Positions 1-64,000 of a DNA stretch of 64,000 bases are shown piece after piece (position 1 is the first letter of the stretch; each line of letters begins with the position of its first letter). The stretch comes from Spirochaetia bacterium (GTDB lineage: Bacteria > Spirochaetota > Spirochaetia > DSM-2461), in contig CAXXIA010000002.1 of the NCBI GenBank assembly GCA_963666985.2, positions 576,001 through 640,000 on the forward strand, in the 5' to 3' direction. Position numbers and translations under genes: made by a program. Under the pieces are notes generated by a model that was given only the letters and a program-made list of their open reading frames with translations, had not been told where the DNA came from and did not search any database.

Positions 1-345
1 ATCGGTATCGATAATCGAGATATCGAGAAGACCCCGGCGGCTGATCGACTTTGAGTTCAGCACCTCCATAATATTCCGCCGGGCAATCCCCACCTCGAGA
101 TCCGTCGCGCCGTTGAGTTGTTCCTTGATTGTGTTGTTGATTACGATATCGAGGGCGTCGGAATTAAAACCCTCGATACGGCTCGTCAGATCCTCGTTCA
201 CCACGGCGATGAGCTGTGATAAAAACTCGCGTTCCCGTTCGATGATGATACGCGCGTTGAATGTGTAGACCGCAAGGCCGATGACGAGCACCTGAACCAC
301 CGACAGAACCGCTACCGCGAATCCTATCTTCTCCCGAAGTTTCAT
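1..345 (-). CDS. YesM-like sensor histidine kinase, N-terminal part (runs off the window edge; not in the ORF track)
   Basis: Translated by hand from ATG at 345: MKLREKIGFAVAVLSVVQVLVIGLAVYTFNARIIIEREREFLSQLIAVVNEDL..., open to base 1. One N-terminal TM helix then a helical extracytoplasmic region, directly downstream of a CUT1 ABC operon. The kinase domain is not visible, so an MCP is not excluded. Confidence 0.6.
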   Translation of the reverse strand, partial: MKLREKIGFAVAVLSVVQVLVIGLAVYTFNARIIIEREREFLSQLIAVVNEDLTSRIEGFNSDALDIVINNTIKEQLNGATDLEVGIARRNIMEVLNSKSISRRGLLDISIIDTD

Positions 346-402
346 GTTCGACAAATATGTGGTGATTCCCGTTATGACTCTCATCGGCAGGGACTCAATC
401 CC

Positions 403-1257
403 CTACTCCTTTATGCCCGATGCCGCAGCGCCTTTAATATAGTATTTCTGAAGCGGCAATAGAATACACGTGGGAATGAGAATCGCGACTACCGTAGCGG
501 CGAAAATAACATTCCAAAGCACCGTGAACTCCAGGGTAAATTCACTGATGGCCACCTGGATAACCTTCATGCTCCGCCTCGTCGCCGCCAATAGCGGCCA
601 TAAAAAAGCATCCCACTGTTTTACGAAAAGCATCAGGCCGGCGCTGATGATAACCGGTTTGGAGATGGGAACAACGATTTGGAAAAAGGTGCGTGTATGC
701 CCGGCGCCGTCAATCTTGGCCGCCTCCAGCAAACTGTCGGGGACATCCAGGAAGAACTGCCGGTAAAGGAAAACGATCATTCCGTTGGCCACCATGGGAA
801 GAACCAGCGCGGCGTAGGTATCGATCAAGTGCAGCGATTCCGCCGTTTTGTAGAGCGGTACCGCGATCATTTCAAAGGGAATCATAAAGGAGAAGAGATA
901 GATGACAAAAAGAACATTGCGTCCGGGGAAGCGGTATTTCGCGAAGGCGTATCCCGCCATGGCGTTCACGAAAAAGCCGAGTGCCACGGTCGCCGCCGTA
1001 ACAATGAAGGAATTGAGAATCGGGAGCCAGAAACGGTGCTCGCTAAAAAGTGAGCGGTACGCCTCTCCTGTGAAAATTTTCGGTATGAACGTATGAACCG
1101 AAAGAGGCGCGGCATAATGAAAAATCTCCTCGTCGTTCCGAAGCGACGATCCTAAGGCGAAGAGAATCGGAAGAACGGAAAAAACGATGATCGCCAGAAT
1201 CACCAAGACGTATAAAACGTTAAGCGCAGGGGTTAAGCGCGACTTTCGCTCGATCAT
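403..1257 (-). CDS. Carbohydrate ABC transporter permease (MalG-like)
   Basis: About six TM segments; EAA loop 'LLEAAKIDGAG'. Confidence 0.95.
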   Translation of the reverse strand: MIERKSRLTPALNVLYVLVILAIIVFSVLPILFALGSSLRNDEEIFHYAAPLSVHTFIPKIFTGEAYRSLFSEHRFWLPILNSFIVTAATVALGFFVNAMAGYAFAKYRFPGRNVLFVIYLFSFMIPFEMIAVPLYKTAESLHLIDTYAALVLPMVANGMIVFLYRQFFLDVPDSLLEAAKIDGAGHTRTFFQIVVPISKPVIISAGLMLFVKQWDAFLWPLLAATRRSMKVIQVAISEFTLEFTVLWNVIFAATVVAILIPTCILLPLQKYYIKGAAASGIKE

Positions 1258-2189
1258 CGTGCGTCTCCTTTATTCCGTGATTCCTTTGCCGCGGAAGCAC
1301 CGCGTTCCCGCATCACTCGAAACTGAAGGCCGATAACGAGCAGGGAAATGAAGAGCAGAATCGTGATAATCGCGTAGGAACGGCCGTAATTGGAGTATTT
1401 AAACGCCGAACGGTAAGCCTCGAACATCAGCACGTTTGTCGATCCTTGAGGACCGCCTCCGGTCAGGAGGTAAACGGGAACGAACATGAAAAGGTTAATC
1501 ATCGTGTCGGAGATGGTGACGAAAACAAGCGAATTCTTCAGCATCGGAAGGGTGATGAGGAAGAGTTCGGAAAAGAAATTCGTCCCGTCGATTCTGCCGG
1601 CCTCATAAAAAGAGCCGTCGATGCTCTGAAGTCCCGCCAGGAGGAACATCATCCAATAAGCGACGCCCTTCCAGCAGCAAATGAGCATAATAACGTACAT
1701 CGCCTGATTGGAACTCGTCAGAAAGGGCTGTGAGGAAATGCCGAAGACGTTGAGAATCGAGTTGATCACTCCGGAGGAGGGATTGAGCATCAGGTTCCAC
1801 ACCGTCGAAGCGACCACCATGTTGATCGCCACCGGAATATAGACAATCGTCCGTGATACACGAACAAAAAGGTGGTTGCGGTTGAACAGAAGCGCCACAA
1901 AAACAGCCAGGACTATCTGAAGCGGCGTTACGATAAAAGTGAACTTCACCGTCATGAGAATCGAGTTGAGAAAATCGGGATCGCGAAAGAGCCACAGGTA
2001 ATTTTCAAACCCGACGAAGGCATTGACGCCGCCGGCGACACGCCGAAAGAAGCTGCCGACGACCGAGTAGGCGATGGGATATCCCTTAAAAAGGATAATA
2101 AGGATGAAAGACGACGAGAGAAATGCATAAGGGACGAGTTTTTCCCTCAGTCGCCGATAATTAATATTGACGGATTGAATTTGATTCAT
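1254..2189 (-). CDS. Carbohydrate ABC transporter permease (MalF/UgpA-like)
   Basis: 'FVGFENY' and 'YEAGRIDG' motifs. Start moved from 2264 to ATG 2189, which has a GGAGA RBS; the longer start would run through the intercistronic hairpin. Confidence 0.93.
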   Translation of the reverse strand: MNQIQSVNINYRRLREKLVPYAFLSSSFILIILFKGYPIAYSVVGSFFRRVAGGVNAFVGFENYLWLFRDPDFLNSILMTVKFTFIVTPLQIVLAVFVALLFNRNHLFVRVSRTIVYIPVAINMVVASTVWNLMLNPSSGVINSILNVFGISSQPFLTSSNQAMYVIMLICCWKGVAYWMMFLLAGLQSIDGSFYEAGRIDGTNFFSELFLITLPMLKNSLVFVTISDTMINLFMFVPVYLLTGGGPQGSTNVLMFEAYRSAFKYSNYGRSYAIITILLFISLLVIGLQFRVMRERGASAAKESRNKGDAR

Positions 2190-2222
2190 GAAACGGTTTC
2201 TCCGGTACTCCAAATAACGGTC

Positions 2223-2250
2223 CGCCGCCGGAGAGGTCCTCTCGGCGGCG
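2223..2250 (-). other. GC-rich stem-loop just downstream of the SBP gene
   Basis: cgccgccggagag-gtc-ctctcggcggcg: 12-bp stem with one bulge. Confidence 0.7.
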
Positions 2251-2263
2251 TCCTTTCTCTCCA

Positions 2264-3583
2264 TTACCGGTATGGAACCAGTTTTACTTCGATTGAGGAG
2301 ACTGCCGCGTCAAGGGCTTCCTCCACGTCGGCGCCGTTTCGAATATCTTCGATTGTTGCGCCGATAACACTCTCCCACTCACGATAACCAAGCGATTTCG
2401 GTCGCGGAGCGGCACTGTTCTGAGCTTCGTAGGCCGCAAGGCGGAAGATTGAAAGCGGTTCATTCTCATACTGCGGATCGTCGAAGTACTTCTGCAGTTC
2501 CGAAACTCGAGCGGAGAATTCACCGCGGGCATTGCAGAACGCATCATTGCCCTTGCCGAAAGTAAAAAACTTGACGAATTCCGCCGCCGCCGCTTTGTTC
2601 TCCGAGAAATTACTGACTCCGATATGGAAGCTGTCGGTAGGTGTTGCGGGAACGCCGTCGGCAAAAGAAGGGAAAGGCGCAAATCCGTACCGCAGTCCCT
2701 CGGTTGACTCGAACGTACGATAATCGAAGATGTTGGCGCAGATGAAAGCGATTTTACCGGCGGTAAAAAGTCCGATCGTCTCCGCCGGAGCAACTCCCTT
2801 GGGGGCGATTTTGTCAACATTGTGAATGTCCGAATACCACTGCATGGATTTGGTAAACCCCGGGCCGTTGACATAACCGTCCACCGTCAGGCCGTCGGGA
2901 CCAATCCCTTCACCCTTCGCGGAATTCACCAAGGGAAGAATCTGATAGGGGCGGCTGATCTGTTCGAAGGTAAGACCGTAAACGGTCGGATCGCCGGAGG
3001 CGGCCATAATCGCCTCGGACATTTCCACCACTTCATCCCATGCCAGCCTTTTCTCGGGATCGGCGGAAGGATATTCAAGTCCCGCGGCATCGAGGAGGTT
3101 CTTATTGTAGAAAAGAACATGGGAGGAGTTCTTAATAGGCGGCGCGTAGAAGGAATCCCGATAGCTGCCGGAATCGACAAGCGCCGGGGCGAAAACCGCC
3201 TTTTCCTCCTCCGTGAAGTAGGCATCCAGCGGGGCGATAAACCCGCGATAGGCGTAGCCGCTTACCATGGTGGCGTCGGTGAGAACCACATCGAAATTCG
3301 AACTCTGAGAACCGAGTTTTATCTCGATGACATCAAAAAGCTGGGTAAAAGGATACTCTTCCAGTTCAACGTGAATATCGGGGTATTCCGTTTTAAACGC
3401 TTCCACCGCCTGAACGTTGCCGTTATGGTATTCGGCGATGGAGAGAAAGGTAATCGATCCCGCCAATTCTCCGTCCGATGCCGATGCTTCGGCCTCAGCC
3501 TTGTCGTTTCCACAGGCAATCAATGCCGTGGAGAGTATAAAAAGTCCGATTATGGAGATGCTCTTCCATAATTTTTGTTTCAT
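2264..3583 (-). CDS. Sugar-type ABC transporter substrate-binding lipoprotein
   Basis: Start ATG 3583 with AAGGAG RBS; lipobox 'LIAC'; SBP_bac_1 motifs such as 'LFYNKNLLDAAG'. Confidence 0.93.
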   Translation of the reverse strand: MKQKLWKSISIIGLFILSTALIACGNDKAEAEASASDGELAGSITFLSIAEYHNGNVQAVEAFKTEYPDIHVELEEYPFTQLFDVIEIKLGSQSSNFDVVLTDATMVSGYAYRGFIAPLDAYFTEEEKAVFAPALVDSGSYRDSFYAPPIKNSSHVLFYNKNLLDAAGLEYPSADPEKRLAWDEVVEMSEAIMAASGDPTVYGLTFEQISRPYQILPLVNSAKGEGIGPDGLTVDGYVNGPGFTKSMQWYSDIHNVDKIAPKGVAPAETIGLFTAGKIAFICANIFDYRTFESTEGLRYGFAPFPSFADGVPATPTDSFHIGVSNFSENKAAAAEFVKFFTFGKGNDAFCNARGEFSARVSELQKYFDDPQYENEPLSIFRLAAYEAQNSAAPRPKSLGYREWESVIGATIEDIRNGADVEEALDAAVSSIEVKLVPYR

Positions 3584-3800
3584 CGGTTTACTCCTTAATT
3601 TTTCCGCAATCGGTTTATGAATAAGTCCGGGCCGCCTAAGGACAAAGTAATTGTAGTAGTGATTTTTCAAGATCAAAACGTAGCGGATTAAAGATTTGTT
3701 CCCCGATTTAAATGAGTTTGCACTCCGTATATTGACAGGTGTTTTTTTACGGCGCTACGGTCGGCTCGGCCGCAGGACAAATTCGATTGGAGTGAAATGA

Positions 3801-4607
3801 ATGGAAACGACCTATCACACAAAAACGACGAAGAACGATGTCGCGCCCTATGTTCTCCTTCCGGGAGATCCGAAACGCGTGCCCCTCGTGGCCGAACTCT
3901 GGGATGAATCACGACTCATCGCCGACAACCGCGAGCATGTCACCTACACCGGCGTTTACAAAGGCATGCCGATTACCTGTACAAGTACCGGAATGGGGTG
4001 TCCGTCGACAGCGATCGCCGTTGAAGAATTGGCGCGCTGCGGCGGGAAGACCTTTCTGCGCATGGGAACGTGCGCCGCGATCCAGGACTACGTGAAACCC
4101 GGAGACATCGCGATTTTCGATTCGGCATGCCGCTTTGAAGGAACTTCGGGCCGATATGTTCCGCCGGAATATCCGGCGGTGGCGCACCACGAAATTATCG
4201 CCGCGGCGATTGAAACGGCCAAGCGTTTGGAACTGCCGTATCACGTTGGAACAACACGCACCACGGACGGACTTTTTGCAAACCGTCCCGAAAAGGATTC
4301 TTCCTTCGGCGGATACAGGCGCCACGATTGGGATTACTTTCTCAGCGACCTCAAGGCGATGAAAGTTATCGCCGGAGAAATGGAAAGCAGTATCGTCATG
4401 GTCCTTTCTCGTCTCTTCGGTCTGCGCGGCGGCGCCCTATGCGTGTGCGTTACACATCTGCTCAAACAGTATCAGGAAGGCGGCTCTTTCGATTATGACC
4501 GCGATATCTCCTACACGCCGGACAATGTAGGGCGCCTCAACCGCGTTGCCTGTGAGACAATGCATCAAATTTATTTGAACGACCAAAAAAGCGGCGGCAT
4601 CGACTAA
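3801..4607 (+). CDS. Nucleoside phosphorylase (PNP/UDP family, Udp-like; base specificity uncertain)
   Basis: 'LLPGDPKRV', 'NRE', 'STGMGCPS', 'RMGTC' and 'EMES' motifs. Confidence 0.9.
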   Translation: METTYHTKTTKNDVAPYVLLPGDPKRVPLVAELWDESRLIADNREHVTYTGVYKGMPITCTSTGMGCPSTAIAVEELARCGGKTFLRMGTCAAIQDYVKPGDIAIFDSACRFEGTSGRYVPPEYPAVAHHEIIAAAIETAKRLELPYHVGTTRTTDGLFANRPEKDSSFGGYRRHDWDYFLSDLKAMKVIAGEMESSIVMVLSRLFGLRGGALCVCVTHLLKQYQEGGSFDYDRDISYTPDNVGRLNRVACETMHQIYLNDQKSGGID

Positions 4608-4618
4608 GTTCCGTAAAC

Positions 4619-4647
4619 CCCGGGGAAGCGGATTCCGCATTCCCGGG
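4619..4647. terminator. Hairpin between the convergent phosphorylase and glgP genes
   Basis: cccggggaa-gcggattccgca-ttcccggg nested inverted repeat. Confidence 0.55.
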
Positions 4648-4729
4648 ACTCTCTGTTTCTCGATGACCTTTAGAGACATCCCTGTATCCGATTACCCCCG
4701 CATTATGCTGTGAAAACAGCCGCAAATCG

Positions 4730-7252
4730 TCAGGCCCTCCGTACAGGCGGTACCGGTTCGGTTTTCCAAATTTCCCCGGCGTACTCACGGATCGTCCGGT
4801 CGCTGGAGAAACGGCCCATATTCGCTACATTCAGAATGGACTTCCGGGTCCACTCTTCCCGGTTCCCGTAGAGAATGGAAACCTGCTGTTGCGTGTCAAC
4901 ATAGGAACGGAAATCCGCCAGCAGCCGATAAGTGTCTCCGTAATTTAAAAGCGATTCGACAATCTTCAGAAATTCTCCCGGATCTCCCGAGGAAAAATCC
5001 CCCAAGGAAATTCGTTGAAGAACCCGGCGCAGATCTTCATCCTGTTCGTAGTAGCCCCAAGGGTTGTATCCCCCATGGTACGAGGCTTCCACTTCCTCGG
5101 AGGTGAGACCGAAGATAAAAATATTCTCCTCGCCGACCTCATCCCGGATTTCCACGTTGGCGCCGTCCAATGTTCCGATGGTGAGAGCCCCGTTGAGGGC
5201 GAACTTCATGTTGCCGGTTCCCGAGGCCTCCGTTCCGGCGGTGGAAATCTGCTCGGAAAGATCCGCCGCCGGCATCAATTTTTCGGCCAGGCTCACGCAG
5301 TAATTGGGCAGAAAAACCACCCGAAGCTTATCTTCAACGGAACTGTCGGAATTAATCACTTTTGCCACATTGTTAATAAGCTTGATAATCAGTTTTGCCA
5401 TGGCATATCCCGGGGCGGCTTTTCCCCCGAAAATAACGACTCGGGGAGAATCACCGCTGTTCGGATCGGCTTTGAAACGGTTATAGAGATGAATCACATG
5501 AAGCAGATTGAGAAGCTGTCTTTTATACTCATGGATTCGTTTTACCTGACAATCAAAGAGGAAATCGGGATTCACGGTCAGTTCGCAGCTTTTTTGAATG
5601 CAATCCGCCAGACGAAGTTTATTCGCTCTCTTCACCCCCTGCCACTCTCTGCGAAATTCCAAATCGTCCGCATAGGGAATAAGGTTCTTCAACTGGTCCA
5701 GATCGGTTATCCAAGATTCACCGATGCGGGAACTGATGAGATTCGACAAACCCGGATTGCATGAAAGCAGCCAGCGCCGCTGGGTAATACCATTGGTTTT
5801 ATTGTTAAATTTCTGCGGCCACATTTCCGTGAAATCGCGGAAAAGGCTTTTCTTCAGAATATCGGTGTGCAGAGCGGAAACACCGTTAACCGAATGGCTG
5901 CCGATAATCGCTAAATTTGCCATGCGGATCTTCTTAATGTTGTCTTCCTGGAATATGGATGTTCGAGTTAAGCGATTTACATCACCCGGATAACGTTGGG
6001 ACACATCCTCCAGAAAATTATGATTAATCAGGTAGATAATCTGAAGATGCCTGGGAAGCACTCTCCTGAAAAGATCTTCAGACCATTTCTCCAGCGCCTC
6101 CGGCAAAACCGTATGATTGGTATACGCGAACGTTGCCGTGGTAATTGCCCAGGCCTCGTCCCAAGGCAGCTCCTCCACATCCATCAAAAGCCGCATCAAT
6201 TCCGGAATCCCCACGGCCGGATGGGTATCATTCAGTTGGATCGCCACCTGATCGGAAAACCGGCTGAAATCCGATCCATTGGTTTTCTTGTATCTCCTGA
6301 GAATATCCTGCAGGGTCGCTGAAACGAAAAAATATTCCTGTTTAAGACGTAATTCTTTTCCCTCAAATATATTATCGTTCGGATAAAGTACCTTTGAGAT
6401 GGTTTCCGTATTCACTTTATCGCGGACGGCGCGCTCATAGTCTCCATGATTGAAGTAACTCAAATCAAAATCACGAGTGGATTTGGCCGCCCAAAGGCGC
6501 ATATTGTTGACCGTATCATTCCGATAACCCGGAACCGGGGTATCATAGGCCATGGCCATAACCTCTTCGGTATCCACCCACTCATAATGGCTTTCACCCT
6601 CATCGTCCACATATTCGTTAACATGCCCGTAGAACCGGACGGGATAAAGGAATTCGGGCCTTTCAATCTCCCACGGATTACCGTATCGAAGCCAGGGATC
6701 CGGAGTTTCCACCTGCTCACCGTTGCGAATGCGCTGAAAGAAGATTCCATATTCATAACGAATCCCGTAACCATAGGCGGGAAGGGACATCGTAGCCATG
6801 GAATCCAGGAAACAGGCGGCCAGCCGTCCCAAGCCTCCGTTCCCCAGACCGGCGTCGTATTCCAGATTCTCCAGCTCGCTTAAGTCCAGCCCCCAATCGG
6901 CCATGGCCAGTTTCACCTGATCCCGAATCCCCAGTGCGATTAGGGCGTTATCCAGAGTTCTTCCGATGAGAAACTCCATCGAAAGGTAGTAAACCCTTTT
7001 AGACGGTTGGTCGTAATAGGTCTGCATGGTATCAATCCAGCGCTCGAAAAGATAATCCCGCAGAGTAAGCGAAATACTCTTATAAAAATCCAAAGGAGTC
7101 GCGCTGTATTCATCTTTTCCCAGGGAGTATTCCAGATGATCCATGAAGGTACGCCTAATGGAATCAACGTCGGTTTTTAACCGAGGTTTCTCCGATGGTT
7201 TAAGAGATTTCCCAAAGTCTTCCCGGGGATTCATTTTAGATGCATTACTCAT
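4730..7252 (-). CDS. glgP: Glycogen/starch phosphorylase (GT35)
   Basis: 'GLGNGGLGRLAACFLDS', 'QLNDTHP', 'KRIHEYKRQ' and the PLP-lysine motif 'EASGTGNMKF'. Confidence 0.98.
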   Translation of the reverse strand: MSNASKMNPREDFGKSLKPSEKPRLKTDVDSIRRTFMDHLEYSLGKDEYSATPLDFYKSISLTLRDYLFERWIDTMQTYYDQPSKRVYYLSMEFLIGRTLDNALIALGIRDQVKLAMADWGLDLSELENLEYDAGLGNGGLGRLAACFLDSMATMSLPAYGYGIRYEYGIFFQRIRNGEQVETPDPWLRYGNPWEIERPEFLYPVRFYGHVNEYVDDEGESHYEWVDTEEVMAMAYDTPVPGYRNDTVNNMRLWAAKSTRDFDLSYFNHGDYERAVRDKVNTETISKVLYPNDNIFEGKELRLKQEYFFVSATLQDILRRYKKTNGSDFSRFSDQVAIQLNDTHPAVGIPELMRLLMDVEELPWDEAWAITTATFAYTNHTVLPEALEKWSEDLFRRVLPRHLQIIYLINHNFLEDVSQRYPGDVNRLTRTSIFQEDNIKKIRMANLAIIGSHSVNGVSALHTDILKKSLFRDFTEMWPQKFNNKTNGITQRRWLLSCNPGLSNLISSRIGESWITDLDQLKNLIPYADDLEFRREWQGVKRANKLRLADCIQKSCELTVNPDFLFDCQVKRIHEYKRQLLNLLHVIHLYNRFKADPNSGDSPRVVIFGGKAAPGYAMAKLIIKLINNVAKVINSDSSVEDKLRVVFLPNYCVSLAEKLMPAADLSEQISTAGTEASGTGNMKFALNGALTIGTLDGANVEIRDEVGEENIFIFGLTSEEVEASYHGGYNPWGYYEQDEDLRRVLQRISLGDFSSGDPGEFLKIVESLLNYGDTYRLLADFRSYVDTQQQVSILYGNREEWTRKSILNVANMGRFSSDRTIREYAGEIWKTEPVPPVRRA

Positions 7253-7397
7253 TGGAAACCTCCTGTACCGGATGAGTCTAAGTCAAGGAATATATTAAAC
7301 CGGCGCACAACAGATCATCATCGAAATGAGAAAAATATTTATTCACAAACCGAATCCGGGCTAATGCGCGCCCGGATTGTACACCGATCTCGGTCAA

Positions 7398-7652
7398 TTA
7401 CTTTTTGGGTGTTTTCAAAGCCGCCGCCAAATCTCCGCGATCCCGGATGGTGCGGATGGTTTCCGCCAGTTCCTCATCCAAACAATCTTTCAGCCAGATG
7501 TAAAAATCGTTTTTCGAGTCGTTACAGAAAAAACCGAAATCATCATCCGACATGGAAGATACGGCTTTCATCAGCTGACTTCGGGTTTCCACCATGCTCC
7601 CGTCCCTGAGAATGAAGGCTTCACCGGGGCGTGTCTTTTTTCTTTTGATCAT
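7398..7652 (-). CDS. Small DUF5752-like protein
   Basis: Pattern 'AFILRDG...MSDDDFGFFCNDSKNDFYIWLKDCLDEELAETI' resembles the F-x3-G...NDF-x2-W...ELA unit of DUF5752. Confidence 0.65.
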   Translation of the reverse strand: MIKRKKTRPGEAFILRDGSMVETRSQLMKAVSSMSDDDFGFFCNDSKNDFYIWLKDCLDEELAETIRTIRDRGDLAAALKTPKK

Positions 7653-7882
7653 ATAGAGCTCCCGGGATTGTATTAAACAATCCCCTTTAATTTTAATTCT
7701 CCGAACCTCGTTTCGAAATAGTCAAAACAAAAACATTTAAGAGTTTTTCTACAGCCGGCCGGAACCTATAGTTGTCGAGGGAGCAGAGATATTGCGAGAT
7801 TGATAAGAAATGACCGGCTTCTCTAGAGAATCAATTCATCGAATCCAAAGCCGACGGCCGTATAATGCTGAAGTTTTTCCGA

Positions 7883-8356
7883 TTATTCTTTTCGCAGCAA
7901 ATCCATACTCACCTTAATGACACATTTGCGGAACGTAGAGGGCTTCTCCAGCATCACGCCGGGACGATGGGCATCCCAAGGGAAAAAAACGGCGAAAAAG
8001 CCGGGGCGGGCGGTAATAAAATTTTCATCGGGATCAGACTCCAAAAAGTAAACGTCGGAAGCCTCCTTTGCCTCAAGAATACGCTCTTCGCCCGAATAAG
8101 GAGCGATACCGAAACATTCACTGCCGTCCGGCCAATACTGTACGTCGATGTATTTGACATGAACCTCGGGACGAGTCTCTTCAAGCGGGAGAGTGGTAAA
8201 GTCAAACACCTTGGCAAACATTTTCTCTCCGTCAATCGGATAATCTCCGACGGCGACGGACTTAAAATCGGTGTCTTTCAGAAAATGCAGAGCCCGGCAT
8301 ATGGCATCCGGATATGCTGAAAAATCATCATTTATTCTCAAGCTGGAAAAAATCAC
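7883..8356 (-). CDS. YhcH/YjgK/YiaL (DUF386, NanQ-like) protein
   Basis: 'PEVHVKYIDVQY', 'FAVFFPWDAHRPG' and 'RKCVIKV'; GTG start with GGAGG RBS. Confidence 0.93.
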   Translation of the reverse strand: MIFSSLRINDDFSAYPDAICRALHFLKDTDFKSVAVGDYPIDGEKMFAKVFDFTTLPLEETRPEVHVKYIDVQYWPDGSECFGIAPYSGEERILEAKEASDVYFLESDPDENFITARPGFFAVFFPWDAHRPGVMLEKPSTFRKCVIKVSMDLLRKE

Positions 8357-8451
8357 AATCGCTTCCTCCCGGGAATGATTCTATCAGGTATGGGAATAAA
8401 AAAGAAATCACTCCACTCCGTTCAGAGTACGCGTATCTTAACCTGAAAAAG

Positions 8452-8560
8452 AAACTCGGGCCGAATTTTTTTTTATGGCTCGGCACAAATCCGCGCACCA
8501 GGAATCGGCCGTTTAAAAACTCGGGCCGAAATTTTTTTATGCCTCGGCGCAGATCCGCGC
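8452..8560. repeat. Two imperfect ~45-bp direct repeats, 65 bp apart
   Basis: 8452-8496 aaactcgggccgaatttttttttatggctcggcacaaatccgcgc; 8517-8560 aaactcgggccgaaatttttttatgcctcggcgcagatccgcgc. Confidence 0.9.
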
Positions 8561-8678
8561 GGCCGTTCGTCGGATTCTCCGAAACCTTTGGAAAAACATC
8601 CCCCGGCGGCGGGAACTTGTTGAGCTTCACTCTGTAAGATAACATAAACTAATTACTTATTGATTGCGGGACCGAATT

Positions 8679-9743
8679 ATGTCGGAAATGAAAGCGGGAA
8701 TAAAGGAAATCGCCCGAATGGCCGGCGTCTCTACAGCCACAGTCTCCCGCGTTTTAAACGGTAACAAAACCGTAAACTCTGAAATGGCCGAGAAAGTTAT
8801 CGCTGTTGCGGCTTCTTTGGGATATCAGCCTTCTCCGGCCGCCCGCTATATGAGAAGTAAAAAATCCGGCCTTCTCGGCATCGTGGTTCCCGATCTGTCA
8901 AAATCCTATTTCGGAGATATCGTCAACGGAGCCATCAGTAAGGCGCGTGAATATAACCAAATGATGGTTGTAGGGACTGTAGAAGGCAAATCCGGAACGG
9001 AAAAAGAATTCCTAAGAAAGCTCTCGGGATATATGCTGGACGGATTGATTTACTGTCCCGTCTCAACGGATATCCAATCAAAAAAGACCGAAGTCCCTAA
9101 AATCCCGCTCGTTATAGCCGGAAGACGCCGTGTTCTCGACGGAGTTCCGCATGTCAACACCGACGATGAAAATACAGGGTACTTGTCGGCGCGTTATCTG
9201 CTGAACCTGGGAAGACGCAATATCGGATTTCTTGCGGGCTTTTGGGAATCGGCTCCCTTTAAAGATGCGGAAGACCTCCTTTCCTCCGTGAATCTTCCCA
9301 TCAGCGGCGCTTTTTCCGCATTGGATCGAATCCGCGGTTTTCAAAGAGCCCTGCGTGAAGAAGGTCTCGAACTGAAAAAAGAGAAACTGGCCTTCTGCGG
9401 ATTTGATGCGGAAAGCGGATATACGGCCGTCCGTGAGCTCTTCAGCAGACTGAACAAGATTGATGCTCTTATGGTTCCCAACTGCCTTGTCGCCCGCGGT
9501 GTTTTCCGTTTCTTCAACGAACAGGGAATATCCGTTCCGAAAGAAATCTCATTGATATCCCTGGACGATATGCACAACGGCGAACTTCTCGCGGTTCCCG
9601 TAACTTCAATCACGCATGATATGTACAGCCTGGGAATGGAAGCGGTTATTCTGCTGAACCAGGTAATCCAAAACAAAAAGCCGCAGGATAAAATTATCGA
9701 CGTCAAATTAATCATCCGGCAGTCAACATCGAAAGAAATCTGA
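8679..9743 (+). CDS. LacI-family transcriptional regulator
   Basis: HTH 'IKEIARMAGVSTATVSRVLN', hinge 'YQPSPAARYM', periplasmic-binding-fold C-domain. Confidence 0.96.
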   Translation: MSEMKAGIKEIARMAGVSTATVSRVLNGNKTVNSEMAEKVIAVAASLGYQPSPAARYMRSKKSGLLGIVVPDLSKSYFGDIVNGAISKAREYNQMMVVGTVEGKSGTEKEFLRKLSGYMLDGLIYCPVSTDIQSKKTEVPKIPLVIAGRRRVLDGVPHVNTDDENTGYLSARYLLNLGRRNIGFLAGFWESAPFKDAEDLLSSVNLPISGAFSALDRIRGFQRALREEGLELKKEKLAFCGFDAESGYTAVRELFSRLNKIDALMVPNCLVARGVFRFFNEQGISVPKEISLISLDDMHNGELLAVPVTSITHDMYSLGMEAVILLNQVIQNKKPQDKIIDVKLIIRQSTSKEI

Positions 9744-9764
9744 TTTTCACGTTCCGGGGCTTCG

Positions 9765-9782
9765 CGAGTAAACGTTTTCTCG
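9765..9782. promoter_or_regulatory. Auxiliary LacI-type operator
   Basis: cgagtaaacgttttctcg near-palindrome with the same AAACGTTT core as the site at 9864. Confidence 0.7.
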
Positions 9783-9831
9783 TGACTTCAACGACAAAAG
9801 CACCTCTCAGGCGGTTAAAAAGAATTATTCA

Positions 9832-9860
9832 TTGACATCCCATACCCGGGAGTATAGAGT
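9832..9860 (+). promoter_or_regulatory. Sigma70-type promoter of the tct-aroA operon
   Basis: TTGACA (9832-9837), 17-bp spacer, TAGAGT (9855-9860). Confidence 0.75.
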
Positions 9861-9863
9861 CAG

Positions 9864-9875
9864 GTAAACGTTTAC
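9864..9875. promoter_or_regulatory. LacI-type operator over the predicted +1
   Basis: Perfect palindrome GTAAACGTTTAC with central CG, directly after the -10 box. Confidence 0.8.
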
Positions 9876-9885
9876 GGAGGCCGCT

Positions 9886-11424
9886 TTGTTCTTTTCCGCC
9901 TTAAAAGACGCTTTGGACATTAATGTTATTCTCCTGACGGCCCTGGGGAGTTTAAGCGGTGTCGTTATCGGAGCGCTCCCGGGACTTTCGGTAACAATGG
10001 CCACGGCGCTTCTCGTATCGCTCACCTTCAGCTGGTCCATGGAATACGCTTTGGCCATGATTATCGGAGTTTACTGCGGGGGCGTTTTCGGAGGTTCCAT
10101 ATCGGCGGTTTTGCTCAATATCCCCGGAGCACCGGCGGCCATTTGTACCGGCTTCGACGGGTATCCGCTGGCGAAACAAGGCAAAGCGGCCATGGCTTTG
10201 GGTTTGGCCAGAATCGGTTCTTTTATCGGCGGAATCATCGGAGTTCTTTTCCTGGCTCTTTTCGCCCCGCCGATATCGACGATCGCTTTAAGTTTCGGCC
10301 CGTTTGAATACCTCGGCCTTATCGCCCTTGGACTGATTACCATAGGGAATCTATCGGAAGGCTCGTTTATAAAAGCGATTCTGGCCGGACTCTTCGGTCT
10401 GCTTCTTTCAACGGTCGGAATGGATCCGGTCTATGGAATACCCAGATTCACGTTCGGAAGCATGCAGCTTCTTTCCGGAATCGGCCTTATCCCAAGCCTC
10501 ATCGGTTTTTTCGGTCTCTCGGAAGTTATTGTCCAAATGAGAACCCCTTCCAATAAACATCAAATCATCAAGCAAATGGGAAAGGTAATTCCTAAGTTAT
10601 CCACCTTCATGAAAATGATTCCGGTCATTTTAAGATCTTCGGTTATCGGCGCCTGGATTGGAGCCCTTCCCGGAGTGGGAGGAACCATCGCTTCATTCCT
10701 GGCATACGACAATGCCAAGAAAACCGTGAAGAATCCCACTCAGCCGTTCGGCGAAGGAGCTTATGAGGGAGTTGTTGCTCCGGAAGTCGCCAATAACGCC
10801 ATGGTCGGCGGAGCGATGATTCCACTCCTTACCTTGGGGATTCCCGGTGACGCGGTTACAGCCATCATGATGGGCGCTTTTATCGTTCATGGACTTCAGC
10901 CCGGTCCCATGATGATGATCAACAGCGCCGATTTATTCTGGTACATCATCATTTTGTTCATTTTGGCGAATATCCTTTTTCTCTTCATTGGATTACTGGT
11001 TACAAAGTACTTTCCAAGAGTTCTTTCGGTAAAACCGGAAACACTGATGCCCATCGTATCGGTTCTCTGCTTCGTCGGAGCCTACGCCATCAGAAATTCG
11101 GTAATGGACATCATCATCATGGTCTGCGCCGGCTTGATAGGATACCTCTTCAAACGAATTAAATTTCCAATTGGACCTGTTGTTATCGGCCTTGTTCTTG
11201 GGGGAATGGCCGACGGTGAACTGAGACGCGTTTCCATGATTTCCGAAGGAGATGTTTTCGGCATGCTTCTGAAAAGGCCGATCGCGATCGTTATTTTCCT
11301 CTTCGCCCTTCTTCAGATTCTCGATCAGATAGGCCGCTTCAAACAACGGCGAAAAGAAATCGGTTCAAAACTGTTCGGTTTAATTCGTGCCTGCTTTATA
11401 CGGAACCACAATAAGACGAAATGA
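9886..11424 (+). CDS. tctA: Tripartite tricarboxylate transporter, large permease
   Basis: Duplicated 'GALPG' motifs, 'NIPG', 'PEVANNA' and 'LTLGIPGD'; TTG start with GGAGG RBS. Confidence 0.95.
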   Translation: MFFSALKDALDINVILLTALGSLSGVVIGALPGLSVTMATALLVSLTFSWSMEYALAMIIGVYCGGVFGGSISAVLLNIPGAPAAICTGFDGYPLAKQGKAAMALGLARIGSFIGGIIGVLFLALFAPPISTIALSFGPFEYLGLIALGLITIGNLSEGSFIKAILAGLFGLLLSTVGMDPVYGIPRFTFGSMQLLSGIGLIPSLIGFFGLSEVIVQMRTPSNKHQIIKQMGKVIPKLSTFMKMIPVILRSSVIGAWIGALPGVGGTIASFLAYDNAKKTVKNPTQPFGEGAYEGVVAPEVANNAMVGGAMIPLLTLGIPGDAVTAIMMGAFIVHGLQPGPMMMINSADLFWYIIILFILANILFLFIGLLVTKYFPRVLSVKPETLMPIVSVLCFVGAYAIRNSVMDIIIMVCAGLIGYLFKRIKFPIGPVVIGLVLGGMADGELRRVSMISEGDVFGMLLKRPIAIVIFLFALLQILDQIGRFKQRRKEIGSKLFGLIRACFIRNHNKTK

Positions 11425-11472
11425 GTTTCGGAGGTTAAAAATCCAAACTCATAAAAATAACAGGAGGTTTAT

Positions 11473-12501
11473 ATGAATACGGAAAAACGATTGACGGTTA
11501 TCCTTGCGCTGCTGCTGATAATCGGCTGCGGAACGCTTTTTGCCGAAGGACAGCAGGAAGTCGATGTTGAGAACTATCCGGAAAGGGAAATTGAAGGAGT
11601 AATCACATGGGGTGCCGGAGGCTTAACCGATAACATCGCCAGAAATTTCCTGCCTCTCATGGAAGAACAGCTGGGGGGCGCCAGTATTGTTCCTCAGAAT
11701 AAAACCGGTGCCAGCGGTGCCGTGGGCAGTCAGTATGTCATGGGAAAACCTGCGGACGGATATACAATCCTGATAACCACTACCGAGTCGTGCGGAGTGT
11801 GGAATGTCATGGGAACTTCCGACATGGACGTCAACGACTTTGAACCCATTATAATCCTTACGAGCCTGAATCCCACTTGTTACGTTCGTGCCGATGCGCC
11901 CTGGAACAGCGTTCAGGAACTTATTGCCGACGCTCAATCCAGACCGGGGAAAATTATCGCCGGTTATGCCGCACCGGGTTCCTTGGGGCATGTATCGGGA
12001 CTGCTCTTCTCCGAATACAGCGGCTCCGAATTCAACATGGTCCCCTTCGGCGGCGGCGGGAAAGTCATGGCCGCTCTTCTGGGAGGACACGTTGATGTTG
12101 CGTTCAATCCTCTGGTTTCAATTATGGAGAATTACAAAGCCGATAAGATTAAACTCCTTGCGACGTTTACCAACGAAGAAATCGTCGACGGCGTGCCCGC
12201 TCTTGGAGCGGAAGTAGCCTCGTTCAAACCGGTTATGCCCTATGGAATCATGGTTATGATATTGGTTCACAAGGATACTCCTCCGGCAATCGTTGAAAAA
12301 TTAACGGATGCGGCCGTTAAGGCCTCCTCGGATGCCGAATGGAAAAAATTCGCCGATAAATATTATCTTCAGATTGTCGGAGACACCGGAGATGATTTCC
12401 GCCGAACCGTGGATGCCTGGAAACCTCTGACGACTTGGCTTCTTTACGACGCCGGCGTGGCAACCAAGTCGCCCGAAGAATTCGGAATCGGCAGAAAATA
12501 G
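11473..12501 (+). CDS. tctC: Tripartite tricarboxylate transporter substrate-binding protein (Bug/TctC)
   Basis: 'YPERE...WGAGGLTD', 'NKTGASG', 'PADGYT' and 'VPFGGGG..AALLGGHVD'. Confidence 0.93.
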   Translation: MNTEKRLTVILALLLIIGCGTLFAEGQQEVDVENYPEREIEGVITWGAGGLTDNIARNFLPLMEEQLGGASIVPQNKTGASGAVGSQYVMGKPADGYTILITTTESCGVWNVMGTSDMDVNDFEPIIILTSLNPTCYVRADAPWNSVQELIADAQSRPGKIIAGYAAPGSLGHVSGLLFSEYSGSEFNMVPFGGGGKVMAALLGGHVDVAFNPLVSIMENYKADKIKLLATFTNEEIVDGVPALGAEVASFKPVMPYGIMVMILVHKDTPPAIVEKLTDAAVKASSDAEWKKFADKYYLQIVGDTGDDFRRTVDAWKPLTTWLLYDAGVATKSPEEFGIGRK

Positions 12502-12513
12502 GTAGAATGAAGC

Positions 12514-12984
12514 ATGAGTAAATTGCCGGGGAAGAGTTCTTTAGTGAACAGCGGGGAGTTCTGGTTCACAATCTGTCTGATTCTTATCGGGATTGCCGGT
12601 CTGGTCTACAGTCTTACGCTCCCTCTAATGGGTCCTGTCGCTTTATGCCCGGGACTTTTCCCCGGTGTTGTAACCTCACTGATGCTTACTTTGGGATTGG
12701 TGAGGTTCTTCCAAATGCTGCGGACGAAAGAAGAACAAAGTAAAAACGGAGAGAAAGAAGAAAATACCGAGCAGCGAAGCATTCTGATCATCATCGCTTT
12801 TTTCCTGATGTATCTCCTGCTTCTGGTATACACGCATTTTCTCATTTCCACCTCGGTCTTTCTTTTTCTTTCCATGTTTTACCTTTACAGGAAAATGAAC
12901 TGGAAGATACCTGTGGTTTCCGTAATAACAACTCTTAGCGTGTTTTACTTATTCAGGTATCTGCTGAACGTAAGGTTACCCTAG
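12514..12984 (+). CDS. tctB: Tripartite tricarboxylate transporter, small permease
   Basis: 4-5 TM helices, 'PGLFP', C-terminal 'F..LLNVRLP'. Confidence 0.9.
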   Translation: MSKLPGKSSLVNSGEFWFTICLILIGIAGLVYSLTLPLMGPVALCPGLFPGVVTSLMLTLGLVRFFQMLRTKEEQSKNGEKEENTEQRSILIIIAFFLMYLLLLVYTHFLISTSVFLFLSMFYLYRKMNWKIPVVSVITTLSVFYLFRYLLNVRLP

Positions 12985-13019
12985 AGAAACGAAATTAATT
13001 TCGACAATCGGAGAAAAAA

Positions 13020-14321
13020 ATGCTGGCCAGAATCCAAAAATCGGGTCTGACGGGTGAGGTATGGATACCCGGATCAAAATCTCACATGATACGGTCTTTA
13101 TACTTCGGCGCCCTTGGCAAAGGGCAATCCATTATTCGCAATCCCGTCAGATCAAAAGACTCTTTGTCGGCGGCCCGAATTATAAAGGCCATGGGCATTC
13201 CGCTGGATATGAAAAGGGATGACTTTTGGACCGTGCAGGGAGGAGAACTGAAAGTTCCCGAAGATATTATTGATGTGGGCAATTCGGGAACATCCATGTA
13301 TTCGGGATCCGCTTTAGCCGCCTCGCTGGACGGATATACCGTCTTTACCGGAGATGAACAAATTCGCAAACGGCCGATGCAGCCGGTATTGAACGCACTC
13401 ATGCTTCTGGGAGCGGAAGCCTGGTCAATCAGAGGAAACGGTTCCGCCCCTTTCATCGTACGGGGACCTCTGAAAGGGGGAAAATGCTATGTGGACGGCA
13501 TCGTCTCACAATACGTCAGCTCAGCCGTTCTGGCCGCAACCCTTTCTCGGAACGATACGGAAATCATCGTCGATAAAGCGAATGAAATCCCTTATATAGA
13601 AATGACTCTGCAATGGATGAAGGCCCTGGGGGTTTCCGTCGATGCTTCCGATGATTTCAATCATTATTATGTAAAAGCCGGTCAGTCATACGCCCCTTTC
13701 GACAGATACGTTCCCGCCGACTTTTCTTCCGCGTCATTCATGCTCATCGGCGGAGCCGTTACGGACTCTTCGGTCACTCTTTTGGGACTCGATACCCGGG
13801 ATGTTCAGGGCGATAAAATCCTTATCGACATTCTCAAAGACATGGGCGCCGACATTCGGGTGAAAAACCATGGAGCCGACGGAATCCTTATCAACGGCGG
13901 GAAAGCGTTAAAGGGACAAGTTATCGACTGCTCCCCTACCCCCGATTCAATACCGATCTTGGCCGTTCTCGGCTGTTTCGCCGAAGGGGAAACACGTTTG
14001 TTCAATATTGAAAGCTCACGAATCAAAGAAACCGACAGACCCCTTTTAATGGCGAAAGAGCTCTCCAAAATGGGTGCGGATATCGAGCTTACCGATAAAG
14101 AACTGATTATTCGCAAAAGCCTTTTAACCGGATGTGAAGTTAAAAGCTACGGCGATCACAGGATTGCGATGGCTCTCTGCATCGCCGGCCTTATCGCTCG
14201 CGGAGAAACCGTTGTCGATAAAGTGGAATCCGCCTCCATCTCTTTTCCCGGATTTGATACCTCTCTGACAAACCTCGGGGCACACGCGGAATACCTGGAA
14301 GAAGAGGTTGAGAACGCATGA
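13020..14321 (+). CDS. aroA: EPSP synthase (AroA)-family enolpyruvyl transferase with a divergent S3P pocket
   Basis: 'PGSKS', 'GNSGT', 'RKRPM', 'SQY', 'PADFSSA', 'RIKETDR' and 'DHRIAM'. Confidence 0.9.
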   Translation: MLARIQKSGLTGEVWIPGSKSHMIRSLYFGALGKGQSIIRNPVRSKDSLSAARIIKAMGIPLDMKRDDFWTVQGGELKVPEDIIDVGNSGTSMYSGSALAASLDGYTVFTGDEQIRKRPMQPVLNALMLLGAEAWSIRGNGSAPFIVRGPLKGGKCYVDGIVSQYVSSAVLAATLSRNDTEIIVDKANEIPYIEMTLQWMKALGVSVDASDDFNHYYVKAGQSYAPFDRYVPADFSSASFMLIGGAVTDSSVTLLGLDTRDVQGDKILIDILKDMGADIRVKNHGADGILINGGKALKGQVIDCSPTPDSIPILAVLGCFAEGETRLFNIESSRIKETDRPLLMAKELSKMGADIELTDKELIIRKSLLTGCEVKSYGDHRIAMALCIAGLIARGETVVDKVESASISFPGFDTSLTNLGAHAEYLEEEVENA

Positions 14322-15748
14322 GTGACGGGGGAAAGAACGGAAAAAACGGAACGGCCTCTCTGCTGATTCCGAAACGCAGAACTCTGATGTTTCGATCGGC
14401 CCGGAGAATCGAAGGCGGACGTCAGCCGGGCATCAAGGCCGGACCGTTCATTATCCGTCTTCCCCTGATACATCATCAGCTGGAAATCTCGGAACTCTTT
14501 CAAGGAATCATTATGACGGCCACGGGCCTGGGACTTGTGGCCCTTCTGGAGGATTTCTTTGGAATTCCTTATGAAATCGCGCTGACAATCATCATTGTTC
14601 AGCAGCTCGGATATTATCTTCATCAATTTCTGGGAGATACGACAATCTCAGGATGGCTGACTCCGGCCGTTCCGCTGATAATGACCTTTATTTCACGATA
14701 TCCGGCCGGGCAGGAAAGACTCAGGGCTTATATCGCCCTTCAAATCATCGTCGGGATTATTTTTCTCTTTTTTGGCATATCGGGTTTGGCATCCAAACTG
14801 ATGAGAATGGTTCCCGAATCCCTGAAAGCGGGACTCATTATCGGCGCGGGACTGAGCGTGCTCATCGGCGAATATGGAATTACGCCCTCCGGACTGCTCT
14901 ACAAAGATTACTTTTTCGTCCTGATACTCGGAATGCCCATTGTCCTGTTCCTCATTTATTCAGACTGGGTAAAAACACAGATTAAACGAAAGCCCAAAGG
15001 TGTTCTGGGCCGATTATCCCGTTATGGAATATTCCCCAGTCTTATCCTTGTCATCATCATCGCCGCACTAACAGGAGAAGCCGAATTGACATCCGTCCAA
15101 TTCGGTTTCTTTACTCCGAAATTCGGCCGGATGGTTAAGGACTGGTCGGTTTTTGCCGTCGGTTTTCCAACGGCCGAAATGTTTCTTTCCTCCGTTCCCA
15201 TCGCCGTAGCCGCTTATATCATGGCTTTTGGAGAAACCGTTCTGGCGGCGGAAACTGTGGAGGAAGCGAAAACCTACAGACCCGATGAAGAGATCGGATT
15301 CGATACGGGCCGTCTGAATCTGATTACCGGAATCCGAAACATTATTCATGCCCTGATAGCCCCCAACGGGGGATTGGCCGGCCCCAACTGGGCGGCGATG
15401 ACCATGGTTATCGCCAGAAGATACGAACAGGGAAAAGATGCGATGTACTCCCTTATCGGAGGATCGGCGTCCTTCAATATCATGCGGGTTCTCATGATGA
15501 CGTTCCTTCCTCTGATCACCATCATTCTTCCGTTCAGGGTTCCCATTTTGTGTGTTCTTATGGTTCTGCAAGGTTTTGCCGGTTTTTCCCTGGGACTAAA
15601 AATCGCCGACAACCGCATGAAACGAACCATCGCCGTTCTCACCGGAGTTGTGCTGTCGTTCTACGGAGCCGCTTGGGCCATAGCGGCAGGCATCCTGCTC
15701 AGTCTTGTAATGGAGGACCGTTCTTCAAAAGTGAAATCCCCGGAATAG
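14318..15748 (+). CDS. Multi-pass permease resembling the xanthine/uracil/vitamin C (NCS2-like) group
   Basis: About 12 TM helices; 'GPFIIRLPLIH', 'GWLTPAVP' and 'VPESLKAGLIIGAG'; ATGA overlap with aroA. Confidence 0.7.
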   Translation: MSDGGKNGKNGTASLLIPKRRTLMFRSARRIEGGRQPGIKAGPFIIRLPLIHHQLEISELFQGIIMTATGLGLVALLEDFFGIPYEIALTIIIVQQLGYYLHQFLGDTTISGWLTPAVPLIMTFISRYPAGQERLRAYIALQIIVGIIFLFFGISGLASKLMRMVPESLKAGLIIGAGLSVLIGEYGITPSGLLYKDYFFVLILGMPIVLFLIYSDWVKTQIKRKPKGVLGRLSRYGIFPSLILVIIIAALTGEAELTSVQFGFFTPKFGRMVKDWSVFAVGFPTAEMFLSSVPIAVAAYIMAFGETVLAAETVEEAKTYRPDEEIGFDTGRLNLITGIRNIIHALIAPNGGLAGPNWAAMTMVIARRYEQGKDAMYSLIGGSASFNIMRVLMMTFLPLITIILPFRVPILCVLMVLQGFAGFSLGLKIADNRMKRTIAVLTGVVLSFYGAAWAIAAGILLSLVMEDRSSKVKSPE

Positions 15749-15939
15749 CATCGGTATTTCCGCGGATTTCACTTCCGCGCCAAAAACGGACACCAATCCC
15801 CAATCCGGCCGACTCCCTTGACCACATTTTGACCGAATAGATATTATTCATTATCCGATCGCAAAATACGAACTCCGTCGGTCTGTCGTCAGGACTGCGG
15901 GATTTCCTCCGGCGGATAGTAAGGAATAAATTCAAGTTC

Positions 15940-16728
15940 ATGGTCCTCATTCATTTTCTTGTCAGTTTTGCAGCATCCGTAGTAGGCGCCATCAGCGGAA
16001 TCGGCGGCGGTGTTATTATTAAGCCGACTCTCGATTTCATCGGACTGCAGTCCCCCACAACCATCAGCTTCCTCTCCGCAACGACCGTACTGGCCATGAC
16101 GACGGTCACCCTTATGCGGAACAAAAACACATCGATCAAACTGGATAAGAAAATCAGCACGATAATGGCCGTCGGCGGCATTCTCGGCGGTTTTCTGGGA
16201 AAGTACGTTTTCAACTCCGTTCATTCGAGTTTTCCCAATGAAGCCGTAATCGGGGCGACTCAATCGATTATTCTGCTGATACTCACCCTGGGCGTGCTGA
16301 TTACCAGTTTGCTTAAATCCAAAATCCGTTCTTTGGAATTAAGTCATTGGTCGGTTTCATTCATGGCCGGCTTGGCATTGGGAGCCATATCCACGTTTTT
16401 GGGTATAGGAGGAGGTCCGTTCAATTTAACGGTTTTATACCTCCTTTTCTCCATGGATTCCAAAACGGCCGCCCTCAACTCCATTTTCATCATTTTCTTT
16501 TCCCAACTGACCAACCTGATACTTACCGTCGTTACCGGTTATGTTCCGGAGTTTTCCGTAATGATCCTTGTTTCCATGATTATCGGAGGCATCACGGGCG
16601 GTTTGGCGGGTATTTTCTTTTCAAAAAGGATGACAAACAGACAGGTCGATTATCTCTTCATCTGCGTCACCATCATCATCATCGCAACAAGCTTTATTAA
16701 TTTTACGAAGTACATGAATCAGATTTAA
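15940..16728 (+). CDS. TauE/SafE (TSUP) family transporter
   Basis: Duplicated 'GIGGG' motifs; about eight TM helices. Confidence 0.92.
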   Translation: MVLIHFLVSFAASVVGAISGIGGGVIIKPTLDFIGLQSPTTISFLSATTVLAMTTVTLMRNKNTSIKLDKKISTIMAVGGILGGFLGKYVFNSVHSSFPNEAVIGATQSIILLILTLGVLITSLLKSKIRSLELSHWSVSFMAGLALGAISTFLGIGGGPFNLTVLYLLFSMDSKTAALNSIFIIFFSQLTNLILTVVTGYVPEFSVMILVSMIIGGITGGLAGIFFSKRMTNRQVDYLFICVTIIIIATSFINFTKYMNQI

Positions 16729-16778
16729 CCCGAAAGAAAACCGTATAAGACTTCCGGCGGTCTTCTATAATACGAAGC

Positions 16779-17921
16779 ATGTCGGCCATACGAATCAACA
16801 AATACCTCCTTTCGGCAAGCCTTCTCCTAACGGTTATTGCAGCACGCCACGCCGCGGCCGAAGGCTCGGCGGAACGGGCGAAGCAATTCCCGCAGATATC
16901 CGTATCGCCCGAAGAGAACCGCAATAACCGTGAACCGGTCACCCTCTGCGGATTCTTTCCTTCGCCCCCAAAAGTAACGGTGAGGAGTATCCTCAGGCAT
17001 TACAAAGTTCTCGGGAACCATGCGGACGTTATCCTCTACCAGATGGAAATCCCCTGGGAGGATTTTCCGGACTCACCCGAAGCAGAATCGGAAAAGATAC
17101 AGGAACTTCGCGGCCAAATGATGCTCGCCGACAGGGAAGGACTGGAGAAAATCTTCGTTATCGATCCGCTCAACGGCCTGAATCGCCGGGAATTTAAAAA
17201 TCTGCCGCCCTCCTGGGAAGCAAGTTTCGCCGATCCGCGTGTCCGTGCGTCATACAAGAACTTCGCCTTAAGAATATTAAGGGAATTCAAACCGGCATAT
17301 CTCGGACTGGCTTCGGAGATCAACAGTTATCAGGACGCCTACCCGGAAGATTTCCCGAATTACTTAAATCTTTATCACGAAGTTTACGCCTCGCTCAAAG
17401 CCGAATCGCCGGATATCAACCTCTTTGTGACGTTCCAATGGGAAGACTTGAACAACCTCTGGAATCAGCCGGAGGAAGAAGGATTCGCTCCGGGTGTGAC
17501 CAAATGGAATCAGATTGAACTCTTTGAGCCGGATTTGGACCTCTGGGCCATCTCAACCTATCCCTACATCACCTTCTCATCGGGTGAAGACATCCCGGCC
17601 GATTATTATTCCCGTCTCCTTGAGCGCACCGACAAACCGCTTGCCGTGTCGGAGGGGGGCTGGATCAGCAAAGACTACGGTCATTTGACCGCTACACCGC
17701 AGGATCAGACGGCCTATCTTGAGGCCATCCACAATCAGATCGGCGAACGCCTGGCCTTCTGGATTTACCTTTTGGCCAGGGACATCAGCATCGAAAGCTA
17801 CAGAGCCCTTACTTCCGAAAGAGATCTGGAGACCCTTCGTTTTTTCACGACTGTGGGGCTGATCACCGAAGCCGGTCGGCCCAAGCCTGCCTTAAAAGTG
17901 TGGGACTCGTATCGCCGATAA
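16779..17921 (+). CDS. Secreted putative glycoside hydrolase (clan GH-A-like TIM barrel)
   Basis: Signal peptide; 'YLGLASEIN', 'AISTYPY', 'KPLAVSEGGW' and C-terminal 'GL...GRPKPALKVW'. Confidence 0.65.
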   Translation: MSAIRINKYLLSASLLLTVIAARHAAAEGSAERAKQFPQISVSPEENRNNREPVTLCGFFPSPPKVTVRSILRHYKVLGNHADVILYQMEIPWEDFPDSPEAESEKIQELRGQMMLADREGLEKIFVIDPLNGLNRREFKNLPPSWEASFADPRVRASYKNFALRILREFKPAYLGLASEINSYQDAYPEDFPNYLNLYHEVYASLKAESPDINLFVTFQWEDLNNLWNQPEEEGFAPGVTKWNQIELFEPDLDLWAISTYPYITFSSGEDIPADYYSRLLERTDKPLAVSEGGWISKDYGHLTATPQDQTAYLEAIHNQIGERLAFWIYLLARDISIESYRALTSERDLETLRFFTTVGLITEAGRPKPALKVWDSYRR

Positions 17922-18051
17922 AACGGCGATGAGGGTGCGAACGGAAAAACCGCGAAACCGTTGAGAAAAAGGACGATTCGGAAGCAGGGTGTCGGTGAAT
18001 ACCGGCACCGTACAGTTACTGTACATGCCGGCACCGAAGAATCGGTGTGCA

Positions 18052-18432
18052 TTAAAACCAATCGCTCTTTTGGTCAATAATGATTCTTTTCATCTCACCC
18101 GCGGGATGATACTTATACCAATCTCCCATCTTTTGTTCCAAAACCCATTCGTAAGTATTCTTCTCTCTGACATATTTCCAGGAATACCCTTCTCTTTCGC
18201 CGGAAAAGTGTTCTATGAGAACTTGCTGTATATTGATATAATAAATAGTAATCTCACGGCCTTCTTCATCCCATAATTTCATATCCTGCACATGATCAAT
18301 TTGAACATAATTCTCGTTTCGCGGATTATAAAATGATATCCACGTGTCATATAATTCTTCGGTAAAGACTTGTGAAAACACATGAGTGCTTACAAGCAGA
18401 AATACGATAAGTGCCGTATACCGATATTTCAT
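18052..18432 (-). CDS. Hypothetical secreted protein (AT-rich gene)
   Basis: ATG 18432 with GGAGG RBS; signal peptide 'MKYRYTALIVFLLVSTHVFS'. Confidence 0.7.
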   Translation of the reverse strand: MKYRYTALIVFLLVSTHVFSQVFTEELYDTWISFYNPRNENYVQIDHVQDMKLWDEEGREITIYYINIQQVLIEHFSGEREGYSWKYVREKNTYEWVLEQKMGDWYKYHPAGEMKRIIIDQKSDWF

Positions 18433-18880
18433 AACAAATCCTCCCGGCATTTTTTATGACAATGGATTCCAGGCGGCATGGTTTAATCCTTAATTACAAA
18501 TATAGCGGTAATTTACCAATAACAACATTCAATTTTCATTTGGACTGAGATTTCTTTCCAATGTCTTCTAATCTTCTTCATTGAGGCTCTTTGAAAAGAT
18601 GTGAACATTTGATTCGTCGGCACACCAAAGCCGTCGATCAGCCGAATCATCTTCTTCGGTAATTCCCATAAGTCCGGCCGATAAATGCTGATGGATGTTG
18701 ATGAATCGGCAGAGGTATCATGAAAAAGTTTTGAATGCCATGCAGCCATAACAAGATCGCGGAGAAATCAATGAACCATCCGGGATTCCGCCGAAACGAA
18801 ATACGCACGAAAGTTCTTGCTCGGATTTCGTTGAAGCCCAGCAGACCGGGCCCCGGGGCAGGCCCGGGAGAATCCCTACC

Positions 18881-19897
18881 TTATTCTCCCTTGATGCAAG
18901 GCTTCATCGGCGCGGCGGGAGCCGATTCGCGGATTGTTAAAAACGGCTCCAGAACATAACGCTGATTTCCGGAGATTTCTCCCTTGATGCGCCTTTCGAT
19001 ATGATCCGCGGCGGCAATCCCCATGGCATCCATACGGCTGTTGACCGAAGTCAGCGGCGGAATGGCATATAAAGCAATTTGGCTGTCGTTATATCCCACA
19101 ACGCGAAGTTCCTCCGGAACCCTGAGGCCGACCGCTCTGGCCCATTTGAGAACCGCATGAGCAAAAAGATCGTCCGAGGCCAAGACCGCGCCGAATCCGC
19201 GCTCTCCGGCTCCGTTCAAAAGATCAGGAATCCTGTCGATATGATGATCATCGGTCAGCACGACATGAGGAGAGCGGCAGCCGTCGGCGGAACTCAGTTC
19301 TCGAAAAACACCAATTTTCTTCCGGCCGCTGGCGGTACCGTCGGTCCCGAGAAACATCAGCGGACCTTGTCCGTTTCGCACATGCTGATACGCCAGACTC
19401 ACGCCCGCTTCATCGTCGCAAAGAATCGATCCGGCATTCTCATGATCGGATTCGGCGTTGATCAGCACAACGGGAACCGAATCGGCGGCTCGGTCGACTA
19501 TATGGCCGCCCAAATCCGATTGGAACGTGGAACCGACGAACACAATTCCGTCAACTCTATTCTCCAGAAGAGTCTGGAGATACTCCTCTCTGTTTCTCGA
19601 CTCATCGCCCGTATTGCAGAGAAACGTCATTATCCCGAGCTCTCTGAGACGCTGCTCCACATAATGGGTAACCATGGAATAATACGGATTGAGGATATCG
19701 ACGGTGAGCACGCCCACCGTTCGCGTTCTATTCTGGATTAACCCGCGGGCCAATGCGTTCGGCGTATAGCGATATTCCTCGACAATTTTAAGAATCCGCT
19801 CTTTCGTCTTATCTTTCACGGGACCGGTCCCGTTGAGAACTCGGGAAACGGTTGCCGTGGAAACACCGGCCAGCGAGGCGATATCTTTGATATTCAT
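18881..19897 (-). CDS. LacI-family transcriptional regulator
   Basis: 'MNIKDIASLAGVSTATVSRVLN' and 'YTPNALARGL'. Confidence 0.97.
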   Translation of the reverse strand: MNIKDIASLAGVSTATVSRVLNGTGPVKDKTKERILKIVEEYRYTPNALARGLIQNRTRTVGVLTVDILNPYYSMVTHYVEQRLRELGIMTFLCNTGDESRNREEYLQTLLENRVDGIVFVGSTFQSDLGGHIVDRAADSVPVVLINAESDHENAGSILCDDEAGVSLAYQHVRNGQGPLMFLGTDGTASGRKKIGVFRELSSADGCRSPHVVLTDDHHIDRIPDLLNGAGERGFGAVLASDDLFAHAVLKWARAVGLRVPEELRVVGYNDSQIALYAIPPLTSVNSRMDAMGIAAADHIERRIKGEISGNQRYVLEPFLTIRESAPAAPMKPCIKGE

Positions 19898-20070
19898 CGA
19901 TCACCTTTCGGAGAATTCCGTTTCATCATCATTCCGACAGCCTTACTTCGATTAAATCGACATTTTGCCATAAAACCGCCCTAAGGTTCTTGAAATCTCG
20001 TCCCGCTTCCCAATTTCACGAAACCTTTTCGAAAACTTTATAAGGCGAATCAATCTCCTTAAAAAATCCT

Positions 20071-20099
20071 TTGACTTCCATGGAGACTGAGTTTACAAT
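20071..20099 (+). promoter_or_regulatory. Sigma70-type promoter of the ABC-GH2 operon
   Basis: TTGACT (20071-20076), 17-bp spacer, TACAAT (20094-20099). Confidence 0.8.
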
Positions 20100-20103
20100 C
20101 CAG

Positions 20104-20161
20104 TGTAAAGCTTTACATAATGTTTTTCAACTTTTTTTAACCGTAAATGTAAAGCTTTACA
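20104..20161. promoter_or_regulatory. Two identical LacI-type operators
   Basis: Perfect palindrome TGTAAAGCTTTACA at 20104-20117 and 20148-20161. Confidence 0.85.
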
Positions 20162-20191
20162 TAAAGAAAATCATAGAAATGGAGGTTTGCT

Positions 20192-21472
20192 ATGAATTCA
20201 AGAAAATTGCTGACGGCGGCCGTCTTGCTCCTTGCTGCGGCCGGAATGATGTTCGCCTCGGGATCGAACGGCAACCAAGCCGAAGAAGGACCGATCACAT
20301 TGACAATCTGGCACGATTTGGGCGACAAGGGCGTCGACTGGTTCAACGAAGTCGCCGCGGTATACGGTCAAAATCATCAGGATGTTACCATCGAATCGGT
20401 TACCTACCCCACGCAGCAGTGGATTGAACGGTCGATTGCGGCACTCAATACCAATACGGCGCCGGATATCATTTTCAATAATTACGAACGTGTTATCAAA
20501 GTCGAAGATCAGACCGGGAAGATAATGGATCTCAGCCGGGAGTTTTCCGCACTGCCGAAAACCGATTTTCTGAGCGAACAGGATCTGGCCATCTCCAAAT
20601 ACGGCGGTAAAATGCTGATTTTTCCCGTCCAGCGCGTTCAAATGGCCTTCGGCGTCCGTAAAAGCTGGATGGAAGCCGCCGGCAAGTCCTTTCCGGGAAC
20701 ATGGGAAGAACTGACGGCTCTCTCCGAAGCTTTTCAGAAAAAAGACGGCATTTACGGCCTGGCTTTGGAAGCGGCCAATCCGCGGGATCTGATCCACATG
20801 CTCGATCTCTTCCAATTCGGAACGGGAATAAAGCATACAATCATCGATCCGGACGGGAATCTCACCCTGGACGACCCGGCGCACCGCGACGTGGTCCGGA
20901 AAGTCATTACGGCTTTCAGAAACTACACGCCGGCCGATACCATCAACTTCAGCTTCGCCGAGATGTATCAGGTAATCGAAGGAAGCAGAGCGGGAATGTT
21001 CCGCGTGGGCGATTGGAACGTTAATAAATGGGACAAGCCCGATGTATTGAACGGCGATTTTGTCCTCGGCCCCTGGCCCGCTCTGAATCCCGGCGATAAA
21101 AACGCCGTCGTCATCGGCGGAATGCGGGGCGCCGCCGTTCCCGAGAACGCTCCTCACCGGAATCAGGCCGTGGACTTCGTCAAATTCCTTCTTGAATCCG
21201 AAGCCCAGAAACTCTCCTTCCAGTACATCGGCGCCTCCGTCCGCGGAGACTGGACACTGGACCTCAGCAATCACCAGCGTTTCTTTGCGCAGCCGCAGCA
21301 CAACTTAATCGCTTACGATTTCCCCGAATCCATTCATCCCTTCTATCCGCAGATTGAAGAGATATACCACAGACATCTTCTGCGTCTTCTGGAAGACAAG
21401 AATCTGAACATAGACAAGGTAATCGACGAAGCCAAAGCCGATATCGAAGCCTATATCCGCGACAATACTTAA
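20192..21472 (+). CDS. Sugar ABC transporter substrate-binding protein
   Basis: Signal peptide ending 'MFASG', 'ITLTIWH' and 'APDII'; precedes two CUT1 permeases. Confidence 0.92.
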   Translation: MNSRKLLTAAVLLLAAAGMMFASGSNGNQAEEGPITLTIWHDLGDKGVDWFNEVAAVYGQNHQDVTIESVTYPTQQWIERSIAALNTNTAPDIIFNNYERVIKVEDQTGKIMDLSREFSALPKTDFLSEQDLAISKYGGKMLIFPVQRVQMAFGVRKSWMEAAGKSFPGTWEELTALSEAFQKKDGIYGLALEAANPRDLIHMLDLFQFGTGIKHTIIDPDGNLTLDDPAHRDVVRKVITAFRNYTPADTINFSFAEMYQVIEGSRAGMFRVGDWNVNKWDKPDVLNGDFVLGPWPALNPGDKNAVVIGGMRGAAVPENAPHRNQAVDFVKFLLESEAQKLSFQYIGASVRGDWTLDLSNHQRFFAQPQHNLIAYDFPESIHPFYPQIEEIYHRHLLRLLEDKNLNIDKVIDEAKADIEAYIRDNT

Positions 21473-21479
21473 TCTTTGA

Positions 21480-21504
21480 CGCGGCGGACATCACGTCCGC
21501 CGCG
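21480..21504 (+). other. Stem-loop just downstream of the SBP gene
   Basis: cgcggcggac-atcac-gtccgccgcg: perfect 10-bp stem. Confidence 0.75.
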
Positions 21505-21528
21505 ATTTTCCCAAGGAGAGACGAATCC

Positions 21529-22431
21529 ATGACCGCTTTTCCCGTTAAGGACATCCGCCGGTACGGAGTACTCTATTTATTCATCCTGCCCATGCTTCTT
21601 ATCGTCGTGGTTTTCGGCATCTGGCCCATCGCGAAAAGCATGCAGATGTCCTTTACCGATAAAGGAACATCCTTATCTTTGGCTCCGGTCTATATCGGGA
21701 TGAAAAATTACATCAAAGTCTTCACGGATCCCTACTTTTGGGATTCGGTTTGGATTACGGCCAAATTCACCGTCTTCTCCGTACCGGCCAACGTTCTGGC
21801 GGCGTTTCTTCTGGCTCTGATGCTCGGCAGCCGGCAGATTCGAACCGGAAGCCTCTTTTTCAAGCTGGCGATTTTCCTTCCCGTCGTGGTGCCCATCGTC
21901 GCCACATCGGTTATATGGAAATGGATGTACAACACCGATTTCGGCGCCGTAAATGCCGTGCTTACCTCAATCGGTCTTCCCAAATGGGGCGGATTGTCCC
22001 GTTCAAATACGGTTCTCTGGTCTTTGGGAACCGTCGAATTATGGAAGCATGTGGGCCTCTATACGATTATTTTCCTGACCAATCTCCAGCTCATCGACAA
22101 GGAAATGTATGAAGCCGCGTTTATGGAGGGCGCCGGCTATGTCAAACGCATCCGGTTCATCACGATTCCCGAACTGAGACCGGCATTTATGCTCAATTTC
22201 GTATACGCAACCATCCAATTTCTCAAAACATTCGCCGTCGCCATGGTTATGACTCAAGGCGGTCCCAATTATGCGTCGAATTTCCTTTCGTATTACGCGT
22301 ATTCAAAATTCCGTTTGGCGGAATACGGACAGGCAACCGCGGTGGGAACCTTTCTTTTCATCATCGTCCTCTTAACGACATTGGCCCTGCGGCGCCTTAT
22401 GCGCGACAGGGACGAGGGAAGCCGCTCATGA
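21529..22431 (+). CDS. Carbohydrate ABC transporter permease
   Basis: 'YIGMKNY' and 'YEAAFMEGA'. Confidence 0.95.
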   Translation: MTAFPVKDIRRYGVLYLFILPMLLIVVVFGIWPIAKSMQMSFTDKGTSLSLAPVYIGMKNYIKVFTDPYFWDSVWITAKFTVFSVPANVLAAFLLALMLGSRQIRTGSLFFKLAIFLPVVVPIVATSVIWKWMYNTDFGAVNAVLTSIGLPKWGGLSRSNTVLWSLGTVELWKHVGLYTIIFLTNLQLIDKEMYEAAFMEGAGYVKRIRFITIPELRPAFMLNFVYATIQFLKTFAVAMVMTQGGPNYASNFLSYYAYSKFRLAEYGQATAVGTFLFIIVLLTTLALRRLMRDRDEGSRS

Positions 22432-23273
22432 ACACTCTTTATAGCAACCGCCCCGTCTTTCGCGTCCTGCTCTACATCGCCGCCCTCACCGCGGCCGCGA
22501 TTTTTATCTTTCCCTTCATCTGGATGCTCGCGAGTTCCTTTAAAACCACCAAAGAAATCCTTGAAAGCCCCTTAACGTTAATTTCGGGAAACTTCACGGT
22601 CAAAGCTTATGCCACACTGGCCCGAGTGGGAGGCCTGCCTTTATCCGGATACATTTGGAACTCCATCGGAATTGTCGGTCTTTCCACACTCCTGACGGTA
22701 TTCGTCACATCTCTGGGGGCATACGCCATCTGGAGAAAACCGAACATGCCTCTTTTCGGCGTGCTGGAAAAGATGTTTCTTTTGTCCATTATGTACCCCT
22801 ATATTCTCCTGCTGATGCCGGTTTATGTGGTGATGTTCCGCATCGGCCTTCTGGGCAGCCGGCTTGGAATCATCCTGTTTCTGACTCTGGGGCCTATTCA
22901 GTACTTTCTCTTCCGCGAGTTTTTCACGAAAATCCCGACGGCCCTCATCGAGTCGGCTCAAATCGACGGAGCCGGAGAAATCCAAACATTCGCAAAAATC
23001 GTCATCCCCATGGCCTCACCGGTTTTTTTCACCGTTTTCCTGCTTACATTCATTCTCAATTGGGAAAATTGGTTCCCTGTTCTGGTTATCTCGACGTCGA
23101 TGAAAACATACACGCTGCCCGTGGTTCTGCTGAATTTCGACAGTCAGCTCGAAGTCAACTTTCCGGAAATAATGGCTCTGGCCGCCATTGTTTCTCTGCC
23201 GGTAATCATCATATTCCTCTTCACGCAGCGCCGCGTTATAGAAGGTTTCGCCGCGGGGAGTGTTAAAGGATGA
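22428..23273 (+). CDS. Carbohydrate ABC transporter permease
   Basis: 'IESAQIDGAG'; C-terminal 'QRRVIEGFAAGSVKG'. Confidence 0.95.
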   Translation: MNTLYSNRPVFRVLLYIAALTAAAIFIFPFIWMLASSFKTTKEILESPLTLISGNFTVKAYATLARVGGLPLSGYIWNSIGIVGLSTLLTVFVTSLGAYAIWRKPNMPLFGVLEKMFLLSIMYPYILLLMPVYVVMFRIGLLGSRLGIILFLTLGPIQYFLFREFFTKIPTALIESAQIDGAGEIQTFAKIVIPMASPVFFTVFLLTFILNWENWFPVLVISTSMKTYTLPVVLLNFDSQLEVNFPEIMALAAIVSLPVIIIFLFTQRRVIEGFAAGSVKG

Positions 23274-24388
23274 CCCCGAAAACGGATCTTATCGGACGAA
23301 TCAGAACCGCTGTAGAGAGAGCCCGAGCATGGATGGAGAGCCGGAGATGCGCGGGCGCGCTTCCGGGAGTCACAACCTCCAGTTCCTTCCACAACCCGAA
23401 AAGATGGCCGGGAATGTGCCTTCCGGCCACATACAACATAACCGGCGCCCGCATCCTCATCGACGGTATCGGTACCCTTCCGGAGGCCGACAAAACGGGT
23501 ATCGCCGATTTTCTGGCCGGTTTTCAGGGCCCCGACGGAGACTTTTCCATGCCCGATATGAAACCCGATGAAATCTGGAAAGGGCCGAATCCGATCCGAA
23601 CGCGGAACTACATCAGCGCCCATTTGTCCAATTACGCCCGAGAAGCCCTCGGACAAACGGCCGCGGATCGTTTGCTTCCGCCGCGTTTCTGCCTGAATGA
23701 AATCTCCGGCGGCACGGAAGCCTGGCTGGAAGAACGTGATTGGAACGATCCTTGGATGGAAGGAAATTCCATCGTAAATCTGGGATCCGGCCTGGCGGAA
23801 CTCGGCCGCCTCGATCTCGTGGACGCTCTTATCGAAGGACTGAATCGCCGTCAGGATTCCCAAACCGGTTTCTGGGGAAAACAGCTTACGAATTCACGGT
23901 CCGCTCTGCTCAACGGATTCGCCGGGGCCATGCATGTTTATCATTTGTATTATTTCAGGAAAATTCCCGTTCCCGGGGCCGCCGCGGCCGTGGATGCCGG
24001 CCTGAGTCTGGCCGCAAAGGAACTCGCGGAACCGGCCGGCGCCTGCCTGGACGTCGACATAGCGGACATGCTCGCTTCCCTCTGGCCGGCGAATCATCGC
24101 CGGGGGGAAATCCGTGCGGTTTTGGAAAGTAAAATACATCAAATTCTGACTCTCCAGAACGACGACGGCGGATTCCCGGACACGCTTACCGGCATCCGGC
24201 GCTTCGACGGCTGGGCGGGCGGATACTGGGAACCTCAAGGGCTGAGCAACGCATTCGCCACATGGTTCCGACTCATAACATTGGCCATCGCCTCTTCGGT
24301 TGTTTTTCCGGAAACCGCCGATCAATGGCATTACCGCAAAACCATGGGAATCGGCTATTTCGATCCGTCCCGACTGACTGAGGTATGA
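23270..24388 (+). CDS. Uncharacterised protein with prenyltransferase/squalene-cyclase-like repeats (alpha/alpha barrel)
   Basis: Repeats 'FQGPDGDF', 'RQDSQTGFWG' and 'LQNDDGGF'; ATGA overlap with the permease. Confidence 0.65.
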   Translation: MTPKTDLIGRIRTAVERARAWMESRRCAGALPGVTTSSSFHNPKRWPGMCLPATYNITGARILIDGIGTLPEADKTGIADFLAGFQGPDGDFSMPDMKPDEIWKGPNPIRTRNYISAHLSNYAREALGQTAADRLLPPRFCLNEISGGTEAWLEERDWNDPWMEGNSIVNLGSGLAELGRLDLVDALIEGLNRRQDSQTGFWGKQLTNSRSALLNGFAGAMHVYHLYYFRKIPVPGAAAAVDAGLSLAAKELAEPAGACLDVDIADMLASLWPANHRRGEIRAVLESKIHQILTLQNDDGGFPDTLTGIRRFDGWAGGYWEPQGLSNAFATWFRLITLAIASSVVFPETADQWHYRKTMGIGYFDPSRLTEV

Positions 24389-24392
24389 CTCC

Positions 24393-26162
24393 ATGATGAA
24401 CTCCGGCACTCCCAATTTCGACTTCGGATATCTGCACGACCACAGCCGCTTAACCGCGTATCGTCAAAAGCCCGTGGATATCGGCTGGTTCACCGAAACG
24501 GGCCGAACTCCCCGACTGAATCTGAACGGATTTTGGCATTTCGAAATCGATCCCTATGATTCCGGGCTCAGGGGCGAATGGTTTCGGGAACGGAACAACA
24601 GTGATTCGTCGGTAGGACCTCCCGATTGTGATTTCGACGCCTGGGATGAGGTTACGGTTCCCGGATGCTGGAATATCCAGCGGACCGATTTGAAATATTA
24701 TGAAGGAACGGCCTGGTATGTCCGGGACTTCATGGTTGAGGAGAAGCGGAACGGATACATCTATCCCGTGGCGTTCGGCGGCACCAGCGGAGAAACCATC
24801 GTTTTCGTCAACGGAGAATTCTGCGGCTACAACGATATCCCCGGAGCACCTTTTGCCGCGGACGCCACGGACCTGCTGAGGGAAGGAAAAAACAGAATCG
24901 CCGTATGGGTAACCAATCGCCGTCATGAGGACGGCGTTCCCGGAGAATTCTACGACTGGTTTAATTACGGCGGCATCTTTCGGTCGGTCGGTCTGCACCG
25001 CGTTCCGGATGTTTATATCCGCCGCTGGAAACTATCTCTCGGTGAACATCAATGCCCGGAACTCGAAATCAGTCTGAATCGGGAAATCGATTTGAACGGC
25101 GTCGTGTCCGTCGGGAACCGAAAGTTTCCGTTTCGCACGGACAAAAAGGGAACCCATACGGCGGTGCTCGATTGGTCGCCGGAACTGTGGCATCCGGATT
25201 CTCCGAAGCTCTACGATGTTAAAATCGTCATCGGGTCCGATGAAATTTCGGACAGAATCGGATTCCGGAACATCGAAGCCGACGAAACAGGTATCCGCAT
25301 CAACGGACGCCGTATCGTCCTCAAAGGACTTGCGGTCCATGAAGACCATCCGGAAACCGGCCGCGCCCTTACCACGGAGCAGCGCCGCCTTATGCTGAAA
25401 GACGCCGTTTCCATGAACGCCAATGCGCTGAGGCTGGCGCATTATCCGCACGACGGCGAAACGGCCCGACTGGCCGATGAAGCCGGAATTCTTCTCTGGG
25501 AAGAAATCCCCGTTTACTGGCATTTGGATTTTGCCAATTCCGAAACCAGGCGCAAGGCCCGGCGGCTTATGAAATCGCTCATTTTGCGGGATGAGAACCG
25601 CGCCAGCGTCATTCTCTGGTCCATTGGAAACGAAAATCCCGATTCGGATTCCCGCCTATCTTTTATGACGAACTTGGCGGACTTATGCCGTTCCATGGAT
25701 AAAACAAGATTGGTCACCGCGGCCTGTCTTGTGGATGTTTCATCCTATCGAATCACCGATCGTTTAGCCGATGTTGTTGATGTGGTTTCCGTCAACGAAT
25801 ATTACGGATGGTACTATCCCGGTCTGGAAAGAGTCGGTGAAATTGTTCGAAGCCGATCGGACAAACCCGTAATGATCAGCGAATTCGGCGCGGGTGCCAC
25901 TTATCGCGCGGAAAACGGCCCCGCCGAACCTTGGAGTGAAGAATATCAGGCCGAGTTTTACGAGAATCAGTTCCGCGCCCTTTCGGGGATTTCAAATCTC
26001 ACCGGATATTTTCCCTGGGTATTATACGATTTTCCCAGTCCGAGGCGTCTGAACGCACACCAGCGCGGATTCAATCGAAAAGGCCTTATCACCCATAATC
26101 GGCTTCATCGGAAAAAGGCCTGTGAAACAATCCGAAAATGGTATGAGAGCATAACCGGATAA
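24393..26162 (+). CDS. GH2 beta-glucuronidase-like enzyme
   Basis: 'NYGGIFRSV', 'RLAHYP', acid/base 'WSIGNE', nucleophile 'ISEFGA' and uronate-binding N-x-K-G motif 'NRKG'. Confidence 0.9.
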   Translation: MMNSGTPNFDFGYLHDHSRLTAYRQKPVDIGWFTETGRTPRLNLNGFWHFEIDPYDSGLRGEWFRERNNSDSSVGPPDCDFDAWDEVTVPGCWNIQRTDLKYYEGTAWYVRDFMVEEKRNGYIYPVAFGGTSGETIVFVNGEFCGYNDIPGAPFAADATDLLREGKNRIAVWVTNRRHEDGVPGEFYDWFNYGGIFRSVGLHRVPDVYIRRWKLSLGEHQCPELEISLNREIDLNGVVSVGNRKFPFRTDKKGTHTAVLDWSPELWHPDSPKLYDVKIVIGSDEISDRIGFRNIEADETGIRINGRRIVLKGLAVHEDHPETGRALTTEQRRLMLKDAVSMNANALRLAHYPHDGETARLADEAGILLWEEIPVYWHLDFANSETRRKARRLMKSLILRDENRASVILWSIGNENPDSDSRLSFMTNLADLCRSMDKTRLVTAACLVDVSSYRITDRLADVVDVVSVNEYYGWYYPGLERVGEIVRSRSDKPVMISEFGAGATYRAENGPAEPWSEEYQAEFYENQFRALSGISNLTGYFPWVLYDFPSPRRLNAHQRGFNRKGLITHNRLHRKKACETIRKWYESITG

Positions 26163-26293
26163 GAGTGAATGAATCATGCCGGCAATCCATGCCCGCCTGC
26201 GTTAAAACCGCATGAGGATTCGGCAGCTTCGCGTCCATCCGAAAAAGAAAGGTTCATAACGCCCGAATAGCCGGGCTAAAGCTCTTACACACC

Positions 26294-27232
26294 CTATCCG
26301 CGATCATTCGGAAAAATCAGTTCAAGAGACTTTCCTTCGGGAGAATCGAAATATTGAAGCAGAAAGTCATAAAAATCCTTCGCGGCAATTGAAAGGCGGT
26401 ATCCCCTTTTCAATAAAATCCCCATCGTTCTCGTGCCTATTCCATCTTTAATGCGCAGAGGCCTCCCGCGAATTTTGGGAGAAGGGAATTCTTTGACATG
26501 AAACACATAGGCGGTCGATGGAACAAAAAGAAAGCCCATACTGTGTTCGAGGAGTTTATCTCCCACCTCGTTTTCAAAGCCTTCATAAATGATATCCGGC
26601 TCGAAACCGATTCTGCGGCAGTAATCGCAGATGATTTTCCTGATATTGTAGCTCGAATTGTTGAAAATGAACCGTTCATTCCGCAGATCATTCAGTGAGA
26701 TGGAGGTTTCCTTCGATAAAGGATGCTTCATTCCGACGAAAGCGAGGATTTCCTCGGAAACCAGCGGAACCCATTCGATCGCTTCCGATTCCATCGGCGA
26801 AAAAGAAATTGAAAAATCAACTTCCCCTTTTTCCAGACTTTCCCGCATTTCATCGATCGACTGAATGGTTTGCTGAATATGAACCTCCGGATGCTTAAGA
26901 AGATACGACACCAAAGGAGCGGCAATAAAACCGGATTCGGTAATGGAAAACCGGATTTTCCTCCTTATGAGTCCTTTCATTACGAGGACTTCATTTTTCC
27001 CGTCCTCAATCTCGTTAAGCGCGGTTTTCACATGCTTAAGAAACACCCTTCCCGCATCGTTAAGAGTTATTCTGTTGTTTTCTCTATCGAAAAGCTCTGT
27101 TCCGACACTGCTTTCCAAACGATGAATCGTTCTGCTCAATGCCGGCTGAGTTATCTTCAACTGCTCCGAAGCCCGTGTGATATGCTCCGTTTCCGCCACC
27201 GTTTTAAAATAGATTAACTGGTTGATTTCCAT
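26294..27232 (-). CDS. LysR-family transcriptional regulator
   Basis: 'MEINQLIYFKTVA...HITRASEQLKITQPALSRTIHRLE...LFDR'. Confidence 0.95.
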   Translation of the reverse strand: MEINQLIYFKTVAETEHITRASEQLKITQPALSRTIHRLESSVGTELFDRENNRITLNDAGRVFLKHVKTALNEIEDGKNEVLVMKGLIRRKIRFSITESGFIAAPLVSYLLKHPEVHIQQTIQSIDEMRESLEKGEVDFSISFSPMESEAIEWVPLVSEEILAFVGMKHPLSKETSISLNDLRNERFIFNNSSYNIRKIICDYCRRIGFEPDIIYEGFENEVGDKLLEHSMGFLFVPSTAYVFHVKEFPSPKIRGRPLRIKDGIGTRTMGILLKRGYRLSIAAKDFYDFLLQYFDSPEGKSLELIFPNDRG

Positions 27233-27251
27233 CAGTTGACTCCGACATAGC

Positions 27252-27267
27252 ATTACATTGATGTAAT
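27252..27267. promoter_or_regulatory. LysR-type recognition box
   Basis: ATTACAT-tg-ATGTAAT inverted repeat containing T-N11-A, 20 bp upstream of the LysR start. Confidence 0.6.
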
Positions 27268-27384
27268 CGATTCAATGTTAAGTCTGTCGGACAAAGACTG
27301 AAGAATCAACTGGTGAGGGAAAACTTCCGTACCGAATATTTCTCATTATATTCCGTACGGCATTCCACACGGCTATTCAAATCT

Positions 27385-27879
27385 TCAGCGCAGATATTCC
27401 ACCAATGGAGCAAGACCCGACCGATCCATATGATCTTTATCCCGGCCCATTTCTTCCCGAACCATCGGATCTTTCTGCATTCTCATACCCATCTTCATCA
27501 GCTTCCGATGCAGCGGCGTGAGCTCCGAGAACACGATACGGCCCCCCAAGGGCACATACTTCAAATTCGAACGAATCTGTGGTGCAAAACTTGCCTTGAA
27601 GCCGCTTTGCAGAGAAGGGTCTTCGGGAACCGCCGCGGAAGTCGTAAAGAGCGCCACCTTCTTTCCTTCCATGCGATTCCAGTTCTTCCGAATCCATCCG
27701 CCGATCTGCGGCTTGTCGGCAAACACCGGCGACCCGATAACGATCGTATCGCACGCTTCGATGTCGCCCTTTTTCACCGAACCGACGTCGACGCACTGAA
27801 AACCCGTCTCCTCCGAAAGCCACTGAGCATACCGCTCGGTCGAACCGTAATTCGACTTGTAAATAATGATTCCTTTCAT
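27385..27879 (-). CDS. Flavodoxin-domain protein (HemG/Flavodoxin_5-like)
   Basis: FMN loop 'IIYKSNYGSTERYA', 'IVIGSPV' and 'LGGR'. Confidence 0.9.
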   Translation of the reverse strand: MKGIIIYKSNYGSTERYAQWLSEETGFQCVDVGSVKKGDIEACDTIVIGSPVFADKPQIGGWIRKNWNRMEGKKVALFTTSAAVPEDPSLQSGFKASFAPQIRSNLKYVPLGGRIVFSELTPLHRKLMKMGMRMQKDPMVREEMGRDKDHMDRSGLAPLVEYLR

Positions 27880-27964
27880 CTTTTCTCCTCCGTCCTTTAA
27901 GGACGATAAATTGGTTGATTTCGTCTATTGAGGCTCTCTTGCCGGAGGGTTTTTTTCCGAAACT

Positions 27965-28603
27965 TTAAGCAGTCCGCCGGACCTTCAATCCTTCAAGAAA
28001 GAAGGCCAGGTTTTCCTTCAAGTTCGCCTCAACCTCCTCAGGCCTCCGTCCGTCAAGGGACATTAAGGTATTTTCCATATTTAAGCCGTGCATCATATAA
28101 ACGTATTGGGCGGAAATCCTCGGAACATCGCAGTCCATAATCAGTCCCTGCGCGAGGAGATCACCCAAAAGGATTTCCGTCATTTCCTTCTGAGCCGGCA
28201 AAAGTTCATCGAGAACAAAGCGCCGACACCGCTCGTCCACATACATCTCGTTGTGAAGAATCCGGTTGATCAGCGGAGTCAGCGGCGGCAGACGATTATA
28301 AAAATCCAGAACCCCTTGAAGCCAAATTTGCGCGGGGTCCGTCCGCCCGGCGACGCCCTCATCCATTTCCTTTCGGGTCAGCATGGCTCTTTTCAGTCCT
28401 TCGAGCTGATAATCCAGAACGGCCTCTAAAATGGCGTCTTTCCCCGCGTAATGGTTGTAGAGAGAACTCTCCTTAATCCCCACCGTCCGGGCCAAATCGC
28501 GCATGGAGGTTCCCCGAAAGCCCTTGGCCGCGAACAGCCCGACGGCTTCTTCGAAGATGCGCCGCTTCGTTGTTATTCCTTCTTCTTCAACCATGAAATT
28601 CAT
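27965..28603 (-). CDS. TetR/AcrR-family regulator
   Basis: 'TKRRIFEEAVGLFAAKGFRGTSMRDLA...SSLYNHY'. Confidence 0.96.
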   Translation of the reverse strand: MNFMVEEEGITTKRRIFEEAVGLFAAKGFRGTSMRDLARTVGIKESSLYNHYAGKDAILEAVLDYQLEGLKRAMLTRKEMDEGVAGRTDPAQIWLQGVLDFYNRLPPLTPLINRILHNEMYVDERCRRFVLDELLPAQKEMTEILLGDLLAQGLIMDCDVPRISAQYVYMMHGLNMENTLMSLDGRRPEEVEANLKENLAFFLEGLKVRRTA

Positions 28604-28630
28604 TCATCTTCTTTTCGCGGAGAACATATC

Positions 28631-28648
28631 CTAACTATCGTTCGTTAG
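28631..28648. promoter_or_regulatory. Putative TetR operator
   Basis: CTAAC-tatcgttc-GTTAG inverted repeat just upstream of tetR. Confidence 0.6.
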
Positions 28649-28895
28649 TCAAGAGAGTTCTGGAAAACAAGAAATTGAATGGACGGAAATCCGGACCATG
28701 CACATTGAGCCGCAGAACATTATCAATCAAGAGCCGGCTTAGGATTCGGAACTCTTCTCCTCGGCATCCCATAATCCTTATTAAAAGATGATTCGGAAGG
28801 ACCGGAAATTGCCGGGGAAAGGAGCTATCGGCATTCTCCATAGTAGGACTTTCATTCTCTTCAGGTAATAATGAGATAGGGAGAGTCTTGCGGTT

Positions 28896-29343
28896 ATGGA
28901 AATCCGAGAGTGCGATGAGAGCTTCGCCGAGGTATTGGCGGAAATCGGGAAGGAAACATATTTTGATACGTTTCATGCGATGAATACTCAAGAGACGATG
29001 CGAATTTATCTCGAAGAGGCCTTTAATCTTAAGAAAATCCGGCAAGAGCTCATGAATCCGAATTCCCAATTTTTTCTTCTTTGGGAAAATAAAAAGCCGT
29101 CGGCTTACTTCAAAATCAATTTCGCTCCGGCTCAAACGGATATCAATGACCCTGCGTCGCTGGAACTCGAGAGAATCTATGTAAGAAAAGAGTTCAAGGG
29201 TCGAGGAATCGGCCGTCTATAAACGGAACGGATTTGTCCTATTCGATACGCATCTCTTCCGTATGGGAAAGGAAGAGCAGCGGGACTATCTGTTCCGAAA
29301 AGAACTGATCCGAACAGAACCAACGGATTCCGGTGTGATTTAA
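28896..29343 (+). pseudogene. PaiA-like GNAT acetyltransferase with an internal deletion and frameshift
   Basis: ORF stops in motif A (…KGRGIGRL*, 29222). A second frame, 29218-29343, reads YKRNGFVLFDTHLFRMGKEEQRDYLFRKEL…, the PaiA-type C-terminus. The intervening 'WLGVWE.N..A..F' segment is absent. Confidence 0.85.
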
Positions 29344-29426
29344 GGGCGGGCTGTGACCGAGCATCGGAAACCGATTGAAGCAGCCGTTGAGGCATGCCGA
29401 AGAGACACAGCCCCGAAATCCGAAGC

Positions 29427-29909
29427 TTATGCTTTCCAGAATCCCTTATGCGCTTTCTCCGCTTCGTCTTCCAGCAGAGGTCCGAGAACTTCGATATCCC
29501 GACGCCCATGAGCGAAGACTTCGCGGCAGGGCAGCTCCAAGGTTTCGTTGGTTTCATCGTCGCCGGTCAGGACAAAAAGACGTTTTTCGCTCAGTCCGTA
29601 AAGGACTCTTTTCACCCCGGCCCAGTACACCGCGCCCGAACACATCACGCAGGGCTCGGCGCTCGTGTACATCGTGCACGTTTCCAGGAAGGCTTTATCG
29701 AATTTCAAAGACGCCAGGCGCATCAGATTGGTCTCGGCGTGTCCTGTGGCGTCGCCGGTCATGCCCACCGTATTCTGAGTTCTCAAGATAACGCGTCCTT
29801 CGGCGTCGGCCAGTACGGCGCCGAACGGATGATTTCCCGCCGCGACGGATTTCTCGGATTCGGCGATAGCCGCCCGCAGACAGTCAAGATCATAAGGTCG
29901 CAGGTTCAT
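29427..29909 (-). CDS. Zn-dependent nucleobase/nucleoside deaminase (GuaD-like, CDA fold)
   Basis: 'HPFGAVL', 'HAE' and 'EPCVMC'; start ATG 29909 with AAGGAG RBS; last gene of the purine operon. Confidence 0.88.
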   Translation of the reverse strand: MNLRPYDLDCLRAAIAESEKSVAAGNHPFGAVLADAEGRVILRTQNTVGMTGDATGHAETNLMRLASLKFDKAFLETCTMYTSAEPCVMCSGAVYWAGVKRVLYGLSEKRLFVLTGDDETNETLELPCREVFAHGRRDIEVLGPLLEDEAEKAHKGFWKA

Positions 29910-30016
29910 GTACTCTCCTTTTCTCCGCACGGCGCCGCAAAGAGCACCGTGCATGACATTGCCGAATAAAAGAGGCCGGTTCCCGCAGGCGGTCCGCCGG
30001 GAAACCGAACGCCCCG

Positions 30017-30508
30017 TTACTTCAGCTTATCAAAAATTACGATATAGGTACCGTCCGCGATGGAACCAAGCGCGTCGATCCACCAGCGGCCGTTTTCCTT
30101 CACCACCCGAAACTCCATGGTTTCGCCCGGCAAACGGGAGGCGACGGTGCAATGCACGTTGCCCGCGGAGAGTTCCTCGTTGAAGACAATCTCGTCCGCA
30201 TAAATCCAAAGGGGCGTTAAGTAGGGGTAGGATCGTTCATGGGCGAAATTGGCGATGAAGCCTTCTTTGTCGATCATGTCCCGGTAGGCCGGAAGAAGCA
30301 GAGGATAGATGTCCCCAGGACGGTTGTAATCCAGGGCTTCGACAAAACGGTCCACCATTTTCTCGGCCCGGCGCTCATCCCGGCCGCCGGGGAGAGTCGC
30401 GCATCCGGAGAAAAGCAGGCCGCCGAGTAAAAATATCGTCGGTACCGTTATGGCGGACACACGGCGCAGCTTCGACCGCCGGGCCGCGGAACGCGCGCCC
30501 GGGGTCAT
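30017..30508 (-). CDS. Hypothetical lipoprotein (NTF2-like pattern)
   Basis: Lipobox 'FSGC'; 'VVKENGRWWI' strand-turn-strand; overlaps the permease stop. Confidence 0.7.
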   Translation of the reverse strand: MTPGARSAARRSKLRRVSAITVPTIFLLGGLLFSGCATLPGGRDERRAEKMVDRFVEALDYNRPGDIYPLLLPAYRDMIDKEGFIANFAHERSYPYLTPLWIYADEIVFNEELSAGNVHCTVASRLPGETMEFRVVKENGRWWIDALGSIADGTYIVIFDKLK

Positions 30509-31446
30509 TTATCACCTCTGAAATAGGGCACGGTGAAGGCCGAGGGAAAGGCCACTTTTTTAGAAACCAGCACCAGAACGATAATGGTTAAAACATAGGG
30601 CAGAGCCAAAAGGAACTGCGGCGGCACCCCCATGCCCATGGCCTGAAGCCGCATCTGCAGGGCGTTGGCCCCGCCGAATAGCAGAGCGGCCCAAAGCGCC
30701 CGGCGCGGATCCCATCGGGCGAAGATTACCACCGAAACCGCGATGAATCCCCGACCGGCGATCATGTGGTCCATGTAGGTATCCATGAAGCCCAAGGTCA
30801 TGAAGGCTCCGCCCAATCCGGCATACATGCCGCCGATCACGACGCAGGCGTACCGGATAAGGGCCACGCGGATTCCCTTGGCGTCGGCGGCTTTGGGGTA
30901 TTCCCCCACCGCTTTTACTTTAAGCCCGAAGACCGTTTTTTCCAGCACGATCCACGTTACGAAAACCAGAATCCATCCGAGATACACCAGGATATTATGG
31001 CTGAACAGAATGGGTCCTATCACGGGAATGTCGGAGAGAATCGGGAAGCGGATGGACTGAAAGGTTTCCACGATGGGCGGCAGTTTCCGGATTCCGAAGG
31101 CTTCCCTGTAAATAAACGACGCAAAACCGGTCCCCAAAATGGTAAGGGCCGTTCCGGCAATCACCTGATTGGCGCCCACGGTGATGCTTAAGAAACCCAT
31201 AATCAGCGAAAACACGGCCCCGCCCAGAACGGCGCAAAAGAGACCGAACCAGAGACTCCCGGAAAAGAAGGCGCCCATGAATCCGCAGAGGGCGCCCATG
31301 ATCATAAGGCCCTCCACTCCCAGATTCAGGATGCCCGAACGCTGGGTGTAGATTTCTCCCAAAGCCGGAATGAGAATGGGCGTGCTGATTCGGAGGGTTC
31401 CGGCCAGCAGGCTCACAAGAAAATCAACGGACCAAATTCCGGACAC
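30505..31446 (-). CDS. Nucleoside/purine ABC permease (NupC-like)
   Basis: 'RSGILNLGVEG', 'AVGEYPKAADAKG' and 'GRGFIA'; GTG start with AAGGAGG RBS. Confidence 0.93.
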   Translation of the reverse strand: MSGIWSVDFLVSLLAGTLRISTPILIPALGEIYTQRSGILNLGVEGLMIMGALCGFMGAFFSGSLWFGLFCAVLGGAVFSLIMGFLSITVGANQVIAGTALTILGTGFASFIYREAFGIRKLPPIVETFQSIRFPILSDIPVIGPILFSHNILVYLGWILVFVTWIVLEKTVFGLKVKAVGEYPKAADAKGIRVALIRYACVVIGGMYAGLGGAFMTLGFMDTYMDHMIAGRGFIAVSVVIFARWDPRRALWAALLFGGANALQMRLQAMGMGVPPQFLLALPYVLTIIVLVLVSKKVAFPSAFTVPYFRGDK

Positions 31447-32590
31447 GCCGAGCCTCCTTGAAACGGTCGAAGACCACACGGGAAATAATAAAGACGATAA
31501 TGAGACCCTGGATGATGCCCACCAGGGAATACGGCACGCCTTCGAAGCGCTGCATCGTGGCCCCGCCCACCACGAGCACGGAGAAAAAGAACGAGGCCGC
31601 GGTGATGCCCACCGGATTCAGTCCGCCGAGAAGTGCCACAACAACGGCGATGGTGCCCAAATCTCCGGAAAGATTTTCCTGGAGGCGGCCGTGAAGTCCG
31701 AAGGCATCCACCCACCCGGCGAAGGCGGCCACAGCGGCGGAAAGAGCCATGGCGGCAACGATGTTCTTCGATACCTTAACGCCGCTGGCCGCCGCCACTT
31801 CCGGGTTTTCGCCCACAAGGTCTATGCGGAACCCCGCCCGTGTACGCCAAAAAACGAAGGCGGCCGCCGCGGTGAGGAGGGCCGGGATGAGGCCGAAGTG
31901 AAGACGCGTTCCGGCAAGCAGGATCGGAAGCTTCATCGCCTCGGGAACCAGAGGGGTTTGGGGGAATCCGAATCCTTCGGGATCCATCATCGGTCCGTTC
32001 ACCAGCCAGCTGAGGAGCTGAACCATGATGTAGTTGACCATCAGCGTGGTGATGACTTCGTTGGCGTTCAGTTTCGCGCGAAGCAATCCCAAGCCTCCGC
32101 CGATCAGGATTCCGGCGGAGAGGGAAGCCAAAAGGGAAAGGGGAATCCGAAGGGCGATGGGCAAGGGAACATAAACCGCCACGGCCACCGCCGCGACGGC
32201 TCCGGCCGTGTACTGCCCGTTTCCGCCGATGTTCCAGAGCTTGCCGCGAAAAGCGACCGAGGTTCCCAGGGCCAGAATGAGGATGGGAACGGTCTTCACC
32301 AGGGTTTCGGCGAAGCGGTTTTTATTTCCGAAGGCTCCGTTCAGAAGGGTGGCATAGGCCCGCAGGGGATTATGCCCGGTTAAAGCCAGCAGAATGCCGC
32401 AGAGAAATAAAGCCAGCAGCACCGCGATGAGAGAGGGCCACATTCGTCCGGCGGCGGCCTCAAAGCTCTTTCCGAACGAAGCGCGGCCGGAGATGGGTGC
32501 AATCTTCTTTGAAGCCTGCTTCATCGGCGAGCTTGTTCCCGACGGCGAGCGGCCAGAGGCGCGCGCAATCTTCTTTAACGCCGGTTTCAT
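31424..32590 (-). CDS. Nucleoside/purine ABC permease (NupB-like)
   Basis: 'WNIGGNGQ', 'NEVITTLMVNY' and 'VALLG.LNP.G'. Confidence 0.93.
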   Translation of the reverse strand: MKPALKKIARASGRSPSGTSSPMKQASKKIAPISGRASFGKSFEAAAGRMWPSLIAVLLALFLCGILLALTGHNPLRAYATLLNGAFGNKNRFAETLVKTVPILILALGTSVAFRGKLWNIGGNGQYTAGAVAAVAVAVYVPLPIALRIPLSLLASLSAGILIGGGLGLLRAKLNANEVITTLMVNYIMVQLLSWLVNGPMMDPEGFGFPQTPLVPEAMKLPILLAGTRLHFGLIPALLTAAAAFVFWRTRAGFRIDLVGENPEVAAASGVKVSKNIVAAMALSAAVAAFAGWVDAFGLHGRLQENLSGDLGTIAVVVALLGGLNPVGITAASFFFSVLVVGGATMQRFEGVPYSLVGIIQGLIIVFIISRVVFDRFKEARRVRNLVR

Positions 32591-34218
32591 CGAAGCTCTC
32601 CTTCCGGTTCTCCCGGATTCAATTCATTTCCGGCGGCACGGCCGCTCTTCGAAGGCGCATCCGCCGATGTTCCCGCCGTTCGTTTCCTATCGTCCTCGTT
32701 CGTATCCGTAATACCGGCCATCAGCATACCCACTCGATTCCGCCCCTCTTCGGGTTTAACCACGCCGAGAATGCGGCCGTTGTACATCACCGCGATTCTG
32801 TCCGAAATCTGGAAGATTTCTTCGAGATCGGCGGAAACCATAAGCACCGCGGCGCCGGCGGCTTTCCGATCCAGCAGACACCGGCGGACGTATTCGGTAG
32901 CCCCGATATCCAATCCCCGCGTGGGATGTTCGGCGATGAGAAGCCGGGGATTTTCCCCCATCTCCCGGGCCAAAATGACTTTTTGCTGGTTCCCGCCGGA
33001 AAGGTTGCGCACCGGCTCCTCACCGCCTTGAGTTTTGATGGCGTAAGCCGCGATCATTTCGTCGGCCTGCTCCCGGATGCGGGCGGCCTTTAAAAGGAGG
33101 GGGCCGGAGATTTTTGGCGAATCGTAGTTTTTCAGAATAAGATTGCGCCGGATGTCCCAGTTCATCACCAGGCCGCTGCGCTGCCGATCTTCGGGGATGT
33201 GGCGCACCCCGGCACGGATGCGTTCTTTCGGACTCAAGGGGACCAGATTGATACCGTCGAAGACCATAGTACCCGATTCCGACTCCCGAACGCCGGTAAT
33301 CACTTGGCAGAGCTCTTTTTGACCATTGCCGTCCACGCCGGCCAAACCGAGAATTTCCCCTTCGCGGACATCCAGTGAAACACCGTCCAGGGCGGATAGG
33401 CCACGGTCGTCTCGCGCTTTGAGGCCGCTGATTTCCAAGACAACCCCGCCGGTCGGCGCTTTTTTCCCGGAAAAGTCGAACAGAACATCCCGGCCCACCA
33501 TCATGCGCGTCAGTTCCTTTTTTGTCGTATCCGCCGTTACCGTTGTCCGGCCGGTTACAACGCCGCTGCGCAGGATGGTTACCTCATCCGCGATGGAAAG
33601 GATTTCCTCAAGCTTATGACTGATCAGAACGATCCCTTTGCCGTCGTCACGAAGTGTTCGAAGAATGGAAAAAAGATCCTCGGACTCGCCGGGTGTGAGA
33701 ACGGCCGTGGGTTCGTCCAGAATAAGGATGTCCGCGCCCTGAAAGAGGGCCGTCAGAATCTCAACGCGCTGCTGTTCTCCTACCGAAAGACCGGAAACCG
33801 GCGCATCGGGATCCACATTCAATCGATAAACTTCCGAAAGCCGCACGATGTCGTCTCTCACCCGGCGGGAATCCAGGAAGGGAAACTTGGAGGAGGGAAC
33901 GCCGAGCATGATGTTCTCGGTAACCGTCAGGGTTCGCACCAGCATGAAATGCTGGTGGACCATGCCGATGCCCGCCTTCATGGCGTCCAGCGGTGAATGA
34001 ATGGAAGTTTCCTTTTCGCGAAGAAAAATCTTCCCGGAGTCCGGGCGGTACAAACCGAAGAGGATGTTCATCAGCGTGGTCTTTCCGGCACCGTTCTCTC
34101 CGAGCAGACCGTGGACGCTTCCGGGATACAGAGTGAAATCCACGGAGTTATTCGCCGGAACCTCCGAGAAGGACTTGGTAATGCCGCTGAGACGAACGAG
34201 TGGGCGATTCATTTCCAA
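32587..34218 (-). CDS. ABC ATPase with two NBDs (NupA-like)
   Basis: 'GENGAGKTT', 'GMVHQHF', 'LDEPT' and 'LSGGNQQK'. Confidence 0.96.
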   Translation of the reverse strand: MEMNRPLVRLSGITKSFSEVPANNSVDFTLYPGSVHGLLGENGAGKTTLMNILFGLYRPDSGKIFLREKETSIHSPLDAMKAGIGMVHQHFMLVRTLTVTENIMLGVPSSKFPFLDSRRVRDDIVRLSEVYRLNVDPDAPVSGLSVGEQQRVEILTALFQGADILILDEPTAVLTPGESEDLFSILRTLRDDGKGIVLISHKLEEILSIADEVTILRSGVVTGRTTVTADTTKKELTRMMVGRDVLFDFSGKKAPTGGVVLEISGLKARDDRGLSALDGVSLDVREGEILGLAGVDGNGQKELCQVITGVRESESGTMVFDGINLVPLSPKERIRAGVRHIPEDRQRSGLVMNWDIRRNLILKNYDSPKISGPLLLKAARIREQADEMIAAYAIKTQGGEEPVRNLSGGNQQKVILAREMGENPRLLIAEHPTRGLDIGATEYVRRCLLDRKAAGAAVLMVSADLEEIFQISDRIAVMYNGRILGVVKPEEGRNRVGMLMAGITDTNEDDRKRTAGTSADAPSKSGRAAGNELNPGEPEGELR

Positions 34219-34285
34219 CCTTTTCTTCCTGCTTTTAAGTCCCGCCCCCGCGGAAGTGTTCCCTGCGGGAACGGGACGGAAAAGA

Positions 34286-34328
34286 GACGCGGGCGATGAG
34301 TGACCTGCGAAGACCGTTCGCCCGCGTC
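34286..34328 (-). other. Stem-loop just downstream of the BMP gene
   Basis: gacgcgggcga…tcgcccgcgtc perfect 11-bp inverted repeat; a second imperfect hairpin lies at 34239-34277. Confidence 0.7.
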
Positions 34329-34339
34329 CGGTCTATGCG

Positions 34340-35353
34340 TCAGCTCTGGGGCTCGAAATGCGGGATTTCGATGCTGCCGTCCGTAATGCCCGCCTTGGCG
34401 TCGAGAACGGCCTGCTTCACCTCTTCGGGAACAAAATTCTCGAAGTTGTGATAAGGACACAGCTGAATACCGCCGTTGGCCACCGACAGCCAATAGAACT
34501 TCTCATCACGGTTGGTGAAATTATCGTTCATGATGTCGCCGACGATGGAATCGATAACGGGGAACCAATCGTACTGAATGCCCGAAACCATGTTCTCAGG
34601 AGCAATCACGAACTGATCCACCACGTTGCCCATGGCCATTTTGCCTTCGGTTTTGGCGGCGTTGACCACACCCAGACCGATACCGTCGCCGGAATGCCAG
34701 ATGATGTCGACGCCGGAGTCGTACATGCCGGTGGCTCCGTCCTTGGCCGCGGCGGCATCCCGCCAGTCGCCGGTGTAGAGTTCCTGAATTTCAACGTCGG
34801 GATTCACGGTCTTGGCCGCGAGTTTATAGGCTTCATGGCCCCGGTAAATCTCGGAAACCGCCGCGCCGCCGACAACGCCGATCTTGTTCGTTTCGGTAAG
34901 AAGTCCGGCCAGGACGCCCATCATGTATCCGGCGCCCCCCAAAGTAACGTCGTAGACGCACGTGTTGGGCAAGGTTTTAAAGCCGGTCCCCAGGGCGAAA
35001 TTCACATCGGGATATTCGGCCGCGACCGTAACGATGGGCTCCATGAACTGAAAGCCGTGGCCGAAAATCAGGTCGTACCCCTCGGCCGCGAAATCACGAA
35101 GAGCCGGTTCGATGTCGGCCACTTCATAGACTTCTTCCACGTACGTAACCGCGACTTTATCGCCGTACTTTTCTTCGACGGCCTTCATGCCGTCGTACAT
35201 GGCCTGGTTCCAGGACACATCGTCGATCTTGCCGGGAAGAATGAGAGCGATCTTCAGCGCGTCATTCTTTGTTTCAGCCTCTCCGGAACCTCCGGCAAAG
35301 GCGGCCGAGGCGAACATCGCCAGCAATCCTAAAATAAACAGAGTCCTTTTCAT
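34340..35353 (-). CDS. BMP-family purine/nucleoside-binding protein
   Basis: 'DDVSWNQ', 'GYDLIFGHGFQF' and 'TETNKIGVVGG'. Confidence 0.94.
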   Translation of the reverse strand: MKRTLFILGLLAMFASAAFAGGSGEAETKNDALKIALILPGKIDDVSWNQAMYDGMKAVEEKYGDKVAVTYVEEVYEVADIEPALRDFAAEGYDLIFGHGFQFMEPIVTVAAEYPDVNFALGTGFKTLPNTCVYDVTLGGAGYMMGVLAGLLTETNKIGVVGGAAVSEIYRGHEAYKLAAKTVNPDVEIQELYTGDWRDAAAAKDGATGMYDSGVDIIWHSGDGIGLGVVNAAKTEGKMAMGNVVDQFVIAPENMVSGIQYDWFPVIDSIVGDIMNDNFTNRDEKFYWLSVANGGIQLCPYHNFENFVPEEVKQAVLDAKAGITDGSIEIPHFEPQS

Positions 35354-35457
35354 TCCTTAACACTCCTTTGGTGTTATATTTCAGGATTCCCGCGTTTTTA
35401 GCGCTGAATCCCGTTTTCCCGTTCAAGGCGGCCGGCGCCGTCGCATGTGCGAGACGC

Positions 35458-37791
35458 CTATGCCGTGCCTTTTCCGGTTTTGGTTGTCTTCCTGATGCGC
35501 TCGGCCTCCAAGGCCACGGCTTCCGGAGTCGCGGGATTCGAAAGACGGCTTTCAACCGCCCCGCCTCCGAAAGCTTCCAGCGCATGTTTGACGGCGAAAT
35601 AGGCCGCCAGACCGTAAAGAAGCGGCGGCTCGCCGATTCCCTTGGAACCGAAAATGCTTGCATGTTCGTTCCGGGAGGAATAAAGGTCCACCGAATAGTC
35701 TTCCGGCAGATCCGAAAAGGCCGGAACTTTATAGGTGGAAAGAGAATCGGCCATCGGTCGGCCTTGCCCATCGAACCGCAGATCTTCCATGGTGCATAAG
35801 CCTACGCCCTGAAGGAATCCTCCGGTTATTTGTCCGCGGTCGATGGCCTCGTCGAGGATTTCGCCCCCTTCATGAACGATATGAGCACTCTTCATTTCAT
35901 ATCCGCCGGTCAGAAGGTCCACCTCGGCCATCACCACGGCTTCGCCTAAGCTGAAATACGCGAAGGGAGTCCCCTTTCCGGCCTCCATGTCGTAGCTCAG
36001 TCCCGGAGTGGCGAAATGGGACTGCGCTCCGAGGTTATAGCGGTTGAAATAAGCGAAAGAGGCCAGAGCCTCGAAGGTTCTTTTTTCATCCGCCAGACGC
36101 TTATCCCAGCAATAATCGTCCTCGAATTCAATGTATTCCGGCGTCGGAGCGAGACCGACTTCCTCATGCAGCATCTGCGATGCGGCTTTGCGGAGTTCGG
36201 CGCGAATATCCTTTGCCGCCAGATAGGCGGCGTATCCGTTGATATCGGTTCCCGACGAGGCCGCCGTCGACGCCACGCTGCCGATACGGAGCGTATTGGT
36301 CGTTTCGCATTTAATCCGTTCTTCCCGAACACCGAGCGTTCGGGCAACAATCCGCGCCACTTTTCGGAACAAGCCCTGCCCCATCTCCACGCCGCCGTGA
36401 CTCAGGCTGATGCTGCCGTCCATGTAAACCCAGATAAGGGCATTTCCCTGATTCAGGAACGTGGCGGTGAAGGCGATACCGTATTTCACCGGCAAAAGGC
36501 CCACACCGCGCTTTTTATGATGATTAACCGCATTAAACGCTTCCGCCTCGGCCAGAAGCTCTTTGTATTTCGGAAGCGCCCGATCCAGGATTTCACCGCT
36601 GAAGGCTTCGTAAACCCGCTGTCCGTACGGCGTTTCCTCACCGTCCCGGTAGAAATTAATCCGCTGGATTTCGGCGAGATCCTTCCCGAGGGTTCGGGCC
36701 GCGCGGTCCATGATGCTCTCGATAACGAAGGAAGCCTGGGGAGCCCCGAAACCGCGAAAGGCCGTATTCGAGGGAAGATGAGTCTTGCACCCCCGACCGA
36801 TAATCCGCGTATTCCGAATAGAATAGGGACCGTCCACGCCCAGCATGGCCCGTTCCACGATGGGGATGGTGAAGTCTTCGAAAGCGCCGCCGTTGGCGTT
36901 GAGTTCCACATCCAGAGCCAGGATGCGGCCCTCTTTGGAAAATGCCGCCCTGTAGTCCGTAAGAAACGGATGGCGTTTCCCGGTCCAGGCCAAATCATCT
37001 TTGCGATCCAATTCGATGCGGCAGGGCAGTCCGGTCGCCCACGTTCCCAGAGCCGCGACGGCGGCCCACATCGTTCCGCCCCGTTCCTTGCCCCCGAAGG
37101 CGCCTCCCACCCTCATTAAATCCACTTCAACCGAATGATTCGACAGGCCCAGGACATTGGAAACCGCATCCTGGACATCCGTTACCCCTTGAGTGGCCGA
37201 ATGGATCAGAAGGCTTCCGCCCGACTTAGGGATGGCCAGAGCCCGCTGTGTTTCCAGATATAAATGTTCCTGGGCTCCGGATTCCAGCGTTCCTTCCAAA
37301 ACAAAATCCGCTTCGGCAAAGGCCTTTTCCAAATCGCCCGTATGGATTTCCAAAGGAGGTCTGTAAAGGCTCCCGGCGGCAACGGCTTCCCGAATCCCGA
37401 AAATCGGCTCCAGAATCTCAATGTCGATCTCGGCGAGATGAGCGGCATACCGAGCGGTCTCGGATGTATCGGCCAGGACAATCCCCACGGGCTGCCCGAC
37501 GTAGAGAACCTCGTTAAAAGCCAGCAGCGGTTCTTCGTCTCGGCGGGAAGCACCGATGCCGTTCTTTCCGGGGATGTCGCCCGCCAGAAGAACCCGCCGA
37601 ACACCGGGAACCGCCTGTGTGCGGGAAACATCGATACCGCGAATCAGACCATGGGCCGCCGGAGAAACGATGGGATAGGCATGAACCATATCGGCGAAAT
37701 TAAGGCCTTCGCCGATATAGCGTTCCCGGCCTGTAACCAAAAGAAGCTTGCTCTCGGCATCGGCGCTACGGCGCCCTCTCTTCGGATTCAC
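35458..37791 (-). CDS. xdhB: Xanthine dehydrogenase, molybdopterin subunit
   Basis: 'QEHLYLE', 'GGAFGGKE', 'AFRGFG', 'EMGQG', 'TAASSG' and catalytic 'GEPP'. Confidence 0.92.
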   Translation of the reverse strand: MNPKRGRRSADAESKLLLVTGRERYIGEGLNFADMVHAYPIVSPAAHGLIRGIDVSRTQAVPGVRRVLLAGDIPGKNGIGASRRDEEPLLAFNEVLYVGQPVGIVLADTSETARYAAHLAEIDIEILEPIFGIREAVAAGSLYRPPLEIHTGDLEKAFAEADFVLEGTLESGAQEHLYLETQRALAIPKSGGSLLIHSATQGVTDVQDAVSNVLGLSNHSVEVDLMRVGGAFGGKERGGTMWAAVAALGTWATGLPCRIELDRKDDLAWTGKRHPFLTDYRAAFSKEGRILALDVELNANGGAFEDFTIPIVERAMLGVDGPYSIRNTRIIGRGCKTHLPSNTAFRGFGAPQASFVIESIMDRAARTLGKDLAEIQRINFYRDGEETPYGQRVYEAFSGEILDRALPKYKELLAEAEAFNAVNHHKKRGVGLLPVKYGIAFTATFLNQGNALIWVYMDGSISLSHGGVEMGQGLFRKVARIVARTLGVREERIKCETTNTLRIGSVASTAASSGTDINGYAAYLAAKDIRAELRKAASQMLHEEVGLAPTPEYIEFEDDYCWDKRLADEKRTFEALASFAYFNRYNLGAQSHFATPGLSYDMEAGKGTPFAYFSLGEAVVMAEVDLLTGGYEMKSAHIVHEGGEILDEAIDRGQITGGFLQGVGLCTMEDLRFDGQGRPMADSLSTYKVPAFSDLPEDYSVDLYSSRNEHASIFGSKGIGEPPLLYGLAAYFAVKHALEAFGGGAVESRLSNPATPEAVALEAERIRKTTKTGKGTA

Positions 37792-39278
37792 GCCGCACCC
37801 CCTTCCGAAACGGCTGCGACGGCATTCATATGTTTGATAACATGATTTCGAATCATCAGACGCCGATAGTCTTCCGATCCTCGGATATCCGAAATAACCG
37901 GAAATCCCGCCGCCAGTTCCTCCGCGCAGTTTCCGACCGCTTCATCATCGGGCCGGCCGTGAAGCGCGGCGACATCGGGAATAACGACGGGTGTCGGTCC
38001 CGCGCCTCCGAAGGCGATTCGGCAGAGTGCGACGCCGTCCGCATCCAATGTCGCCGCAAGGCAGGAACTCAAACCGGAGATATCAACACTCTTTCTCTTC
38101 GAAGATTTCTCAAAAAAGCCGACGGTATTCTTAGCGCGCGGCAGAATGATCGACGCGATCACCTCTCCGGCGGTCAAAGCCGTTTTCTTGTAGCCGAGGA
38201 AAAAATCCGCGAGAGGCACAATCCGCGTACCCGCCGAACTTTTCAGTTCCAAAGACGCATTCAATCCCAAGAGAATGACGGATAAGTCACCGACGGGAGA
38301 GGCATTGCCGATATTCCCGGCCACGGTGGCTGTGTTCCGAATCTGCCGGGAAGCGATCAGTCCTTCCGACGCCGCGATAACGGGAAAAGCCTTTCGAATC
38401 TCCGGATGTTCCATGAACCGCGTTACGGACACCGCCGCGCCGATCCGAATCGATTCGGAACCGGCTTCCAGGGCGTTCCATCCTTTTACGGAACCGATAT
38501 CAACGAATCGGCGGATTTTCGAACCTCCCGCGTTCATCCGTACATAAACGTCGGTGCCGCCGGCGATGAATTCATAATCTTCCGAAATACCGCCCAAAAG
38601 GCTGAAAAGCGCCTCTTCCGTTTCCGGCCGGTCATAAACCGCCGGAGAATAAGGAAGAACCGCGGAACGTAACGGTCCGTAGGGCATTGATGCGGAAGAG
38701 ATGGTTTCGGGCGGCGGAAATCCTTCTTTCAGCGCCTCTTCGACGCGTTTCGCATATTTCGGAAGGACTGTTGCATCACCGTCCTTCAATCCGGTACGAA
38801 CCGCTCGTCCGGCATTCCTGATACCTTCATAACCCGTACACCGGCAGATGTTCCCATCCAAAGCCATCGCGAGATCTTCGTCGGAAGGATCGCGGTCTCC
38901 GGCGAAAAGGCAGAACATCGACATGACAATACCTGGAGTGCAAAAACCGCACTGAACGCCGTGCTTATCGATGATTCTTTCCTGTACGGGATTCAGGGCG
39001 TCCGCTTCGGCCAAACCCTCAACGGTAATCAGGTGCTTCCCGTGAAGCTTCACCGCCGGATAAATACAGGAAGCGGCGGCTTCGTATGTAAACCGACCAT
39101 CACGCCAAACGCCCAAAGCCACCGTACAAGCACCGCAGTCCCCTTCCCGGCATCCGGCTTTGGTTCCGAAGAGCTTATGCTGTTCATGCAGAAGATTCAG
39201 AACAGTCGCTCCCGGAGCAACGGGATGCGCCTGTTCTTCCCCGTTCAGGAAATATCTGATGAATAATCCGTTTTCCAT
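37788..39278 (-). CDS. xdhA: Xanthine dehydrogenase, 2Fe-2S/FAD subunit
   Basis: 'GCREGDCGACTV', 'QCGFCTPG', 'CRCTGY', 'AGGTD' and 'QIRNTAT.AGN'. Confidence 0.93.
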   Translation of the reverse strand: MENGLFIRYFLNGEEQAHPVAPGATVLNLLHEQHKLFGTKAGCREGDCGACTVALGVWRDGRFTYEAAASCIYPAVKLHGKHLITVEGLAEADALNPVQERIIDKHGVQCGFCTPGIVMSMFCLFAGDRDPSDEDLAMALDGNICRCTGYEGIRNAGRAVRTGLKDGDATVLPKYAKRVEEALKEGFPPPETISSASMPYGPLRSAVLPYSPAVYDRPETEEALFSLLGGISEDYEFIAGGTDVYVRMNAGGSKIRRFVDIGSVKGWNALEAGSESIRIGAAVSVTRFMEHPEIRKAFPVIAASEGLIASRQIRNTATVAGNIGNASPVGDLSVILLGLNASLELKSSAGTRIVPLADFFLGYKKTALTAGEVIASIILPRAKNTVGFFEKSSKRKSVDISGLSSCLAATLDADGVALCRIAFGGAGPTPVVIPDVAALHGRPDDEAVGNCAEELAAGFPVISDIRGSEDYRRLMIRNHVIKHMNAVAAVSEGGAA

Positions 39279-39289
39279 GCAATTCCCGC

Positions 39290-40060
39290 TTATGAAAGAT
39301 AGACGTCCTGCCGGCGAAGCAGACTCAGATTGACGTATTCGGTATCCATGAACGCGTCGACATGCATTACGGGCTTGTTCTTCGCCGTGTAATACACCGA
39401 TTCCAAAAGAAGCAGCGGTTTATCCCCTACAATCCGGTACAGCTGCCCATGATCCGGAAGCTTCGCGGACGTTGTGGCTTTAACCTGAACGATGTCGTGG
39501 GTTACGATAATCCCGGCGTGTTCGAGCAGATATTCAAAAGTGGACTGCGCCAAATCCCCTTCCCGGATACCGCCGCCGATCAGACTCTCGGCAAAAAAAT
39601 CTTCGCAATAAATAACAGGCATGCCGTCGGCATAAAAAATCTTTTTAGCACAGACGATACGGTCTTCCTCGTCCAGCCGGAGTCCTTTCCGAATCCGCGC
39701 TTCGCCCGAATCAACGGTGACTTCCACCAATTCCACGCTGGATTCATACCCGTTTTTCTCTATGGCCTGTCCGAATTCCACGGCCGGGCTCAGCGTGACT
39801 TTCATTCCCATGGCCTCCATGTTGATGAAAGTCCCCTTTCCCTGAATCTTGTAAATAATCCCTTCCTGCTCCATCTCGGTTAAAACATCTCGGACCGTTA
39901 TACGGCTCACACCGAGTTTCTCGGCCAGTTCATGCTCACCGGGAAGCTGTGTCTTTTTTTCCTTAACCAAGAGATGAACGATTTTTTTGAGGGAGCGTCG
40001 GACCTCAAATTTCAATGAAATATTCTGAATCGGATTAATTTCCATTTTCCCCGCTCTCAA
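39290..40060 (-). CDS. GntR-family regulator (HutC/UTRA type)
   Basis: 'LPGEHELAEKLGVSRITVR...GKGTF' plus a UTRA-like C-domain. Confidence 0.93.
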   Translation of the reverse strand: MRAGKMEINPIQNISLKFEVRRSLKKIVHLLVKEKKTQLPGEHELAEKLGVSRITVRDVLTEMEQEGIIYKIQGKGTFINMEAMGMKVTLSPAVEFGQAIEKNGYESSVELVEVTVDSGEARIRKGLRLDEEDRIVCAKKIFYADGMPVIYCEDFFAESLIGGGIREGDLAQSTFEYLLEHAGIIVTHDIVQVKATTSAKLPDHGQLYRIVGDKPLLLLESVYYTAKNKPVMHVDAFMDTEYVNLSLLRRQDVYLS

Positions 40061-40086
40061 AAACCGACATTACCGTCATGTTGTTT

Positions 40087-40099
40087 GTTGTCATACAAC
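40087..40099. promoter_or_regulatory. HutC/GntR-type operator
   Basis: GTTGT-cat-ACAAC palindrome upstream of the regulator. Confidence 0.65.
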
Positions 40100-40132
40100 T
40101 TATAACATAGAGAAGATAGATATAACATGACG

Positions 40133-40166
40133 ATCTTTTTACGGCAAGCGTTTGCCGTAAAAAGAT
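40133..40166. terminator. Hairpin/terminator after the glycerol-ether operon
   Basis: atctttttacggcaa-gcgt-ttgccgtaaaaagat: perfect 15-bp inverted repeat. Confidence 0.7.
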
Positions 40167-40212
40167 GCCGCCATCGTCTTGATAAAAACTCCGAATTGAG
40201 CCCGGGCCGAAT

Positions 40213-42837
40213 CTATTCCAAAAGTTTTCGGAACACCGGATAGGTATCGACCATCACATAAGCCCGAAGAGGTCCGTCGATTTCTTCATCCGGCAATTCC
40301 AGACCGATTTCCTTCAGGAAACCCGAATCGTCGGAAAGCGTTTCGATTCCTCTCGCGTAATCGGCGGGAATCGCCCTTCCCGTCCGGGAATCCACCAGCA
40401 AGATGCCGAGAACATGATCCGCACTCACGAGAGTCGAATCGCGGAATCGGGCCAGGATGCGGGAATCCTTCATTTCGAGATCAACATCTCCGAGAGAAGC
40501 GGCGGGAGGCAATCCCGCCTCCTCCATGATCGAAACCCGTGCTCCGCCGCTGACATTGATGATTCCGGTGCTGCGGTCCGCCATTCCGGCCAGCTTTAAA
40601 AACCGCCCGTAGAATTCAATATCCTCTCCCCTCGCGAGGCAGTTGAACGCGAAATCCGAAAATCCGCCGCCGGGAAGAGGCGTCGAATTACCGGCCAGCC
40701 GAAAGAGGCTGAACGGCATATCCCAGGAACCGACGAACTTCAGGGAAACATCGTCGTAGGTGCTCATCGTCAGCGCACTGCCGGACTGCTCCAGCCTCAT
40801 CGTAAAGATATCCTTGAATTCCGGGGCCACGACGGTTTCGCCGGTCTCTTCATCCAACTTTCCCTGAATCACCCAGAGAAGGGCGGCCTCATCGTCACCC
40901 TCCACCACCGATGCCAGGTAGTGCAGGGAATCGAATCCGATCTGATTGTACGAGGGGAGCATGGTCGGGTACGGACAGGAAAGCCTGCTGATTTCGAAAA
41001 CAGTCGCGGGAGATCCCTTTCCGTCCGGAATCCGCAGGGAAACCGTTCTTCCGGCCGATCTATGAATATCAAGAACGAACTCACGATGCACTTCGCCGCT
41101 CTTGTGGCCTCCCCAGAACATCAGGCCGAGACGTTTTCGGTGTGTTTTATACTCACCGTTTATACTGAGACTGATCCTCTGGCCGCTCCAGGTTTCCCGG
41201 GGGATAAGAGTGATATACGCATCGTTGGCCGCGTAATCGCAGCGGAAATCTTGAGGGGGATCGAAAACCACGCTCAGGGATTTTCGATCCAGGGCCGAAA
41301 GAATGGTATCGCCGTCCTCTCGGGTGAACAGGGAAAACGTCAGAGGGCTGTTGGCTCCGATTTTTATCCGATCGTCTTGAGTCAGGGATGCAAACGGCGT
41401 GGTGTACAGAAGCGCCGCGCCGTCATCCGGCAAATCTTCTCCCCGGCCGACGGTGGAGCGCTTATCGCCGCGGCCGGCCGCGCTCAAGGGATAATCGTAG
41501 GGAACCAGGAAAACACCGCCGCTCTCGCCCGCGATGACAATACCGTCGGGACCGAGCGCGGGCGATGCGTTCATGTCGTTCCGCACATCGTCGATACAAA
41601 GATACTCCCACCGGAGAGTACCGTCGGAATTCAGGCAGAAAAGCTCTCCCGAACCGGTCCCGAAATAAATCCGGTCCCCGCCGTCAACGGCCGGTGAAGA
41701 CCGAATGGGTTCCAGGGAGTCGAAAGCCCAAACCAATTCGCCGTTTTCGGGTGAAAGAGCATACACCGTTCCATCGGCGGAGGGCTGAATAATCGTTCCG
41801 TCCGATAGCTGCGCCGGGCTGGAATAAAGATGATCCCGAGCCGCGAATTTCCACTGACGGTGTCCCCTCCGCGCGGAATACGCTCTGAGAAAACCGTCAT
41901 AGCCGCCGAGCACGACGGATTCTCCGGTCAAGAGAGGAGAGGCGGCGTTGGTGCCCAAACCGCCCTTTTTCCATAGCCGCTTGCCGGTTTCCGCGTCGTA
42001 ACAGAACACGTTGGAAAGCACTGTAAAATTGGAACCGAAGAAGATTCGGCCGTTTTCGGCGTCAACGGCCGCCAGCGACCAAATCATCTCATTGGCCGGA
42101 TAAACGCCCTTGGGTTCTCCGGTGTCGCGGTCCAGCCGGTATAAAAGGTAATTGTCGTTCGGCGCCAGAATATCGCCGCCGGGCAGCATCGCGATGTTTC
42201 CTTCGAACCAGGCGACATTGAAGGTTTTTATCCCGTACTCCTCTTCCACTTCTTCGGGGGTATGGGCTTCGAAACTCCAGATCTTTTTACCGGTTTTTCT
42301 CTCCAGACAATACACATGCCTGTCGCCCGATCCGAAATACACCCGGCCCCGGTCGTCCAGAAGCGCCGAAGAATCGATGATTTCATCCGTGGCGACACGC
42401 CATTTCAAAGAGCCGTTGGGATTCAGGCAGTAGAAGTAATGATCGGCCGATCCGATGTAGATATTCCCTTCGCCGTCGATAACGGGAGAACTGAAAATAC
42501 CTTTCCCGGTGGGGAACTCCCACGGCGAATCAACCGTTCCGCGACCGTCCTCCGAAACGGATCGGTCGATTTTTCCGCTCTGCCGGGCATCGGCGCGGAA
42601 TTTCGGCCACCAGGCGTCCGGATCGAGGGGTACTTCGCCGGTAAGGCTGCCGGCGCTTTCTCCTGCGGCCTTGTCGGCAGCTTCCGCTTCCGGAACAGCC
42701 GCGCCTTCCCTCGCCGATCCGCCGAACCTTTTCCCCTCGGCATCACAAGAGATCAAAAAGACCGCTGAGATTAAGAGAAAAAGAACCCAAGAAACGAATC
42801 GGGACGGCGCTTTTGTATGCATTCGGTTTCCTACCAT
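40213..42837 (-). CDS. Large lipoprotein with PQQ-type beta-propeller repeats and an unknown C-terminal region
   Basis: Lipobox 'LISC'; repeated 'SSP...G..Y.GS.D..Y.L...G...W' blades; roughly 400-aa C-terminal region not recognised. Confidence 0.8.
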   Translation of the reverse strand: MVGNRMHTKAPSRFVSWVLFLLISAVFLISCDAEGKRFGGSAREGAAVPEAEAADKAAGESAGSLTGEVPLDPDAWWPKFRADARQSGKIDRSVSEDGRGTVDSPWEFPTGKGIFSSPVIDGEGNIYIGSADHYFYCLNPNGSLKWRVATDEIIDSSALLDDRGRVYFGSGDRHVYCLERKTGKKIWSFEAHTPEEVEEEYGIKTFNVAWFEGNIAMLPGGDILAPNDNYLLYRLDRDTGEPKGVYPANEMIWSLAAVDAENGRIFFGSNFTVLSNVFCYDAETGKRLWKKGGLGTNAASPLLTGESVVLGGYDGFLRAYSARRGHRQWKFAARDHLYSSPAQLSDGTIIQPSADGTVYALSPENGELVWAFDSLEPIRSSPAVDGGDRIYFGTGSGELFCLNSDGTLRWEYLCIDDVRNDMNASPALGPDGIVIAGESGGVFLVPYDYPLSAAGRGDKRSTVGRGEDLPDDGAALLYTTPFASLTQDDRIKIGANSPLTFSLFTREDGDTILSALDRKSLSVVFDPPQDFRCDYAANDAYITLIPRETWSGQRISLSINGEYKTHRKRLGLMFWGGHKSGEVHREFVLDIHRSAGRTVSLRIPDGKGSPATVFEISRLSCPYPTMLPSYNQIGFDSLHYLASVVEGDDEAALLWVIQGKLDEETGETVVAPEFKDIFTMRLEQSGSALTMSTYDDVSLKFVGSWDMPFSLFRLAGNSTPLPGGGFSDFAFNCLARGEDIEFYGRFLKLAGMADRSTGIINVSGGARVSIMEEAGLPPAASLGDVDLEMKDSRILARFRDSTLVSADHVLGILLVDSRTGRAIPADYARGIETLSDDSGFLKEIGLELPDEEIDGPLRAYVMVDTYPVFRKLLE

Positions 42838-44594
42838 GCCGGATTCTCCCAGGTTCGCCCGGCAAACCGGGGTTTGCGTTTTTCCTCGGGCGACAGATCG
42901 AGTCCCAGAGTGCCGCCGGGATTCATAATGAGGTTCGGATCAAAGTGCTTTTTCAGGGTCCGGAACAGATCCATTGCCTCGAGGCCGATGGAATCCTCCA
43001 CCCATCGGGCGGTCATCTTGCCGACTCCGTGATGGTGGCTCATGGATGCCCCGGCGGCCTGGATGTTGTCGAAAATGCCGTACTGGTACTCAAGATATTC
43101 TTCTTTGTCCCGGAACTTCCCGATGAAGATGAAATACAGATTGGCACCCTGGGGATAGGCATGGGAAAGATGCGTCATGCAGATGGTCCCGGGTCGCGAT
43201 TTGGCGAATCGGCGAACGAATTCATGAACCTCGCCCATCCTATCCCAGGTAACGCCGCATTCCATCGTATCGATGATAATCCCGTAATCCTGGAGGGACT
43301 CCCTCATGTAAGGATCGCTGAAACGGCCGTGCTCCCAGCTTGTCACCGGATATCCGGTTAAGAACAGACCGCCGCGGCGCCTGCAGATTTTCTTGGTTCT
43401 TCGAGCCAGATTCCGGGCGAAGCCCTTCTCCCCCTCGCTCCAGCCGAGAAGCAGACACCTCTCCATTTTCTTATAGCCGAGAGCGTTCATCGCACTCTCC
43501 AGAACCGTGCCCTCCACCTTGTAGAGTTTGAGCATCACGTCTGTTTCCTCGGGGTCCGACAAGCGGAATACCGACGGATATCCGGCCTCGTCCTGCATAA
43601 TTTCCCTGGCGGCGTCCCGGGCCTCCTCCCAGCTGCGGAAAATAAAACTGAATTTGCGGCGATTCTTCGCCGTCAACCGGTGAATTTTCAGCGTAACGTG
43701 CGTGAGCACGCCGAAGGCGCCCTCGCCACCCATCATAATCTCATCGATTTCCGGACCCACGGCATGGGCGGGAAGTCCGTAGCTGGAAAGGGGGCCGCGC
43801 GGCGTGGCGTAGTCCTGCCCCATCACCATGTTGCGGATATTTCCGTAATACGTGGAATTCTGCCCGGCCCCGCGGGTTACCACCCAGCCTCCGACGGAAG
43901 AATATTCGAACGACTGGGGAAAATGACCGCAGGTATAGGCCTGATGAGCGCCGAAAAGTTCGGGAGCCCGATTCAGCGACTCCTCAAGATGGGGCCCCGA
44001 GATGCCGGACTGAACGGTGATGGTATGGTTCGTTTCGCTGAACTCGATGACTTTGTTGAAATGCCGCCTCATGTCCAGGGTGATTCCGCCGCACACGGCT
44101 TCAACTCCCCGGGTTACCGAAGATCCGCCTCCGTAAACATAGAGGGGAATTCGGTGCTCATCGCAATAGGGAACCAGAGCTTCAATCTCTTCCTTCTCGG
44201 CCGGATACACCACCGCATCGGGAATGTTTTCAATAATGTTCTCCCGCAGCCGGTAAAGGTCGTACATGGTTTTCCCATAGGCAACCGACAGCCTCTCGTA
44301 GGTTTTCGTACTGACGCGGTTTTCCCCGAAAAGACGAATCAGGAACTCAAGATGAGAGGAATCCAGTTTGCAGGGTACATCGTCCGGAACCGTTTCCAGA
44401 CCGAGTGCCTCCTTCCTGCGAAAATCGTCATCGCTTAAGGAGAAGGTTTCTTTCATTAAGGAAAAAAGCCGCTCGTTGGGCTCTTTGAATTCCCGCGGAT
44501 CGCCCCACTTGGCGATGGAGCGAAAACTCTTCTCGGGAGGAGGAACCACTTCCCATTCGGGTTTGAAGCCCTTGTACTTTTTCCGTTCGGCCAT
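42831..44594 (-). CDS. Alkyl-dihydroxyacetonephosphate synthase-like FAD enzyme (VAO family)
   Basis: 'YGGGSSV', 'GHFPQSFEYSSVGGWVVTRGAGQ.STYYGNI', 'LYFIF', 'SHHHGVG' and 'DP..IMNPG'. Confidence 0.88.
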   Translation of the reverse strand: MAERKKYKGFKPEWEVVPPPEKSFRSIAKWGDPREFKEPNERLFSLMKETFSLSDDDFRRKEALGLETVPDDVPCKLDSSHLEFLIRLFGENRVSTKTYERLSVAYGKTMYDLYRLRENIIENIPDAVVYPAEKEEIEALVPYCDEHRIPLYVYGGGSSVTRGVEAVCGGITLDMRRHFNKVIEFSETNHTITVQSGISGPHLEESLNRAPELFGAHQAYTCGHFPQSFEYSSVGGWVVTRGAGQNSTYYGNIRNMVMGQDYATPRGPLSSYGLPAHAVGPEIDEIMMGGEGAFGVLTHVTLKIHRLTAKNRRKFSFIFRSWEEARDAAREIMQDEAGYPSVFRLSDPEETDVMLKLYKVEGTVLESAMNALGYKKMERCLLLGWSEGEKGFARNLARRTKKICRRRGGLFLTGYPVTSWEHGRFSDPYMRESLQDYGIIIDTMECGVTWDRMGEVHEFVRRFAKSRPGTICMTHLSHAYPQGANLYFIFIGKFRDKEEYLEYQYGIFDNIQAAGASMSHHHGVGKMTARWVEDSIGLEAMDLFRTLKKHFDPNLIMNPGGTLGLDLSPEEKRKPRFAGRTWENPAW

Positions 44595-44603
44595 ACGATC
44601 CTC

Positions 44604-46154
44604 CTAGAGTTCCGGATATCCGGTAATGCCCTGAATGTCGCGAAAAATCCCTTTCAGGCGGGGATAAATTTTGCGGTACACATTGAAAAGTTTTTCATAA
44701 AGTGATGATTCTTCGGCTCGCGGATAAAAGGTGCGCTCGGTTCGAACCATGCGCCGAACCGCTTCGTCGATGGAAGGATGGATTCCCATGCCCACGGCCG
44801 TTAAAACGGCGGCGCCAAGCCCCGAAGTTTCATAGGTGCTCCCCCGGGTGAGCGGCCGGCCGATGATGTCGGCGGAAATCTGGCAGATCGCGTTGCTCTG
44901 GCTGGCGCCGCCTGATGCCGCCACGCGGTTCACATTGAATCGTCCCCGCCGTTCCAATGTTTCCAAACCGTCGCGCAGGGCGTACCCGAGTCCCTCGATT
45001 GTGGCCCGATACAAAGACCCGCGCGTGTGTACATCCCCGAATCCCACGAAGGAACCTTTCGCCAGAGGATCTTTCAGTCCCGCGCTCCAGTAGGGCTGCA
45101 TCATCAGTCCGCGGCATCCGGGCGGTTCGGTTTCCAGAAGACGGTTCAGGAGTTCTTCCGGAATCACGCCGAGCGTTTCCGCCTCGGCGATTTCCTTCTG
45201 GCCGAGTTCGTCGCGGAACCAGCTGATCATCCAGTATCCCCGATAAATCTCAATCTCGGGCAGCCAGGAGCCGGGATAGGCCGCGCAGTAGGCCGGAAGG
45301 AAAGGCAAAGGTTCGAAATACCGATCGGTTGTTACCTCGACGGTCGCGGTGGTTCCGAAACTTAAAGACGCCGCGCCGCGGTCCAGGCAGCCGGACCCGA
45401 TGGTCTCGCAGCTCTTGTCGCTGCCGCAGGCGAAAACGGGAATGCCCTCGGCCAGTCCCGTCGCCAGGGCGGCCTCGGCGGTTACCTCGCCGCCTTGCTC
45501 ACCGGCTTCCATCAGTGCGTAGAGCTTTTCTTCCTCAACGGGAAAAAGCTTGCCGTAAAGCGATTTCGGCCGCGCCCACCGTCTCTTGCGGAAATCCATC
45601 GGGACATGTCCCACCATGGACGCGACCGAATCGAAGGGAACGCCGGTGAGCCGGTAGTTGAGAAATCCGGAAACCTGCACGTATTTCCACGTCCGTTCCC
45701 AAATCCCGCTCTGGTTTTCCCGAATCCAGCTGCATTTGCCGTCGCGCATGGACTTCCGGATGGCCTTATCCTTGCCGACCAGATGGAAAGCGGCGCTCAT
45801 AAACGGATTCGGACGGTACGATCCTTCGGCTTTCCGCGAATCGAGCCAGGTAATGGCCGGACGGAGAACGCCGCCGTCTTCGGCCATGTTGATCATCGTA
45901 TCCCTTTGGGCGGTTACTCCCACACCGCCGATTTCGGCGAACGCTTCCGGGTGGCGAATCTTCAGCCGGCGGCAGCCGTCAACAAGGGAATCCCAAAACA
46001 GCTCGGGATCCTGCTCGGCCCATCCGGGCCTGGGCGACCGATACGGCGCGTAATCCCTCTTTTCCTTGGCAAGAAGATTCCCATCGGCATCGAAAATCAG
46101 TGTTCTCAGGCTCTGCGTGCCGCAGTCGATTGCAAGAATTGTTTTCTCAGCCAT
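44604..46154 (-). CDS. FGGY-family carbohydrate/polyol kinase
   Basis: 'ILAIDCGTQS', 'GWAEQDP', 'WLDSR', 'SFGTT' and 'GGASQS'. Confidence 0.93.
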   Translation of the reverse strand: MAEKTILAIDCGTQSLRTLIFDADGNLLAKEKRDYAPYRSPRPGWAEQDPELFWDSLVDGCRRLKIRHPEAFAEIGGVGVTAQRDTMINMAEDGGVLRPAITWLDSRKAEGSYRPNPFMSAAFHLVGKDKAIRKSMRDGKCSWIRENQSGIWERTWKYVQVSGFLNYRLTGVPFDSVASMVGHVPMDFRKRRWARPKSLYGKLFPVEEEKLYALMEAGEQGGEVTAEAALATGLAEGIPVFACGSDKSCETIGSGCLDRGAASLSFGTTATVEVTTDRYFEPLPFLPAYCAAYPGSWLPEIEIYRGYWMISWFRDELGQKEIAEAETLGVIPEELLNRLLETEPPGCRGLMMQPYWSAGLKDPLAKGSFVGFGDVHTRGSLYRATIEGLGYALRDGLETLERRGRFNVNRVAASGGASQSNAICQISADIIGRPLTRGSTYETSGLGAAVLTAVGMGIHPSIDEAVRRMVRTERTFYPRAEESSLYEKLFNVYRKIYPRLKGIFRDIQGITGYPEL

Positions 46155-46506
46155 GGTTGAAAGCTCCCGTTGCGATCACATCGATGCCTGTTCCGCCCAA
46201 ATCGGCGGCAATGACATCGCCCGGCAGGCAAGATGAGGTCAGGAGGATTCCGGCCGCAAGACGCATGAACTCATCCATGGCGTTTAAAGGGACTTCCGGC
46301 GCGAGACGAACAGGGACCCTGGGGATATCGGTCAAATCGGTTTTAACGGTTGTGGTCAGAACGCGGAGAGGGTTCAAAGCCTCCTGCCTGCCGTACCCTT
46401 CTCCCCTGGGGCACTGTTGTCCGGTCACTCTCAGCTCTCCCGAATCATCGGAAAGGACCAATCGGCAGCCCCTCGGACAGACAATGCAGGTAATGGTTTT
46501 GCTCAT
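46147..46506 (-). CDS. DUF1667 CxxC protein
   Basis: 'TCIVCPRGC...GQQCPRG..Y...E..NP.R.LTTTV'. Confidence 0.92.
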   Translation of the reverse strand: MSKTITCIVCPRGCRLVLSDDSGELRVTGQQCPRGEGYGRQEALNPLRVLTTTVKTDLTDIPRVPVRLAPEVPLNAMDEFMRLAAGILLTSSCLPGDVIAADLGGTGIDVIATGAFNHG

Positions 46507-47793
46507 TTAGTTCCTCACCCTTTCGGGGATGGGCGCCATCCGAAGTGTTAGAGATTCTCCTTCGACGGGGAAACCGGCGGAAGGAATCTCAACACGGATC
46601 ATTTCAGACGGCTTGGGCCACATCAGCTTCCGGCCGAACACACGGTGCTCCCCCTGCTCAAGAATAACTTCCGCCGCCTCCGCGCTCTTTCTGCAGCGGA
46701 AAAAAAGCGAAAGATCGCCCTTGAGAGGAACGCGGATTCGCTGCGGAACCGCGTAGGCAACGCCGTCACCGGGCTCAAGATTCAGGAATGAATCATCGGC
46801 TGCACGGCGAAACACCGGATTCAAAGCCGACTCCGCGGCTTTTTCACCGGCAACAGCGCCGCTCTCGGTCACGTAATCCACAAGGTCGTAGACCTGCAGG
46901 GCGTTCCCGCAGGAAAAGAGTCCCGGAATCGTCGTTTCCAAGTTCTGATCCGCCGCCGGCCCCCCGGTATCCGAATCCATATCCGCACCGAGCGGCGCAA
47001 TCAAATCGTTCTCCGGAATAAGCCCGACGCTGAGTATAAGGCAATCGCAGGGAACAAACTCTCCGTTTTCGTTGTGCGGCTTTCCGGATTTGTCGACTTT
47101 TCCGACGGTAACGCCCTCTATCCGCTTTTTCCCATGGATTTTGCTCACAGTCGTGTTCAGATGCAGAGGAATATCGAAATCCTCCAGGCACTGCGCGATA
47201 TTGCGGGTGAGTCCGGAAGGCTCCGAATTGATCTCGTAAACCCCGACAACTTCGGCTCCCTCCAAAGTGAGCCTCCGGGCCATGATAAGACCGATATCGC
47301 CGCTGCCGAGAATCACGCATTTCCTGCCGGGAAGAAGACCTTTCATGTTGATTAAATCTTGCGCCTGCCCGGCGGTCAGGACGCCCGCGGGCCGCTCCCC
47401 ATGGATAAAAACCTGACGATCGGTTCTCTCCCGGCATCCGGTGGCCGCAACAAGAGAGGCGGCTTCGATGTCCCGAACACCGTTTCTGTTGACGATTCTG
47501 AGCCGGAATCCCTCTTCACGGCGCTCCAGCCGGTTTAAAAAGGTGTCCGTCATCACCGTAATGGGCCGTTCGCGAACCAGCGTTTCGCAGCGCCAGGCAT
47601 ACTCCGGTCCCGTCAGCCGTTCTCCGAATCGGAGAGTGCCGAATCCGTCATGGATGCACTGCTTTAAGATGCCGCCGAGCCGACTCTCCCGTTCGATAAG
47701 ACACACATCGGCCCCGCGGTCGGCGGCCGCGACGGCCGCGGCCAGTCCCGCCGGACCGCCGCCGATGACGATAACGTCCCATCGGCGGCTCAT
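46507..47793 (-). CDS. NAD(P)/FAD-dependent oxidoreductase (partner of the GlpA-like enzyme)
   Basis: Start ATG 47793 (MSRRWDVIVIGGGPAG), overlapping the upstream stop; 'GGIL.QCIHDGFG' and 'ILGSGDIGLIMARR'. Confidence 0.92.
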   Translation of the reverse strand: MSRRWDVIVIGGGPAGLAAAVAAADRGADVCLIERESRLGGILKQCIHDGFGTLRFGERLTGPEYAWRCETLVRERPITVMTDTFLNRLERREEGFRLRIVNRNGVRDIEAASLVAATGCRERTDRQVFIHGERPAGVLTAGQAQDLINMKGLLPGRKCVILGSGDIGLIMARRLTLEGAEVVGVYEINSEPSGLTRNIAQCLEDFDIPLHLNTTVSKIHGKKRIEGVTVGKVDKSGKPHNENGEFVPCDCLILSVGLIPENDLIAPLGADMDSDTGGPAADQNLETTIPGLFSCGNALQVYDLVDYVTESGAVAGEKAAESALNPVFRRAADDSFLNLEPGDGVAYAVPQRIRVPLKGDLSLFFRCRKSAEAAEVILEQGEHRVFGRKLMWPKPSEMIRVEIPSAGFPVEGESLTLRMAPIPERVRN

Positions 47794-49541
47794 GGAGCGG
47801 CTCCCGTTTTGGTTTCCGCCACCGCGATTTCGGAACCCGGCCCCTTCTTGCTGATTTCCAAAAGATCCAATCCCATCTCTTCGGCCATAACCCCGATAAT
47901 CCGGGGCAGACAGAAGCCGCCGTGACATCGCCCCGCCCCGGCCCGGACACGCCTTTTTACGCCGTCGACCGTAGTCGCCGGCGGATTCCGGCGCAGAGCA
48001 TCGCGGATTTCCCCTCGGGAAACCTCTTCGCACCGGCAGAGAATTTCCCCATAAGACGGATCTTGATGAATCAGCGCGTCCCTCTCGGCGGCATCCATGT
48101 CCCGCAGAGAAGGGATGGGCGTTCTTACGGGATTGAATCCGGGATTGTCCGAAACATACCGTCCTTGCGCTTCCAGCATGTTCACAGCCCAGCCGGCGAT
48201 GTCCTCGGCGATGGCGGGAGCCGAGGCCAGGCCGGGCGACTGAATGCCCGCGGCATGAACAAGATTCGCCACTTTATCCGAAGGTCCGACGATGAAATCC
48301 TCTTCCCAGGTTGCGGCGCGGACACCGGAGTAATAATTGATGATATAACGGCTCGAAAGGGCTTTGTTCAGATCCAGCTGCCCCAGAAGCGACTGAAAGA
48401 CGGCCGCATCGGTGGAGAAATCCTCTCTGCCCGGAACCTCCTGTGCGGTCGGCCCGATGAGGAGATTTCCCTCCACGCAGGGCACCACGCCTCCGCCCTT
48501 GCTGTGGCTGGAACGCCCGGAAAAAATCCGGGGCATACCGGAGATCCGCGTCTGAAAAACGCCGCAAACGGCATCCAGAATCGCGTCGGTACCTTTGCGT
48601 CCGTGAATGGAAAAAAAACGGTCTCCGGCCATTTCGGCGACTTTATCCGACCAAACCCCTGCGGCATTGACCAAAAGTCCGCAGCCGAAGATGCCTCGGT
48701 TCGTAACCAATTCCTTGATTCGCCCCTCTTCCATGCGAATATCCCGCAGGACCGTCCGGAAATGAAACTCGCATCCGTTTTGGGCCGCGTTTTCCGCCAG
48801 CGCCAAGGTCACCCTGTACGGAGAGACGATGCCGGCGGACGGCATGAAGAACGCGCCTTTCTGTTTATCGGTAACCCACCTCTCCATTCGCCGCACCTCG
48901 GCGGCGCTCAGGCTTCGATACTCTCCGTCCACGCCGTTCCTGCGGCACCGCATCTTGAAAACGGGAACAAGCAGCCGATGGAATGCGGTTCTGTACAGAA
49001 GCAGAGAACCCGGCCTTTTCAATTCAAAGTTCAGCTCTTCGGCCCATCGGCCGTACATTCGATTCCCTCGAACGTTGTAGAACGCTTTTCGCGTACCGGG
49101 CTTGGCCGCGAATCCCGGATGAATCATGCCGTCGTTGCGGCCTGAGGCCTGCATGGCCGCATCTTCTTCTTTTTCAATAACCGCTATGGAAAGATCGTAA
49201 CGGCTCAGTTCCCGCGCTATGGCGCACCCGATAACTCCCGCTCCGACGATAACGACATCGTATGAACGGCCCTCAAGCGCATCGTCTTCCAATTCGGGCT
49301 CGGCCATGGGAGCCTCCGGAGCTTCAGAGGCAACAATGTCGTTCAGAACTCCCCGGTATCCTTTCCCGGCCGCGGCATATCCGGCACGAACCTTTTGCTC
49401 CCATGTTTCCACGGTTCCGGTCAGCCTGACGGACCGGTCGATAATGTCCGCCTTAAGATGTCCCAGTCCCGCTTTTTGCAAAGCTTTTTCGACGGCCGCC
49501 GGATTACCTGGAGTCTTCTTACCGCCCGCTCGAATCACCAT
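47790..49541 (-). CDS. GlpA/LhgO-like FAD dehydrogenase with an N-terminal BON-like domain and a C-terminal BFD [2Fe-2S] domain
   Basis: 'VVIVGAGVIG', 'SGRNDGMIHPG', 'GIQSPGL' and 'CRCEEV...KRR.RAG.GRCHGGFC'; N-terminal 'VRLTGTVETWEQK..A...A....GVLNDI'. Confidence 0.88.
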   Translation of the reverse strand: MVIRAGGKKTPGNPAAVEKALQKAGLGHLKADIIDRSVRLTGTVETWEQKVRAGYAAAGKGYRGVLNDIVASEAPEAPMAEPELEDDALEGRSYDVVIVGAGVIGCAIARELSRYDLSIAVIEKEEDAAMQASGRNDGMIHPGFAAKPGTRKAFYNVRGNRMYGRWAEELNFELKRPGSLLLYRTAFHRLLVPVFKMRCRRNGVDGEYRSLSAAEVRRMERWVTDKQKGAFFMPSAGIVSPYRVTLALAENAAQNGCEFHFRTVLRDIRMEEGRIKELVTNRGIFGCGLLVNAAGVWSDKVAEMAGDRFFSIHGRKGTDAILDAVCGVFQTRISGMPRIFSGRSSHSKGGGVVPCVEGNLLIGPTAQEVPGREDFSTDAAVFQSLLGQLDLNKALSSRYIINYYSGVRAATWEEDFIVGPSDKVANLVHAAGIQSPGLASAPAIAEDIAGWAVNMLEAQGRYVSDNPGFNPVRTPIPSLRDMDAAERDALIHQDPSYGEILCRCEEVSRGEIRDALRRNPPATTVDGVKRRVRAGAGRCHGGFCLPRIIGVMAEEMGLDLLEISKKGPGSEIAVAETKTGAAP

Positions 49542-49560
49542 ATCTTTCCCCTTGACCGGC

Positions 49561-49577
49561 TGGTGGTTTTACCACCA
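49561..49577. promoter_or_regulatory. FadR-type operator
   Basis: TGGTGGT-ttt-ACCACCA perfect inverted repeat 20 bp upstream of the operon start. Confidence 0.8.
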
Positions 49578-49784
49578 AAATAATGTTACCATGCCGGCCG
49601 GCGGTTGTCACTGAAAATAATCGCGCGGGCGGGGAAGGCTCTTTTCAAAAGAGCGGATGCGCCTCTGGTTAGAGTGAAACTCGCAGATCGCGGCCGCAGG
49701 AGCGCAAAATTTGAATGAGCCGCACAGCTTTGACATCATCAAAGAGTTTCCCTACCATCGGAAACAATGCGGAGCCGATAAAAC

Positions 49785-50489
49785 GTGGATACATCACTGT
49801 TCCGGCCGCTCTCGGCCGTCAGTCTGAAAGACGAATTCATCCTGAGGATGGAAGAGCTGATCTTCGATGGAGATTTGAAGAACGGCGACAAGCTTCCCCC
49901 GGAGCGCGAGCTGGCCCGGCTGTTCGGAATCTCCCGGCCCGTGGTTCACGAAGGGATTCTGGCTTTGGAATCACGGGGATTGGTTCGAATCAGGCCGAGG
50001 CACGGAGTGGTGGTACGGGATTACCGGAGAAGCGGGACTCTGGATTTACTCCTCTCTCTCCTCAACCGGCCGGAGCACGAAATCGGGCCGTTCATCGCGC
50101 GGGATTTGGAACGGGTCCGCATCAAAATGGAACAGGATATGACGCAGCTCATTTGTGAATCGCCGAAAGACATTAAAGAAGAACTTCGGGAGCTGTCGGA
50201 AATCAACGAATCAATGAAAGGACTCGGCAATCCGGAGGAAATCGCAAGGGAGGATTACCGGTTTCACCTGGTGCTGGCTTTGGCTTCGGGAAACGCCGTT
50301 TACGCCCTCTTGATGAACACGCTGAAACCGGCGCATATGCATCTTCTCGGCCGGTTTTATCGGAATCCGTCGGTTCTGGAACGCGTAATCGCCTATCATG
50401 AAAAGTTCATAGAACTCCTTGAAAACAAACGGCTTGATGCGCTTATGGCGCTGATTGAACAAGCCGACTCCTACAAGGGTTACCTATAA
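49785..50489 (+). CDS. GntR-family regulator (FadR/FCD type)
   Basis: 'GDKLPPERELA..FGISRPVV.E' and FCD 'DYRFH..LA.ASGN'. Confidence 0.94.
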   Translation: MDTSLFRPLSAVSLKDEFILRMEELIFDGDLKNGDKLPPERELARLFGISRPVVHEGILALESRGLVRIRPRHGVVVRDYRRSGTLDLLLSLLNRPEHEIGPFIARDLERVRIKMEQDMTQLICESPKDIKEELRELSEINESMKGLGNPEEIAREDYRFHLVLALASGNAVYALLMNTLKPAHMHLLGRFYRNPSVLERVIAYHEKFIELLENKRLDALMALIEQADSYKGYL

Positions 50490-50578
50490 TCACAATTCGC
50501 CCCGGGTTACGGCACAGCGGAGAAGTCTTCCTCGGAAATCGAAATATGATACAATGCCGCCTCCGGAGGAAATTAGCG

Positions 50579-50857
50579 ATGAGCATGCATGAGGATTGTC
50601 CCGACTTCGACCCTTCGGCCGTCTACGCTCCGCAGGGTGATGCCGAAGAATTGAGGGAACTTGCCTTCGCCAAGATGCCTTACGGAAAATACGCAGGGAG
50701 ATACCTCGTGGATCTGCCGGAACAATATCTCATCTGGTTCGAGAACAAGGGTTTTCCCAACGGTCGTTTGGGAGAACAAATGGCGGCGATCCGGGAAATC
50801 CAGATGAACGGCCTGGAGCATCTGCTCCGCTCCCTTCATTCCCGTCCGAGATTCTGA
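50579..50857 (+). CDS. DUF3820-family protein
   Basis: 'MPYGKYAGRYLVDLPE.YL.WF..KGFP.G.LG...EI..NGL'; GGAGGA RBS before ATG 50579. Confidence 0.9.
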   Translation: MSMHEDCPDFDPSAVYAPQGDAEELRELAFAKMPYGKYAGRYLVDLPEQYLIWFENKGFPNGRLGEQMAAIREIQMNGLEHLLRSLHSRPRF

Positions 50858-51134
50858 CTCTCCGAACCTGATGCCGAATTGCAGGATGAACTTCAGCCGG
50901 ATTTGAACAGGCCGTCTTCTCCACGGTCCGCCAAGAGTCCATATTCTTAACCGTAATTACGGCACCGAAAAAGTCTCCGTTTCGGTTCATTAATACGTCA
51001 ATTGAGACAATTACGCCATCCATTCAATGATACCCGCCAATTCCACTTCTGTTGGTATTATAGAAATTCTCTATCATATTTCGAGCTGTTCGTTTTATTT
51101 ATTTTCACCACATAACGTTTTCATGAGATAAAAG

Positions 51135-51162
51135 TTGACTTCCCGCATAAATAACCTATAAT
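51135..51162 (+). promoter_or_regulatory. Sigma70-type promoter of the SDR gene
   Basis: TTGACT (51135-51140), 16-bp spacer, TATAAT (51157-51162). Confidence 0.65.
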
Positions 51163-51223
51163 AATTTCATTCTTTACACACGCTTATTCGGCGGAAAAGA
51201 AATCACTATTCAGGAGATGAAAA

Positions 51224-51979
51224 ATGAAATTAATTGATAAAGTTGTTTTGGTAACAGGAGCCGGATCGGGATTGGGACGCGCTTCCGCCCTTGCTTTTGC
51301 AGAGGAAGGAGCGAAAGTCGTTGCCGCCGATATCGATCAAAAGGCCGGAGAAGAAGCTTCCTCTCTTATCAACGAACGAGGCGGTCAAGCCATTTTTGTA
51401 AAAACCGATATTACGAATGAGGCAAGTGTTAAGGCTTTGATTGATACCGTTATTCAAACTTATGGGAAACTGGACTGCGCCCACAACAATGCCGGCATCA
51501 TGATCGGCGGTCCGATAATCGATATCGACGAGAAAGACTGGGACAAACTGATGAGCATTAATCTTAAGGGAACATGGCTGTGCATGAAGCATGAGCTGAT
51601 TCATATGCTGACGAATCAGGAAGGAGTCATCATTAATACCGCATCGGCGGCGGGTTTGTCGGCTTCGCCCAATACGGCCCTTTACGGTACCAGCAAATGG
51701 GGAGTAAACGGATTAACGAAATCCGCGGCCATTGAGTATGCCAGGCAGGGCATAAGGGTTAATTCCATCTGTCCCGCGGGCATGAAGGGAACAAAGATGT
51801 GGCTTGATACATTTGAACAAGATCCGGCCTTATCGGCGCAGCTTACCGAATCCGTTCCCATGGGCCGAGACACATCCCCTGAAGAGGTTGCAAAAGTCGT
51901 TGTCTGGTTATGCACGGATAATGCATCATTTATAACAGGGGTTAATATGCCGGTAGATGGAGGGATGTCCTCCCTCTGA
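51224..51979 (+). CDS. Classical SDR oxidoreductase (probably NAD-dependent)
   Basis: 'TGAGSGLG', Asp after beta-2 ('AADID'), 'NNAG' and 'YGTSK'. Confidence 0.96.
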   Translation: MKLIDKVVLVTGAGSGLGRASALAFAEEGAKVVAADIDQKAGEEASSLINERGGQAIFVKTDITNEASVKALIDTVIQTYGKLDCAHNNAGIMIGGPIIDIDEKDWDKLMSINLKGTWLCMKHELIHMLTNQEGVIINTASAAGLSASPNTALYGTSKWGVNGLTKSAAIEYARQGIRVNSICPAGMKGTKMWLDTFEQDPALSAQLTESVPMGRDTSPEEVAKVVVWLCTDNASFITGVNMPVDGGMSSL

Positions 51980-52135
51980 CGATATTCTTCACAACAAAAA
52001 GGATTATTGGGTATCTTCGTTCTAAGATCTCCCTGGAAAATCGTATGGACTTTCAAGGGAGATATCATAAAAAATACGAAGAGAATAAATAACTTCCGTC
52101 ATCTTTATGCCGTTATTCGGTGCGGGGTACACATT

Positions 52136-53044
52136 GTGATTGATAAAACAAGTTTTAAGATAATGAACGAATTGCGAAAAGACGGCCGTGCGACAAATGT
52201 CGAGATAGCGCGTAAGCTGGGAATAAATGTCGCTACCGTGGCAAAAAAAATCAATTCCATTATCGAAAAAGGGATGATCGTTATTAACGCGATGCCGGAT
52301 CCCATTATTATGGGATACAGAGTAAAAGCCCTTATCGGTCTAGAAGCCGAACCGAAACAAATTGACACCGTCTGCAGCTTCCTTCAACAAGACCCTCACG
52401 TACATATGGTCAGTTCATGTCTTGGAAGATTTGATATTCTCGCCATCGTATTCTTTGAAAACATCGTACTTCTTCAGGAATATTTAAAAAATGATCTACC
52501 GAAAATTAACGGTATCAATCATTTTGACGTTTTCTTTATGTCCGACTATAAGCGCGATTTAAACACGATGGAAGATCCCTCGGGAACAGGACAGATTCCC
52601 GCACTTGACGATCTTGATAAAAAAATCATCGCCGAACTTATCCGCAACGGAAGACCGAATTATGCCGACATGGCGGAAAAGCTGCAAACCAGCAAACCGA
52701 CGATTTCACGAAGAATAACAAATCTCCTCAAAGATAAAATCATTCAAATAATTGCTATTCCCAATTCATCTAAAATCGGTTTTACGGCGAATGCATATGT
52801 CCTGATCAAAGTACAGCCTGCGATGACCGAGGGAATCTGTGAAAAGTTAAAAACGTTTGAAGAAATACATATCATGATGCGGGTTATGCAGGGTTTTGAT
52901 ATATTCCTTGGGATTTATTCGTTTAATCTTGATACTTTGTACAAATTCCTGCACACAACGATTGGAAGCATGGACGGTATAATTAAAATCGAGACCTTTA
53001 TTTGCGGTGAATTTTTCTACTTAAAACACTGCACGCTGAGATAA
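52136..53044 (+). CDS. Tandem Lrp/AsnC regulator (two HTH+RAM units)
   Basis: 'IDKTSFKIMNELRKDGRAT..EIARKLG' and 'LDDLDKKIIAELIRNGR..YADMA', each followed by a RAM domain ('GRFDI', 'GFDI'); GTG start inferred. Confidence 0.9.
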   Translation: MIDKTSFKIMNELRKDGRATNVEIARKLGINVATVAKKINSIIEKGMIVINAMPDPIIMGYRVKALIGLEAEPKQIDTVCSFLQQDPHVHMVSSCLGRFDILAIVFFENIVLLQEYLKNDLPKINGINHFDVFFMSDYKRDLNTMEDPSGTGQIPALDDLDKKIIAELIRNGRPNYADMAEKLQTSKPTISRRITNLLKDKIIQIIAIPNSSKIGFTANAYVLIKVQPAMTEGICEKLKTFEEIHIMMRVMQGFDIFLGIYSFNLDTLYKFLHTTIGSMDGIIKIETFICGEFFYLKHCTLR

Positions 53045-53046
53045 AA

Positions 53047-53080
53047 AAGCTGTTTTTTCATAACTATAAAAAAACAGCTT
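53047..53080. terminator. Hairpin between the convergent Lrp and SnoaL genes
   Basis: aagctgtttttt…aaaaaacagctt: 12-bp inverted repeat. Confidence 0.7.
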
Positions 53081-53099
53081 ATATCCATAATCGGTAACA

Positions 53100-53771
53100 T
53101 TATAAATCTATAAAATCCGGGGGCAATGGGAGTCCGTCATAATGCCCGATCTTACCGGTATAGGGCTGATGAAAGCTTGTCGGTGCATCCGGTTTAATCA
53201 TCTCTTCTTCCTTCGTGCCCTTAACATCGCTTCCTTCAATAACAGGTTCCTCAACCCAGCCCTTATCATAGGAAGTTCTGAAAATCAGGTGCGCCCTAAA
53301 CTCAAGGAATTTCCATTGGCCGTCTTCCCGAACGAATTTTTGATTGTACTTCATGCACTGCCAGATGGCCACAACGCCTTTTTCGGGGTCTAAAAAAGTA
53401 TTCGCGCCCAAGTGCAGCCACATTCCTTTAGCGGTATTTCCATCTTCCAGAATCTGAATAACCGGGGTTGTAAGCTCATGAACGGCACAATTCCCTTCAT
53501 AATTATACAATTTGCCGAGAACTTCGATAAAAACCCGTCTTACGCCTTCAATTCCATGGAACTCACCGCTGCCGCCCAATTCGGCTTTTACACCGGGAGT
53601 TTTTTGGGCGAATAAGTCATCACAGATTTTCTCCCAATAATGCCCCAGCGCCAAATGATTGTACCTTCCGTGCAGATTCGCTATTTCCACCCAATCCCTG
53701 GCGATACGCCCGTTCTTCTCGGCTTCCTCAATTCTCTTTAATAAACTTTCATATTCCGTCGATTCAACCAT
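53100..53771 (-). CDS. NTF2/SnoaL_4-like protein (putative lyase/dehydratase)
   Basis: 'EIANLHGRY', 'HELTTPVI...DGNTAKG.W' and 'Y...FVREDGQWKF'. Confidence 0.85.
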   Translation of the reverse strand: MVESTEYESLLKRIEEAEKNGRIARDWVEIANLHGRYNHLALGHYWEKICDDLFAQKTPGVKAELGGSGEFHGIEGVRRVFIEVLGKLYNYEGNCAVHELTTPVIQILEDGNTAKGMWLHLGANTFLDPEKGVVAIWQCMKYNQKFVREDGQWKFLEFRAHLIFRTSYDKGWVEEPVIEGSDVKGTKEEEMIKPDAPTSFHQPYTGKIGHYDGLPLPPDFIDL

Positions 53772-53816
53772 ATATAAATACTCCTCATTATGTTGTTCAG
53801 CGATGGTTAACAGTCA

Positions 53817-55112
53817 TCACATAAGCTGCGGTAGAAACAAAATAATCTGCGGAAATATCATTAAGATAATGATGCAAATAATCATTGTGACGACAAAGGG
53901 CAGAACCCCTCTGAAAATCGTCTGTATCGGTACATCGATAACCCCCGCCAAAGTAAAGGCATCCAAACCGACGGGAGGAGTAACCAATCCTATTTGAACA
54001 AGCATCGTGATAATGACGCCGAACCATATGGGATCAAAACCGAGAGCCGTAACGGCGGGGAAAATAATGGGCACGGTAATAATGATGGCCGAAAGGATGT
54101 CGAGGAACATTCCCAATACGATGTACAAGATTCCTATTCCCGCCATAACGGCCATCGGCGGAATCGGAAGACTTGTTATCGATTGACTCAGCACATAGGG
54201 TAATTTACTCACGGTAAAAAACTTCATAAGGATATAAGCGCCAATCATTAAAAAGAAAACCATAGCCGCCGTTTGTCCTGTTTCCAGAAGTGATTCATAA
54301 AGAATCTTAAAAGTTAGTCGCTTCTTAATAATCGATATGATAATCACAATGAATGTACCTACGGCTCCCGCTTCCGTGGGAGTAAAAACCCCTCCGTAGA
54401 TTCCTCCGAGAATTACAATAAAAAGAAGTACGACGGGCCAGGTTTTCTTAAGGGAAACGACTTTTTCCTTAAAAGTCGTTTTGGCGCCCGCGGGGCCGGC
54501 TTCGGGATTCCGCAGAGTTATCACCGAAATGGTGATGATAAACATGATGGAAAGAATGATTCCGGGAAGAATTCCTCCGATAAACAGCTTCCCGACCGGA
54601 ACGGATGTGAGAATCCCAAATATGATAAACGCCATACTGGGAGGGATAAGAATTGACATTGTCCCGGCACAAGCTATTGAACCCGTCGCCAGTTTATCAT
54701 CGTATTTATACTTTCTCATCTCGGGGACCGCCACCTTGCCCATGGTAACAACGGCTGGAGCGCTTATACCGGTGATTGCCGCAAAAAGGGCGCACGCGAG
54801 AACCGAAGCCATGGCCAAACCGCCTCGGAAACGACCGACCCAAGCGTAAGCGCTTTCGTATAATTCGGCACCGACTCCCGTATGAAAAAGCAGGATTCCC
54901 ATGAATATAAACAAAGGGACCGCGGAGAGAGGATAGTGGGCCACCGTTGAAAAGGGAACCTGCGCAATCATGGCACAGGCGGGCTTCAATCCGATAATCA
55001 GCGCATATCCGACAAACCCGACAATGGCCATGGAAACACCGATCCACATACGGGAAAATAAAAGAATAATCAGCACAATCAAGCCGATGATTCCGAGTGT
55101 TATCGAACTCAT
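53817..55112 (-). CDS. dctM: TRAP transporter large permease
   Basis: 'AVPLFIFMG', 'ILIPPS', 'FTPTEAG', 'DPIWFG' and 'TPPVG'. Confidence 0.96.
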   Translation of the reverse strand: MSSITLGIIGLIVLIILLFSRMWIGVSMAIVGFVGYALIIGLKPACAMIAQVPFSTVAHYPLSAVPLFIFMGILLFHTGVGAELYESAYAWVGRFRGGLAMASVLACALFAAITGISAPAVVTMGKVAVPEMRKYKYDDKLATGSIACAGTMSILIPPSMAFIIFGILTSVPVGKLFIGGILPGIILSIMFIITISVITLRNPEAGPAGAKTTFKEKVVSLKKTWPVVLLFIVILGGIYGGVFTPTEAGAVGTFIVIIISIIKKRLTFKILYESLLETGQTAAMVFFLMIGAYILMKFFTVSKLPYVLSQSITSLPIPPMAVMAGIGILYIVLGMFLDILSAIIITVPIIFPAVTALGFDPIWFGVIITMLVQIGLVTPPVGLDAFTLAGVIDVPIQTIFRGVLPFVVTMIICIIILMIFPQIILFLPQLM

Positions 55113-55588
55113 GCGATATCTCCTTTTATGATTTTCCCTACCTTTTCAATAATGATGGCGATCATGGATATGCAAAGAAGAGCAAAACCGATTGTCATAA
55201 TCAGTTGAAACGGATAATGCGGTAAATTGAGCAGCGTGCTCTTTATGTGTGTGGAATGCATTGCATCCTTCAGGCTTTCAAACGTTATAAGAATCATTAT
55301 GAGCAAACCTGCCGATAAGGTGATGCAGTCCAGAACGGCCTGCACCCTTTTGGGGAAATGAGAAACAATGATATCGACACTGACATGGGAACCGGATAAG
55401 GCACACCACGATAGAGAAGGGAAAACAATAATAACAATGATAAATTCCGTTAAATCGGTAACTCCTCTAATGGGAGAATTAAAGAAATAACGCAGAAAGA
55501 CATCGACCACAGTCAATAATGTCAGGGGAAGAAGTAATGAGGATCCTGCAATGCAGAATGCTTTGCTGATGGAATTCAAACGCTTCAT
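55109..55588 (-). CDS. dctQ: TRAP transporter small permease
   Basis: 'DVFLRYFFNSPI' and 'HVSVD'; four TM helices. Confidence 0.94.
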   Translation of the reverse strand: MKRLNSISKAFCIAGSSLLLPLTLLTVVDVFLRYFFNSPIRGVTDLTEFIIVIIVFPSLSWCALSGSHVSVDIIVSHFPKRVQAVLDCITLSAGLLIMILITFESLKDAMHSTHIKSTLLNLPHYPFQLIMTIGFALLCISMIAIIIEKVGKIIKGDIA

Positions 55589-55639
55589 TTCACGTACCTT
55601 TTCATGAGAAACATTTTCTTTAAGGAATAATCATTTTCG

Positions 55640-55688
55640 AGGCACAATCCGACCGGCCGGCTTAAAACCGGACGATCATATTGTGCCT
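55640..55688 (-). other. Stem-loop just downstream of dctP
   Basis: aggcacaat…attgtgcct outer stem with an inner ccgg…ccgg pair. Confidence 0.6.
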
Positions 55689-55694
55689 ACATTA

Positions 55695-56759
55695 TCACTT
55701 ATATTCCGCAACCAATCTCAGCGCTTCATCATATACTGCCTGACCGGGAAGCCCCTTGGCCTCACAGTCGTCAATCCATTGCTGATGCACCGAATCCATA
55801 ACGAGATTTTTCCATTCTTCAATTTGAGCATCCGTCAGATTGATCATGGTATGGTTCATCTCCTTAATATGATTCATAACCTTCGGCTGCTCTTCACCGA
55901 ATTCATATTCACAGAATTTATCCAGCCAAACCTGCTTCGCATCGTAAAAGATTTCTTGAAGATCCGCGGGAAGACTGTTCAACTTTTCTTCATTCATAAT
56001 AATCGTCATAGGAAGCGCACTGATTCCGCCTTTTCCAAAAACCGTGTGATACTTCGGTATTTCAAGAACACCCCAGGCATTCAGGGCAAAAAAATGATTC
56101 AAAACACCGTCAACGAGGCCCCGTTCAAAGGACAAATACATGTCTTCAACCTTAATGTTAACCGGAGTTCCTCCGAGAGCGGTAACGGTAGCACCGGGCA
56201 TAGCTTCCGAAGTCTGAATCTTAAGACCTTTTAAATCCGCCGGTGTATAAACGGGTTTTGCAGCCGTATGAATATGGGTTCCGGGCATCATGACATACGT
56301 CATCGGCCTTACACCCTTCCATTCACCCATCATTTCGGGAAATTCCGAAAGAAGTTTCTCATAGATTTCAGTGCTTTCCAGCTGAGACGGCCAACCCATA
56401 AAGGGGAGTCCCACAACCTGATTCAGCAGAAAACCTTCCCGTCCGTCCAGAACATATTGTGCGACATCCGCGATGCCTTCCTGAACGCCGCGATACGCCT
56501 CCGTTCCTTTCAAAAGGGAACCGCCGAGATGAACGTTCATTATTATTCGGCCGTTGGACTGTTCTTCAATCCAAGCCGCCCAGTCGGCAAGAGCCTTTGC
56601 CGCGGGCATGACCGCCGGGCTGTGTCCGCTGACGGTAAACACATACACTTTGTCTTCCGCGGCTCCGGCCTCCTCGCTGCCTCCCGCATACAAGGCCGAT
56701 ACCGACAGAAGCAGAGCAATCGCGATAAATAAACTGATTTTCAACCCTTTAAATTTCAT
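55695..56759 (-). CDS. dctP: TRAP transporter substrate-binding protein
   Basis: 'EEQSNGRI...GGSL', 'DLKGLKIQ' and 'Y.SFERGLVDG'. Confidence 0.93.
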   Translation of the reverse strand: MKFKGLKISLFIAIALLLSVSALYAGGSEEAGAAEDKVYVFTVSGHSPAVMPAAKALADWAAWIEEQSNGRIIMNVHLGGSLLKGTEAYRGVQEGIADVAQYVLDGREGFLLNQVVGLPFMGWPSQLESTEIYEKLLSEFPEMMGEWKGVRPMTYVMMPGTHIHTAAKPVYTPADLKGLKIQTSEAMPGATVTALGGTPVNIKVEDMYLSFERGLVDGVLNHFFALNAWGVLEIPKYHTVFGKGGISALPMTIIMNEEKLNSLPADLQEIFYDAKQVWLDKFCEYEFGEEQPKVMNHIKEMNHTMINLTDAQIEEWKNLVMDSVHQQWIDDCEAKGLPGQAVYDEALRLVAEYK

Positions 56760-56866
56760 TCTCTTCTCCTTTTCACATTTACCTTGGACTTAATTTTCTT
56801 GATTCTTTTACGAATCGTTTTTACAACATCCAATTTTCCATCAGCATCGGAATCAGGAAATTGCAG

Positions 56867-57313
56867 TCAGCTTTCGGAATGCAGTTTTTCCAAGGCCTTC
56901 AGTCCGGCCTGAACTACCCGCGCATCCTCAAAACCCTCACGGCCGCTGGCCGCAATACCGCCGATAATGTTTCCCTCTTTATCCTTAATGGGGAAACCTC
57001 CTTCAACGGGACAAATTCTTCCGGTTTGAACAAAAGTCCCCAGATCAAAAACAAAGTCCCTGCTTATAAACTTTCCGACATCTTCCGAAGTTCCCAAACC
57101 CTTGCACTGAATCGTAGTAAAGGCTTTGTTTTCAGCCATAATTCTCGGGCCCGTGGCGGCTCCGTCCATCCGAGCGAACGCGACAAGAACCCCCGACAGA
57201 TCAACAATGGCCATTGCCATGGGCAATCCGGGTTCCGTAACCGAAGCGTACTCCAGCATGGCGTCCATCATGACGCGGGCTTCCTGCAAGTCCACAGTAT
57301 TTGCTTTTATCAT
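56867..57313 (-). CDS. GlcG/HbpS-family heme-binding protein
   Basis: 'AIVD.SG.L..F.RMDGA...A.NKAFT' and 'GGFPI...IGGIAASG...D'. Confidence 0.93.
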   Translation of the reverse strand: MIKANTVDLQEARVMMDAMLEYASVTEPGLPMAMAIVDLSGVLVAFARMDGAATGPRIMAENKAFTTIQCKGLGTSEDVGKFISRDFVFDLGTFVQTGRICPVEGGFPIKDKEGNIIGGIAASGREGFEDARVVQAGLKALEKLHSES

Positions 57314-57866
57314 TAAACATACTCCTATTCATATATATCTTTTATTATGCAACAAAATATTGCTTTTATTTATTTTTTAAGAATTCATTTTATTTTCTTC
57401 GTGCAATTCAGATCTTAAGTGCCTGTTTCCTTATCTGTCAACAAAAATAATTATTTTTTATCGAATTATTGCAACTTTCAAATGATACTTATGGAAATAT
57501 AACATTTTGTTTCATTTTTATTCTATTTCACGCATTTTAATATTATTAACAAACTGAATATTATGATTCTATCGCAACAGTTTCGAAGGGTTCTCTTTTC
57601 ATGTTCGTAAAGTATGTTTTTCGGCCTCATTCACCCGGCGGTTCGGGTACGGAGCCGATTCCGAAAGCGGCATGGGATTTTGTTCGCCTAAAATCCTTAC
57701 GGCTTATAAAAAAAAGGGAGTTGAGATATCAAGCAAGGAGCCGCCCCTCGAAACGGGGCAAAGGTTGATAAGAATCTTCAGGCTATTCTTGTATCTATGC
57801 CGATGGAAATTCGACAGACTCCAACACCTGTTTCCGTTTTGGGCGGCGGCATGAGATACTTATCCC

Positions 57867-58205
57867 ATGAAAGACAAGGAATATTATTTTTCACGGACAA
57901 CAGGTATGAAAAAGCAGGTTGTCGAAGGCGATGTGGAACGATTCATCAAGACGGGTGAAAAAATCCAGGTAGTGGAATATCATTTTCCGCCGAATAAAGT
58001 GTTCCCGGAACATATCCATGAAGAACATGAACAGATGGGATATTTGGTTTCGGGAAAAATGGGATTCGACATAGGCGGTGTAAAAAAGGATCTGTACCCC
58101 GGAGACTGGTACCGCGCGCCCATCGGCGTACCGCATCACGGCTGGACGTATGAGGAACCTTCGGTACTGCTGGATATCTTCGGGCCTCCCCGTGATGATC
58201 TTTAA
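57867..58205 (+). CDS. Cupin-domain protein
   Basis: 'PEHIHE.HEQMGY..SG', 'P.GVPH' and 'LDIFGPPRDD'. Confidence 0.92.
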   Translation: MKDKEYYFSRTTGMKKQVVEGDVERFIKTGEKIQVVEYHFPPNKVFPEHIHEEHEQMGYLVSGKMGFDIGGVKKDLYPGDWYRAPIGVPHHGWTYEEPSVLLDIFGPPRDDL

Positions 58206-58297
58206 GTATCCGAATCACAACCCGTATAATACGATTCATAAAATGGAAAGCCGAACCGCTTTGTGTTTATATTCAAAGATACAAGGAGAAACGTAAA

Positions 58298-58789
58298 ATG
58301 AGTGATAACAATCCGTACAAGGCACCGGAAACAGTTGCCGCGGCTACGGCGGCCGGAGGCGACCTGGTTCTCCCGGAGAACATTCGCCAACCGATTCTTA
58401 AATCGGCGCCGTGGAAGCGATTTCTCGGAATTGTCTTGTTTATTTCATCGGGACTCTTAGTCGTCCTCGGTCTTCTGTTCATGGTAGGGGTTTCATTCCT
58501 CACCTCGGCGTTCGGCGCGGCGGGCCTGGGCGCGGGGATGTCGATTTTCATGGGTCTTATCTACATAGGCATGGGAGTTCTCTATCTTTTTCCGGGGCTT
58601 TACCTCTTCCGATCGGGAAAGGCGCTCAGGAGTTTTCAGGAGAGTACCGCCTCCGACGATCTGGCTTCATCGGCACAGTCAATGTCGAAGTTTTGGAAGT
58701 TCTGCGGGATTCTGGCCATCATCGGCCTTTCCTTCACGGCCGTCGCCATTGTCATAGCAATCATCGCCGCCATTATCGCCGCGATCTGA
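58298..58789 (+). CDS. DUF5362-like membrane protein
   Basis: 'NPYKAP', 'APW.RFLGI', 'LYLFPGLYLFR' and 'FWKFCGI'; three TM helices. Confidence 0.75.
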   Translation: MSDNNPYKAPETVAAATAAGGDLVLPENIRQPILKSAPWKRFLGIVLFISSGLLVVLGLLFMVGVSFLTSAFGAAGLGAGMSIFMGLIYIGMGVLYLFPGLYLFRSGKALRSFQESTASDDLASSAQSMSKFWKFCGILAIIGLSFTAVAIVIAIIAAIIAAI

Positions 58790-58796
58790 CGGAATT

Positions 58797-59522
58797 TTGG
58801 ACGAACCGGAAACAGACACTCGTCTGTCGGTGGTAAACCCCGAAGGCGTGGCCTATTCGCTGCGCCCCGCGGGGTTTATACCGCGTACCCTGGCCTACGC
58901 CTTGGATTCAATCATCATCTGGATCTTCCTTGCCGTTATCCTCGCTCTCGCTTCCGCCGCGGGCATGGATTCAGGGAATTGGCTGATTTTCCTGATCGCA
59001 TTCGCGGTGAATTGGTTCTACTTCACCATTTGGGAGATTTTCGGAAGAGGCGCCACTCCGGGCAAGCTTCTTTTCGGACTTAAGGTTGTCGCGGACGACG
59101 GTTCCCCGGTCTCTCCGGGCGCTTCATTCACACGGAATCTTCTGCGCTTCGCGGACGGATTTCTCGGGCTCTACATCATCGGGATTCTCTGCAGCATGTT
59201 CAGCCCCGGATTCAGGCGTCTTGGAGATTGGGGCGCCTCGACATTGGTGGTTTTGGTTCGTCCCAACCGGAGACTCGCAGGCCGAATCAACTTCCCCGAG
59301 ACCATCCTTCCTCGGACTTCCAAAACGCCGCTTAGGGGTGAAGAAAAAGCCCTGGTCCTCTCCTTTCTGAAACGCTGCAATCTCTTCGGAAAAGACAGAG
59401 CCGACGAAATCGCGTCCCGAATCGTTCCGGCCATCACTTCCGATTCAAAGGACGCCGCCAATCCCGGAGAATATCTTATCGGTCTGGGTCTTGGTCTTCT
59501 TGAAAAGGATGCCGGCCGATGA
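58797..59522 (+). CDS. RDD-family membrane protein
   Basis: 'PEGV...AG..PR.LAYALD', 'GATPGK..FGLKVV' and 'RRLGD..A.T.VV'. Confidence 0.94.
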   Translation: MDEPETDTRLSVVNPEGVAYSLRPAGFIPRTLAYALDSIIIWIFLAVILALASAAGMDSGNWLIFLIAFAVNWFYFTIWEIFGRGATPGKLLFGLKVVADDGSPVSPGASFTRNLLRFADGFLGLYIIGILCSMFSPGFRRLGDWGASTLVVLVRPNRRLAGRINFPETILPRTSKTPLRGEEKALVLSFLKRCNLFGKDRADEIASRIVPAITSDSKDAANPGEYLIGLGLGLLEKDAGR

Positions 59523-60481
59523 ACCAGGGAGATTTCATCGAAAAACGCCGCGGTGAATGGGCCTGGATGGAAGAAACAATAATCATGGGACGCCGGGATT
59601 TCTCCGTCAGGGCTTCGAAATTCCCTTCGGTCTACAGACGCATCATCAGGGATCTGAACATCGCCCGCACCGAGGACTTCGATCCTTCACTCATTGATAG
59701 GCTGGACCGGATGGTTCTTGAGGGACATGGCCGTCTTTATCAAGACAGACGGATACGGTGGAAAGTCATCCCGGATTTTATCGCCTTCGGTTTCCCCTCG
59801 GCGGTCCGGAGGGAATGGAAGCTGCTGATCTCATTCACGGCGGCTTTTATTCTGGTGGCTCTTCTTTCCGGCCTTCTGGTGCATAAATCACCCTGGATTT
59901 TCGCCCAATGGTTCTCTCCGGACGTCGCGCTTAATCTCGAAGAGATGTACGATCCTTCATCGGAACATTACCTTACGCCGCGTGAGGTTACCGGAGATGC
60001 GGATATGTTCGGATTCTACATCTACAACAACATCTCCATCGCGTTCCAAACCTTCGCCTCCGGGATTCTCCTGGGATTCGGCAGCATCCTTTACCTGATG
60101 TACAACGGCGCTTTCCTGGGAGCCACCTGCGCGTACATGATAAGCCTGAATTTTACACAAACTTTTTTCTCCTTCATTTCCGGGCACGGCGCCGTTGAAC
60201 TTACGGCGTTTATTTTCGCGGGCGCCGCCGGATGGCGCCTGGGCATGGTGCTTATCCGCCCTCCTTTCCGACTTTCCCGCAAAGAAGGCTTTAAGGTTGT
60301 GGGGAAAAGAGTTCTGCCCCTGATCTGCGGGGCGGCGGCTTTTCTGGTGCTCGCCGCCGGGATTGAAGCGTTCTGGTCTTCCCGCCCCTTTCCGCCGGCA
60401 ATGAAATATTCTTTCGGCGCTTTTATGCTGATCGTCACGCTCGTGTATTTCATCTTCTCCGGAAGGAACTCCCGTGTTTGA
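59519..60481 (+). CDS. Stage II sporulation protein M (DUF95)-family membrane protein
   Basis: 'FYIYNNI', 'YNG..LG', 'HGAVEL' and 'AAGIEAF'. Confidence 0.93.
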   Translation: MNQGDFIEKRRGEWAWMEETIIMGRRDFSVRASKFPSVYRRIIRDLNIARTEDFDPSLIDRLDRMVLEGHGRLYQDRRIRWKVIPDFIAFGFPSAVRREWKLLISFTAAFILVALLSGLLVHKSPWIFAQWFSPDVALNLEEMYDPSSEHYLTPREVTGDADMFGFYIYNNISIAFQTFASGILLGFGSILYLMYNGAFLGATCAYMISLNFTQTFFSFISGHGAVELTAFIFAGAAGWRLGMVLIRPPFRLSRKEGFKVVGKRVLPLICGAAAFLVLAAGIEAFWSSRPFPPAMKYSFGAFMLIVTLVYFIFSGRNSRV

Positions 60482-62105
60482 TAAAACGGCCCTGGACCTG
60501 CGGGAGCGATCCGGTTTCGAAGCTCTGGACGGCGGTCTGTTACTCTATAGAAAATACTTCATTACAATTCAGTCCGGGATATTTCCGCTCTATCTTCCCT
60601 TCATCATCGCCATCGGATTCGTTCCGAGAAGTTTTCTCTGGATTCCGGCTTTGGCCCTTTGGCTCTTCACGCCGCTGCTCGGACATTTGGCCCTGAGACC
60701 CATCGCCCATACGTTCTTTCAGCTTCCCGGAAAGGCGCCGTGGAAAGGAACGCTCCGGGGCGCGCTCGGGAATGTAACTTGGCGCCGATTTTCACCTTGG
60801 CGGCATTATATTCTCCCCGTCAGAGTTTTGGAGGGTCTCCAAGGGAAACGACTGCGTAAAAGGATCTCTTATATCCGGGGAGGCGATCTTGGCACGGCAT
60901 TCGCTTTAAATGCCGTGGTTTTTGTCTGTATCATCGGAATGATCGGCGGAATGATTGTATTTACCGCCGCCATGTTTAATTTCGTACCTTTCGCCTTTCA
61001 TCAAAATCTCGACTTCCAGTCACCGGGTGTCTGGCATGCCGTTGTCATTACCTACGCACTCCTGCTGGGACTCTTTGAGCCGGCCGCGACAGCCATGGGC
61101 TTCGCGCTCTACATCAACCGAAGAATTTCTTTGGAAGGATGGGATTTGGAGATTGCATTCTCCCGATGGGCCGATCGGCTCTCGAATCGCGGAACAGGTC
61201 TTCTTGTTCTTCTCATTCTGCTTATCCTGCCCTTCAAACCGGCCGGACTCAATGCGGCGGAAGGAATCTCAAGCACCGTACCCAAAGAATCTCTGGAATC
61301 CGTTCTATCCGATAAAGACTTCGGCGGTGAGCGCGAACGCACGGGGCTCAGGTGGAAAACGACTCCGGAAGCGGACGAATCCGTCTGGAAGAATCTTTTC
61401 AATTCCCTGGGACGAAAAAGGCCTTCCTTTGCGGCCGAGACATTACGGATTTTGGTGATCGCGCTTATCGCCGCGGCGCTTATCTTTCTTGTTTGGATGA
61501 ACCGAGGGAGTCTTTCGGCCGTCTTTCACCGCCGAATACCCGTAACGGAAAAAGAACCTCCGCCGAGAACCTCGCCCCCATCCGCCGCGGGATACAACCG
61601 AATTGACGCACGGAATCTCTATAACAAAGGCCTCATCAGGGAAGCCTGGGCCATGATGTATGCCGGCGCCGTGGAAGCCGCCGCGAAGAACATCGGCGAT
61701 ACACCCGGTTCCGAGGCAACGGAAGGCGAATGGATTCGCTGTCTGAAAACCTCCTCCGCTGCCGTCACGGTACCGGCTTTTGCCGCGGATTCATCCGCTT
61801 TTTCGCAAGCGGCCCTCTCTCCGAAAAGGGAAAAAAGCTGGGCCGAAATCCACGGCGAAAAACTCGCCGCAATCATCGATCGATGGAGAATCGCGGCCTA
61901 CGCCCATCGCGATCCCGGAGAATCGGCATTCCGCGAAGCCCTGGCGGCTCTCGACGCTCTTGACGGCTTTGACGGAGAAATCGGTATACACGGAAAAATA
62001 ACGCACGGAAACGCTCCGAATACCGAGCCGCTCACCGACAAATCAACTCCCGATAGATCCCCGGCCGAAACTTCATCTCCGAACGGCCAAGGCGGCCCCT
62101 TATGA
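60474..62105 (+). CDS. Membrane protein with a C-terminal DUF4129-like domain
   Basis: 'EALDGG', 'LYINRRI.LEGWDLE.AF' and 'ATEGE...W...AYA'. Confidence 0.85.
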   Translation: MFDKTALDLRERSGFEALDGGLLLYRKYFITIQSGIFPLYLPFIIAIGFVPRSFLWIPALALWLFTPLLGHLALRPIAHTFFQLPGKAPWKGTLRGALGNVTWRRFSPWRHYILPVRVLEGLQGKRLRKRISYIRGGDLGTAFALNAVVFVCIIGMIGGMIVFTAAMFNFVPFAFHQNLDFQSPGVWHAVVITYALLLGLFEPAATAMGFALYINRRISLEGWDLEIAFSRWADRLSNRGTGLLVLLILLILPFKPAGLNAAEGISSTVPKESLESVLSDKDFGGERERTGLRWKTTPEADESVWKNLFNSLGRKRPSFAAETLRILVIALIAAALIFLVWMNRGSLSAVFHRRIPVTEKEPPPRTSPPSAAGYNRIDARNLYNKGLIREAWAMMYAGAVEAAAKNIGDTPGSEATEGEWIRCLKTSSAAVTVPAFAADSSAFSQAALSPKREKSWAEIHGEKLAAIIDRWRIAAYAHRDPGESAFREALAALDALDGFDGEIGIHGKITHGNAPNTEPLTDKSTPDRSPAETSSPNGQGGPL

Positions 62106-63508
62106 TCCGGATAAACCGCCTCCTTATCATTGCCGTTCCCGCCCTTATCCTCGGAGCCGTCGGCTTCCGCTTAACCCGAGATTTGGAGCGATACGAATAT
62201 ACCGATACAAAAGGATATTCCCGCCGGGCCCGTGAAGACAGCTTCCTGGCGCTGCGGCGCTGGACGGGAATGAACGGAATAATCCTTGAAGAAAAACGAA
62301 CGGACGATCTTACGAATTATGACTCCATCCTTATAAACTGCTCCCTCCTTAATGATTCGATTTTTGCAATGGAGCTTCGGTTCTGGGTGATGAACGGCGG
62401 ACATCTGACTCTTTTCGCAACCCAATACGGCCAATCGGAGAAGAATTTGGAAACGGTGAATGAGTTCCTCTCCGAATTCGGCTTGAGCACGTCCGTTCAA
62501 TTTCATCCGGAAGCGCAATGGGGCATGGAGAATGAGACCCGTCTCCGGTATACGGAAAAGGATGAATGGATCGTTACGGTTTCGCCGATTCTCCGGATAA
62601 TCCCCGAAGAGCTGCCGCCGGATGCATTCTTCGTACCGTACGGCGATATCGAAGATGACGACGCGGACAACATGGATAACGCGGACGGCGACGAGAAAAC
62701 CGGCTTCCGCCTGCTCTCCTTTCCCGCCGAAAGCGGCCGGCTGACCATAACAGGCGATCCTCTCTTTCTGCGGAACGAGTACATCGGCGAATCGGATAAC
62801 GCCCTCCTTGCCTGGGAACTCATCACGGCCGGTTCGAGGAAGGGTCGGATTCTCTTCCTACCCGATGCAAAAAAAGCCGCGCCCTTCGCGGACAATCCTT
62901 GGGCCGTCGCCGTACCCGCCGCCCTTTTCTCGGCGCTCATCCTGGCGGCCTGGACGGCCTTGGTTCGGAGGGACGCGCTTTTGGATGAGAAACAGCCCGC
63001 CGGAAGCGACATCAGGCGCCGCCTGAAAGCCGAAGGAAACTTTTACCGAACCTACGGCTGTACCGAAACCTACCTCACGGCCTGTCGTAAAAATGCTCTT
63101 CGGAGGCTCCGGAGGCGGGGTTTCGCAGACTCGGAAGGCCGTATAGACACAGAAGCCCTCTCCCGGAAACTCCATCGTGATCCGGCGGCGCTGGAGAGAG
63201 CCTTTACGGCAAATCCCAATTCCGAAAGCCGCCGCGATTCGATCCGACTTTTTTCAAAACCCAAACGCCGCGGTGCTTTCAACCGAGAAAACGACGGCCG
63301 CGATACAACTCGGCTGTTCTCAAGCCGCCGCCGAACAAACCGGAATGCCGACAGCGGCACCGCCGATCAACGTCCATCAAGTCTCGGCATCCCCGCCCGC
63401 GGATTTCCCGGCCGCCTGCTTAAAGACCGCCGCCATACCCCCGCCCGCAGCAAAAAGCGATTCATCGAAATGATGCAGATATTCCGCGACATCAAGGAAG
63501 TAATATGA
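62102..63508 (+). CDS. DUF4350-like protein with an Arg-rich C-terminal insertion
   Basis: N-terminal anchor, 'WV.NGGHL', 'G.L...D..FL.N..IG..DNA.LAW'; conserved position just before moxR. Confidence 0.8.
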   Translation: MIRINRLLIIAVPALILGAVGFRLTRDLERYEYTDTKGYSRRAREDSFLALRRWTGMNGIILEEKRTDDLTNYDSILINCSLLNDSIFAMELRFWVMNGGHLTLFATQYGQSEKNLETVNEFLSEFGLSTSVQFHPEAQWGMENETRLRYTEKDEWIVTVSPILRIIPEELPPDAFFVPYGDIEDDDADNMDNADGDEKTGFRLLSFPAESGRLTITGDPLFLRNEYIGESDNALLAWELITAGSRKGRILFLPDAKKAAPFADNPWAVAVPAALFSALILAAWTALVRRDALLDEKQPAGSDIRRRLKAEGNFYRTYGCTETYLTACRKNALRRLRRRGFADSEGRIDTEALSRKLHRDPAALERAFTANPNSESRRDSIRLFSKPKRRGAFNRENDGRDTTRLFSSRRRTNRNADSGTADQRPSSLGIPARGFPGRLLKDRRHTPARSKKRFIEMMQIFRDIKEVI

Positions 63509-64000
63509 ACGAAAACAGAGAACACATGAGCGAACTGGCGAACGCCGTCATCACCGAAGTCTCCAAAGCCTTCCTCGGCCAGGAGGAAATCCTCAAACAG
63601 ACGATGATGTCCCTCATCGCCGGAGGACACGTCCTCGTGGAAGGCATCCCCGGACTCGGGAAAACCCTTCTGGTCCGCTCCCTGGCCAAAGCCTTCGGAG
63701 GCGAATCACACCGGGTCCAATTCACACCGGACCTGATGCCCAGCGACATCACCGGCCATTTGATGTACGACGCAGGAACATCCCAATTCCACATCCGCAA
63801 AGGACCCGTCTTCACCCATCTGCTCATTGCCGACGAAATCAACAGAGCACCGGCCAAAACCCAATCGGCCCTCTTCGAAGCGATGCAGGAATATCAGGTG
63901 AGCATCGACGGAACACCCTACAACCTGCCCCGCCCCTTCATGACGCTGGCCACGCAGAACCCCTTCGAGCACGAAGGCACCTATCCTCTGCCGGACGCCC
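63505..64000 (+). CDS. moxR: MoxR-family AAA+ ATPase, 5' part (runs off the window; not in the ORF track)
   Basis: Translated by hand from ATG 63505: 'GHVLVEGIPGLGKT', 'RVQFTPDLMPSD', 'DEINRAPAKTQSAL.EAMQE' and 'ATQNP.E.EGTYPLP'. Confidence 0.96.
   Translation, partial: MNENREHMSELANAVITEVSKAFLGQEEILKQTMMSLIAGGHVLVEGIPGLGKTLLVRSLAKAFGGESHRVQFTPDLMPSDITGHLMYDAGTSQFHIRKGPVFTHLLIADEINRAPAKTQSALFEAMQEYQVSIDGTPYNLPRPFMTLATQNPFEHEGTYPLPDA

Follow-up and report, generated by a model that had tools for sequence, protein, structure and literature searches.

We found that aroA in the 64,000-nucleotide stretch of Spirochaetia DNA analyzed here (the window) belongs to a real and conserved cassette, a variant built from known parts. 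Sequence comparison indicates that the cassette AroA very probably still makes EPSP from S3P (shikimate-3-phosphate) and PEP, since it is the sole copy, the ancestral aroA slot is empty, the rest of the pathway is present and the catalytic residues are kept. We also somewhat favor the reading that the cassette salvages external shikimate, or a close intermediate of the shikimate pathway, into chorismate synthesis. The source genome of the window (G000) is a 4.86-Mb assembly in three unclosed contigs and is 93% complete. The features of the locus are as follows.

7883..8356, minus strand: yhcH-family gene (PF04074)
8679..9743, plus strand: lacI, LacI-family repressor (PF00356/PF00532) of a distinct subfamily with an insertion in the effector domain
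9768..9779, no strand: predicted distal operator, within a longer imperfect palindrome at approximately 9762-9785
9832..9860, plus strand: predicted sigma-70-type promoter, TTGACA-17-TAGAGT, with the -35 at 9832 and the -10 ending at 9860
9864..9875, no strand: predicted proximal operator, directly 3' of the -10 and 96 bp from the distal operator
9886..11424, plus strand: tctA, TTT large membrane subunit (PF01970, E 6e-150)
11473..12501, plus strand: tctC, periplasmic carboxylate-binding protein (PF03401, E 3e-30)
12514..12984, plus strand: tctB, TTT small membrane subunit (PF07331)
13020..14321, plus strand: aroA, EPSP synthase of a cassette-specific clade, the sole AroA in the assembly
14318..15748, plus strand: permease gene, BenE/NCS2/DUF3360-like, coupled to aroA and restricted to this TTT layout

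The open reading frames were found where the preliminary description had placed them, in the order lacI, promoter with two palindromic operators, and tctA-tctC-tctB-aroA-permease, and the claimed ATGA overlap between aroA and the permease gene was present as a 4-bp overlap (13020-14321 and 14318-15748, respectively). For lacI, a start at ATG 8679 is likelier than one at TTG 8664. Short-read contigs from a public run, possibly of the source sample, span 8300-13752 in one piece with zero differences. TctA, TctB, and TctC are encoded in one operon, and each scored above its Pfam cut-off, as did LacI. The BenE/MFS_MOT1 matches of the permease were sub-threshold, and its language-model neighbors in the ESM Atlas were BenE/NCS2/DUF3360-like. 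Relatives of the permease in 12 other genomes are mostly encoded 3' of a CoA-transferase-like gene, as judged by eye.

The LacI protein has an HTH and an effector domain, and the palindromic operators overlap the promoter and are conserved in orthologous loci. The operator pair ahead of tctA is kept in L026, L071/L072, L074, L076, L179, L206, and L207, which bears out the earlier proposal of LacI control through two putative operators; as far as can be judged from the DNA, LacI is the predicted local repressor of the cassette, acting via these predicted sites. The promoter scan returned four sites where 7.5 were expected by chance, so the promoter call is weak on its own; relatives have kept the -35 hexamer. 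The 12-mer operator pattern occurs three times in the 4.86-Mb genome, twice at the cassette, with approximately one occurrence expected from base composition, and a genome-wide scan of G000 revealed no exact operator upstream of any other pathway gene. The operator spacings lie near whole helical turns (p 0.013-0.02, 10 distinct values), a weak, post hoc observation made among kin. The structure relatives of LacI and TctC gave no clue to a ligand, the closest solved binding proteins to TctC being distant (E ~1e-29) and no close relative being liganded. A library search with LacI yielded no context either.

AroA scored 371.3 bits against TIGR01356, above the equivalog cut-off of 287.25, and 85.7 bits against TIGR01072 (MurA), below the cut-off of 392.7. 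The model of the protein showed the two-domain EPT fold (pLDDT 94.9; best TM 0.91-0.92; TM 0.91 to S3P-bound EPSP synthases), and the Foldseek matches listed were all EPSP synthases, AROM proteins or one designed protein. In all 40 members of the clade of tct-linked AroA proteins (the tct clade), K22, S23, R27, N94, G96, T97, R124, S170, Y200, D313, K340, E341, R344, H385, and R386 (E. coli numbers) are invariant. These include K22, R124, D313, E341, R344, H385, and R386, which we take to be the catalytic and PEP residues and which correspond to K20, R118, D309, E337, R340, H380, and R381 of the window protein. The presumed contacts to the shikimate ring (S23, R27, Q171, Y200, and K340) are all retained in the window protein, and Q171 is replaced by alanine or threonine in 7/40 members, which belong to a basal subclade. 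Pyruvate-ketal sugars were dropped as a candidate cargo, as the arginine for the shikimate carboxylate is kept; reversal of a pyruvate ketal to PEP is uphill.

At the positions that we assume to contact the S3P phosphate (S169, S170, S197, and N336), the window protein has V162, S163, E189, and S332, so that S170 alone is retained. Passages of PMC12738574 give the S3P-pocket positions as active-site or pocket residues. Serine or threonine at 169 was found in 0/56 sequences of the cassette superclade vs 77/84 of the sister housekeeping group, and asparagine, glutamine or histidine at 336 in 0/56 vs 84/84, where both sets include a few duplicates and kin. The absence of the usual phosphate-contacting residues at 169 and 336 counts against salvage of shikimate through S3P, as does the change of Q171 in 7/40 members, and the loss at 169 and 336 makes direct action on an unphosphorylated substrate still conceivable. 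The substitutions R100Y, S197E, and K411I were rejected as cassette markers, Y100, E197, and I411 being common to the housekeeping relatives.

We consider it rather unlikely that AroA keeps its normal reaction and is tuned to an imported unphosphorylated substrate, either converting 5-enolpyruvylshikimate and phosphate to shikimate and PEP (a dead-end salvage) or using shikimate without a kinase. Such tuning would explain the reduced phosphate pocket (S/T169 and N/Q336 lost in 56/56, with Glu at 197) and also why three different importers are each accompanied by AroA alone and never by a kinase; a dicarboxylate cargo would suit the TTT and TAXI binding proteins, both being families suited to dicarboxylates. 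E. coli EPSP synthase uses shikimate slowly, and the equilibrium of EPSP synthase is only moderately against the reverse reaction. However, all 84 housekeeping relatives have Glu197 and seven have Val169, so an enzyme with an ordinary role could carry the same changes; moreover, S170 and K340 have not changed, and the transporter is retained without cassette aroA in G445 and G464. Open PMC and bioRxiv full text yielded no evidence that enolpyruvylshikimate is common in nature. It is unlikely that this EPSP synthase lineage is a one-enzyme salvage system, in which imported 5-enolpyruvylshikimate (or a similar unphosphorylated enol ether of the shikimate ring) and phosphate would give PEP and shikimate, with enough of the normal activity left for the enzyme to displace the housekeeping gene. 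If true, EPSP synthase would run in reverse under physiological conditions, and a metabolite of the shikimate pathway would be shared by cross-feeding in anoxic communities. The phosphorolysis to PEP suggested in the preliminary description survives for a shikimate-ring substrate only and not for unrelated carboxylates.

The window enzyme has a serine at position 101, which would fit a cassette that supplies a tolerant copy of AroA against a PEP-like nutrient cargo inhibiting ordinary EPSP synthase; such self-protection would also explain the co-induction of AroA alone. However, none of the 84 housekeeping relatives has a proline at position 101 either, G96 and T97 are unchanged, no cassette encodes an enzyme for using such a nutrient, and in G445 and G464 the transporter coexists with the housekeeping enzyme alone. 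We regard this explanation as highly improbable.

To return to EPSP synthesis and shikimate salvage, the AroA protein search, in which 7998 candidates were scored, gave 40 relatives at 56-90% identity, followed by a drop to ≤49%; the database-named relatives were Spirochaetia. Thirteen of 16 metagenome loci belong to the tct clade, eight with tct and/or permease neighbors (counting both L071 and L072, which are the same sequence) and five stand-alone. The full tctA-tctC-tctB-aroA-permease order recurs in G041/G525, G453, and G498, and is contig-split in G037 and G646. Without transporter, lacI or operator, aroA was found in L007, L073, L075/L078, L077, and L079 (5/13 metagenome loci) and in G027. 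The transporter was found without cassette aroA in G464 and in G445, where aroA is missing between tctB and the permease gene; both genomes have a housekeeping copy. This loss of parts both ways was counted in favor of EPSP synthesis and salvage. A phylum-wide sample of 400 genomes contained no further tct-clade AroA, and all 117 plasmid records fell below 60% identity (best 35%).

A sister AroA clade is adjoined by a TAXI-TRAP transporter, a LacI of the same subfamily (36-39% identical to the window LacI, whereas other G000 LacIs reach 28%) and the same operator, with operators flanking the aroA/TAXI intergenic region; in this clade, P0043, P0073, P0080, P0083, L082, and L083 are without known context or without a transporter nearby. 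In a third layout, AroA is accompanied by a different TTT. A LysE exporter gene lies 3' of aroA in L067, L209, L212, and L213. The LacI profile, built from 10 LacIs and applied to the best ≤5 candidates per genome, matched in 19/401 genomes of the class, seven of which had contributed to the query. In 16 of these 19, aroA and a binding-protein carboxylate importer were on the same contig (five with this TTT, nine with TAXI-TRAP, and two with the second TTT layout); in G030 and G646, contig ends interrupt the cassette, and G445 is without aroA. Among the 12 genomes found by LacI alone, aroA was adjacent on the same contig in nine, split off by a contig end in two, and absent in one. As the layouts share the same LacI subfamily and have swapped importers, the conserved core is LacI, a carboxylate importer, and AroA. 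The cassettes examined contain neither a kinase nor a dehydrogenase gene, nor any other gene of catabolism. The chorismate mutase gene beside the cassette, on the opposite strand, is an insertion-site neighbor and was not counted as evidence, because it is also present in G645, which carries a housekeeping aroA at another site.

In an IQ-TREE analysis of 58 chosen sequences, support was 99.7 for the tct clade and 100 for its union with the sister clade, and the third small group joined at 87. All three cassette AroA groups were separated by both FastTree and IQ-TREE from the housekeeping spirochete clade, which includes the aroA of G000's own genus. Third codon positions of the window aroA and L026 diverge by 0.59 and second positions by 0.11. 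The trees and the recurring gene order thus agree with the prediction that the tct-linked aroA copies form their own clade with conserved synteny. The descent of the three groups from one ancestor (support 87), together with the finding that either part can be lost, would also suit a single capture of aroA beside an unrelated transporter with no functional tie. This is the least probable of the explanations considered, as the link of aroA to LacI survived a change of transporter family and gene order, the operators of the TAXI layout flank the aroA/TAXI intergenic region, and aroA was adjacent on the same contig in 9/12 genomes found by LacI alone.

G000 contains two PF00275 matches, the cassette aroA and MurA elsewhere, and its aroB, aroD-aroE-sized fusion, aroK, aroC, and DAHP synthase genes are present, all mapping outside the window. 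In six genomes of the same genus, aroA lies directly ahead of a DUF6675 gene, and G006 has it flanked by a large gene on one side and DUF6675 on the other. Both flanks of this ancestral slot are on one contig in G000, and aroA is absent. A tblastn search revealed no remnant of a housekeeping aroA elsewhere in G000 at E≤1. As the assemblies are incomplete (G000 93%, three unclosed contigs), a relocated housekeeping aroA may lie in an assembly gap. G564 (99% complete) and G721 (96%) belong to another family, whose slot has the order binding protein-aroA-ltaE in G737. In both genomes this slot is assembled but aroA is missing from it, and no copy other than that of the cassette was found; on present evidence, this is an independent case of apparent replacement of the housekeeping aroA. 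The 18 cassette genomes, several of which are incomplete (71-100%), comprise 10 with both cassette and housekeeping aroA, seven with the cassette clade only, and one with the housekeeping gene only.

The preliminary description had suggested that the window aroA may be a paralog in a catabolic-looking operon. A second aroA is indeed present in 10/18 cassette genomes, but the window gene is the only aroA in the G000 assembly, the ancestral slot is empty and the remaining chorismate pathway is present, which by the description's own reasoning speaks against its view and also against an unrelated imported carboxylate as the substrate. We now consider it very unlikely that AroA adds an enolpyruvyl group to such a carboxylate, or removes one, with the permease exporting a by-product. 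The inducible transport context, the second copies, the permease (in the TTT layout) or LysE exporter 3' of aroA, and the loss of Q171 in the basal subclade would suit this idea; it is weakened by the sole AroA and empty slot in G000, G564, and G721, by the invariance of the shikimate-ring contacts S23, R27, Y200, D313, and K340, and by the absence of downstream catabolic genes. The proposed link to sugar acids through YhcH/NanQ found no support either, since yhcH lies beside no other cassette examined and catabolic enzymes are absent. Salvage of a shikimate-like compound, another option raised in the description, appears to fit best.

According to the salvage model, TctC would bind a hydroaromatic acid, TctAB would import it, and the separately encoded AroK would phosphorylate it. 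Shikimate or S3P would release LacI, leading to more uptake and more AroA; AroA would then convert S3P and PEP to EPSP, which would pass to AroC, and the permease would serve as an accessory carboxylate carrier. Because the inducer would also be made by the cell, the cassette aroA could replace the housekeeping aroA while remaining under LacI. We counted against this model that shikimate needs AroK first, yet aroK is never inside the cassette and lies directly ahead of aroC in 17/18 cassette genomes. The presence of aroB in 16/18 indicates that the upper pathway is mostly present and that the hosts are mostly prototrophs, so salvage would save cost only. Co-occurrence with aroC (18/18) was discarded as evidence, as it is not above the background of 178/201.

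Compared with EPSP synthase AroA (E. coli AroA, PDB 1g6s), the cassette AroA has the same fold and keeps the catalytic and PEP-binding residues, but it forms its own clade at approximately 30% identity to solved EPSP synthases, with V/I/N169, E197, S336, and I/V411, and its gene is linked to an importer rather than to serC/cmk and is controlled by a predicted pair of LacI-type operators. All three subunits of TctABC/Bug systems are matched in the cassette, whereas sister cassettes have TAXI-TRAP; no shikimate-type ligand for TTT/TctABC/Bug systems was found in open PMC and bioRxiv full text. As in ShiA, the E. coli ydi cluster, and the Listeria qui operons, hydroaromatic-acid transport would be tied to shikimate-pathway enzymes; those systems have MFS carriers, dehydrogenase/dehydratase steps and LysR- or other-type regulators, and we know of no shikimate or quinate uptake cluster with AroA and LacI. 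MurA and NikO-type enolpyruvyl transferases belong to the same superfamily and illustrate that this fold also accommodates different acceptors; unlike NikO-type systems, the window locus is devoid of a biosynthetic cluster. The literature search, which covered open PMC and bioRxiv full text with subscription journals outside its scope, found no AroA combined with LacI and an importer of the TTT or TRAP type, and the cassette is apparently undescribed in the literature searched.

The AroA step normally belongs to fixed housekeeping metabolism. In the present case, aroA travels in a cassette together with its own repressor and with importers that can be swapped, and in at least two lineages the cassette copy has taken the place of the resident gene, which points to a shikimate-type compound exchanged in anoxic communities. 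The TctC, TAXI, and LacI proteins are candidates for the first binders or sensors for such a compound, and the natural series of EPSP synthases with a reduced phosphate pocket would be useful for studying substrate choice. Two single cases offer hints on the cargo: in L081, both dehydroquinases are in the same cluster as aroA, and in G556 the tctC ortholog and the trp operon are transcribed divergently.

In an alignment of 140 AroA sequences from Spirochaetia and other anaerobes, glutamate was found to replace Ser197 (E. coli numbering) in every member of a broad AroA group. In the E. coli enzyme, this position lies beside the phosphate of S3P.

Two aroA clusters in metagenome records are devoid of LacI:
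L081, 71-10044: aroD (type I)-tctCBA-aroQ (type II)-tctACB-aroA-cyclase
L080, 2103-6910: aroA-TAXI-small membrane gene-TRAP
Gln171 is changed to alanine in the AroA of the former cluster, and the host genome of the latter appears unrelated.

Some TAXI cassettes (L209, L212, L213, and L067) carry a LysE-type exporter gene after aroA, in the slot occupied by the permease in the TTT layout. The source genome, G000, contains a second member of the family of the cassette permease, next to a small gene judged by eye to be cytidylate kinase-like:
G000:C2:1002760-1004163: second permease, 36% identical

One TAXI-linked aroA, in genome G002, is interrupted:
L184:7577-8778: TAXI-linked aroA with a frameshift
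The frameshift may reflect either decay or an assembly error; G002 also has a housekeeping aroA. The AroA of L240 (G275:C3), which belongs to the third cassette group, is stand-alone, and neither of the two aroA genes found in G275 is an ordinary housekeeping-clade copy.

A third exact operator-like site of G000 probably belongs to another LacI:
G000:C2:712252: operator-like site, 5' of a sugar ABC operon

Two further features were observed within the window:
403-4607: genes for a sugar ABC transporter and, in divergent orientation, a uridine phosphorylase-like gene
8452-8560: two imperfect copies of an approximately 64-bp unit, between yhcH and lacI
The transporter/phosphorylase-like pair showed no conservation with the cassette.
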